Shown piece by piece: positions 1 to 32,000 of a stretch of DNA of 32,000 bases; positions within the stretch are counted from its first letter, which is position 1; each line of letters starts with the position of its first letter. The notes below the pieces were generated by a model that was not told the DNA's origin, made no database searches, and saw only the letters and a list, made by a program, of their open reading frames with translations. The translations under genes were made by a program, and so were the position numbers. Location of the stretch: positions 44,602 to 76,601 of the forward strand of contig JAJRZD010000019.1 of assembly GCA_024275415.1 (NCBI GenBank), in the 5' to 3' direction. This stretch comes from an archaeon (GTDB lineage Archaea > Asgardarchaeota > Thorarchaeia > Thorarchaeales > Thorarchaeaceae).

Positions 1-1
1 A

Positions 2-37
2 CTGAGAACCTGCCTTTTGGAAAAAAAGGGTTCTCAG
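2..37. terminator. Inverted repeat / putative terminator hairpin downstream of the LLM gene pair
   Basis: CTGAGAACC (2-10) pairs with GGTTCTCAG (29-37), with an inner CCTTTT/AAAAGG stem; ~35 nt past the stop at 71 on the minus strand. Confidence 0.5.
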
Positions 38-70
38 CTCCCTCTTCTGCATTAGACCTGGGCGCTTACA

Positions 71-1000
71 TCACTGATTTCTAGCCTTTTTTGATTTTTT
101 AAACGCCGCCATAAGATTCTCAAGCGAGTTTTCAAACTGGCTTATTGGCGGGCCAAATACGATTTCATCAATGCCAATCTTATCAAGATTATTCGCGTAC
201 TCTATCACTCCTTCTGCCGTAGTGAAAACCCCCCATCTTAATAGACTACATGTGCCAAAAGCCTGTATGACTGCAGAGTTGAGTTTTCCCTTTCTATTAT
301 ATGCACCTCGTGCCTCACTTATACCCCATAATGCCATATCCTTGATTATCTTGGATGGTGCACCCAACGCAACAATTGCTGCCGCATAAAGGAATTCATT
401 TGGGGGTTCATCGGCTAACTCAGACACGATGTATGATGGAAAGAATACTCCTGTCTGGTGCGTTCCATCTCGTTCTCTAATCTGCTTTAATGCCCACTCT
501 ATCATCATCGGGTCTGAATAATTAAGAAGCACACCGTGAGCTTCCCGGGATGCATCGATCATCCTCGGCCCCTGTGCTCCTAACCATACGTGTCCTTCAA
601 TCCCCTTCTCTTGCAGCAAGTTTCTTACCCTGACTGTCGTCCCGAGGGTTGTTTCTACAACCTCTTTAGGAATCCATGTTTCTTGTCCGATCGAGCGCAA
701 TGCAGATTGATCCCCTGGCCCTATTAGTACATCGAACCTGTTTCCATGATAGTCTGACAGAGTTTCGATGAATCCGCCAATAGTTTCTGCATCGTAAAGG
801 ATTGCGGAAAGAAGTCCAATCCCGATTTTCGCTTCAGTACAAGATGCGACCACATCTGCGACTGCTGGGGCAAACCTAGGAGATGGGAAGTCTACCACCC
901 ACAGTCGATCAATTCCTACGGCATCAAGTTTCTTCGCGATTCGAATGGTATCATCAAGTTTCTCATGGACATTGATTGCTACTCCCCACCTAATGATCAT
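71..1000 (-). CDS. LLM-class (luciferase-like, Mer-like) flavin/F420-dependent oxidoreductase, divergent paralog
   Basis: 309 aa; LLM TIM-barrel pattern (AKKLDAVGIDRLWVVD, VWLGAQGPRMI, GIDEIVFGPP); ATGA overlap with the upstream gene. Confidence 0.75.
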   Translation of the reverse strand: MIIRWGVAINVHEKLDDTIRIAKKLDAVGIDRLWVVDFPSPRFAPAVADVVASCTEAKIGIGLLSAILYDAETIGGFIETLSDYHGNRFDVLIGPGDQSALRSIGQETWIPKEVVETTLGTTVRVRNLLQEKGIEGHVWLGAQGPRMIDASREAHGVLLNYSDPMMIEWALKQIRERDGTHQTGVFFPSYIVSELADEPPNEFLYAAAIVALGAPSKIIKDMALWGISEARGAYNRKGKLNSAVIQAFGTCSLLRWGVFTTAEGVIEYANNLDKIGIDEIVFGPPISQFENSLENLMAAFKKSKKARNQ

Positions 1001-2013
1001 TCCCTCCTCAAACGTATCTCTTTAAAAATATCTTGCACTGCCCCCCTCCAATCTCCTGTGAATGGCGGACCAAGCACCACTTCGGTGATTCCCAATGCAG
1101 CCACTTTCTCGAACATATCCACCATATGTAGCAGGTCTCCTGTAATGGCGAACATGTCCATCATCTCATCATTGACGAACGGCACTCCTGCATCGGGTCC
1201 CTTTCTAGCCACGGCGTCCCTCAATCTGTGAATTCGACCTTCATCCACACTCAACATCCCCAGTATCTTCTCAGGCATATCAGCAACAACGATTGCGACA
1301 ACTCTCTTTGCAAGGCTCTCTTTTCCCCCTTTGAAAGTTGGAATTGTCGGAAGCCATGCAATCTTTTCGATGTCCTCTGGATCTCTTCCAGCAATGCGTG
1401 CTGACGAATCAATCTCATTGGTAGCGTACTTGAGATAGTCCAGAGGGCCAGACAAGATAGCCCCGTCTGCGATTTGTCCTACCAATCGAAGCATCTGTGG
1501 GCCTCGTACCCCAAGGAATACCGGAATATCTTTTACAGCATCGATGTGCAGTCCAAATCCGTTCAGTTTGAACACTTCACATTCTGCAGAAACCGTTTTT
1601 CCTTTCCAGATATTCCTGAGTGCCAGGACAGTTTCTCTGAGTGCCGTCACTGGCCTTTTGATTGCGATACCTAGCCTTTGCAAGTCCTGAATCCCCCCAA
1701 TCCCAGTCCCGAATACGAATCGCCCCCTACCGATATCGCACAGGCTTAAGGCTGCCCGTGCAAGTGTTGCAATATTGTGTGTGCTCACAGGGACTATGGC
1801 CGTTCCCACCCGACACCGTTCGGTCATGCGTAAAGTTGATGCAGAAAGAATGAACACATCCTGTCCAATCCCAATATCCTCGCCAATCCATATCGAATGG
1901 GCTCCTAACGCATCAGCATTCTCGGCAATCCATTTTGTCGCCTTGACTTTCATATGAGTCGTGATTCCGATACTTGCATGATACACTATTGATCCCCAGT
2001 CGTTGTGCGTCAT
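997..2013 (-). CDS. LLM-class Mer-like F420-dependent oxidoreductase
   Basis: 338 aa; ADALGAHSIWIGED, GRFVFGTGIGG, PVFLGVRGPQMLRLVGQIADG, GITEVVLGPP motifs; real start may be the later ATG (MKVKATK). Confidence 0.85.
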   Translation of the reverse strand: MTHNDWGSIVYHASIGITTHMKVKATKWIAENADALGAHSIWIGEDIGIGQDVFILSASTLRMTERCRVGTAIVPVSTHNIATLARAALSLCDIGRGRFVFGTGIGGIQDLQRLGIAIKRPVTALRETVLALRNIWKGKTVSAECEVFKLNGFGLHIDAVKDIPVFLGVRGPQMLRLVGQIADGAILSGPLDYLKYATNEIDSSARIAGRDPEDIEKIAWLPTIPTFKGGKESLAKRVVAIVVADMPEKILGMLSVDEGRIHRLRDAVARKGPDAGVPFVNDEMMDMFAITGDLLHMVDMFEKVAALGITEVVLGPPFTGDWRGAVQDIFKEIRLRRE

Positions 2014-2095
2014 TATGACTAAAGAATGATTTCAAATGTAACTCGATAGATGCTTAGGTATTTGAGAGAGGATTCCCTCTATAGAATGACCAACA

Positions 2096-2647
2096 TTGAA
2101 ACGCATACTTTGGGGCATCACGGGGTCTGGTGACAAGATTGGAGATATCATTGAGATAATGAAACGAGTGGATGCACTTCCTGAAACAAAGATGTCTGTT
2201 ATAGTTTCCAAGGCTGGTGAGCAGATGCTCAGGCGCTATGGTCTGTGGGATTCTCTAAGGTTAGCGTTTAAGAAGGTCAAGACCGAGGTCAATGCTAACG
2301 TTCCCTTTGTGGCGGGCCCATTGCAAGTTGGACATTATGACCTCTTCGTTGTGGCACCATTGACCGCCAATTCTACTGCAAAGATCGCCCACGGTATTGC
2401 CGACACCCTGATTACAAACGCTGTCGCGCAGACATTGAAGGGAGAAACCCCTGTCATCCTATTTCCCGTGGATCAGATCGCAGCAGTACTGGAAACTATA
2501 GCCCCGGATGGCGTCGCGTACACGATTCGAACTAGGGAGGTCGATGTCCAGAACGCGATGACGCTGAAGAAGATGAGGGGCGTGACTGTCGTTTCATCTC
2601 CCGAGGAGATACTTGTGATTACTATCGATTTTCTTCGTGACGAATGA
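2096..2647 (+). CDS. afpA: Archaeoflavoprotein AfpA family (HFCD flavoprotein superfamily)
   Basis: KRILWGITGSGD, PFVAGPLQVGHYDLFVVAPLTANSTAKIAHGIADTLITNAV; TTG start. Confidence 0.85.
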   Translation: MKRILWGITGSGDKIGDIIEIMKRVDALPETKMSVIVSKAGEQMLRRYGLWDSLRLAFKKVKTEVNANVPFVAGPLQVGHYDLFVVAPLTANSTAKIAHGIADTLITNAVAQTLKGETPVILFPVDQIAAVLETIAPDGVAYTIRTREVDVQNAMTLKKMRGVTVVSSPEEILVITIDFLRDE

Positions 2648-2718
2648 TTGGCGCATAGAACCAATCTTAAGTGAGATGGAGGGACAAACCGCAACGCTTT
2701 GACTCAGAGGGAGCAACG

Positions 2719-4020
2719 ATGGGAACTGATGTACCTTGGTCGGAACTTCCTGACGGCTTTGAGTTCGGAATTGTCGAAACTGATGAAGAACTCGATGAGT
2801 TAGTCAGATTCAATAACGAAATTCACGGCCCTGAAGCAGGAGGGATGCTTCGACGACTCGTCAATCACCTGCCTGATTTCAATCGGCAAATGAACTATTT
2901 CATTCGGGATGTGGAATCTGGAAAGACAATCTCAGCTATCAGTGCCATCCCAAGTGTCTGGTCATACGGTGGGATTCCCTTACGGAACTTGGAGCTCGGA
3001 TTCGTTGGCACTCGTGAGTCATACCGAACTAGGGGAATGTTCGCATTCCTTTACAGGTTCTTCGAACATCAGCTGGAAACAGGCTACTATGATATTGCTA
3101 CGATTCAAGGTATCCCTTATTTCTATAGAAAATATGGCTACGAATTCATCTTGCCACTCGGGCGGTTCATAACAATACTCCCTTCTGCAATTCCTCACAT
3201 CTCCACTGAGGATGTACCGCCCTATATGGGAATCCGGGTTCGTCCTGCATCATCTGCGGACATCTCTGCTTTGATGGGACTATTTTCCGAGATGCAGTCA
3301 CGGCTCCTGATTACATCAGCGCGCGATGTGCGACTTTGGCAAGCACAGGAACTGACTAGGATGCATGAGGACAGACTAGTAGAAACTTTCGTCCTAGAAA
3401 GAAATGACGTGATTGATGGCTATTTCCGTATCAATGAAGCCAAGGATTCTGATGCTGAATCCGTACAATCAATCAGAGTGAGTGAATCAAGCATCAAGTC
3501 TTACGATTCTGTCATGCGAACACTTCAATTCCTCAAGAGTAGAGCCACGGATTCCAATGCTTCTGCTATCGAAATCGCTGGTGATACGACATCGAACCTT
3601 GGAAAGATAGCGATGGATTATGGTGGACTTGTGAACCGAGGCTGGAAATATCAGGTGAAGATTCCGAACGTGGTGAGCTTTATCCAGAAGATATGCCCCG
3701 TCCTGGACAAGCGATTGAAGGCATCAATGTTCAGCGAACTAACACGAGATGTTTTCATCAATACCTACAACAACTGCTACCAGATCAGTATTGAAAAGGG
3801 GAACGTGAAACACATAGCCGACATCGGGATGCAGCCGGTAGACGCATATACGAACATAAGAATCCCGCCACAGGCATTCCTCCATTTGCTCCTTGGGGAT
3901 GCCTCGATAGAAGAACTTCATGACCGACAGATGGATTTTCTAATCCGGCCGGGAGAAAAGACTCTGCTTGAGATACTATTCCCCAAGATGGCGAGCTACA
4001 TATCCTACTACCATGTCTAA
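2719..4020 (+). CDS. Eis-like GNAT acetyltransferase with C-terminal SCP2-like domain
   Basis: GNAT acetyl-CoA motif (VGTRESYRTRGMF), IQGIPYFYRKYGYEF; ORF is open from 2671, ATG at 2719 preferred. Confidence 0.75.
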   Translation: MGTDVPWSELPDGFEFGIVETDEELDELVRFNNEIHGPEAGGMLRRLVNHLPDFNRQMNYFIRDVESGKTISAISAIPSVWSYGGIPLRNLELGFVGTRESYRTRGMFAFLYRFFEHQLETGYYDIATIQGIPYFYRKYGYEFILPLGRFITILPSAIPHISTEDVPPYMGIRVRPASSADISALMGLFSEMQSRLLITSARDVRLWQAQELTRMHEDRLVETFVLERNDVIDGYFRINEAKDSDAESVQSIRVSESSIKSYDSVMRTLQFLKSRATDSNASAIEIAGDTTSNLGKIAMDYGGLVNRGWKYQVKIPNVVSFIQKICPVLDKRLKASMFSELTRDVFINTYNNCYQISIEKGNVKHIADIGMQPVDAYTNIRIPPQAFLHLLLGDASIEELHDRQMDFLIRPGEKTLLEILFPKMASYISYYHV

Positions 4021-4057
4021 GGGGCTTTCCCTCTCGCTAGGCGGGTTCTTTTCCTTC

Positions 4058-4432
4058 TCAATCCAAGTCCGGGATATTGATTTCCACTGCAAAATCGGCT
4101 CCGCATGGGCATCTTGCATTGATGGGGTATTTGTCCGGCGTATCAATGGAGATAGAGGCGCCTTGAAGTGCAGCCTTGTCAATCATAGTTTGCATGTTGT
4201 GAACCATGTACTTGGCAAACCCGACGACCACATCGGGAATCTAGATATCGTTTATCCAGAATACATAATGACTACATTCAGGATTCGGACATGATGACAG
4301 TAGTACTTTTGTCCCGTCACCACACGACCCACATTTCAGATCTGTATGGTGGTAGTCAGGGGCATCCGGTGCTGGGAGAGAAAGTCGATTCTCTGCCCCG
4401 CATCGATAGCAGTAATAAACGAACTCAACCAT
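4058..4432 (-). CDS. Double zinc-ribbon protein (124 codons) with one in-frame TAG at 4241-4243
   Basis: CYRC, CGSC and CPNPEC precede the TAG; the frame stays open for 60 more codons (IPDVVVGFAKYMVHNMQ...ARCPCGADFAVEINIPDLD) to TGA at 4058, supplying the fourth Cys pair. Confidence 0.7.
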
Positions 4433-4562
4433 AACAATTGCTTCCTCGAATATAGTAACCGACAGCTGTCAGTCTTGGAGTATTTTATGGACTTCAAGAG
4501 ATAATAGGTGTTGTGTGGATGTTTGATAGTACATTGAGTCCACAACAAGTTAGCATTGAAAG

Positions 4563-4817
4563 TTGTCGCAAATCCTTGTGGTGCTAATAAGGCGCCGTAC
4601 AATGAATCATTTGTGGAGTGGCTCGTCATTGCAAGTGTCTTCGAAAATCACCAATCTCTACTCACTGCTTCTGGTATTTCTGTCGGAGAATTACAAGAAT
4701 CATAGTGGACCGTGTGATGAGTGCGGGACAAACACGCCCAGCTACGGTATGACATTTCGTATTGGAAGTAGGTGGGTATGTGTGGACTGCATTGTTCTTC
4801 GGATGGAGAGTCAGTAG
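4563..4817 (+). CDS. Small zinc-finger protein (start uncertain, probably downstream of 4563)
   Basis: CDEC...CVDC pair in GPCDECGTNTPSYGMTFRIGSRWVCVDC. Confidence 0.5.
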   Translation: MSQILVVLIRRRTMNHLWSGSSLQVSSKITNLYSLLLVFLSENYKNHSGPCDECGTNTPSYGMTFRIGSRWVCVDCIVLRMESQ

Positions 4818-4856
4818 CCGAAAGCCCAACAATGAAAAGGGAATCTCCTGTTCATC

Positions 4857-5633
4857 TTGATGGTGATTTCCTTGAAACGCAGGATACAGCCTCACATCAG
4901 AGCCGGAGAAGGTGATGTGCATGACGTTGTGCTTATAGCTGGAAACCCTGACCGCGTTCCTATAATCGGGTCTAAGATGAAGGACGCAGAGGAGGTAGCC
5001 CACTATCGAGGGATTCTTACCTATCGTGCCTACACTCCCGGTGGTGTACCAGTGACTATTTCTGGGACTGGGATGGGCACCCCAACGACTCACATATGTG
5101 TGGAAGAATTCGCGAATCTAGGTGCTAGGGTCTTTATACGTATTGGTACTTGTGGAGGCGTTGATCCCGCCTTGAAAACGGGGGACGTAGTGGTGCCCAC
5201 TGGATGTGTGCGTGATGAACGAACAAGCTTGAACTACGCTCCAATGGAGTATCCTGCTATTGCGACCCCGCGCTGGTATAACGTACTGTACGAGGAGATC
5301 AACAATCTCCTGCCCGCCGAACGAGTACATACAGGGATTTGCTGGACCAGCGATGTCTATTATGTCACTCCTGAAACATCACAGCTGGATGTTTGGACGC
5401 GTGCCAATGTGAAATGTGTGGAGATGGAAAGCTCGCTGTTATTCATTTTTGCACAGACCCATGGTCTTGAAGCAGCGACCATCGTTGCCTGTGATGGGAA
5501 TCTTCATACTGGTCAGAAAAGTGAGCAGAAGGACGAGTCCGAGAAGAGCGGGGAACAGGATCCTCTCCTCGTAGAAGCAATTGAGAAGGAGATAGAGGCG
5601 GCTGTGCGTTCAATAGACCGACTCTATGTATAG
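4857..5633 (+). CDS. Uridine/nucleoside phosphorylase (PNP_UDP_1 family)
   Basis: VLIAGNPDRV, GTGMGTPT, FIRIGTCGG, VEMESS motifs. Confidence 0.85.
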   Translation: MMVISLKRRIQPHIRAGEGDVHDVVLIAGNPDRVPIIGSKMKDAEEVAHYRGILTYRAYTPGGVPVTISGTGMGTPTTHICVEEFANLGARVFIRIGTCGGVDPALKTGDVVVPTGCVRDERTSLNYAPMEYPAIATPRWYNVLYEEINNLLPAERVHTGICWTSDVYYVTPETSQLDVWTRANVKCVEMESSLLFIFAQTHGLEAATIVACDGNLHTGQKSEQKDESEKSGEQDPLLVEAIEKEIEAAVRSIDRLYV

Positions 5634-6294
5634 CAATTCATACTTTCAATCGGGTGTGTCTTTCATGAAGTCGAAGAGTCCCTCTCATTCGTCTGAAAAA
5701 CAAGAGAAGGCATATCTGGTCATGAAGGCAAACGCGGAACAGGCATTGGCTTTGGCCGCGGAATGGTGGGAACATAAGGAGGTTCCAAAATACATCCATA
5801 CCCGACAGTTGCAACGGAGCGAGATTGAAGAATTCGTTGATCTTTACAACAGATGCTTCATCGCATCCCCCGACCCATTCTCACCTCTGACCGTTGAAGA
5901 GGCACAGAAGCTGGACTTTGAGGGCGTATTCGTGGCAGAGATGTGGGACACGCTCGTGGGATTCATTGCATGTTTTATCGAGCGAGATGATGAGTCGATA
6001 TATGGTGAGATCACTGGGATTGGTGTCCTTCCCAACCGTCGGAGACGAGGTGTCGCTACTGCGCTGATACGAATAGCATCTGAGTATTTCATCGATGCTG
6101 GCATAGAAGAGGTATATTGTGAGGTATTTGAGGAGAACACACCCTCCCTCATGTTGATCCAAGCCTACGGATTCGTTGAAGTCGGGCGCAGGAACGTTCC
6201 CGGAATTACAGCCGGGCGTGACATTGAAGCGGATACTCCTGGCGGCAAGATTATGCGACGGCTGGGACTACGCCCTCTTCTGGAAACAGCATGA
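5626..6294 (+). CDS. GNAT N-acetyltransferase
   Basis: GEITGIGVLPNRRRRGVATALI (motif A), LMLIQAYGF; true start probably an internal ATG. Confidence 0.8.
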   Translation: MYSNSYFQSGVSFMKSKSPSHSSEKQEKAYLVMKANAEQALALAAEWWEHKEVPKYIHTRQLQRSEIEEFVDLYNRCFIASPDPFSPLTVEEAQKLDFEGVFVAEMWDTLVGFIACFIERDDESIYGEITGIGVLPNRRRRGVATALIRIASEYFIDAGIEEVYCEVFEENTPSLMLIQAYGFVEVGRRNVPGITAGRDIEADTPGGKIMRRLGLRPLLETA

Positions 6295-6367
6295 AGCAGT
6301 GTGTGCTGGAATCGCCAAACCTAAATCCGCTCGCATTCATCGTCCTACCGGACGTATTAGGCTTTGA

Positions 6368-7615
6368 TTGATGAACATGGAGGTCGTCAGCGAAGTGGAC
6401 TATGATGTCATTGTGGTAGGGGCAGGCCCAGCTGGTTCGATTGCATCATATGAACTAGCCAGAGCAGGGATCAGGATCGCACTATTGGAGAAATTCACCA
6501 TTCCTCGCGATAAGCCATGTGGAGGGGCAGTCATGGCCCGTGGGCTTCACATAGTCCGTGGGAAGATTCCCAAACGCATCGTAGAACAGATGATCCATGG
6601 CCTCCGTTTTGTACTACCCGATGGAAAGGAGGCACAATTCAAATCAGACCGACTGATTGGCATCACTGTATTCAGGAGCCTGTTCGATGAATTCTTGGCG
6701 AAGCGAGCCGAAGCTGCCGGTGCTGAACTCCATGAGAACGCCCGAGTTGTTTTGGCATCCACCTCCGAACATCATGCACAGGTCAAACTAAGGAACGGTG
6801 ACCAACTCGAAGCAAAATTCCTAATTGGCGCTGATGGCGTGAACTCAATTGTAAGCCGATCCCTTGGGCTCAGGCCGAAGCGAAAAAACCCTTTCAGAAT
6901 CGGACTGGGCATGGAGGCAGATTTCCATGTGGGGCATGAAGGTGTTATGGAAGCAACTCGAGGCGATCCGTCCATCCTTGAGATTATTCCCGTCGATGGG
7001 AGAATCAGTTATGGATGGATGTTCCCGAAGAAAGAACACTTGGCTATTGGTATCGCGGGTGCCAGCGTACATATGCATCCCCTGCGTCCAATTTTCGAGT
7101 CATTCAGGAAGAAGTTAGAGGCTCGCATTGGTATCGACCTGAAGACCGACAAGAAACGTACCTACTTCCTTGGCGGTGATGGCATTCTGGGAAAGAACTA
7201 TACTCGACGCGCGTTGCTAGTGGGTGATGCAGCAGGGTTTGTGGATCCCATGATGGGGGAGGGAATTGCTTATGCGATGAGATCAGGTCAGCTTGCAGCC
7301 GCAGTGATAAAGAGATGTCTTGACCAAGACCTCTATCTGGAGAAGCACCTTATTGAGTATCAGGCTTTATGTCATGATGAGTTTGCAGCCAATTTCGCCA
7401 TGGCGGAACGGGCCGCCCTCAAGGGTACTTCATTTGCTGAATCCGTACTTATCCATGCACAGGCACTCAAGATGTCCTCTGAATTGTTAGCAGCACTTGC
7501 CCGAGGCGAAATTGGTTATTCCGACATCCCTGCGCTGGTAGTGCGAAACCTTCCACGTGAGATTCCACGATTTGTCCGGACAACTATCCAGTCCCGTATC
7601 TTGAAGAAGCAATAA
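6368..7615 (+). CDS. Geranylgeranyl reductase family FAD-dependent oxidoreductase
   Basis: DVIVVGAGPAGS, KPCGGA, SYGWMFP, LVGDAAGFVDPMMGEGI. Confidence 0.88.
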   Translation: MMNMEVVSEVDYDVIVVGAGPAGSIASYELARAGIRIALLEKFTIPRDKPCGGAVMARGLHIVRGKIPKRIVEQMIHGLRFVLPDGKEAQFKSDRLIGITVFRSLFDEFLAKRAEAAGAELHENARVVLASTSEHHAQVKLRNGDQLEAKFLIGADGVNSIVSRSLGLRPKRKNPFRIGLGMEADFHVGHEGVMEATRGDPSILEIIPVDGRISYGWMFPKKEHLAIGIAGASVHMHPLRPIFESFRKKLEARIGIDLKTDKKRTYFLGGDGILGKNYTRRALLVGDAAGFVDPMMGEGIAYAMRSGQLAAAVIKRCLDQDLYLEKHLIEYQALCHDEFAANFAMAERAALKGTSFAESVLIHAQALKMSSELLAALARGEIGYSDIPALVVRNLPREIPRFVRTTIQSRILKKQ

Positions 7616-7664
7616 TAAAACTCAAAGGTCAGTCGTGCATCTGATGTGGTGGTCGTGACTATTT

Positions 7665-8657
7665 ATGAGAGTGACCTTAGCCATCATCATATTATTACTC
7701 GTGCCCGGACTGCCCTATAGAGCAAGCCAAGCCAATTATACACCCTCCTTTGATGGTGAAGAAGCATTCAACCATCTCGTGGCTCAAACTGACTTTGGAC
7801 CACGCCCCCCTGGCTCTGATAATCTGACCAAATGTAGGAACTACATCATTAATGAGCTTGAGCAGATCGGCTGGACTGTATCTCTCCAGACCTTCACTTA
7901 TATGGACACATTCATTACAAACATAGTCGCTGAATGGCCATCAAGATCACCCTCCTTCTTTGTGGTAGGTGCTCACTATGACACCCGCCCCTATGCAGAT
8001 CAGGAGTCTGACCCAACTGACAGGACTCTTCCCGTTCTTGGTGCAAATGATGGCGCCAGTGGAGCCAGTGTCTTACTAGAACTTGCTAGAGTTCTTCCCG
8101 AAAGCATCAGGGGCTCCGTGGAGTTTGTATTCTTTGATGCTGAGGATTCAGGTAATATCAATGGGTGGGACTGGATTGTCGGCTCAACATATTATGTAGA
8201 CCAGTTAGATTAGCAGAAACGCGCTAATATCACTGGTATGATCCTGCTAGACATGGTCGGCGACGCTAATCTGGTCATCCCCCGTGAGGTCAGCTCCACC
8301 AATAGCCTTCAGGACGCTATCTGGACCACTGCAAAGGATCTGGATAATGATGACATCTTTGTGGACTCCCCCGGGGCGTCTATCCTTGACGACCACCGAC
8401 CGTTCCTCGATGCTGGTATTCCCGCAGTAGACCTGATACACTATCCATTCCCAGAAACTTGGCATACGCTGAACGACACTCCTGAGAACTGCGACCCGAA
8501 CAGCCTTCAGGCGGTTGGAGAGGTCGTGGAAACATTCCTAGTCACCAACTCTGACTCTTATCTTCCAGATGCACCATTTCCGTCCGTTACTATTGTTCTC
8601 ATCGCCCTTCTCCCAGTGTTCACGGTGGCTGCAATCAGGTTCCGTCGTCGTGAGTAG
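7665..8657 (+). CDS. Secreted, membrane-anchored M28 peptidase / glutaminyl cyclase-like protein (330 codons) with one in-frame TAG at 8211-8213
   Basis: Signal peptide; Zn-ligand motifs GAHYDT, GANDGASG, FDAED before the TAG and LLDMVG, DDHRPF, WHTLND after it; the two ORFs are in frame, joined by TAG-QKRANITG; C-terminal TM plus RFRRRE. Confidence 0.85.
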
Positions 8658-8710
8658 ATATGGTACACAGTTTTAAACATTGGATTCTCTAATATTAGGG
8701 TTGGTCTGGT

Positions 8711-9607
8711 GTGAGAAACTTGGAAAAAAGGATCCTTTTCAGGCTAACCGGAGTCAAACAGGTTCCCCTCACCCATTTGGCAATCACCCCAAAGGGAGAT
8801 CGGATAGCTTGTGGCACAAGCGACGCAAGAATACTTCTCATCAATCCTACGACCAGAAAACTCCTTCGTTCTCTCACAGGACATCAATCCATGATATCGT
8901 CCCTTGCTTTCACTCATGAGGGCACTCGGATTATCTCATCCAGCTGGGACACGACCACTAGACTGTGGAGCAGCACAAAGGGCAGCCAAGAGAAATCAGT
9001 ACTCAATCACACATCTGAAATGAAAGCACTTGCGGTACATGACAAAACCGCACGAGGTGCAGTCGGCACACGAGATGGACTGGTGAAAGTGTTCTCTCTC
9101 AAATCAATGAAATGCATGAGGAACATCTCCGCTCACATCCGTGATATATCAGGCCTTGCTTTCGCATCTGATGGGACATACCTGATAACTTGCTCTTGGG
9201 ACGGGTCGGTCAAGGTCTGGGATTTGAACTCGTATAACCTGTTGAAGGATCTGGTGCGCCAGAAGGAACGGATTAGATCCATGTCCTTCTTGCCCAATGA
9301 TTCGAGAGTATATCTGGGGCTACACAATGGGGTTATCCGTTCTGTTTCTCTTGAGAATGCACGGGATGTCCACGAATTGAAAGGACATAACGATATAGTG
9401 AGTTCGCTATCTATCGACCCCTCCGGAACACTTTTGGTTTCAGGCAGCTGGGATCGAACGATTAGAATCTGGGACCTCTCATCCAACACTCCTTTTGCTG
9501 TCGAAACGGCAGGAACTGGTATCTCCTCTCTGGCATGGCACCCGTCTGCAGAATATTTCTACGCGACCGATTTCTCAGGAACTCTTGCCGAGTGGGACTT
9601 GAGTTAA
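8711..9607 (+). CDS. WD40-repeat beta-propeller protein
   Basis: Repeated GH...SWD motifs (LTGHQSMISSLAF..SSSWDTTTRLW; CSWDGSVKVWD; GHNDIVSSL..GSWDRTIRIWD); about 7 blades. Confidence 0.9.
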   Translation: MRNLEKRILFRLTGVKQVPLTHLAITPKGDRIACGTSDARILLINPTTRKLLRSLTGHQSMISSLAFTHEGTRIISSSWDTTTRLWSSTKGSQEKSVLNHTSEMKALAVHDKTARGAVGTRDGLVKVFSLKSMKCMRNISAHIRDISGLAFASDGTYLITCSWDGSVKVWDLNSYNLLKDLVRQKERIRSMSFLPNDSRVYLGLHNGVIRSVSLENARDVHELKGHNDIVSSLSIDPSGTLLVSGSWDRTIRIWDLSSNTPFAVETAGTGISSLAWHPSAEYFYATDFSGTLAEWDLS

Positions 9608-9668
9608 AGTGCAGTTTTTATGTGCGGGGATGATGGCAGTCTGCATCCTTCAGCAATCAGGCATTCCC

Positions 9669-10421
9669 CTATGAGAACACTCTCAGGTCGATGTTCAGGA
9701 ATCCCTCCTTGTGCATAATCAGCCGCACCCGTCCGTACTTCCTCTTACCAGTAACAATCGCTTGAAGGGTTTCCCGCTCAGAATTTCTACTTCGTTTGTC
9801 GAATGGGATGGGAACCTTCTCCCCCGATAGCGTAAGCACCTCGACAGCCTTCTCGAACACATCAACGAGCATCCCCGAAAGGATTATAGTGCCATGCTTG
9901 AAGTGTGGTATTTTCCCTCTTATGCTGACCAACATCTTTGATAATTGGCGATGCCTACTTATCTCTGCAGCTGCGCTCCGAATCACGTCCTTTACAAACT
10001 GGTTCGCGTATAGATGCACAAATTCAATCCGTGTCCCCTCTGAAACGCGAATCTTTTCTATGGTACCATGACCCGTCCTACCAAGGTGTTGTTCTGGGAA
10101 ATACCTGGCGACCAGTCTATCCTCAAAACGTCTTCCAAAGGACTGAAGGCTATCTTTTTCCTGCCCTCCCACTTTCCGGACAAGGAACCCTGTCACAATT
10201 CTATCGTGCAGGAACCTCTCCGCCTTGGACTTGTTGCCAATCCCTTCCTTGTAGATCGTTTTGATGGCGAAATTTGTGGCATCTGCATACACATTGAAAT
10301 CATGTTCCAAAGTCAGTTGTTTTGTGCGAGACAGTGGCACGCTAAGCAACTTGACTATCTCGACCTGTTTCTCAGACATCGCCTTCACTTGTGATGATGC
10401 TACCTTGCCTTGCTTAATCAA
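9669..10421 (-). CDS. TnpB/Cas12f-like protein comprising only the WED/REC region, with no RuvC domain
   Basis: Ordered TnpB N-half motifs: EIVKLLSVPLSRTKQLTL..YADATNFAI; ANQFVKDVIRSAA; KIPHFKHGTI; VLTLSGEKVPIPF; KYGRVRLIMHKEGFLNIDLRV; stop falls where the RuvC-I linker would begin; likely ATG at 10379. Confidence 0.65.
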   Translation of the reverse strand: MIKQGKVASSQVKAMSEKQVEIVKLLSVPLSRTKQLTLEHDFNVYADATNFAIKTIYKEGIGNKSKAERFLHDRIVTGFLVRKVGGQEKDSLQSFGRRFEDRLVARYFPEQHLGRTGHGTIEKIRVSEGTRIEFVHLYANQFVKDVIRSAAAEISRHRQLSKMLVSIRGKIPHFKHGTIILSGMLVDVFEKAVEVLTLSGEKVPIPFDKRSRNSERETLQAIVTGKRKYGRVRLIMHKEGFLNIDLRVFS

Positions 10422-10442
10422 TCTAGCTCCGGGAACAGTCGC

Positions 10443-11468
10443 TCAGAGCCTGTCTGCTATGAATCTTGCTTCAGCAATCCCCCTCTGTATTCCCTTCGGA
10501 AGCAGGTCATAGGCGCCGAACTCGAGCATGACCTTCTCATAATACTCGGGCTCGTGCTCCCGTAGATTCGCCATCAACGAGTCCCCTGACTTGTATGCAT
10601 CCTTCAAAGTCAGTAATGCCAGCCCGATCATCGTCATCGCCCTACGCATCTCAAGGACTGCAAGCTCATAATCCCCATTGAACGTCAATGTCTGTGCTCC
10701 ATAATAGTTCCGCTGTGCCTGAATCAGATGCGCTCCTGTGGGACTCTCAGGTGTGACGTTCTCATTCTCCTCAAGCCGTTCAACTGCTCTCTCAAGCCAC
10801 TCCCGTACTATCTCAAGGATCTCGACAAGCTGCTTCTCTTCCATGCCCTTGAGCCTGAAGGTTCTCAGGAAGAGCTTGTACATCGTCGGATCCAGCAGCC
10901 GGATGTTGGAAAGCACCTCTGAAGGTTTGATGATGTCAAAGATGTTGTTGCGCATGATGATCAAGCGACTCAGGTCGAATATCCCACCCCTCATCTCGTG
11001 CACCGCCGATTCGATATCGTTCTCTGCAAGATGTCCTTCCGCACGGGTCAGCTCCTCAAGTGCAATCTGTTTGATCTTTTGCATGGTCTTTTCAGGCCAT
11101 TGATAGGACTTGGCACGCTCTATCCATCTCTGCACGTCCCCGTCTTCATCAAACTCGACCCTAGCGCTCTTCAGCCTGCTTACGACCCCTGCAATCACGA
11201 ATGCATGGTCTTCGTACTCGTCGAATATCTCTTCGAACTTGGCGCTTGGGATGAAATCCATGTCTATCTTGATCCCTCTATGCTCAGCTATCAGCCTTGC
11301 AGGCGCCTCATCATCCTTCCAGACAATGACAAGGTCAAGATCTGAGCCCATCGTAGCGGTGCCTTTCACCACGGACCCGTAGGTGAAGATGCCTTTCACC
11401 TCATCCCGCTTCTTCCATTCCTCAATGGTGTCCTGAAGGGCTGCGTCAAACCTACGGCCAATATCCAT
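10443..11468 (-). CDS. Pol-beta-type minimal nucleotidyltransferase fused to two HEPN-like helical bundles
   Basis: YGSVVKGTATMGSDLDL (GS..DxD) plus IDMD; two similar helical repeats (LTRAEGHLAENDIESAVHEMR / GAQTLTFNGDYELAVLEMR). Confidence 0.75.
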   Translation of the reverse strand: MDIGRRFDAALQDTIEEWKKRDEVKGIFTYGSVVKGTATMGSDLDLVIVWKDDEAPARLIAEHRGIKIDMDFIPSAKFEEIFDEYEDHAFVIAGVVSRLKSARVEFDEDGDVQRWIERAKSYQWPEKTMQKIKQIALEELTRAEGHLAENDIESAVHEMRGGIFDLSRLIIMRNNIFDIIKPSEVLSNIRLLDPTMYKLFLRTFRLKGMEEKQLVEILEIVREWLERAVERLEENENVTPESPTGAHLIQAQRNYYGAQTLTFNGDYELAVLEMRRAMTMIGLALLTLKDAYKSGDSLMANLREHEPEYYEKVMLEFGAYDLLPKGIQRGIAEARFIADRL

Positions 11469-11628
11469 CTTTCTCGCTCCTCAATCTTTATGCACCCCGA
11501 TGATGTACGTTTCAGAATATGAATCTACACCCGACCTATTAATTGAATGATTCCTTCTCTCTTGGGAGAAACCTTTTCCGACATCTCTTAATAGCTGTAT
11601 AAATCCGTATCCCGTAGAGGCACCAACA

Positions 11629-12333
11629 ATGACCAGAACCGATGGCAGAGCAAACAACGAACTACGACCTGTCACCATAACCCGCAACTACCTCAAACAC
11701 CCAGAAGGCTCAGTCCTCATATCGACCGGGGACACGAAAGTCATATGCACGGCCACCGTGGAAGAAAACACTCCCAGTTGGCTCAATGGCACCGGCCAGG
11801 GATGGGTCACCGCTGAATATGCGATGCTCCCGCGTGCCACGAACGAGCGTACCAACCGCCACAAGGTCTCGGGCAGGAACCAAGAGATACAACGCCTGAT
11901 CGGACGCTCCCTCCGCGCAGCAGTCGATATGAACCGGATGGGCGAAACGACAATCAAGGTGGACTGTGACGTGATCCAAGCAGACGGCGGCACACGGACT
12001 GCCTCTATCACTGGCGCCTATGTCGCTATGGTCGATGCCCTTGCTTACATGATCGACATGGACATCATTCCCGACCTCCCCCTGCGAGGGAACGTGGCTG
12101 CTGTCAGCGTGGGTGTGGTCGATGACGAGTGCCTGCTTGACCTCTGTTATGTGGAGGACTCGGCAGCCCAAGTGGACATGAACATCGTCATGCTGGATGA
12201 CGAGTATGTAGAGGTGCAGGGGACAGGCGAACACTCTACCTTCGACAGGCAGGCGCTGGACGAGATGCTCGACCTCGCCAAGAAAGGCATCTCCCAGCTC
12301 ATCAAGCACCAGTTGAGCGCCCTCGACCTGTAA
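11629..12333 (+). CDS. rph: Bacterial-type ribonuclease PH
   Basis: RNase PH signature [13 protein letters not shown]; [14 protein letters not shown]; [13 protein letters not shown]; [15 protein letters not shown]; EVQGTGE. Confidence 0.92.
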
Positions 12334-12489
12334 GAGCCCCTCTTCCCCCTGACAACCCCTTGTCCTTGCGTAAGGTTTAATTGCAAATTCTTCGCGAGTA
12401 CCTTTGCTCATGTCGAGTAGAAGCTTGTTATCACGGCTTCAGCAAGGTCGTGACTGAAAATCGCTCTGGCGAACCTCGACACATAGCAA

Positions 12490-12517
12490 CGTTTAAATCC
12501 GCAGCCAATCTGGCTGC
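12490..12517 (+). promoter_or_regulatory. Candidate rRNA promoter TATA box followed by a perfect 7-bp inverted repeat
   Basis: TTTAAAT at 12492-12498, then GCAGCCA-ATC-TGGCTGC (12501-12517); a second TTTAATTG at ~12376. Confidence 0.35.
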
Positions 12518-12805
12518 CGGAGCGCACACCATGTTTCCATCGGTGTGCTCCTGTCCAAAGTCCTCACCCGAGGCTCCGCCGAGAGGACCACCTCTTGTGC
12601 CACCGGCACAACAGGCCCTCGATGAGGGGATCCATTACGAACAGACCCCGCCGGGTCACTCGCAATGGAGGACAAGTCATTCGTCCGTCAGCTGATGCCG
12701 TGCATCACCAAGGCTGGTCGACGGGACTGCAGAGGATGATCGACAATCGTACACTGAGGTATATTGAATAGTTACAATCCTTGGACAACGCAGATTCTTT
12801 CTGCG

Positions 12806-12823
12806 CAGCAGGTATTACTGTGC
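12806..12823 (+). other. 5' strand of the 23S pre-rRNA processing stem (canonical BHB)
   Basis: CAGC|AGGT|ATT bulge|ACTGTGC pairs with 16725-16742 GCACGGT|ACCT|AGA bulge|GCTG. Confidence 0.8.
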
Positions 12824-15419
12824 CGGGTGCATGAGTAAATTTGCTATTTGCTGTATGACTGTTGGTGGATGGCTTGGTTGGCAAACCGATGAAGGGCGTG
12901 ACAAGCAGCGATATTCCCTGGGTAGGCGCATGAAGCCTTTGATCCGGGGGTGCCCGAATGGGACTTCCTCGCATGGGTTAATACCCCATGTGGCTCCAGT
13001 GTCGCAGCTGGAGTGGGAACGCTCCGAACTGAAGCATCTTAGTAAGAGCAGGAAAAGAAAACAATAGTGATTCCCCTAGTAACAGCGAGCGAACGGGGAA
13101 CAGGCCAAACCGAATCCCATTGCGAAGAGTGATGGGAGATGTGGTGTGTGGGCACGGGATCTATCGCCGACGGACCTAAGACGAAGTCCTCTGGAACGAG
13201 GCGGCGGAGAGGGTGAAACCCCCGTAGTCGTAAAGTCCGGGCGTTTCCTGTGTTCCCGAGTAGCGCGGGTTGGTCTTCTCGCGTGAACGTCCCAGTCGCA
13301 ATCTGGGAAGCCTAAATATTATGCCAATCCGATAGCAAACTAGTAGCGCGAGCGAAAGTTGAAAAGAGCCGCGGAAGCGGGGTGAAAAGCACCTGAAACC
13401 AACAGTCTAAACAAAGGATGCTGATTAAAAGAGTAGACTCTCGGCGAACGAAAACGGAGTGATCCGTGTGTAGGAGCCGAGACGATCGGATTAGCATCAT
13501 CCGTCTTGAAACACGGGCCAGGGAGTTCACGGACGTGGCGAGATTAAGACATGAAGTCGTAAGCGAAGGGAAACCGACAAGCCCGCAGCCTTCGGGTGAG
13601 GGGCGAGGTGTGATAAGTGCCTGTAGTCACAGCCGTGACACGAGAAACCAGTCGATCTTGGCGTGGGCAGGGTGAAGCCGGGCGAAAGCTCGGTGGAGGC
13701 CCGAAAGGGTTCTGACGTGCAACTCGTTCCGTTGACCTGCGCGAAGGGGTAAAAGGCTTATCTAGACTGGTGATTGCTCGTTCTCCGCGAAGTTGGTCGT
13801 AGCCAAGCCCCACTCGAGGTATCATGTGGTGTAGAGCACTTTTGGAAGCGCCCGGGGGACGTCAAGTCCTTCACCTTCCCGAAAACTCCGAAGCTGCATG
13901 AACTGTAGACGGTGGGAGACGGGTGCCCGGGGTAAGCCCGGCAGGCCGAGATGGGGAGAACCGAGAGTATGGTTAAGGTCCCTAAGTGCCGGATAAGTGC
14001 GGTGAAGAAGGGAGTCGAGAGCCCAAGACAGTCTGGGGGTGAGCTTAGAGGCAGCTATCCCCGAACGAAAGCGTAACAGCTCACAGACCGAGGCTCTCGG
14101 CCTTGAAAATGGACGGGGCTCAATCCGGCCACCGAGACCATACAGCACACGAGTACCATCGTGTGATCTGGTAGCGGAGCGATCTGGTAGGGTAGAAGTG
14201 GGGCCGTGAGGTCCCGTGGACCTGCCAGATTTGATGATCCTGGCGGTAGTAACAGCGTAGCATGGTGAGAATCCATGTCACCGAAAGGGAAAGGGTTCTT
14301 CGGCGATGCGTCATCAGCCGAAGCTTAGTCGGTCCTAAGTGGCGTCGTAACTCGAGCGTCACGAAAGGGAATCAGGTTAATATTCCTGAACCTCGGAGAT
14401 ACATTTCACGGTAACGTAAAGCCGGGTCTGTGACTCATCTGGACAGGCCAAACGCAGCTCTCGCTGTGTTTAACACTATAAGCCTACCGAGTACCGTAAT
14501 GGTGAGAAGTAGGTGAAGGGTGGAATAGCGGGTGGTCGGACACCCGTTTGGCTCATTCCTGGTGACCTTGAAAAACAGATCCGGAAGGATTCTCCGAGTC
14601 CGTACCCAGAACTGACACAGGTTCCCTGGCTGAGAAGGCCAAGGTGTATCCGGGTCACTCCTCCTGAGGGAAATCGGCCAATTAGCGGCGTAACTTCGGG
14701 ATATGCCGTGCCTGGGTTAGTGCAAGCTTTCCTAGGTCTTAGTAACTCAGGGGTCCCAACTGTTTAATACAAACATAGCTGACTGCGAGCGGGAAACCGT
14801 TAGTACAGTCAGTGAATCCTGGTCTGTGCCTGTCTGTTAAAACTCAGAAATGGGTCGAAGCACAGGTTAACGCCGGGACTAACTATGAGTCTCTTAAGGT
14901 AGCCAAATGCCTTGTCGGTTAAATGCCGACGTGCATGAAGGGAGCAATGAGGTCCCCACTGTCCCCAGGAGGAACCGGGTGAACCCACACCATACCGAAC
15001 AGTGTATGTACGCCCAATGGGAAGAGAAGTCACTGCGGAGGTTTACTACGCAGTCTGTCGTTGCCATTTCTGATATCATACAGAGTATAGTCAGGAGCGA
15101 CGAAGCACGTTCTCCGGGACGTGTGGATGCGACCGTGTAATACTGACTATGGTATTGGGGATGGCTAACCTAGACCAAGCGAGTCTAGGGACACCGGCAG
15201 ATAGGCAGTTGGGCTGGGGCGGCACAGGGCTGACAAGAGATCAGCCCTGACCAATGGTGGACTCAGAGGCGACGGAAACGTCTCGTCGAGATCAAGGGCA
15301 TAAGTCCGCCTGACAGGATCCCTAACAGCAACGGATCCTGGGACGAAAGTCTGGCCTAGCGAACGTTTACATGCCAATTGTAGGGCGGTAGACATGACAA
15401 AAAACTTACCCCAGGGGTA

Positions 15420-16210
15420 ATCTCTAGCCGGTCGTCAAAAGGCGAGGATAATAAATACATCATTGCCATTTAATGAGTGGAAAAAAATGGAACGTTGGGA
15501 CATATCAGATGATGAAGACTTTGAGAAGGAGAATCTGGATAGACCAGAAACTCTGGTTCGAAGGTACATTGAACAGTTGTTCAAGGGTACAGATCGCATC
15601 ACTGAAACAATGTTAGCCAGCGTAAACATAGCCTATCTCGCAGGCATTACTGAAGATGCCCACCTTGGCCAAGGTGGAAAAGAAGGATATGTCTTTGACA
15701 TCGAGTCTAAATCAGAACGATGGCTCACTGACTTAATTATGCCTGCACTCAGACTTGAGATTCCTGAAAAGGAAATTAGAGTCAAACGACGTGGTACCAG
15801 ACCTGAGTATCGTATTCAGGTATGGGACAAAAAACTCGTTGAAACCCTTCGAGTATTATTCGAAAGACCTGGAATAGTCCGTCTGTGGAGTATTCGAAAT
15901 CAACGAGCGTGGGTGCGTGGTTTTGCTGATGCTGAAGGATCAGCAACTCGTAACACGGACAAACAACCACAATTTAGTTTCTACAACCAAAACTTGGAGA
16001 AACTTAAGATAGCAGGCGAAATCCTTGAAAAAGATGGAATCCACTTTGGCTTCTACCTACCAAATGGTAGAGATGTGTGGCAAATGTATCTAACAGGACG
16101 CGAGAATCTAAAACGTTTCCTTGATGGGGAAGCTTCTGGGGTGAGCCATCCTGAGAAACGTTCACGCTTACTTCAATTCCTTGCTGAGTAGCGCCGACTA
16201 GGGACCCTAA
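15420..16210 (+). mobile_element. Archaeal BHB-type rRNA intron (791 nt) in the peptidyl-transferase centre
   Basis: Interrupts CCAGGGGTA|ACAGAGTCGTC; GGGG:CCCT 4-bp helix flanked by TAA and AAA 3-nt bulges; intron stem TCTCTAG:CTAGGGA; AT-richer than the flanking rRNA. Confidence 0.9.
15463..16191 (+). CDS. Intron-encoded double-motif LAGLIDADG homing endonuclease
   Basis: Motif 1 AYLAGITEDAHLG, motif 2 AWVRGFADAEGSA, followed by FSFYNQNLEKLK; start could be TTG at 15463 or a slightly later ATG (MERW). Confidence 0.88.
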   Translation: MPFNEWKKMERWDISDDEDFEKENLDRPETLVRRYIEQLFKGTDRITETMLASVNIAYLAGITEDAHLGQGGKEGYVFDIESKSERWLTDLIMPALRLEIPEKEIRVKRRGTRPEYRIQVWDKKLVETLRVLFERPGIVRLWSIRNQRAWVRGFADAEGSATRNTDKQPQFSFYNQNLEKLKIAGEILEKDGIHFGFYLPNGRDVWQMYLTGRENLKRFLDGEASGVSHPEKRSRLLQFLAE

Positions 16211-16493
16211 ACAGAGTCGTCGCGGGCAAGAGTTCATATCGACCCCGCGGCTTGCTTCCTCGATGTCGGCTCTTGGTATCCTGGCGTTGCATAAGGCGCC
16301 AAGGGTGCGGGTGCTCACCGATTAAAACCGAACGTGAGCTGGGTTTAGACCGTTGCGAGACAGGTTGGTTTCTATCTATTGGGCGTGTTGGTCAACTGAC
16401 GGCAAGATGTTACCGGTACGAGAGGAACGTAATGTCGCGACCAATGGTGTACCCATTGTCCGATAGGGCAGCGTGGGGTAGCTAAGTCGTAAT

Positions 16494-16526
<33 letters not shown>

Positions 16527-16724
16527 AGACCGGAAAATAGTTGACCACTTAAGTGACGGTCCTACCGAAGGAGCGCGGGGCTGGTGACAGCGACGCGTAG
16601 TCACGAAACGAGGGTTCTGCTAGAAGAGCAGGTTAATAGGGCAGGGGTGTAAGTACCGAGCTCCGGCGAGGTATTCAGCTCACTGCTACTAATACCCGAG
16701 GCAAGCGAATTCAAAGTGCATCTC

Positions 16725-16742
16725 GCACGGTACCTAGAGCTG
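16725..16742 (+). other. 3' strand of the 23S pre-rRNA BHB processing stem
   Basis: Pairs with 12806-12823; outer stems also pair (TTACAATCCTT:AAGGGTTGTAA, ACAATCGTAC:GTACGGTTGT, GATGATCG:CGATCATC). Confidence 0.8.
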
Positions 16743-17057
16743 TAAGGGTTGTAAGAAACGTACGGTTGTAAGAGCGATCATCATCTGTGGGCCATCTATT
16801 TTTGAAGGGGCCGACCGTCTGCTGAGCGGGGGCAACCGAATGTGAGGTCTATTTCCTCCTTTTTGAGTACAATTCTAGTTCACGATGGCTAATGGGTGTG
16901 TCTGGATAACACACGCACCTGAAGGTTGGGTCTTTCAGGTACCAAGATTCAAAGGGATGCCCTTGCACCACTTCAAGGACATCCCAGCCTCAAAGGCACG
17001 TATCTCACAGGTATGCGATATGTTGATTTTCATGAGAAGCCATCCCTCAAATCTTAT

Positions 17058-17086
17058 CCGTTGCGAGACAGGTTGGTTTCTATCTA
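17058..17086 (+). repeat. Exact 29-nt direct repeat of 23S rRNA 16350-16378
   Basis: CCGTTGCGAGACAGGTTGGTTTCTATCTA occurs at both positions. Confidence 0.95.
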
Positions 17087-17115
17087 AGAGTTCTTGCCTA
17101 TCTAGGAGTTCTTGG
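17080..17115 (+). repeat. Two-unit 18-bp tandem repeat
   Basis: CTATCTAAGAGTTCTTGC / CTATCTAGGAGTTCTTGG; the first 7 nt overlap the rRNA copy. Confidence 0.85.
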
Positions 17116-17266
17116 GGGGTCATCAGACTCCACTAAGGGGTACCCAAGAAGATGAACTGTTCATTGTAGGATGGACATACGGCGGTCTACCCTTGGCGCA
17201 AGGCCTACTCTGAAGGAGGTCGAAAAGGTCTGAAACTCAGACCCACGGTGCCTCACAACCCAAGGA

Positions 17267-17720
17267 TTGTCCTCACCGACGAGCTCAGACACAGGGTTCT
17301 TGCGTACAGTACTGATCCAATTAGCCCTCAAAGACGTGTTTACCAAACAGAGTCGTGAGACCGTGTTTCGAGCACTGGATGGAGACTACGAGGACCTCAG
17401 TGAAGACCAACGTGCATCCTTCGAGAGTGTGAGTGAGAGTCAGCGGATGATCATCACAGAGTTGCTCACTGAGATAGAGGGTCTGGAGAAAAGAAAGGAG
17501 AGGTACGATGCCAGGATAGTCCGGGTGATAGAGGAGTTGAAGAAGGACGGTGACAAGGACGTCAGTTTCCTGGTGACAATACCGGGAGTGGGTCTTCCCA
17601 GTGCAGCTGTGACAAAAGTAGAGATAGGTGCAGTGGACAGGTCTGCGAGTCCTGAGAAGTCGTCATTGTACACAGGACTGGCACCGAGAGTGTACCAGTC
17701 AGGGAGTGTGAACAGGAATT
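17267..17720 (+). mobile_element. IS110/IS116/IS902-family transposase remnant (coiled coil and start of the C-terminal domain only)
   Basis: LVTIPGVGLPSAAVTKVEIGAVDRSASPEKSSLYTGLAPRVYQSG matches the Transposase_20 pattern; the DEDD N-domain is absent and similarity stops just after QSG. Confidence 0.8.
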
Positions 17721-17877
17721 CCTCAAGATCCTCGCGCAGGATGTCTATCCGGTCTGAAGTCGTCAAGATTCTATGTTTCTACCTTCTTTCTGGTTTCCAT
17801 TTATTCAGTTCTCGTTTTTAAAAACAAGTCTAGTCCTTCATTTCTTACAGGTTTCATAGATCAGTACAGTTGCAGTA

Positions 17878-18129
17878 TCAGACAATCTTCTTCAGACAAT
17901 CATGCAGAGCTGGCAAATCCTCAAGTTTCCATGGTATATCTGGGTGCTTCTTTCGAAACTCTTCAGACATCCCATTGGCTGCTTCGCCAATCACCTCGAA
18001 TAGCCTGACGACTGCGTGCATTAGCATTCTGTTCTTTTCAAGGTCTCTACGACTCTTTCCGTCCGTGAATTCGATGACTTCCATAACAGCATCCAGCATA
18101 TGTCGTAGCCGCACCTCATCCTCTTGCAT
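17878..18129 (-). pseudogene. HepT/DUF86-like HEPN toxin with an in-frame deletion of the RX4-6H catalytic segment
   Basis: RLRHMLDA...AVVRLFEVIGEAA..FRKKHPDIPWK joined directly to LEDLPALHDCLKKIV; 83 aa from ATG at 18129. Confidence 0.75.
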
Positions 18130-18424
18130 CGTATTGGACCTCTGCTGTTTCAAGGATATCATCTCGGAAATACCTACTCAAGTCATTAGGCGTCCGAAGG
18201 TCTACCTGCTTCCCAAAAAGATCGCTGAGCTCATCTTGGATGTCTATCAGCTTGAAGAATCTAGGGGTTTTTCCCGACTCGAACTCGACAAGGATATCAA
18301 TATCGCTGTCCTGATCGAAATCACTTCTCAATACTGAACCAAAAAGGGACAGCTTACGAATATGATACCTCTTGCAGAGTCTTTCAATCTCATCGGTAGG
18401 AGGCACCCTGATTTGAAGTGTCAT
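18116..18424 (-). CDS. MntA-like minimal nucleotidyltransferase antitoxin
   Basis: LSLFGSVLRSDFDQDSDIDILVEF, ELSDLFGKQVDL; GGAG upstream of ATG at 18424; overlaps the HepT start. Confidence 0.88.
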   Translation of the reverse strand: MTLQIRVPPTDEIERLCKRYHIRKLSLFGSVLRSDFDQDSDIDILVEFESGKTPRFFKLIDIQDELSDLFGKQVDLRTPNDLSRYFRDDILETAEVQYDARG

Positions 18425-18499
18425 GCTCCTTTCATCCTCCGCATTTGGTTTCACACATATTGACAGGTGGTAATTCAGATAAATCCAATCATTTTCAAT

Positions 18500-18930
18500 C
18501 TCCCGATTGCTTTTCCAGCAAATCTACTGCACCTCTCGCACAGTTTGGATAGCAATGTCCAGACAGCTGAGATTTGTTTGCCGTTCTCTTGGCTCCCTTT
18601 TCCCTGACTCGATTAACTGGAACGTTTCAGTGCCCAGATCGTTCCAGCAGATTGGTTGCGACTGCCCTGACCATCCCGCTTTCATCTTTCAAATGCATTA
18701 AGAGTCGGATTCTAATATCCTTATCACCAAGTCTATGAAAAAATACACGAGTTCTTTCTCAGTACTCTTGTAGTCATCACCCATCTCAATGATCCTATCT
18801 ATCAACTTTTTGATAGGATTCGCTGTGTCCTGTTGGTCGAAATGGACAAGCTGCAAATACAATGCAGCAAAAGTTGGTCATTCAACTGCAATGACTGTCA
18901 CGTTCCTACCTTCATTATCAAATCAGTTTC
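18500..18930 (-). pseudogene. Decayed HEAT-repeat-like gene fragment
   Basis: Manual translation gives HRLGDKDIRIRLLMHLKDESGMVRAVATNLLE amid stops and frameshifts. Confidence 0.35.
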
Positions 18931-19119
18931 AAACGAAATAAATACTTTGTAATCTCCCCTACCTTCCGCCAATAGTTCTCTTTACAGCGTGTTGTATGAG
19001 GTAGTAATAATGTCAAAAAATCTAGATGCCTCTAAATGTATTACCAGACGCACATCTTGGTGTATATATTTGTGCATTTTTCAATGAAGTGTCCTTCGAT
19101 TCCCCGTTTCATTGCGACC

Positions 19120-19407
19120 TTATGCTGAGACTTCTACTGATTCGTCACCGGTCGTATAGAATGGTCCTGAATTAAGAATCACCCTCCGCGCAAGAAGGAT
19201 TCCCGTTTCTCCTAGTTCCACCATGTAGACCTCTACAGAATCTCCCACCGAAAGACTATCGTATTCGGTGCGTGAGTCCACCTTGACTTTGACATCTTTG
19301 CCATCACCTTTTCTTATTACGACGTATCCATACACCTTCGCTGTAGATCCAAATGTCCCAAGCTGGGTTGCTACAATTTTTCCTTTGACCAAGATCCATT
19401 CATTCAT
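19120..19407 (-). CDS. Small beta-rich (OB-fold-like) hypothetical protein
   Basis: 95 aa clean ORF with ATG; alternating beta-strand pattern (VKGKIV..VVIRKGDGKDVKVKVD..VGDSVEVY). Confidence 0.65.
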   Translation of the reverse strand: MNEWILVKGKIVATQLGTFGSTAKVYGYVVIRKGDGKDVKVKVDSRTEYDSLSVGDSVEVYMVELGETGILLARRVILNSGPFYTTGDESVEVSA

Positions 19408-19905
19408 ACTTAACTATTGTTTATAACACTTATATGTTACGTCATTGTCCATGTGCATTCATTTAACCGTTTATTGTAAGCTGGACAGATCAGGACACCC
19501 GAGTGTTGCCATCCCAGAAACGGCACTGGGAACGACTCTGTATGGTCAGCAACGTGTGTCGTTCGACCTTGTGTCATAGTACTGTCCGGTTGTATATGAG
19601 CACCGACTACGAAACGTCTATCTTTGTTTAGTTCTCTCACAGCTGTCGCCAACTCCAATCTTTGTTTTTTGATTGCCTACAAGTTGGTCGCAAGGATATT
19701 ATGCAATTGCCGGCATACAAGGAGGTGAATTGAAGCATGCCATTCACTCGCAATGGTTCTTGTATCATTGGAATTGTTGCCACGAGGTTCAACAGCAGGA
19801 GAATTCCCTACAAAAAACATGAATTTATCACCATGCTAGGAATTTATCCGTTCGCCAGTGAGAAAGACATAACTATGATGACTGGAATGGTAATATGCTT
19901 GTGAG

Positions 19906-21516
19906 GTGGTTCGTTTGGTTCGGCAGATTGCAATTGAGTTTCTGTACAGAAAACATGGGGCGACTCTGGCTCCTGAAAGTGAAGCGGTGCAAGCCACGAT
20001 GGCTTTCATCTGGGCGATATCTAGAGAATCCGAAAGGTCAACACTAAAGACGCTCGCGCGGGTGTCCTTCCCGTTCTGGCTTGTCCAAACATCACCTGAG
20101 AACTCTGTGCTGTTGGGAGCGTCAAGTCAGGAGTCGAAGACGTTTTCCTTCACACACGAAGCCCGTCTATCCGAAGTTCGTAGGACTATCAGCAATGAAG
20201 TAAGTGAACCGAAGGATGTGCCCCCGGTCGTCGAAAAGGTGCTTGCTCTGATGGATGAGATGACCACAGAAGAGCGTAGTGTCCAAAACCTCTATGCACC
20301 CGATGCGGTTTCTGAGGTTGGACAGCATGTCACCGAGATGGAACCAAGCCACACGCCCAATCGCCTAGAAGAGGTATTCAACTCACAACAGGCGCTTGCA
20401 GAAAGTGAGGCATTCCAGAAGATCCGGGATGATCTGTTAGCCCGAGTCGGGAGGATGGAGGAGTTAGGCACTCTTGTGGCAGATAATCTACAGGGACAGC
20501 TCAAGGTTCTCGAGAACATCGTTACTCTTGAGAAACGGAGGTGGGACGAGAGGATTCGTGCCATGAAGTCGAGTACCGAGATTGCCACCCATGACTTAGA
20601 GGTGAAGAAGAGTTCGGAGCTCTATTCGCTGAAAGAAGAATATCGACGGAAGCTCCGGGCTAAAACTGCTGAGTTTGCGCGTGCAAGCACCGATATAGAG
20701 AGCTACTTCTCGTATCTTATCGATCATGTACGAGAAACTCGCGCAGCCATTGGACAAAAGAAAGATGATGTCGAGAGTGCAGTTGAAGAATACCAAAAGC
20801 TGGCAAAGTACCTGACCGACGCACTCCCACGATTCGAGGAGATTCTGGAGGCGCTGAATGAGAAGTCTGCCGAGGTACTTGAGGACGCCAAGAACTACCA
20901 GACGGCACTTGCATCAAAGAGTGATGCGACCGCAGCATCCGTTGATAGCGAGATCGACCAGCGGATGAAACGTGTGCAACAGTTGGAGAAAGAGCGTCAG
21001 GAAAGCGAAGCTGAACTGGATGCTCTGCTTGAGAGGGTAAAAACATCAATAGATCGCATTCAGGGTCGCATCAGGAAACGGTTGTTGGAATATCAGGGAG
21101 AAGTGCTTGCCCTCCAAAGGAATACGGTCAAGAATGACACAATCCGCAGCTTGGCTCCTCTCACACATCTTGACATTTTCTTCTTTGTGGCAGAATTCAC
21201 TAATGGCACATATGAGGTATTCCCCCCCGCTCTGGTGCCAGAGGATCGCTTCAATCTTCCCGTACCATTTCAGGCAATGAACAAATCCCTTGATGCTTTC
21301 GTGCGAGAAAACATCGCAAGGTTAAGGCGGTCGGATAGCACATTCGAATCGGGTTTCACGAAAGCTGTGACGAACGGAAATCTGTTTGATGAACCAGAAA
21401 CGCTCAGCGTCATCGAGAGAGGCTTGAGAGACCTACAGATGCGCCAGCTCTTCGAGGAAGGCACATACGAGAGAATTCACAGGTCGCTAAAACAATGCAT
21501 GTCAAGTTCTGATTGA
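19906..21516 (+). CDS. Long coiled-coil hypothetical protein with globular ends
   Basis: 536 aa; E/K/R/L-rich heptads across the middle (~aa 150-400); aromatic beta motifs at both ends (VSFPFWLVQ; LDIFFFVAEF). Confidence 0.8.
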   Translation: MVRLVRQIAIEFLYRKHGATLAPESEAVQATMAFIWAISRESERSTLKTLARVSFPFWLVQTSPENSVLLGASSQESKTFSFTHEARLSEVRRTISNEVSEPKDVPPVVEKVLALMDEMTTEERSVQNLYAPDAVSEVGQHVTEMEPSHTPNRLEEVFNSQQALAESEAFQKIRDDLLARVGRMEELGTLVADNLQGQLKVLENIVTLEKRRWDERIRAMKSSTEIATHDLEVKKSSELYSLKEEYRRKLRAKTAEFARASTDIESYFSYLIDHVRETRAAIGQKKDDVESAVEEYQKLAKYLTDALPRFEEILEALNEKSAEVLEDAKNYQTALASKSDATAASVDSEIDQRMKRVQQLEKERQESEAELDALLERVKTSIDRIQGRIRKRLLEYQGEVLALQRNTVKNDTIRSLAPLTHLDIFFFVAEFTNGTYEVFPPALVPEDRFNLPVPFQAMNKSLDAFVRENIARLRRSDSTFESGFTKAVTNGNLFDEPETLSVIERGLRDLQMRQLFEEGTYERIHRSLKQCMSSSD

Positions 21517-21521
21517 ATCTC

Positions 21522-21752
21522 TCATCTGTCACGCCTATTAGTCTTGAAGAGTGCAAATAGTGATATGAACAGGTTTACACCAACGATTCCCACGAGAAAG
21601 TATGCTGGGGTTTCAAATTCAGGGGCCAGGAGCATTGCCACACTTAGGAATAGGAAACTAACAAGAAGAGCAGTCAGGATTAGCAGCAATGCCCGAATTT
21701 TCCAGCCCATGCAAATACCTCTTCTATTCTTACCTGCGACCTGACTTATCAA
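21522..21752 (-). CDS. Small 2-TM membrane protein
   Basis: Two hydrophobic stretches with a basic C-terminus; start likely at MGWKIR. Confidence 0.55.
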   Translation of the reverse strand: MISQVAGKNRRGICMGWKIRALLLILTALLVSFLFLSVAMLLAPEFETPAYFLVGIVGVNLFISLFALFKTNRRDR

Positions 21753-21879
21753 TTACATGTTTGTTTCACTTTGTAATATACAGATCCTATCGCATCTCAC
21801 AACATCCCCGAAATTATCTGTACCTGCTGATAGGAGTAGAGTTATACGAACAATGCATCTCTCTGAAACCGACCTGAAA

Positions 21880-22575
21880 ATGAGCAAAGGGATACAGCGG
21901 ATATTCTCAGAAGCAGCACGAACCTACGAGATGATAAATCACCTACTGACCTTCGGTCTTGACATTCTTCTGCGAAAGAAAGCCACAGAAGTTGTCCCTA
22001 TAAAACAGGGGGCAGTCTGGCTGGATGTTTGCAGTGGGACAGGCGAGATGGCTGTGGCCCTTCGCAATGTTGCAAACGAAGACACCCGTATTCTTTCTTC
22101 AGATATCACCCTCGACATGCTCAGGGAAGCAAAAGCGAAACCAGAGTTTGACGACATCGCACAAGCATTGGCTAATGCGGGTTCTCTTCCGTTCTCAGAT
22201 GATACTTTCGACCTCGTTACAATTTCATATGCGACCCGCAATCTTAATCCGACCCGGGCTCGGCTTACCTCTTACCTTAGAGAGTTCAGGCGTGTCCTGA
22301 AACCTGGAGGGTTATTCATCAATCTTGAAACGAGTCAACCGTCATCACCTCTTATCAGAACACTCTACCACCGCTATGTTCGAATCGCCGTTCGAAGGCT
22401 GGGACAATTGATCTCGGGGTCGAAGGCAGGGTATGCTTACCTCTCACACACAGTACCTCGATTTTACGGGGCGATGGAATTTGCAAGAGTCATCCAGTTA
22501 GCTGGATTTGATGCTGTCAGATACCAGACCTATTTCTTGGGGATATTCGCAGTTCACATGGCGACAGCAATCTGA
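21880..22575 (+). CDS. ubiE: UbiE/MenG-family quinone methyltransferase
   Basis: RIFSEAARTYEMINHLLTFG, WLDVCSGTGEMA, LPFSDDTFDLVTISYATRN, RRVLKPGG. Confidence 0.85.
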   Translation: MSKGIQRIFSEAARTYEMINHLLTFGLDILLRKKATEVVPIKQGAVWLDVCSGTGEMAVALRNVANEDTRILSSDITLDMLREAKAKPEFDDIAQALANAGSLPFSDDTFDLVTISYATRNLNPTRARLTSYLREFRRVLKPGGLFINLETSQPSSPLIRTLYHRYVRIAVRRLGQLISGSKAGYAYLSHTVPRFYGAMEFARVIQLAGFDAVRYQTYFLGIFAVHMATAI

Positions 22576-22669
22576 TTTCAATGACTCCCCTACTAGGAGA
22601 ACGATTTCTCGAGCGTGATAATGCACCTGAACCTTAAATGCGGTTGTATCGTGTAAGTACCGAGATCCT

Positions 22670-24070
22670 ATGCACTCAACAAAGACCTCATTTCTTGTCG
22701 TACTGGCAATCCTGATTGCGCTACTTCCAATTGGGTTTTCTGTTCCTATGCTTCAGACTTCAGTGGCAGCCCCACCGTTAAGCATCATTCTTATGGTCGG
22801 TGATGGCATGGGATCTAATCAGACTCATCTGGCTAGGCTGGTCGAGTATGGCAATACTGCAAACCTGTCCATGGAGGAACTGCCAGAACATCTCACTGTG
22901 ACGACCTATAGCAATAATAATCTAATTACCGACTCCGCTGCTGCTGCCACTGCACTTGCAACTGGCTCAAAGACCAACAATGGGATGCTAGCAATGGCTC
23001 CTAATGGTACAATCCTTGAAACCATTCTCGAATTCGTTGAGAGCAAGAATATGACCTCGGGGATTGTCGTGACAAGTGAGGTACAACACGCTACTCCAGC
23101 CGCATTTATGACCCATGTGTCGAGCAGAAGCAACTACCCTGAAATCACTCGCCAGATTGTCGAAGAATCGGGTGTAGAGGTGCTTATGGGTGGTGGGCGG
23201 TCGTATTTCACCATCGAACAACTGGATGTGATGAAATCTCGGGGATTCGCACTTGTTGAGAATAGGACCTCCCTGCTCTCTGTCACAGATGGGAAGTTGC
23301 TTGGTCTCTTTGCCGATGGCCATCTTCCCTACGAGATGGACAGAAACCTCTCATCAGTCCCTTCACTCGCTGAGATGACCGATAAGGCATTAGATATCAT
23401 CGACGATACTGACAATGGTTTCTTCCTTATGGTCGAGGGAAGCCGGATTGATCATGCAGGGCACGCAAATGATGCTGTCAGAATGGCACTCGAAGCGATA
23501 GCCTTCGATGATGCCGTCAAACGTGCATCGGACTATGTCAGTGCCAATCCTAATGCGATGCTGATTGTGACTGCCGATCATGAAACTGGGGGTTTCTCTA
23601 TCATCTCCAGCTCACTTTCTGACACGCTACCGGAGAACGCCCCGTCTGAGGAAGAACGTCGCAATCTGAGGATTGCTCGTGCTCAAAACGTGTCAGTTTC
23701 TTGGTCAACAGGTTATCATACTGCCACAAATGTGCCCTGTTATGTCCTGAGACCTGACAAGTTCCGATTCCAAGACGAAACCATCATTGACAATACAGAT
23801 ATCTATGGAATGATGAAGTCCTATCTTGAAACACCTATTCCAACCACCAGTATATCTACTTCATTGACAAACCAGACATCTACATCTTCGACCACGATAA
23901 CAAGCTCACCGACTTCCACAACATCAGCACCACCCACATCTGAACCTCTCAATCCCCCAGCAGCATCTGACGCTCCCCCTATCACTCCAGTGATCATTAC
24001 CGTTACTCTCATTCTAGGAGCATCCACTGTTCTGGTCTTCGTGTTTTTCAGATTTAAACGAAAAAGATGA
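22670..24070 (+). CDS. Alkaline phosphatase, secreted, with a Ser/Thr/Pro linker and C-terminal membrane anchor
   Basis: Signal peptide, GDGMG, TDSAAAATA (catalytic Ser), HATPAAF, VEGSRIDHAGHAND, VTADHETGG; C-terminal TM plus RFKRKR. Confidence 0.92.
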   Translation: MHSTKTSFLVVLAILIALLPIGFSVPMLQTSVAAPPLSIILMVGDGMGSNQTHLARLVEYGNTANLSMEELPEHLTVTTYSNNNLITDSAAAATALATGSKTNNGMLAMAPNGTILETILEFVESKNMTSGIVVTSEVQHATPAAFMTHVSSRSNYPEITRQIVEESGVEVLMGGGRSYFTIEQLDVMKSRGFALVENRTSLLSVTDGKLLGLFADGHLPYEMDRNLSSVPSLAEMTDKALDIIDDTDNGFFLMVEGSRIDHAGHANDAVRMALEAIAFDDAVKRASDYVSANPNAMLIVTADHETGGFSIISSSLSDTLPENAPSEEERRNLRIARAQNVSVSWSTGYHTATNVPCYVLRPDKFRFQDETIIDNTDIYGMMKSYLETPIPTTSISTSLTNQTSTSSTTITSSPTSTTSAPPTSEPLNPPAASDAPPITPVIITVTLILGASTVLVFVFFRFKRKR

Positions 24071-24132
24071 ATATATTCTACTGCCCAGTAACAATGCTTA
24101 ATAAGGTCATTAACAATAGTTTATTGATTATT

Positions 24133-24426
24133 ATGGCCCTTGTAATGTTATACAAAACAAAAGTAAGACCCGAGTCTGTCGAGAGGCTCTCAGAAATCCG
24201 GTCGAAGTTCATGGATCTGTATGCTGAGCACGGCATCACTGTGATAGGGCATTGGGCGAAGATTGACAAGCCACATGTCAGCTATTACATGACACAGTAT
24301 TCTGATGAGGCTGAATACCACACAAAGATCCGAAACTTGCACAATGACTCCCGGTACAAGGCCCTCACAGACCAGCTTAGGGAGATCCGAGTCAAGTCAA
24401 AGGTCAAGCGTCTTGTGACCACCTAG
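24133..24426 (+). CDS. NIPSNAP-like dimeric alpha/beta-barrel protein
   Basis: LYKTKVRPE...LYAEHGITVIGHW...YYMTQYSDEAE pattern. Confidence 0.6.
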   Translation: MALVMLYKTKVRPESVERLSEIRSKFMDLYAEHGITVIGHWAKIDKPHVSYYMTQYSDEAEYHTKIRNLHNDSRYKALTDQLREIRVKSKVKRLVTT

Positions 24427-24501
24427 AACCCCCCAAAGAATAGAATCATTTATTCACAAATGCATCTCATCCGTGTTTCTTTGAGGCATAGGTGATAATG
24501 C

Positions 24502-25308
24502 ATGTGTGATCTACTTGGAATGTCCTTCTCATCAGAAGTACACGCGGGAATATCTCTTGACTTGTTTCAAGAACGAGGCAAGGAGAATCCTGATGGCTGG
24601 GGACTGGCTTTCTATCGTGACCAATCTCTTCAGATAATCAAGGAAGCGATATCCGCTACCAGAAGTCCGTTATTCGATTTCATGGAACGTCATATGCAAT
24701 CTGATACCTTCCTATCCCATGTTCGCCGTTCGACCAGAGGTGTTTCGAGCTATGTCAATACTCATCCCTTCTATCGTGTGGTCATCATCAATGGCGTTCG
24801 TAGGGAGTTTGCGTTCGCGCACAATGGCACGCTTACATCGATGGATATACTTGATCCTACTGATATGAAACCGCTAGGGACTACAGATTCAGAACTCCTA
24901 TTCTGCTATCTGTTGGAACAAATCAATAGACGGGGCATCGCGGAATGGGGTCACGACGCTTTCAAGTTCATAGAAGGTGAATTTAGGCGGTTGAATACGC
25001 CTGAGAACACCATGAACTGCATCTTCTCCGACGGAGAGTATCTCTTCTGTTACTCGGACGAGAACAGACACAACGGCGGATTGAGGTATGTCCCGCGAGA
25101 GCATCCGTTCGACCCGCTGGACTTTATCGAAGATGGGCGAAGGCTGGGCAGTGTTGATATCCGAAGTGCAAACATCAGTGATACCAAACCGACGAGAAAC
25201 ACAGGACATATCATTGTGACGCGAGTGCTGAACGAATCTGATTGGCGGGAATTCAATCCCGGTCAACTGATTGTGTTTAAACGTGGTGTACTGGTTTACT
25301 CGGGATGA
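24502..25308 (+). CDS. Class II glutamine amidotransferase (GATase_4, YafJ/EgtC-like)
   Basis: N-terminal nucleophile MCDLLG, NPDGWGLA, SHVRRST, NTHPF, FAHNG, GTTDSE. Confidence 0.9.
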   Translation: MCDLLGMSFSSEVHAGISLDLFQERGKENPDGWGLAFYRDQSLQIIKEAISATRSPLFDFMERHMQSDTFLSHVRRSTRGVSSYVNTHPFYRVVIINGVRREFAFAHNGTLTSMDILDPTDMKPLGTTDSELLFCYLLEQINRRGIAEWGHDAFKFIEGEFRRLNTPENTMNCIFSDGEYLFCYSDENRHNGGLRYVPREHPFDPLDFIEDGRRLGSVDIRSANISDTKPTRNTGHIIVTRVLNESDWREFNPGQLIVFKRGVLVYSG

Positions 25309-25368
25309 ATTAGTGGATCCGTTTCTTGAACCGAATAATATGTCTTTTCAAACCGCCGAGGTTCTAAA

Positions 25369-26115
25369 TCATCTCTTCTCCTTCAGAATATCCCTGATTT
25401 CTCGTAGTGTTCTAAGGATCTCGTCGTCAAGTGAGTCGGGCATGTTTGGTATTGGCTCATCAATCCCGGGCACTATCTCTGTGGCTGTAGTGTAGGGATG
25501 CCTGAACTTCCTGAGTTCTTGGAGAATGAAGTCACGCACCTCTTCATAGAACACAAGACCTTCGAGCTTTTCCTCTGGTCCTTGTTGTGTCCCTCCGGAG
25601 AAACCTGCGGTTTCGACTTCGACGTTCCCAATACCAAACAGCCTATCAAATGGTCCAGCTCTGCTAGCAATATTGGTTATGGTTCTGAAAGGTACATGTT
25701 TCTTTGTGATGTTTACAAGTCCTTTTTTGACGTAAATCTCAGGCATGGTTTCTCCACTGGCTGATATCACACTATACTCGATATTCCTGTAGTAGAGGGG
25801 ATATATCAGGCAAAAGGGAACGATAACCACGATGATCAGGACTGCTGCGAACACATATGCAAATGGCGACCATGTCGGGACATAGACCCCCCAGAACATA
25901 GCCTGTGTCATCCTCTCCTCAAAGACTAGGACTGCATATGCTATTCCCAGCCATGACAACACACAAGCCAGCCAGAACATAAAACATGCCAGTATCACAC
26001 TCGTGTAGGATTTCCACAACAATTTCTTTGAGGGCTTTATTATTTTCCCGCTGGAAATCTGTTTCAACGGGGGCCGGATAACGGTTCCATCTTGTTTTTT
26101 CTTCATTGTATTCAC
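25369..26115 (-). CDS. Membrane protein with bacterial PH (bPH_2/YdbS-like) domain
   Basis: Two TM helices then VKKGLVNITKKHVPFRTITNI..GPFDRLFGIGNVEVETAG. Confidence 0.8.
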   Translation of the reverse strand: MNTMKKKQDGTVIRPPLKQISSGKIIKPSKKLLWKSYTSVILACFMFWLACVLSWLGIAYAVLVFEERMTQAMFWGVYVPTWSPFAYVFAAVLIIVVIVPFCLIYPLYYRNIEYSVISASGETMPEIYVKKGLVNITKKHVPFRTITNIASRAGPFDRLFGIGNVEVETAGFSGGTQQGPEEKLEGLVFYEEVRDFILQELRKFRHPYTTATEIVPGIDEPIPNMPDSLDDEILRTLREIRDILKEKR

Positions 26116-26165
26116 TCCTTTCTTTCCAGTTTCCTATTGATGTTTCTCACTATCTCATGCAATCT

Positions 26166-26795
26166 CTATTCACTTCCAACCTTTGGACGTTTGTAACGAG
26201 GGGTTTCTTTGGCAGCAAGCTTGTTGAAAATGGCAATCGATTGGCGAGTCATGTACAACTCTTCCTCATCTGGTCTGAGACCGATGTTGTACTCCAGAAG
26301 AATGGTATCAAGGGTGCGTCTGCACTCAATACTCTTCGGACATTGTTCTCCCTTTGGAGCCCCGTTTTCAAACGAGGTTCCATCGCATAGCCTCCCAGAA
26401 TATGAATCGTGCCTATACCAAACAATGGGTCCCAGTTTCATCGTGTACACGATATATACCTGAGTACCCGCCTGATAATCGAAGCCTATCAGAATGCCTT
26501 TGTAATCCTGCACTGATTCAATATCAAGGCGATGACTATCGGCATGACTTCGAAGGATCTTTTCAATCTTCTTTCTTGCTCTGTTCAACACTCTGGACAC
26601 GTAGGCGGCATCCTTTAGCAGGATAGGTTCACGAATTCGATTGCTCTCGGACTCGCTATCAGATTGAGTGAAGAAATTGATTATGTACTGTGGAGCTTTC
26701 TTCCCTCTCCCATATTCAACTGCAATCTCGGACGTCGTCTTTGCATGGTGGAATTCCCACCAAACTACTGCTTCATGAGTCGAGAGCAATACCAT
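26166..26795 (-). CDS. Hypothetical protein, possible HTH DNA-binding protein with a Cys cluster
   Basis: KTTSEIAVEY and YVSRVLNRARKKI helices; three Cys (RLC..EQCPKSIEC); ATG at 26795 preferred. Confidence 0.6.
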   Translation of the reverse strand: MVLLSTHEAVVWWEFHHAKTTSEIAVEYGRGKKAPQYIINFFTQSDSESESNRIREPILLKDAAYVSRVLNRARKKIEKILRSHADSHRLDIESVQDYKGILIGFDYQAGTQVYIVYTMKLGPIVWYRHDSYSGRLCDGTSFENGAPKGEQCPKSIECRRTLDTILLEYNIGLRPDEEELYMTRQSIAIFNKLAAKETPRYKRPKVGSE

Positions 26796-26929
26796 GTCCA
26801 AATTCCTCGTAATCTTTGACAAAAATATGTAAACATTCATATTTAAGGTTTTCTCATTATTTGGTAAAAATTTACTCTTGTTTTGACACCAGCGACAAGT
26901 TCTTGAACTCAACTGACATCTCTCTCATT

Positions 26930-27391
26930 ATGTCGAACGAAGATCCCTTGAACAACTGGATGTTCCTGCTCGGAAAATGGAAAGGCGGTTCTACTGACCT
27001 ATCTGGTAGCGAAGGTGAAACCGTAAGCACAGCTACCTTCTCTAAAGAGTTGGGGGCATTCATCATGGGGAAGATAGACACTTTTAGAAAAAGCAAGCTT
27101 GAGAGCGCAAACATGTCGATGATGTTCTTTGACCATCGAGAGAAACGATTCAAGAGAAAGACATTCTTCTCCGATGGGGTCGTTCATGACGAGGTAGAGG
27201 TTGAAATCAGCGAAACCGAGATTGTCTTCGAGGTTTCTCTAGAATCCCCACCACCTGCTTTCGATGGCATGAGATGGCGTTCTTACGTACGGAAAATATC
27301 CGACACTGAGGTCTGCTTTGGGTTGCTCACCGCAAAAAATGACGCAGACTTTGAGCCCTACGGAGAATCTATTCTGGTCAAGTCAGAGTAG
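26930..27391 (+). CDS. Lipocalin/DUF1579-like beta-barrel protein
   Basis: PLNNWMFLLGKWKG N-terminal GxW motif followed by serial beta-strands. Confidence 0.6.
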   Translation: MSNEDPLNNWMFLLGKWKGGSTDLSGSEGETVSTATFSKELGAFIMGKIDTFRKSKLESANMSMMFFDHREKRFKRKTFFSDGVVHDEVEVEISETEIVFEVSLESPPPAFDGMRWRSYVRKISDTEVCFGLLTAKNDADFEPYGESILVKSE

Positions 27392-28010
27392 GCCCGATTA
27401 CGTTCCTGTCAAAGACTCCTACCAATTATCGTAACGTATTCATTTTACAGTGGTGCAATCAATGCAGTTTCCACTGATGGCGACCTGATCTATTCTGTAG
27501 ATTCCTCAGGAGCATTGATAACATGGAGCAAGGACACACTACAACACTTTCAAATGCCCGAGGTTGGTGACGGGAGTCTTCTATGTTTGATGCTGAGTAT
27601 CTGTACATCAGAGGCACCAGCGCAGTACATCATGTTTCTGTATTGCGAAAAGGTGACCCATCACCCGTGATTACTATACACAGGATGAATAAGGCTCTGT
27701 TCTTTCAATGTGTGATACTGGGTCTGAGATTGTCACTGCGAGGTCAAATGGCTTTTTGGTTTTTCCAGCAAGGATGATTTGACCAAGACGGTTTCGCTTG
27801 ATTCGAAGTATATGATTGCAACAGTACTTTCTATTGACATCCGCTATCTCTACTCAGGCGGTATCGATGACTTTGTGACCGTTTTCGAGATGGATAACTT
27901 TTCTCCTTATCGCCCAGCTTAAAGGGCCGATATTGAAAATACATCCGGGCATATTCGATGTATAACCGCCGTGCCAGAACCAACAGGAAATAGCTTGCTT
28001 CACGAAGCGT
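27392..28010 (+). pseudogene. Frameshifted WD40/beta-propeller relic
   Basis: Fragments in different frames: SGAINAVSTDGDLIYSVDSSGALITW / FDAEYLYIRG / RYLYSGGIDDFVTVF; stops and no clear start. Confidence 0.5.
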
Positions 28011-28060
28011 TTGGTGTTCCCCACCTCCCGCTCAGAGTCAGTATCGCAGTCATACTAAGT

Positions 28061-28996
28061 CTATCTTACTGGAACAAACCATTCCTCAAGAGAGATTAAT
28101 GAATGGGTATCGATAACATTCTCATTCCTGTAAAGGCGCCTCATAAAGACATTGTAGGCATCAACCGATGCTGTACGAATAGTCGCAAACAAGTTATAAT
28201 CTGCTCCCGTTCGATGCAGATCCCAGACTTCCTGAAAGGTGCTGATATGACTTGCAGTTTCCGCTATCTTCCCAGGCTTGGTCTTGATCTGGAGGAAGAA
28301 CTTGATAGGAAGTCCAAGCACTCGAAAATCTGGCTCTATTGTATATCCAACAATTGCCTGTCTTTCTTCTAGCCTTCTCATCGCCTTAGACACCGCTGGT
28401 TGACTAAGCGGTGGGTTCATCCTCATGCCTATCTCTCCTTGTGTGAGAGGGAATGGATTAGTTTCATCGGGTTCCTGTCGTGATAAGATACTAATAAGAT
28501 CCCAGTCTTTTGGTGATATGACCTTCCTACGCTCGTTTTGCTTCCTTATCCTGAATCCATGAGTCTTGTAGGTTGCCAGTACCTGAACGAGCTGATATTG
28601 TCCTGACCCGGATTTTGCCACTGCATCGTCAATCTTGTCCAAGAAATCCTGGAACGCTCCTGATCCTCTGAAACGGAAAAGTCCCAGCAGCGAGTGTTCA
28701 CCTGAGATACCATCCAATGACTCGAGTTCAGCCATTCCAAGAAGGGCTTGGCTTACTCCTATTTCACGAGGATTCGTTTTTATGATAAGGATCGTATTCC
28801 TTTCTGCATATACCTGCGCTGGGTCGAGCACTGTGACATACACTCTGACTATTCCCTGTTTTACCAGCCGCCTGATTGTCCGTGATACCCAGTTACGCCC
28901 CTTCCCAATTTCGTTACCTAGGCCTGCAATGGGCGTTCGTGAGTTATGAATAAGACCATACAGCAGCCTTCGTTCGCTATCAGTAATGGTATGCAC
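28061..28996 (-). CDS. Tandem (double) Lrp/AsnC-family transcriptional regulator
   Basis: Two HTH+RAM units: ITDSERRLLYGL..RTIRRLVKQGIV and ISPKDWDLISIL..SQPAVSKAMRRLEERQAI. Confidence 0.85.
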   Translation of the reverse strand: MHTITDSERRLLYGLIHNSRTPIAGLGNEIGKGRNWVSRTIRRLVKQGIVRVYVTVLDPAQVYAERNTILIIKTNPREIGVSQALLGMAELESLDGISGEHSLLGLFRFRGSGAFQDFLDKIDDAVAKSGSGQYQLVQVLATYKTHGFRIRKQNERRKVISPKDWDLISILSRQEPDETNPFPLTQGEIGMRMNPPLSQPAVSKAMRRLEERQAIVGYTIEPDFRVLGLPIKFFLQIKTKPGKIAETASHISTFQEVWDLHRTGADYNLFATIRTASVDAYNVFMRRLYRNENVIDTHSLISLEEWFVPVR

Positions 28997-28999
28997 GAT

Positions 29000-29021
29000 A
29001 TTTCCATCTCAGGATGCAAAT
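29000..29021. promoter_or_regulatory. Imperfect palindrome in the divergent Lrp/ahcY intergenic region (candidate operator)
   Basis: ATTTCCATC-TCAG-GATGCAAAT (8/9 match); TATA-like CATATAAG ~30 nt upstream of the ahcY ATG. Confidence 0.35.
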
Positions 29022-29082
29022 CATTCGCTACTGTGATGGAGGATTCATATAAGACCCTTGTCCGGAACCATGTGTGGTTAAA

Positions 29083-30339
29083 ATGGCTGATTACAAGGTG
29101 AAAGATATCGGTCTTGCTGATGAAGGCCGAATGCTGATCGAGTATGCTGAGAAGCATATGCCTGTCCTTATGCATCTCAGAAAGAAGTACTCCAAGAGCA
29201 AGCCCCTCAAGGGCATGAAGATTGCAGGATGTCTTCATGTAACAAAGGAAACCGCAGTGCTTATCGAAACCCTGCGCGCTGTAGGAGCTGAGGTTGCTTG
29301 GTCAGGATGCAATCCCCTATCGACCAATGACAAGGTCGCAGCAGGACTTGCGGCGAATGACGTTCCAGTCTATGCTTGGCACAACCTCAATACAGAGGAG
29401 TACTACTGGTGCATCGAGCAGACCCTGAAAATCGAACCCACACTCACTCTCGATGATGGGGCAGACCTCATCTTCACATTGCACAACAAGCACCCAGAAC
29501 TGATTCCAAATCTGTATGGTGGCTCAGAGGAAACCACTACCGGTGTCATCCGTGTCCGAGCTATGGCTGAGGATGGAGCACTCAAGTATCCGATCATGGC
29601 TGTCAACGATGCAGATACGAAGCATATGTTTGACAATGTATATGGTACAGGACAAAGCGTGTTCGATGGCGTCATGAGAGCTTCTGCTATCCTGATTGCT
29701 GGGAAAACCGTCGTCATTGGAGGATATGGGTTCTGTGGACGTGGAATGGCAGAGCGGGCAAGAGGTCTTGGCGCCAACGTCATTGTCACAGAGGTCAATC
29801 CGGTCAGGGCACTTCAAGCTCGTATGGACGGGTTCAGGGTCATGCCCATGAAGGATGCAGCACCAGAAGGTGATCTGTTCCTCACCGCGACAGGAATGAA
29901 AGATGTCATTACAGGCGAGCACATCAAAGTGATGAAGAGTGGTGCTATCTTGGGCAATGCGGGACACTACAATGTTGAGATCAACGAGCCCGATCTTGTC
30001 AATCTTAGTAAGAATAAACGTCGAGTGCGTCATGCGCTTGATGAATATGAATTGAAAGATGGCCGTCTGATCTATCTCCTTGGTGAAGGGCGTCTCGTAA
30101 ATCTTGCAGCTGCTGAAGGGCATCCCTCCGAGGTCATGGATCTATCCTTCTCTGGACAACTGAATGCGATGATCTGGATGGCCAAGAATGGGAAGGGCCT
30201 TGCGCCAGCTGTATATGAGTTCCCCGAGGAACTTGATAAGCAGACTGCACAGGCGAAACTCGAAACGATGGGGCTCTCTATTGACAAGTGGACTCCAGAA
30301 CAGGAAGCCTATGCTAGGGCATACTCTGAAGGAACCTGA
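29083..30339 (+). CDS. ahcY: Adenosylhomocysteinase (SAH hydrolase)
   Basis: GCLHVTKETAVL, SGCNPLST, DDGADL, SEETTTG, HMFDNVYGTGQS, GYGFCGRG, GRLVNLAAAEGHP. Confidence 0.97.
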   Translation: MADYKVKDIGLADEGRMLIEYAEKHMPVLMHLRKKYSKSKPLKGMKIAGCLHVTKETAVLIETLRAVGAEVAWSGCNPLSTNDKVAAGLAANDVPVYAWHNLNTEEYYWCIEQTLKIEPTLTLDDGADLIFTLHNKHPELIPNLYGGSEETTTGVIRVRAMAEDGALKYPIMAVNDADTKHMFDNVYGTGQSVFDGVMRASAILIAGKTVVIGGYGFCGRGMAERARGLGANVIVTEVNPVRALQARMDGFRVMPMKDAAPEGDLFLTATGMKDVITGEHIKVMKSGAILGNAGHYNVEINEPDLVNLSKNKRRVRHALDEYELKDGRLIYLLGEGRLVNLAAAEGHPSEVMDLSFSGQLNAMIWMAKNGKGLAPAVYEFPEELDKQTAQAKLETMGLSIDKWTPEQEAYARAYSEGT

Positions 30340-30415
30340 TACGACAGTGGGGAAACATGATTCCCCATCTTCTCTTTTTTATCTCCCGTGAACCACTACA
30401 ATACCGCGACTTGAC

Positions 30416-31495
30416 CTATCCTCTTCTGATTGGCTTCCTTCTGAATATTGACTCCGCAAGATCCATTGCTGGTTCGAAGTCATTCATCGAGCCGGTGAAT
30501 CTACCTATTATAGAACCAAACTTCTCTTCAAACCTGACTACGAACTCCTTTATCTTTCCAAGGAGGATACGATATGACTTTCTTGCAATCAGTACACCTG
30601 TCATATCGCTCCCGTGTGCAAAAAGCAGTTCGTACTCGCCGATGGAAATAATATTGAACCCTTCTTCGGTCTTGGTTATCTCTTGAAACAATGATTGCCC
30701 ACCAGATATTCCAGCAGCAGCTAAAACCTCATCTGCATCTGAGTCCTCATCCATGCCATAATGGAATATCAATAATCCTCCCTGTTGGATAAGGTATGCC
30801 CCGACAAGCTGCTTCTCCCAATCCAATTCATCCAACGTTACTGTGAATGTGAGGACATACCCGATTACTGTAGCCCCTCCAAGGAGTTGTATCAGCCCTA
30901 TTATGTAGACTGTTTCTCCGAACGCATAGTAGAACGAATCACTGCCCACTACATACCCGAACCATCCTACAAGGAAGCCAAAGGTTACAATCTTGATATC
31001 TCTACGAATCTCACCTGATGTAATATCAAACGAATATCGCAAGAACAGAAGGATGCCCACAAGAGTAAGGGCAGAGGTAATCACAGCTATTGGGACATAA
31101 AGTGAACTGGGAACCATCAAGATGATGAACATACAGACTAGGCTAGCCACGCTTAATGTGTTGTGAGTCCTATAGGGAAGTATCTGCTCTATGGCAAATA
31201 AGAAGGCTGTCAATGACAAAATCAGGGTGATGTATGCAACTGTTATCCAGTGAGTGCGGAACGGTTCATCGATTATCCAGTATGTGCTGATCATAAAAGC
31301 AATGGTATTGGCGAACAATCCGAAATAAAATACACTCCATGCCAAGTTCAGATCGATGAGTCGCCTATTCTTGCTCCGCAACCAGCGCACAAATATGAGA
31401 GCTCCAAAAAAGAGAGTACAAAATGCAGTAGCACTGTCAATGATGAGCATGAGGTCTCGTGTGAATGGAATCGCGCTGGAATCGAAAACTGGCAA
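30416..31495 (-). CDS. 7-TM membrane protein with C-terminal longin-like domain
   Basis: Seven hydrophobic segments in aa ~15-218; C-terminal AYLIQQGGLLIF..LAAAGISGGQSLFQEI..ISIGEYELLF..GVLIA..IKEFVVRFEEKF. Confidence 0.7.
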   Translation of the reverse strand: MPVFDSSAIPFTRDLMLIIDSATAFCTLFFGALIFVRWLRSKNRRLIDLNLAWSVFYFGLFANTIAFMISTYWIIDEPFRTHWITVAYITLILSLTAFLFAIEQILPYRTHNTLSVASLVCMFIILMVPSSLYVPIAVITSALTLVGILLFLRYSFDITSGEIRRDIKIVTFGFLVGWFGYVVGSDSFYYAFGETVYIIGLIQLLGGATVIGYVLTFTVTLDELDWEKQLVGAYLIQQGGLLIFHYGMDEDSDADEVLAAAGISGGQSLFQEITKTEEGFNIISIGEYELLFAHGSDMTGVLIARKSYRILLGKIKEFVVRFEEKFGSIIGRFTGSMNDFEPAMDLAESIFRRKPIRRG

Positions 31496-31622
31496 GGTCT
31501 CACTTCAGGTCTTGGTCGGTTCGATTCCATTCGCCAATCACTATTTTAGTGTAATCTCGATGAATCAACGACCTGCAATGTGAAACTTACCGCCATTGAA
31601 AATTTGGTGCCTCTGATGGATG

Positions 31623-32000
31623 TTATAGTTTCATCTTGAATCTTTTTTTCGCCTTGGCGACCTTTGGGCTAATCACTAAGCGACAGTATGCCTCATTTGG
31701 ATTACTCTTGAAATAATTCTGATGATAGTCCTCTGCATGATAGAATTTTTCGAGTGGTACGACCTCCGTTACGATTCGACCAGACCACCTGCCACTTTTG
31801 TCGTATCTTCCAATCATTTGCTCGGCTATCTCCTTTTGCTCTCTGTTGTGGTAGAAGATCACTGAACGATACTGTGTGCCAATGTCATTGCCTTGGCGGT
31901 TCATTGTTGTTGGATCATGAACCTCGAAGAAAATCTCCAAGATTTCATCATAGGTCATCGTTTCTGGGTCGAAGGTGATCTGACACACCTCTGCGTGTCC
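31623..32000 (-). CDS. msrA: Peptide-methionine (S)-S-oxide reductase (5' end outside the window)
   Basis: GHAEVCQITFDP, HDPTTMNRQGNDIGTQYRS, FYHAEDYHQNY; frame is open to the window edge. Confidence 0.95.
   Translation of the reverse strand, partial: GHAEVCQITFDPETMTYDEILEIFFEVHDPTTMNRQGNDIGTQYRSVIFYHNREQKEIAEQMIGRYDKSGRWSGRIVTEVVPLEKFYHAEDYHQNYFKSNPNEAYCRLVISPKVAKAKKRFKMKL

Follow-up and report, generated by a model that had tools for sequence, protein, structure and literature searches.

A predicted stand-alone WED and REC protein related to TnpB and Cas12f is a conserved core gene in one family of Asgard archaea

The X locus and its neighbours

The window, a 32,000-nucleotide stretch of archaeal DNA, carries a small gene (X) lying between a nucleotidyltransferase gene on the same strand and a convergent WD40 gene. 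The features of the locus are collected in Table 1. X had been listed as an intact minus-strand open reading frame at 9669-10421, with 250 codons counted from a TTG, and all of the sequence motifs that the original prediction quoted for its product are found in the translation. Alignment with 22 homologues places the true start at an ATG, residue 15 of the listed frame, and the real coding sequence is taken to be the shorter one because the conserved protein begins at this residue. An N-terminal extension past the conserved methionine occurs in only 9 of the 22 aligned homologues and is mostly about three residues long, while the listed TTG is itself part of the conserved upstream motif TAGATTGATTAAG. 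The 14 codons upstream of the ATG are probably untranslated and overlap this promoter motif. The gap between X and the nucleotidyltransferase, which had been given as 21 bp, measures 63 nt to the nucleotidyltransferase stop. The product of X is strongly basic (pI 10.1, net charge +15), as is its family throughout (pI 9.2-11.0 and net charge +4 to +16 in 25 of 25 members), and the basic motifs RHRKLAK, KIPHFK, PFDKRSRNRE, and RVRL are conserved across the homologue alignment. Residues Y45, N50, Q141, D145, K170, P172, F174, S182, R231, and R233 are invariant, and FDKRSRN forms a loop.

Table 1. Features of the X locus, with positions counted from the first nucleotide of the window
Feature	Position	Strand	Remarks
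WD40 beta-propeller gene	8711..9607	plus	Convergent with X and bounds it on the 3' side; Pfam WD40, 1.8e-43
Gap between X and the convergent WD40 stop	9608..9668		61 nt, unstranded; only a weak stem, no RuvC remnant
X	9669..10379	minus	236-aa predicted stand-alone WED+REC protein, RuvC-less TnpB/Cas12f derivative; ATG 10379-10377, stop codon 9669-9671
Extra codons of the listed X frame	10380..10421	minus	14 codons from the TTG start at 10421; set apart by homologue alignment
Shine-Dalgarno-like GTGAAGG	10382..10388	minus	Upstream of the X ATG
BRE/TATA-like motif (TAGATTGATTAAG)	10413..10425	minus	Ends ~34 nt upstream of the X ATG
KNTase-like nucleotidyltransferase gene	10443..11468	minus	341 aa; PF01909 at 2e-09; upstream same-strand neighbour of X
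RNase PH gene	11629..12333	plus	Open reading frame, divergent from the nucleotidyltransferase; syntenic products carry PF01138 and PF03725
23S rRNA gene	12841..16711	plus	Rfam RF02540, 2403 bits; co-oriented downstream of RNase PH

Across loci, the motif upstream of X takes the form TAGATTGATTA(A/G)G. Its core ATTGATTA stands at the same distance from X in 14 of 16 distinct loci, and in the most divergent loci its place is taken by TATA-like boxes. A similar motif, TAGATTCATATTC, lies in the promoter region of the nucleotidyltransferase gene, with AGATAGnTTTTATT in the other clade. Nearer to the gene, most X loci have a GTGA-type motif no more than roughly 10 nt before the start codon, and GTGAAGG would serve X as a Shine-Dalgarno sequence.

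As TTGAT is the TAM of ISDra2 TnpB (PMC10097598), the TTGAT-containing upstream motif was also tested as a possible binding site for X itself, whether an operator or a relic TAM. Exact copies are not enriched genome-wide (15 copies of GATTGATTAR, and 43 of ATTGATTAR versus about 76 expected), and the TATA-like boxes of the divergent loci and the similar motif of the neighbouring promoter likewise oppose this possibility. On these three grounds the motif is read as the BRE/TATA element of X, and X looks like its own transcription unit with a conserved BRE/TATA-like promoter. Transcription would then be expected to start about 10-13 nt before the ATG, some 25 nt past the TATA-like motif. It is conceivable that X is autoregulated via the same motif. 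Two other genomic copies of GATTGATTAA sit in a shared repeat of about 70 nt on contigs C57 and C12; the open reading frames beside these copies gave no Pfam match, and no link to X was seen.

The order of genes around X is constant in all 13 fetched contexts, including those of members that are only about 30% identical. In the conserved arrangement, RNase PH on the opposite strand is followed by a nucleotidyltransferase of 340-345 aa and then, on the same strand as the latter and 49-141 nt downstream of it, by X. At some loci an unannotated open reading frame of about 300 aa lies between RNase PH and the nucleotidyltransferase. Beyond X there is usually the convergent WD40 gene (present at most loci and missing in L011 and L013), and then genes for an M28 peptidase, an FAD-dependent reductase, an acetyltransferase, and a PNP-family protein. 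The 23S rRNA gene starts about 500 nt past RNase PH in the window and is arranged likewise in five more loci (L001, L003, L008, L010, and L013). No transposase family was found beside X in the 13 contexts, and a whole-genome search found X to be single-copy in its own genome. The chromosomal, non-IS context that the original prediction described is therefore confirmed by copy number, locus, and neighbours alike.

The nucleotidyltransferase appears to be catalytically equipped. Its GS...DLD...D motifs are invariant in the alignment (G31, S32, D43, D45, and D69), its model has a pLDDT of 89.9, and the nearest folds are those of kanamycin nucleotidyltransferase ANT(4'), YgxA, LinB, Hailong HalB, and GlnD-type enzymes. 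As the main alternative to the reading favoured below, it is possible, with due reserve, that X is an RNA-binding accessory of an adjacent RNA 3'-end module, and that its predicted WED (OB-fold) and REC domains would present structured RNA such as pre-rRNA or tRNA to the nucleotidyltransferase, to RNase PH, or to both. The position of X directly downstream of the nucleotidyltransferase at every locus, the RNase PH and 23S rRNA genes adjacent in the window and in the five further loci, the intact catalytic motifs, and the very basic character of X are all consistent with such a role, and the WED domain of TnpB makes contact with RNA stem 4 and with the pseudoknot (PMC10097598). However, X has a conserved promoter-like motif of its own, and its adjacency to the RNA-module genes is not specific because about ten genes of the neighbourhood are syntenic. 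The closest folds to the nucleotidyltransferase, moreover, act on small molecules, proteins, or dATP, and not clearly on RNA. A predicted complex of the nucleotidyltransferase with X scored 0.02 against a mark of 0.32, a value that speaks neither for nor against an association.

The sister family, represented by a single genome, also speaks against this accessory role, as it keeps the nucleotidyltransferase (a clear orthologue, E 7e-83) and a nearby RNase PH without X. Neither a divergent X nor a full TnpB was found downstream of the nucleotidyltransferase in that genome, where a small membrane protein and a profilin-like gene are located. Since the sister family has the nucleotidyltransferase without X, X would be a later and separable addition made at the base of one family.

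Predicted fold and family of X

X was modelled with AlphaFold2 on a 23-sequence alignment, giving a pLDDT of 84.4 and a pTM of 0.82. The only weak parts are the first 17 residues, which belong to the non-conserved extension, and one lineage-specific loop. In this model, numbered on the listed frame, a single strand (beta1) is followed by a helical REC domain (32-163) and then by a beta-barrel (178-249), so that the predicted protein has the complete recognition lobe, namely an OB-fold barrel (WED) into which a helical REC is inserted behind beta1. In a Foldseek search of the PDB, ranks 1-39 are all Cas12-type chains (Cas12f, Cas12n, Cas-lambda, Cas12o, Cas12m, and Cas12g), and TnpB chains follow at weaker E-values within the top 50. 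With VIA-align, X matches residues 3-212 of SpCas12f1 at Z 15.1 (rmsd 3.6 Å, 172 residues), residues 1-209 of AsCas12f at Z 13-14, Fanzor2 at Z 11.8, and residues 2-175 of ISDra2 TnpB at Z 11.1. The matches among AFDB clusters and in the ESM Atlas are TnpB families; those in the ESM Atlas have a TM by query of 0.53-0.59 and an rmsd of 2.5-3.1 Å over 153-173 residues, with the TnpB clusters at 2.5-3.0 Å over 165-173 residues. Judged by this confident model, the WED+REC lobe shared by Cas12f, TnpB, and Fanzor is the only convincing match to the fold of X, and the possibility that the structure would fail to resemble WED and REC, by which the original prediction could have fallen, did not materialize.

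In ISDra2 TnpB, the WED domain comprises residues 1-12 and 117-176, REC comprises residues 13-116, and RuvC runs from residue 185 (PMC10097598). As WED ends at 176 and RuvC starts at 185, X stops at the boundary between the two, and both the fold alignment and the domain boundaries thus agree with the earlier claim that the protein ends where RuvC would begin. RuvC, with its RNase H fold and D-E-D triad, is absent from X, and so is the TNB zinc finger, given 0-2 cysteines per family member and no match to PF07282. Neither is there a RuvC or TNB remnant downstream of X, as had been noted from the sequence: the WD40 stop is 61 nt away, and the five PF07282 matches in the genome all lie on contigs other than that of X. 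Three ordinary full-length TnpB genes are among the contents of these other contigs, one of them beside a serine-recombinase TnpA.

The original prediction had also followed X along TnpB motif by motif. This likeness is visible by eye, in that a consensus comparison shows an L-x-x-x-x-Q...N-x-x-I start and a P-x-F-K motif shared with TnpB, but it is not statistically significant. A Pfam search of 25 family members matched no family, PDB phmmer with X gave nothing relevant, and hhalign of X against the TnpBs of its own genome and the alignment of Thorarchaeal TnpB N-termini returned probabilities of 0.1-0.4%, the value for the Thorarchaeal N-termini being 0.4%. The sole hint in sequence is an NCBIfam match to Cas12f2 at E 0.047 over residues 32-59, the first REC helix. 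The link between X and TnpB, as drawn from the predicted model, is structural, and sequence similarity is statistically undetectable with Pfam, NCBIfam, PDB phmmer, and hhalign.

A word-indexed search recovered 24 homologues of X, and 22 clusters at 50% identity came out of an exhaustive profile search; the source records name the homologues Candidatus Thorarchaeota. Full-length family members have 179-243 aa and none has a nuclease lobe, the short forms being those without a REC insertion of about 45 residues. One member is longer, at 377 aa, and was considered as a form that keeps RuvC. This was rejected, as its C-terminal extension is a repeat region that gives no RuvC or TNB match in Pfam. 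Of the 87 genomes of the class, 80 have X, as do 23 of the 24 high-quality ones, and no stop lies inside the match in any of the 80. Within one Asgard family it occurs once per genome in 65 of 70 genomes, and a search of 262 genomes across 29 other families of the phylum found it in none.

For the three pairs with unsaturated synonymous divergence, X has dN/dS values of 0.21, 0.12, and 0.18 at dS 0.30, 0.78, and 1.32, respectively, and the neighbouring nucleotidyltransferase has 0.09, 0.08, and 0.11 for comparison. These values support purifying selection on X as a functional protein-coding gene whose frame is intact across lineages. Homologues of the same length with conserved synteny and purifying selection across the lineage, which the original prediction proposed to look for, are thus at hand, and they are RuvC-less family-wide instead of being full-length TnpBs in IS elements, as would be expected of a recent truncation. 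With RuvC missing from every member, a fixed locus, and the selection and distribution described above, the proposal of a domesticated RuvC-less TnpB derivative stands.

Short WED+REC-only reading frames annotated as transposase fragments are common in databases, and X could accordingly be viewed as a decaying transposon fragment or a spurious frame without function. We give this view hardly any credence, however, since X is single-copy and intact, is present in nearly all high-quality genomes of the class, evolves at a low dN/dS (0.12-0.21), and has a conserved promoter and locus. It may also be asked whether the host keeps X as a dominant-negative regulator of resident TnpB elements, competing with them for TAM sites or omegaRNAs in the manner of truncated transposase-derived inhibitors. 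TnpBs are abundant in Thorarchaeota, and X shares its genome with full-length TnpB genes (three strong matches). Nevertheless, X has no detectable sequence similarity to the resident TnpBs, so that a shared TAM or omegaRNA specificity is not implied, and it has been a stable core gene over the whole history of the family whereas IS content varies. Such a role seems very unlikely to us.

Guide RNA and the probable mode of action

The 61-nt gap on the 3' side of X has a minimum free energy of -15.2 kcal/mol, and the two flanks of the gene fold no better than shuffled sequence (z +0.36 for the gap and +0.86 for the other flank). Rfam matched only rRNA and nothing by X. The observation that the gap holds only a weak stem is therefore upheld, and there is no room in it for an omegaRNA scaffold. 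Among homologues, the 3' gap ranges from an overlap of 17 nt with the next gene to a spacer of 65 nt. Within the coding sequence, no island of synonymous constraint that would indicate an embedded RNA was found, and constraint is lowest at the 3' end, the place at which the omegaRNA of a tnpB gene would start.

In ISDra2 TnpB, the TAM duplex is located in the cleft between WED and REC, WED and RuvC hold the omegaRNA scaffold, and REC and RuvC make up the heteroduplex channel (PMC10097598). RuvC provides much of the surface that binds the guide scaffold in both TnpB and TldR (PMC10097598; TldR preprint), and in the binary complex of TldR with its gRNA no part of the protein other than RuvC helices alpha1 and alpha2 is seen ordered on the RNA (TldR preprint). 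Compared with TnpB, X keeps the TAM site whole and only half of the scaffold site and of the heteroduplex channel.

It was originally proposed that X is still an RNA-guided DNA binder, a minimal lobe that reads guide and TAM with a guide encoded elsewhere or overlapping genes. The TAM cleft does lie in the retained lobe, together with some of the WED surface that binds the scaffold and with the side of the heteroduplex channel that REC contributes, and nuclease-dead descendants of TnpB and Cas12f that act as RNA-guided regulators (TldR and dCas12f-sigmaE) provide precedents. However, all characterised guided relatives keep RuvC, whose alpha1 and alpha2 helices hold the scaffold and are missing here. 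Moreover, neither flank has a conserved or stable RNA structure, the coding sequence shows no sign of an embedded RNA, and the 3' gap of homologues never exceeds 65 nt and is sometimes an overlap. With no structured or conserved RNA seen beside or inside the gene, this part of the original prediction is not supported. Canonical omegaRNA-guided targeting is less likely, and we consider retained RNA guidance unlikely overall. A guide supplied in trans is conceivable; it seems slightly more doubtful still that a protein reduced to WED and REC, with about 190-236 aa, recognizes DNA in a programmable, RNA-guided manner with such a guide. If it were true, X would be smaller than any other natural module for RNA-guided DNA binding, and an Asgard lineage would have it as a core regulator.

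The explanation that we favour, with a probability of roughly one half, is an ancient domestication that left X as a nucleic-acid-binding protein independent of any guide, most likely one that reads a short motif in double-stranded DNA. In the ancestor of one Asgard family, a TnpB/Cas12f-type element would have inserted downstream of the nucleotidyltransferase gene. Its entire nuclease lobe (RuvC and the TNB zinc finger) would then have been lost together with any guide-RNA gene, and the remaining WED+REC lobe may have become a single-copy core gene of the host with its own promoter. In this scheme X would act on its own, binding nucleic acid without a guide. Of the nucleic-acid sites of TnpB, only the TAM cleft between WED and REC is contained entirely in the retained lobe, and recognition of a short double-stranded DNA motif through this cleft would therefore be the most likely activity, making X a putative DNA-binding or regulatory factor. 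Certain observations count against a reader of double-stranded DNA: exact copies of the motif upstream of X are not enriched in the genome, WED is an OB fold that binds RNA stems as well in TnpB, and the neighbouring RNase PH, nucleotidyltransferase, and 23S rRNA genes point to RNA metabolism. It also counts against the explanation as a whole that the homology of X to TnpB is seen in structure and not in sequence.

Relation to known TnpB and Cas12 derivatives

The exaptations of TnpB and Cas12 that we found in the literature (type V CRISPR effectors, Cas12k, Cas12m, TldR, dCas12f-sigmaE, and GATase-TnpB) all keep RuvC, active or dead. In the 2023 census of TnpB and Cas12, exapted forms keep an inactive RuvC (the TldR/flagellin, DppD, and sigma-factor systems), lose RuvC-III alone, or have WED and an active RuvC without REC (PMC10691335). 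A search of full-text literature found no description of a TnpB-derived family with only WED and REC. The search profiles of that census included RuvC segments (PMC10691335), and censuses with RuvC profiles may miss families such as that of X. Judged by the features of TnpB and TldR, X has the recognition lobe and has neither RuvC, TNB, an adjacent guide, nor mobility. The most fitting description is a novel variety of TnpB exaptation: an old way of recycling an RNA-guided nuclease that the literature found does not describe.

The X family shows that selection can maintain the recognition lobe by itself as a core gene of the host while an entire archaeal family diversifies, and its hosts are Asgard archaea, whose gene regulation and RNA biology hold special interest. 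X could represent a novel class of factors that bind DNA or RNA, and would also offer a natural experiment on the WED/REC lobe in the absence of the nuclease lobe, which may be relevant to the engineering of very small DNA-targeting modules.

With the TnpB of IS200/IS605/IS607 elements and with Cas12f, X shares the first WED strand, the inserted helical REC, and the WED beta-barrel. In contrast to them it has no RuvC, TNB, C-terminal domain, adjacent omegaRNA, tnpA, or IS ends, and unlike the IS200/IS605/IS607 elements it is single-copy and immobile. TldR and dCas12f-sigmaE resemble X in their history, as exapted and immobilised descendants of TnpB or Cas12f in conserved host neighbourhoods and without nuclease activity, and X is likewise immobilised, vertically inherited, and set in a conserved neighbourhood. 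However, the bacterial TldR proteins have an adjacent guide RNA and keep a degenerate RuvC (in some of them RuvC-III alone is lost), whereas X is archaeal, from an Asgard lineage, has lost the whole NUC lobe, and has no adjacent RNA that could be found.

The GATase-TnpB of Sulfolobaceae, a protein of about 280 aa with WED and an active RuvC but no REC (PMC10691335), is also archaeal, immobilised, shrunken, and fixed beside a host gene, and it too has no space for an RNA downstream. The two reductions are opposite, however: the nuclease is kept and REC lost in GATase-TnpB, while in X it is the nuclease that is gone and REC and WED that remain. Clusters of similar short WED/REC-only proteins occur in the ESM Atlas in Methanobacteriota, Cyanobacteriota, and Pseudomonadota. 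These RuvC-less reading frames have the same architecture as X and a similar length (150-260 aa), but they belong to other lineages and none is among the sequence-search matches of X, which is set apart from them as a core gene of an Asgard family.

Neighbouring genes in the window

The M28 peptidase gene on the WD40 side of the WED+REC-only protein is interrupted by a single in-frame TAG (GAT TAG CAG), which divides it into same-frame ORFs of 182 and 139 aa, and its syntenic orthologues are each one uninterrupted ORF of 329–367 aa. The TAG may have arisen by nonsense mutation or through an assembly error, or it may be a site of stop-codon read-through.

On the other side, the match to 23S rRNA is 3871 nt long against a model of 2987 positions, and approximately 0.8–0.9 kb of inserted sequence therefore lies within it. 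The ORF inside this match is a candidate LAGLIDADG intron, as the original prediction had read it. The window shares with five other loci of the family (L001, L003, L008, L010, and L013) an arrangement in which RNase PH and the 23S rRNA gene have the same orientation and RNase PH lies upstream at a distance of 0.5–0.9 kb. Pairing between a gene for an RNA 3'-exonuclease and an unlinked 23S gene is conserved in the family that carries the WED+REC-only protein.

Coordinates of features in the window and at related loci
Feature	Location	Strand	Description
M28 peptidase gene	window 7665-8657	+	
In-frame TAG	window 8211-8213		in M28 peptidase gene
RNase PH	window 11629-12333		
23S rRNA match	window 12841-16711	+	
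ORF	window 15463-16191		242 aa, inside 23S rRNA match
P0036	L013 5001-6134		family member, 377 aa
Sister-family locus L031	G001:C23:89000-98500		orthologous nucleotidyltransferase, 342 aa
Full-length TnpB with Resolvase gene	L032 2820-4618 (G000:C57)		TnpB 409 aa; HTH_OrfB_IS605 + OrfB_IS605 + TNB
~70-nt repeat, copy 1	C57:~19520-19600		
~70-nt repeat, copy 2	C12:~2980-3060		

Variation among related loci

In the long family member P0036, the C-terminal region fused to the WED+REC module consists of repeated helical units of ~35 residues, for which no Pfam match was found. One genome of the same genus (G017, contamination given as 6%) holds two pairs of the nucleotidyltransferase and the WED+REC-only protein on contigs C67 and C82, one with a long form and one with a short form, which suggests a mixed bin rather than duplication. 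At the sister-family locus, ~3 kb containing a PmbA/TldD pair separates the nucleotidyltransferase from RNase PH, and the position that the WED+REC-only gene has in the window's family is occupied by a profilin-like gene together with a gene for a membrane protein of 102 aa.

Mobile elements and similar proteins elsewhere

Two contigs of the window's own genome (loci L032 and L033) share a ~70-nt sequence with GATTGATTAA, each copy upstream of ORFs without a Pfam match; this repeat may represent a regulatory end, or the end of a mobile element, that occurs more than once. At L032, the full-length TnpB gene overlaps a 190-aa serine-recombinase (Resolvase) gene by 4 nt; together the two genes make up an IS607-type element, which this genome carries alongside the WED+REC-only protein. 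In other lineages, ESM Atlas clusters of 184–222-aa proteins with the same WED+REC-only fold (91–118 members apiece) occur in Methanobacteriota, Cyanobacteriota, and Pseudomonadota, and these may represent either IS debris or additional domestications that arose independently.

Follow-up and report, generated by a model that had tools for sequence, protein, structure and literature searches.

To our knowledge, the archaeal rRNA introns with homing endonucleases that have been characterised come almost exclusively from hyperthermophilic Thermoproteota. Archaeal LSU genes also harbour group I introns, at positions 1923, 1931, 2500 and 2593, and none at 2449-2451 (Nawrocki, Jones and Eddy 2018, PMC6125680). 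The tRNA genes of Asgard archaea are unusually intron-rich, and the arrival of introns there has been called a central open problem; their non-canonical bulge-helix-bulge (BHB) motifs fall into the classes hBHBh', hBH and HBh', with an inferred (alpha-beta)2 type of EndA (bioRxiv 10.64898/2026.10.13.758758). Penev et al. (2020) say no more than that intronic regions had been taken out of their sequences. In the searchable literature, we came across no account of an endonuclease-bearing rRNA intron from any Asgard archaeon, nor of one at LSU 2450/2451. The element examined here is very probably of this known kind: an EndA-spliced BHB intron in a single 23S gene, with an I-DmoI-like homing endonuclease. 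Its site and its host clade are apparently unreported.

The window, which denotes the whole analysed stretch of 32,000 nt, comes from a Thorarchaeal genome of 3.5 Mb (assembly 93% complete), and the host is thus an Asgard archaeon, as a first-pass annotation of this DNA had supposed. All features given below lie on the forward strand. The archaeal 23S rRNA gene occupies positions 12841-16711 (Rfam RF02540, 2403 bits, model positions 1-2987), and a whole-genome search of the host assembly found it to be the only LSU gene. Infernal left about 800 nt unaligned to the LSU model at the point where GGGAUAAC meets AG. In silico excision of positions 15420-16210 yields CCCCAGGGGTAACAGAGT, with the junction CCCCAGGGGTA-ACAGAGT, and this predicted junction is found base for base in the intronless genomes G006 (same genus), G019, G008, G015 and G025. 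The gap in the LSU model and the intronless relatives thus agree with the 791-nt intron at 15420-16210 claimed previously. Since both ends of the intron carry A's, the cut in the window genome alone could be shifted by 1 nt either way. The mini-introns of four relatives (L006, L008, L010 and L043), in which GGGGTA is followed by G or T at the 5' border and ACAG is preceded by AC or AT at the 3' border, are compatible only with a cut between 2450 and 2451. The E. coli numbering was checked against landmarks. The U's in GGGGAUAACAGGCUGAU are D2449 and Psi2457 of E. coli, and the two A's in it are therefore 2450 and 2451 (the RefSeq rrl copy used is 2907 nt long, and its numbering is +2 in the insertion region). 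By sequence correspondence the insertion therefore separates the counterparts of A2450 and A2451 in the domain V central loop, where peptide bonds are formed, and the earlier placement holds.

The ends of the intron can be folded into a BHB motif. Its central helix is formed by GGGG at the end of exon 1 (15414-15417, equivalent to E. coli 2445-2448) and CCCU in the intron (16205-16208), with all four pairs present. It is flanked by two 3-nt bulges: UAA at 15418-15420, which EndA is predicted from the sequence and from the mini-introns of relatives to cut between 15419 and 15420, and AAA at 16209-16211, with a predicted cut between 16210 and 16211, where the A2451 equivalent opens exon 2. The intron helix h' pairs UCUCUAG (15421-15427) with CUAGGGA (16198-16204) over 7 bp. 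The exon-exon helix h is absent from the window intron (0-1 pair), and the motif is, judged by its sequence, of the relaxed HBh' class, consisting of a central helix, two bulges and h' without an exon helix. For random boundary pairs in the window, a 4/4 central helix combined with an intron helix of at least 7 bp occurs by chance at a rate of 1.6e-5.

The first-pass annotation had described a relaxed motif with an unpaired outer helix, and comparison with relatives reinforces this description by revealing covariation of the HBh' pairing. Among the 16 introns scored at 2450/2451, which come from several Asgard families, 15 keep all four central pairs, and h' takes at least nine different sequences, each of them complementary (for example UCUUUAG/CUAAGGA, UCUCAGG/CCUGGGA, AUGCGUC/GGCGCAU, CUACACU/GGUGUAG and CUGCACUU/AAGUGCAG). 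In the Odinarchaeia and Borrarchaeum loci, exon GGGA faces intron UCCC and central pairing is preserved; exon base 2448 thus covaries with its intron partner, being G-C in Thor-type introns and A-U in Odin- and Borr-type introns. The idea that the intron drove an exon change from A2448 to G is unsupported, since intronless G019, G008, G025 and G006 also read GGGGTAAC. The intron partner follows exon base 2448, rather than the exon following the intron. The A2448 variant is present in G026. When short Thor-type flanks were cofolded without constraint, a local CCCC/GGGG hairpin was preferred, which we treat as an artefact of cutting helix 74 from its context; the flanks of L017, L030 and L008 cofold straight into the BHB.

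The host encodes two EndA paralogues of 190 and 213 aa (G000, regions C69:17555-17809 and C117:29346-29603), which share 26% identity and each have an N- and a C-terminal domain. The Tyr/His/Lys triad is complete in one of them, and the His is missing from the other. The subunit type of the host enzyme, which the first-pass annotation had singled out for checking, is thus consistent with the broad-specificity (alpha-beta)2 form. The RtcB ligase is also encoded (582 bits). A metatranscriptome contig of 663 nt joins position 15418 to 16210, skipping exactly 791 nt. With 3 mismatches in 353 nt it is about 99% identical to the exons, and it possibly originates from an intronless strain. Its depth is approximately 1443 in a 122-Mb metatranscriptome library, and the run had been flagged as possibly DNA. 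Such a depth in a 122-Mb run would be impossible for a single-copy locus of a 3.5-Mb genome, and the contig was therefore taken as RNA. No intron RNA was seen. The RNA runs X6 and X15 yielded only short pieces of exon, or joints whose two sides are separated by 192 foreign letters and which point to other organisms as their source. The DNA run X1 contains an intron fragment of about 95% identity, without the junction. Uncovered parts were given no weight as evidence.

The intron contains a gene of 234 codons plus stop at positions 15487-16191, whose product was assigned by Pfam, phmmer, AlphaFold2 and Foldseek to the two-domain LAGLIDADG homing endonucleases of the I-DmoI type. The Pfam match is to LAGLIDADG_3 (E 6e-11), an NCBIfam search returned no family, and phmmer against the PDB retrieved I-DmoI (E 5e-5). 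The AlphaFold2 model (pLDDT 86, pTM 0.81) and Foldseek agree on two alpha-beta-beta-alpha-beta-beta-alpha domains packed via the two LAGLIDADG helices. In the model, domain 1 is composed of helix 46-57, two strands, helix 77-91, two strands and helix 115-126, and domain 2 of helix 136-150, two strands, helix 170-182, two strands and helix 205-213. Foldseek gives I-DmoI a probability of 1.00, with a target-normalised TM of 0.70-0.74, and I-Tsp061I comes next. The first LAGLIDADG motif is atypical (AYLAGITEDAHL). Across 27 homologues, E56/D57 at the end of the first LAGLIDADG helix are near-invariant, and D148-A-E150-G at the end of the second is invariant; the choice of the metal-binding residue among E56/D57 is modelled. 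The dN/dS of 0.11-0.25 indicates purifying selection on the gene.

The double LAGLIDADG gene had been annotated as apparently intact and open from the 5' edge of the intron. It is indeed intact, and its openness turned out to be a coincidence of the host genome, the only one in which the frame is open from 15421, where it directly follows the TAA in the 5' bulge. The relatives have stops upstream that close this frame, and share the ATG at 15487 (MERW...) as a conserved start. Translation thus most likely begins at this ATG, and both TTG 15463 and the 5' edge of the intron were rejected as starts in view of the upstream stops and the common ATG/MERW start of the relatives. An A/T box, AATAAATA, lies at 15450-15457, approximately 33 nt upstream of the ATG, and is conserved in all six Thor-type introns that bear the gene. 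It is absent from the Odinarchaeia intron, and could possibly be an internal archaeal TATA element.

The insert does not stand alone. It is a member of a family at 2450/2451, a site occupied in at least five coded Asgard families, and versions lacking the gene, 114-423 nt long, are found in other families. A survey of Asgard LSU genes gave their break points for about 150 genomes. Within one genus, G000 and G001 carry the intron and G006 lacks it. The window intron and that of SMTZ1-45, a member of another genus, share 90.6% identity, while exon 1 is only 82% identical; relative to the congener G001, the intron is 68% and the exons 89% identical. The exon stretches behind these contrasts are short and take in variable helices, and exon 2 of L026 has an odd gap. 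In Borrarchaeum, a mini-intron occupies the site and a free-standing endonuclease homologue lies 1.4 kb downstream of the 23S gene. Two Aigarchaeota loci (L032 and L033) match over 50 residues only, beside tRNA genes. The presence/absence polymorphism, the remnants without a gene and the higher identity of introns than of exons across genera suggest that the intron has been mobile, and ancient polymorphism with lineage sorting could mimic the signal of horizontal transfer. For the active mobile intron of the first-pass annotation the support is indirect, and it also includes the dN/dS of about 0.2 and the conserved catalytic acids.

Mobility is where the most serious alternative departs. The intron may be EndA-spliced and yet immobile, passed on by vertical descent with repeated loss, its LAGLIDADG protein being kept for another role, e.g., helping the PTC region to fold or to be spliced, as an RNA chaperone or in the manner of a maturase, or serving as a nuclease beneficial to the host. 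The wide occupancy among Asgard families suggests an old element, the Borrarchaeum homologue stands outside the intron, LAGLIDADG maturases such as bI3 are among the structural matches, and purifying selection alone cannot separate a nuclease from a maturase. However, pure maturases of the bI3 type usually lose the catalytic acids, whereas here both acidic positions are invariant or nearly so. A maturase is unnecessary for BHB splicing, the top structural matches are active archaeal endonucleases, and the absence from a congener and the excess of intron over exon similarity between genera also count against this reading. We therefore regard an immobile intron as unlikely, though it merits more weight than the other alternatives.

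Two further explanations were weighed. Fragmented rRNAs are known from other lineages, and the insert might be cut out without ligation, or might mark a non-functional rRNA gene. This we consider very improbable, because the gene is the sole LSU gene in the assembly and must therefore be functional, breakage at A2450/A2451 would cut through the domain V central loop, covarying BHB ends are the hallmark of EndA/RtcB splicing, and the metatranscriptome contig that spans the junction precisely is highly abundant. Self-splicing, by a group I (or group II) intron comparable to omega/I-SceI at L2449, might be suspected from the adjoining site, from the group I intron that lies upstream in the LSU gene of the relative L030, and from the LAGLIDADG-bearing group I introns of archaeal 23S genes (PMC6125680). 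A search of 15380-16260 gave no match to Intron_gpI or to any intron family at E values up to 10, while the same library recovered RF00028 at 61 bits in L030:8-257 as a positive control. On this result a group I or group II ribozyme was rejected. In addition, the non-coding part merely comprises about 67 + 19 nt (some 86 nt), too little for a ribozyme core, versions without the gene shrink to 114-148 nt, the ends form a BHB, and the enzyme resembles I-DmoI rather than I-SceI. The probability left for self-splicing is close to nil.

We thus return to the mobile, EndA-spliced intron. Its boundaries, its covarying motif, the fold, catalytic acids and purifying selection of its product, the splicing enzymes encoded by the host and the patchy occurrence with remnants are shown, whereas splicing in the cell, cleavage of DNA and continuing mobility are inferred. 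In the pre-rRNA, the terminal exon GGGG would pair with the intron CCCU, and the 7-bp intron-intron helix would stack beside it, so that a 3-nt bulge is offered on each strand. The heteromeric EndA, composed of the catalytic subunit and its His-less paralogue, would cut behind the second base of each bulge, and RtcB would ligate the exons to restore GGGGUA-ACAG and probably also circularise the intron. At the DNA level, the most likely substrate of the monomeric LAGLIDADG enzyme is the intronless 23S rDNA allele, cut around CCCCAGGGGTA/ACAGAGTYGTCGCG, and repair of the cleaved allele would copy the intron in. This target had been presented as a universal PTC sequence; it is instead a lineage variant with G at 2448, present also in intronless relatives.

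Such an element would document, in the Asgard clade, a DNA-level mobility mechanism for protein-spliced introns, and it implies that Asgard ribosomes can be assembled only once EndA and RtcB have spliced the very middle of the peptidyl-transferase loop. Its enzyme is also a conserved and well-folded scaffold of the I-DmoI type, for which a different natural target of about 20 bp is predicted. It is tempting to speculate, although we can do so only tentatively and would not expect it to hold in full, that one family of BHB introns with endonucleases colonised LSU 2450/2451 throughout the Asgards (Thor-, Odin- and Borr-type and at least two further families), that it is still moving between genera, and that its members represent all stages of the homing cycle: intact genes, remnants of 114-423 nt, empty sites and the free-standing gene of Borrarchaeum. 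If this were true, the family would provide a tractable natural system for the spread and decay of protein-spliced introns in the closest archaeal relatives of eukaryotes, as well as a source of new meganuclease specificity.

Among known systems, the Thorarchaeal intron most resembles the 23S intron of Desulfurococcus mobilis, which encodes I-DmoI: like it, the present one is a BHB rRNA intron, very probably EndA-spliced, that is nearly filled by one ORF. In sequence and structure the best matches are to I-DmoI and I-Tsp061I, at a protein identity of just 22-24%, and the enzymes of related crenarchaeal rRNA introns (I-Tsp061I, I-PorI and I-ApeI) are likewise monomeric two-domain LAGLIDADG proteins. 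Unlike the D. mobilis intron, this one resides in an Asgard host (Thorarchaeia) and not in Thermoproteota, and its exon helix is missing (HBh'). The two sites also differ, the I-DmoI intron being inserted presumably near position 1950 and the present one at 2450/2451. The yeast mitochondrial omega intron (L2449, I-SceI) is similar in being a mobile LAGLIDADG intron in the homologous GGGAUAACAG, one nucleotide away. By contrast, omega splices itself as a group I intron, whereas the Thorarchaeal intron has no ribozyme and is very probably protein-spliced; I-SceI belongs to a different LAGLIDADG lineage and does not appear in the 50 best structural matches, and the two targets differ downstream of ACAG. 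The archaeal group I LSU introns also bear LAGLIDADG genes at conserved LSU sites in uncultivated archaea, but they are ribozyme-based. In L030, such a group I intron co-occurs with the BHB intron family at 2450/2451. Finally, the Asgard tRNA introns share the host clade, the splicing motif classes and the inferred EndA background. They are short and ORF-less, whereas the Thorarchaeal rRNA intron carries its own putative gene for mobility at the DNA level.

We conclude with high confidence that the 791-nt insert in the 23S rRNA gene (15420-16210) is an intron spliced by the splicing endonuclease EndA and carrying an I-DmoI-type endonuclease gene. The host gene is the single archaeal LSU rRNA match in the window (12841-16711, forward strand; Rfam, full model, 2403 bits), and the only LSU gene in the whole assembly (3.5 Mb, 93% complete). 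Its alignment to the model is interrupted in the central loop of domain V, between GGGAUAAC and AG, with about 800 nt left over. Junctions were extracted by comparing the region with 40 relatives. The empty site reads ...TTACCCCAGGGGTAACAGAGTTGTCGCG... in the intronless G006, from the same genus, and in four further relatives (G019, G008, G015 and G025), and deleting the 791 nt in silico yields exactly this sequence. Because A's flank both intron ends, the window genome alone leaves the cut position ambiguous by one base; the short introns that G016, G010, G017 and G180 have here start with G or T and finish with C or T, which pins the junction between the two A's. The two U's of E. coli GGGGAUAACAGGCUGAU are D2449 and Psi2457, which makes the junction A's A2450 and A2451 (the 2907-nt E. 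coli rrl copy used numbers them +2).

The 23S gene also departs from the archaeal consensus at PTC-region positions that are normally conserved: at 15026-15035 (GAAGUCACUG versus GAAGACCCCG; equivalents of A2062, C2064 and C2066) and at 15413-15417, where A replaces G2444 and G replaces A2448. Infernal flags one non-canonical pair. Since G2448 and A2444 are common to intronless relatives, they are lineage traits and not linked to the intron.

The predicted geometry of the intron ends matches that of archaeal tRNA bulge-helix-bulge (BHB) motifs. Exon G15414-G15417 pairs with intron C16205-U16208 in the central helix, the 5' bulge is 15418-15420 (UA↓A), the 3' bulge is 16209-16211 (AA↓A), and the intron-intron helix h' joins 15421-15427 to 16198-16204 and is extended by a short CGG/CCG stretch. 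No pairs form in the exon-exon helix, which places the motif in the HBh' class, the relaxed form that the first-pass annotation had recognized. For random boundary pairs in the window, the chance of a complete four-pair central helix combined with an intron helix of 7 bp is 1.6e-5. The comparative support, from the 16 introns scored at the 2450/2451 site, is stronger still: all four central pairs are kept in 15, and at least nine distinct h' sequences occur, each complementary to its partner strand (UCUCUAG/CUAGGGA, UCUUUAG/CUAAGGA, UCUCAGG/CCUGGGA, AUGCGUC/GGCGCAU, CUACACU/GGUGUAG, CUGCACUU/AAGUGCAG, CUGCGCUU/AAGCGCAG, GUGGC/GCCAC and GUAAC/GUUAC). In the Odinarchaeia and Borrarchaeum loci, whose exon carries the canonical A2448, U takes the place of C as the intron partner.

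A ribozyme intron was rejected, since a search for intron families gave no match in the window intron at E up to 10 and its non-coding part amounts to only ~86 nt. As a positive control, the same search detected a group I intron at another place in the LSU gene of a Promethearchaeota MAG, DZ2M.271 (L030:8-257; RF00028, 61 bits); it sits upstream of an ORF-bearing BHB intron at 2450/2451 in the same 23S gene. The window's genome encodes the ligase RtcB and two EndA paralogues (190 and 213 aa, 26% identical). Both paralogues contain the N-terminal and the C-terminal domain; Tyr, His and Lys are all present in one of them, and the His is missing from the other. Checking the EndA subunit type had been suggested earlier, and by its sequence the pair shows the pattern of (alpha-beta)2 enzymes, which are known to tolerate relaxed motifs. 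This architecture has been reported as common in Asgard archaea (bioRxiv 10.64898/2026.10.13.758758). Finally, a 663-nt contig with a k-mer depth of ~1443, from a 122-Mb library labelled metatranscriptomic, covers 15200-15418 and 16210-16343 and omits 791 nt, with 3 mismatches to the window. Such a depth is impossible for single-copy DNA in a 122-Mb run, so the contig represents rRNA; its source may be a spliced transcript of an intron-bearing organism or an intronless near relative.

The longest frame of the endonuclease gene starts with TTG at 15463, and in the window genome no stop interrupts it back to 15421. Relatives' frames are closed upstream, and an ATG/MERW start is common to all Thor-type homologues, so the coding region is most likely 15487-16191 (forward strand, 234 aa). 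The earlier description of an ORF open from the intron's 5' edge thus holds for the frame, but probably not for the start. A conserved box, AATAAATA (15450-15457), and a purine-rich stretch upstream of the ATG are a possible internal promoter or ribosome-binding site. Pfam matched LAGLIDADG_3 in the second half of the protein, and phmmer against the PDB matched I-DmoI (E 5e-5). An AlphaFold2 model built from 27 homologues (pLDDT 86, pTM 0.81) has two alpha-beta-beta-alpha-beta-beta-alpha domains, and Foldseek ranked I-DmoI first (TM 0.70-0.74 normalised to target, 22-24% identity) and I-Tsp061I second. The first LAGLIDADG helix ends with E56/D57, nearly invariant among homologues, the second with the invariant D148-A-E150-G. 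Comparing six intron copies in pairs gave dN/dS values of 0.11-0.25.

The survey of Asgard 23S genes proposed in the first-pass annotation gave matches in 150 of 301 genomes of the phylum, and in five coded families (f1, f5, f12, f16 and f22) the alignments break precisely at the junction. Eleven junction-break loci were retrieved, and ten of them contain an intron there; for L042 the 3' anchor alone was located, and L038 was too short for analysis. The ORF occupies the same site in Candidatus Thorarchaeota SMTZ1-45, a Promethearchaeota MAG and an Odinarchaeia MAG, among others, whereas the introns of four genomes in f5 (two of these genomes are single-contig) lack it and measure 335-423 nt. 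Within the window's genus, the intron is present in G001 and missing from G006. The window's intron shares 90.6% identity with that of SMTZ1-45, from another genus, versus only 82% for exon 1, and 68% with that of the congener G001 versus 89% for the exons, contrasts that are based on short exon segments. In SMTZ1-45 the exon 2 alignment jumps ~110 nt of the reference 23S (602-710) at L026:1362-1370; a deletion, a misassembly and a divergent helix are possible causes, and the gap lowers the exon 2 identity figure. The distribution across families, the ORF-less introns, the absence within the genus and the identity contrasts together show the pattern of a homing cycle with horizontal transfer, as indirect evidence. 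Our confidence that the intron is mobile at present is moderate.

In Candidatus Borrarchaeum weybense (G063) the site holds just an ORF-less mini-intron of 114 nt (L037:2442-2555; contig 339441-339554), with ends resembling those of the Odinarchaeia intron. A free-standing 196-aa endonuclease homologue (47% identity; L031:1195-1785, contig 341588-342178) lies on the same strand ~1.4 kb past the 23S 3' end, outside Rfam-detected RNAs, and may be an endonuclease that has departed from its intron. The ORF-less introns of G016, G010, G017 and G180 (L006, L008, L010 and L043; 144-285 nt) belong to a second sequence family that has no relation to the window intron, sharing TGACAACTG... and CTGAGAYKCGWTCTRG close to the 3' end. 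G010 and G017 also carry a ~30-nt insert between UUAC and CCCAGGGG, close to position 2440 and ~10 nt on the 5' side of the junction, and the G010 insert holds a similar GATGCGTTCTGG. Inserts of 28-430 nt occur in G014, G008 and G009 at four downstream places (window equivalents ~16235, 16332, 16340 and 16359), and several families in the survey also break at query position 176/177; mini-introns seem to be scattered throughout Thorarchaeal 23S genes. Window 17058-17086 (contig C122 of the assembly, 61659-61687), ~350 nt downstream of the gene, is a perfect 29-nt copy of 23S segment 16350-16378, and 30-60-nt copies of the extreme 23S 3' end are scattered on other contigs in several relatives (G017, G008, G020 and G007).

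No report of an Asgard BHB intron at LSU 2450/2451 was found in the searchable literature. The window intron belongs to a known class, the archaeal rRNA BHB introns encoding LAGLIDADG homing endonucleases, and its new aspects are the Asgard host clade, the insertion site and the enzyme lineage. I-DmoI and I-Tsp061I are both encoded in crenarchaeal rRNA BHB introns, and the site of the group I omega intron, L2449, adjoins the 2450/2451 site.

Follow-up and report, generated by a model that had tools for sequence, protein, structure and literature searches.

The 23S rRNA gene and the variable region beyond it

We analysed a 32,000-nucleotide stretch of DNA, hereafter the window, that corresponds to positions 44602-76601 of contig C122 in a 3.5-Mb, 127-contig metagenome-assembled genome with a contamination of 4.5%. 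The nearest relatives of an IS110 gene fragment in the window are supplied by Thorarchaeota records, which places the genome with an Asgard archaeon. The features that matter here are listed below in coordinates of the window.

12841-16711, plus strand: 23S rRNA gene, the sole copy in the assembly and the donor of the 29-mer (Rfam LSU_rRNA_archaea, 2403 bits, full model)
15421-16209, plus strand: intron of the 23S gene, ~789 nt, with a LAGLIDADG homing-endonuclease ORF at 15463-16191 (Pfam LAGLIDADG_3, E 6e-11)
16350-16378, plus strand: source 29-mer within the 23S gene (E. coli 2590-2618, helix 93/A2602 region)
16712-16807, plus strand: 23S 3′ trailer, 75-78% identical to the sequence directly 3′ of the 23S genes of G001 and G005
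16808-17057, no strand assigned: strain-specific segment without a genome match, the left flank of the orphan copy
17058-17086, plus strand: orphan copy of the 29-mer, 100% identical, with flanks at random level relative to the 23S gene
17080-17115, plus strand: two-unit 18-bp tandem repeat (units 17080-17097 and 17098-17115, 94% identity)
17087-17184, no strand assigned: strain-specific segment, the right flank of the orphan copy, with a C-box-like TCATCAG at ~17121-17127
17185-17309, plus strand: part of the interior of a transposase gene of IS481-like type (rve/HTH_32), roughly codons 29-83 (matches positions 29-83 of the 284-position NCBIfam profile transpos_IS481)
17290-17309, plus strand: junction of the IS481 and IS110 fragments, ~20 nt covered by both parental alignments
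17290-17717, plus strand: part of the interior of an IS110-family transposase gene, roughly codons 170-312 out of 432 (matches positions 173-283 of the 343-position NCBIfam profile transpos_IS110)
18116-18454, minus strand: MntA-like nucleotidyltransferase gene of the antitoxin type, the next unit of the variable region (Pfam NTP_transf_2, E 4e-15)

The 23S rRNA gene was the only match when the window was scanned with Rfam at curated thresholds. Its LAGLIDADG intron lies ~140 nt upstream of the 29-mer and not at the 29-mer site; the 23S gene of a genome from the same genus (G006) aligns across 15420/16210 without it. The insertion point of this intron lies at about E. coli position 2450. Downstream of the gene, the similarity of the trailer to congeners ends at about 16787-16807, ~95 nt beyond the 23S, and past this length of trailer G001, G005 and G006 each carry different genes.

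In the window, the trailer gives way to a mosaic of about 1 kb (16808-17870) that contains a 29-nt piece of 23S, a 125-nt piece of IS481 and a 428-nt piece of IS110, all on the plus strand and none with element ends. The segment to the left of the 23S piece (16808-17057) had no meaningful match in 40 relatives, where only a marginal 20-nt match (E 0.009) was returned, and an exact 24-mer from it was absent from the JGI metagenome contigs that we scanned. Likewise, the segment to the right (17087-17184) was matched neither in the genome, nor in the IS110 relatives, nor in the JGI metagenome contigs by an exact 28-nt scan. The 125-bp IS481-like fragment is 78-79% identical to paralogues on two other contigs of the genome (C12 and C127). 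Transposase_20 (PF02371) is matched nowhere in the genome but in the 428-bp IS110 fragment, which shares 90% identity with positions 708-1134 of a 1529-nt contig (L023). Where the two fragments meet, at 17290-17309, their unrelated parent genes read nearly alike (CACAGGnTCCTTG..ACACAG), and the junction is an imperfect-microhomology junction.

Further downstream, the MntA-like gene also matches NCBIfam MntA_antitoxin (E 5e-13, under the curated cut-off). A 94-aa ORF of no recognised family (17878-18162, minus strand) overlaps it, and 17878-18454 is probably a toxin-antitoxin pair within the variable region. The contig then runs on colinearly into genes that it has in common with congener G005.

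The orphan 29-mer and its junctions

The sequences at 16350-16378 and 17058-17086 are identical at 29 of 29 positions, lie on the same strand and are offset by 708 nt. An earlier note on this DNA had drawn attention to this exact copy some 700 bp downstream of its source, had placed the source at about E. coli 2590-2618 and had judged a chance match negligible, and all of this was borne out. Alignment to the annotated E. coli rrl gene, which is the basis of the E. coli numbering used throughout, confirmed the position and showed that the segment includes A2602. By our own arithmetic, ~2e-9 exact 29-mers would be expected by chance per 32-kb window, and the 29-mer occurs exactly twice in the 3.5-Mb assembly, also when up to 3 mismatches are allowed. 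The only other copy in the genome is therefore the one situated 708 nt upstream on the same strand.

The orphan copy is a sharp-edged island, since its flanks match the 23S gene at 8 of 40 positions on each side, which is the random level. When the 23S gene was compared with the whole genome, it returned its self-match and the 29-mer with no further repeated piece, and the orphan 29-mer is the sole orphan rRNA piece of this genome. The copy has the uninterrupted (intron-less) form, as found in the resident 23S gene.

At its right edge the last 7 nt of the copy, CTATCTA, open the first unit of the 18-bp tandem repeat, as the earlier note had described. The two units are identical at 16 of 17 positions over the reported stretch, and elsewhere in the genome the 18-nt unit has a single, chance-level match with 2 mismatches. 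The further claim that this edge is a microhomology junction is less secure, because a later 18-bp tandem duplication could also yield the 7-nt overlap with the adjoining unit; the overlap is thus ambiguous and not a firm sign of a microhomology join. The left junction (17057/17058) has no microhomology.

We searched for the orphan copy in related genomes. In 40 relatives, BLAST with 16712-17400 as the query returned only the 23S gene itself and the first ~95 nt of trailer, with no orphan copy, and none was found among 156 relatives that hold the 23S stretch, whose matches we interpreted as the gene itself. Neither an empty-site allele nor one with the same structure was present in the 40 relatives or in the JGI metagenome contigs (exact flank scans of 24 nt and 28 nt, 0 matches), and exact-protein look-ups of four local ORFs returned no independent assembly of the locus. 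We also carried out a census, over the whole genome, of exact repeats of at least 24 nt that lie on the same contig within 3 kb of each other. This yielded 64 repeats, nearly all of them paralogous genes or coding tandem repeats; random-level flanks were seen in only two pairs, one being the 29-mer and the other an 89-nt repeat on contig C82. Since isolated pairs are so rare, the orphan 29-mer appears to be a one-off and not the product of a frequent, active process.

Mobile-element, intron and RNA explanations

IS110 elements are RNA-guided and site-specific. The occurrence of an IS110-family transposase fragment ~200 nt downstream of the copy, in a family whose NCBIfam name likewise describes it as RNA-guided and site-specific, together with an 18-nt unit that repeats the junction sequence, could be taken to mean that the 29 nt are an old 23S target flank, left as the footprint of a bridge-RNA-guided element. 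The second CTATCTA..GAGTTCTTG unit would then belong to the left end of the element or to its guide. The earlier note had proposed a scar of this general kind, from an rRNA-targeting mobile element or an att-like duplication linked to the IS110. We regard the footprint as extremely unlikely, and the assignment of the second unit to an element end or guide as having equally little in its favour. What had been called an IS110 is a 428-bp internal gene fragment that starts ~200 nt beyond the copy and is not an element: it spans profile positions 173-283 of 343 only, it has neither a left nor a right end, and the window contains no match to the catalytic DEDD domain (PF01548). Moreover, copy and IS110 sequence do not adjoin, since the IS481-like fragment intervenes between them.

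Comparison with intact relatives gave the same answer. Other Thorarchaeota have full-length IS110 relatives (432 aa), and by comparing two insertions of one of them we defined an element of 1830 bp with a 478-nt left end. The element ends of these relatives (TAGGGTG... and ...ACGGTG) are unlike the 23S site, and their left ends are unlike 17087-17184. No similarity to window positions 16700-17290 was found in the left ends of full elements that are 76% identical, or in the 200 nt that precede the gene in L023, the relative with 90% identity. The flanks of three relatives (L025, L026 and L030) are unrelated to 23S, neither the 23S segment, with 6 mismatches tolerated, nor the 18-nt unit, with 2 tolerated, was present in any of 88 loci with relatives of the transposase (flanks of up to 3 kb included), and the flanks of the copy are unmatched in the IS110 relatives (17087-17184) and in the JGI contigs (exact 24-nt and 28-nt scans). 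Since the ends, the flanks and the 88 loci of the relatives are all negative, the copy is not the target flank of the IS110 nearby, and this reading, under which a left end would open with AGAGTTCTTG and abut 23S position 2618, is largely refuted. The likeness to bridge-RNA-guided insertion consists of a fragment of the family ~200 nt away and of the site specificity of that family, whereas here there is no intact transposase, there are no ends and the targets of the relatives are not 23S. An att-site duplication was rejected as well. The 679 nt between the two copies, which are made up of the 23S tail and 346 nt without a conserved ORF, contain no recombinase or integrase, and there is no third copy.

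The source segment does lie in an intron hotspot in this lineage, as the earlier note had stated. When 16270-16460 was used as a BLAST query on 300 genomes from the phylum, many 23S genes proved to be broken here, and we re-aligned 15 loci more sensitively. Two intron sites were found. At 16340/41 (E. coli about 2580/81), G009 and G062 carry introns of ~430 nt; at 16359/60 (E. coli about 2599/2600), which is 10 nt into the 29-mer and next to A2602, introns of ~100-300 nt are present in G219, G008, G102, G160, G081, G108 and G176. In the re-aligned relatives no intron site coincides with the edges of the 29-mer at 16349/50 or 16378/79, and the introns bear no sequence match to the flanks of the copy. 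More generally, short ORF-less introns of about 100-430 nt are found in many Asgard 23S genes (loci L120-L130), and the 23S gene of G008 has, in addition, an insert of ~28 nt at about 16332; the 23S gene of the window has none of these. A micro-exon was considered and rejected, as the breaks at the right edge in four genomes proved to be BLAST truncations, the sensitive alignment showing continuous 23S.

That relatives have introns exactly at 16359/60 raises the idea that the copy is an ectopic homing site, a second target or decoy of an endonuclease for the intron-less 16359/60 site, at which repeated cutting would have caused local deletions. The 29-mer would span about −10 to +19 of that site, and deletions abound around the copy. 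Against this, an endonuclease gene would not fit into the introns at 16359/60, whose length is 100-300 nt, and no homing endonuclease for the site was found, which speaks also against the decoy site suggested in the earlier note. The sole endonuclease intron in the 23S gene of the window lies ~140 nt upstream, and the intron sequences are unlike the flanks of the copy. Furthermore, homing of this kind would account for the consequences of the copy and not for its arrival, and we find it scarcely credible. It is very improbable indeed that the copy was templated by abundant mature rRNA, through RNA-templated break repair, or that it has been kept as a second cleavage target of a 2599/2600-site homing endonuclease and so drives local DNA turnover beside the sole 23S gene.

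Archaeal C/D-box sRNAs have a C box (RUGAUGA), a D box (CUGA) and guides of 10-12 nt that adjoin the D or D′ box. The minus strand of the copy can pair without a mismatch with 29 nt of the peptidyl-transferase centre, and a CUGAUGA lies 29 nt upstream of the antisense segment on that strand, so the locus might be thought to specify a functional RNA or a protein-binding mimic: either an antisense or C/D-box-like guide RNA, read from the minus strand and directed at helix 93, or a helix-93 decoy on the plus strand. The earlier note had raised the antisense RNA and had remarked on a C-box-like CTGATGA with non-canonical spacing. The motif is indeed on the minus strand, where the antisense stretch begins 29 nt after it. 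The complementarity to rRNA and the nearby UGAUGA are, however, where the likeness to C/D-box sRNAs ends: there is no CUGA D box 3′ of CUGAUGA, no D or D′ box and no guide adjoining a box, and the complementarity extends over 29 nt against the usual 10-12 nt of a guide. A permissive Rfam scan of 16712-17320 gave no match over the copy, only two chance-level matches (E 1.5 and 2.3) that lie 90-150 nt away, and both strands of 17030-17190 fold no better than shuffled sequence (z-scores 0.02 and 0.94). Nor is the copy conserved in any relative searched. To judge from T-runs at about 16798 and 16860, the rRNA transcript probably stops before it reaches the copy. For the 83-aa ORF that spans the copy (16885-17136), a search of 60 genomes from the family gave no homologue, and the ORF is an orphan. 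With the spacing wrong and the D box missing, a functional RNA or mimic is barely conceivable to us, and the antisense or C/D-box RNA of the earlier note fails with it. The copy, then, bears no RNA, protein or mobile-element signature.

Templated repair and other DNA-level explanations

We consider it probable that the orphan 29-mer is a neutral, non-functional scar of illegitimate recombination or template switching in decaying, strain-specific DNA. This is suggested by the exactness, common strand and proximity of the copy together with its sharp edges and random-level flanks; by the presence in the same kilobase of two internal transposase pieces that are joined through microhomology; and by a variable region that differs in each congener, with no conservation, RNA or ORF signal at the copy. 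In the mechanism that we favour, a polymerase or a free end would have copied 23S positions 16350-16378 in cis from 708 nt upstream, likely through a template switch or the capture of filler DNA in replication or break repair, and may have returned to the local sequence by pairing of CTATCTA with the 18-nt unit. Repeated illegitimate joining of this sort would have built the whole patchwork stretch. Whether expressed as a template switch or as end joining, this mechanism is one that we infer, as are the order of events and the neutrality of the outcome; the insertion event itself, the ancestral sequence and the microhomology at the junction would follow from it and have the same standing. Of the proposals in the earlier note, break-repair capture is therefore the one that the evidence favours, and the interpretation given there is partly supported overall, with break-repair capture and the intron hotspot in its favour and the IS110, att, decoy and antisense proposals against it.

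Several observations weigh against a scar of this kind and temper our confidence in it. No relative or metagenome contig with the same flanks was found, and no empty-site allele; the left junction is without microhomology and the 7-nt overlap on the right is ambiguous; such islands are rare in the genome, with one other pair within 3 kb; and the perfect identity of the copy and its origin in the conserved centre have to be accounted for by recency and proximity alone. The scar might also have arisen in two steps, by a 708-bp tandem duplication of 16350-17057 followed by a deletion, between the CTATCTA of the second copy and a CTATCTA of the 18-nt unit, that left only the first 29 nt. The 708-nt spacing on one strand would then simply be the length of the duplicated unit, CTATCTA at the right edge would suit a microhomology-mediated deletion, and the neighbouring IS fragments have clearly been trimmed by deletion. 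Absent an ancestral allele, two such steps fit as well as a single template switch. They require two events in place of one, though, no duplicated 23S tail or trailer remains in the genome, and microhomology is missing from 17057/17058, where the duplicated units would have been joined. We think this route unlikely, though well worth keeping in view, and favour a single template switch or filler capture as the most economical account, with one event.

It is very unlikely, by comparison, that a chimeric join in the assembly placed the 29-mer where it is. Assemblies often go wrong at rRNA genes, and this is a metagenome-assembled genome of 127 contigs with 4.5% contamination for which no independent assembly of the locus was retrieved. 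Yet both flanks of the 29-mer are non-rRNA, whereas a repeat-induced chimera would leave 23S on one side. It follows that k-mers spanning the junctions must exist in the reads, which makes a misassembly or sequencing artefact improbable. The contig also continues colinearly into the genes in common with G005.

Short templated insertions at breaks and template switches in replication are well documented (PMC8421209, PMC11724301). Like the orphan 29-mer, templated (filler) insertions and those made by MMBIR consist of tens of nucleotides copied exactly from nearby sequence on the same molecule, and have sharp edges at a rearranged site; microhomology is shared at neighbouring junctions and possibly, given the ambiguous 7-nt overlap, at one junction of the copy itself. 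They differ in that they have been documented mainly in yeast and human cells, whereas the present case is from an Asgard archaeon and has one junction without microhomology. A second comparison is with SPDIR, in which ectopic single strands are integrated at microhomologies (bioRxiv 10.1101/2023.11.22.568220). SPDIR, too, leaves a short, isolated patch with the sequence of a distant locus in the genome. SPDIR patches, however, anneal by microhomology at both ends, replace a similar length of resident sequence and have been shown only in a bacterium. Literature searches on templated insertions in archaea, and on orphan pieces of 23S next to insertion sequences, turned up no specific report.

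On the scar interpretation, the locus preserves in an Asgard archaeon the clean trace of a single illegitimate copying event, probably one assisted by microhomology, and so offers a data point on genome rearrangement. It lies beside the single 23S gene at a spot that is different in every congener, which would make it an ordinary event in an unusual place, and it illustrates that function need not follow from a striking exact match to the peptidyl-transferase centre. For the cell, a 29-nt direct repeat on either side of the 23S 3′ end poses a minor risk at worst; recombination between its copies would delete the tail of the gene.

Two other repeats came to our attention during this work. The 89-nt pair that emerged from the census is an exact direct repeat with unrelated flanks, at C82:4998-5086 and 7488-7576 (L131:1499-1587 and 3989-4077; G000), which brackets a 2.4-kb segment with a gene for a 558-aa TnpB/Cas12f-like protein (Pfam Cas12f1-like_TNB, E 1e-10). 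The pair might represent the long terminal direct repeats of an element, or else a target that was duplicated. Within the window, positions 19466-19620 (plus strand) belong to a dispersed repeat of ~150-180 nt with ~33 copies in the genome (for example, C30:34092-34233 and C91:8877-9056). This repeat has no Rfam match at the gathering threshold. Its copies have a sharp common 5′ edge (ACCGTTYATTGTAA...) and fall into at least two 3′ subtypes, and candidates for its nature are a MITE, an element resembling a guide RNA and a conserved leader.
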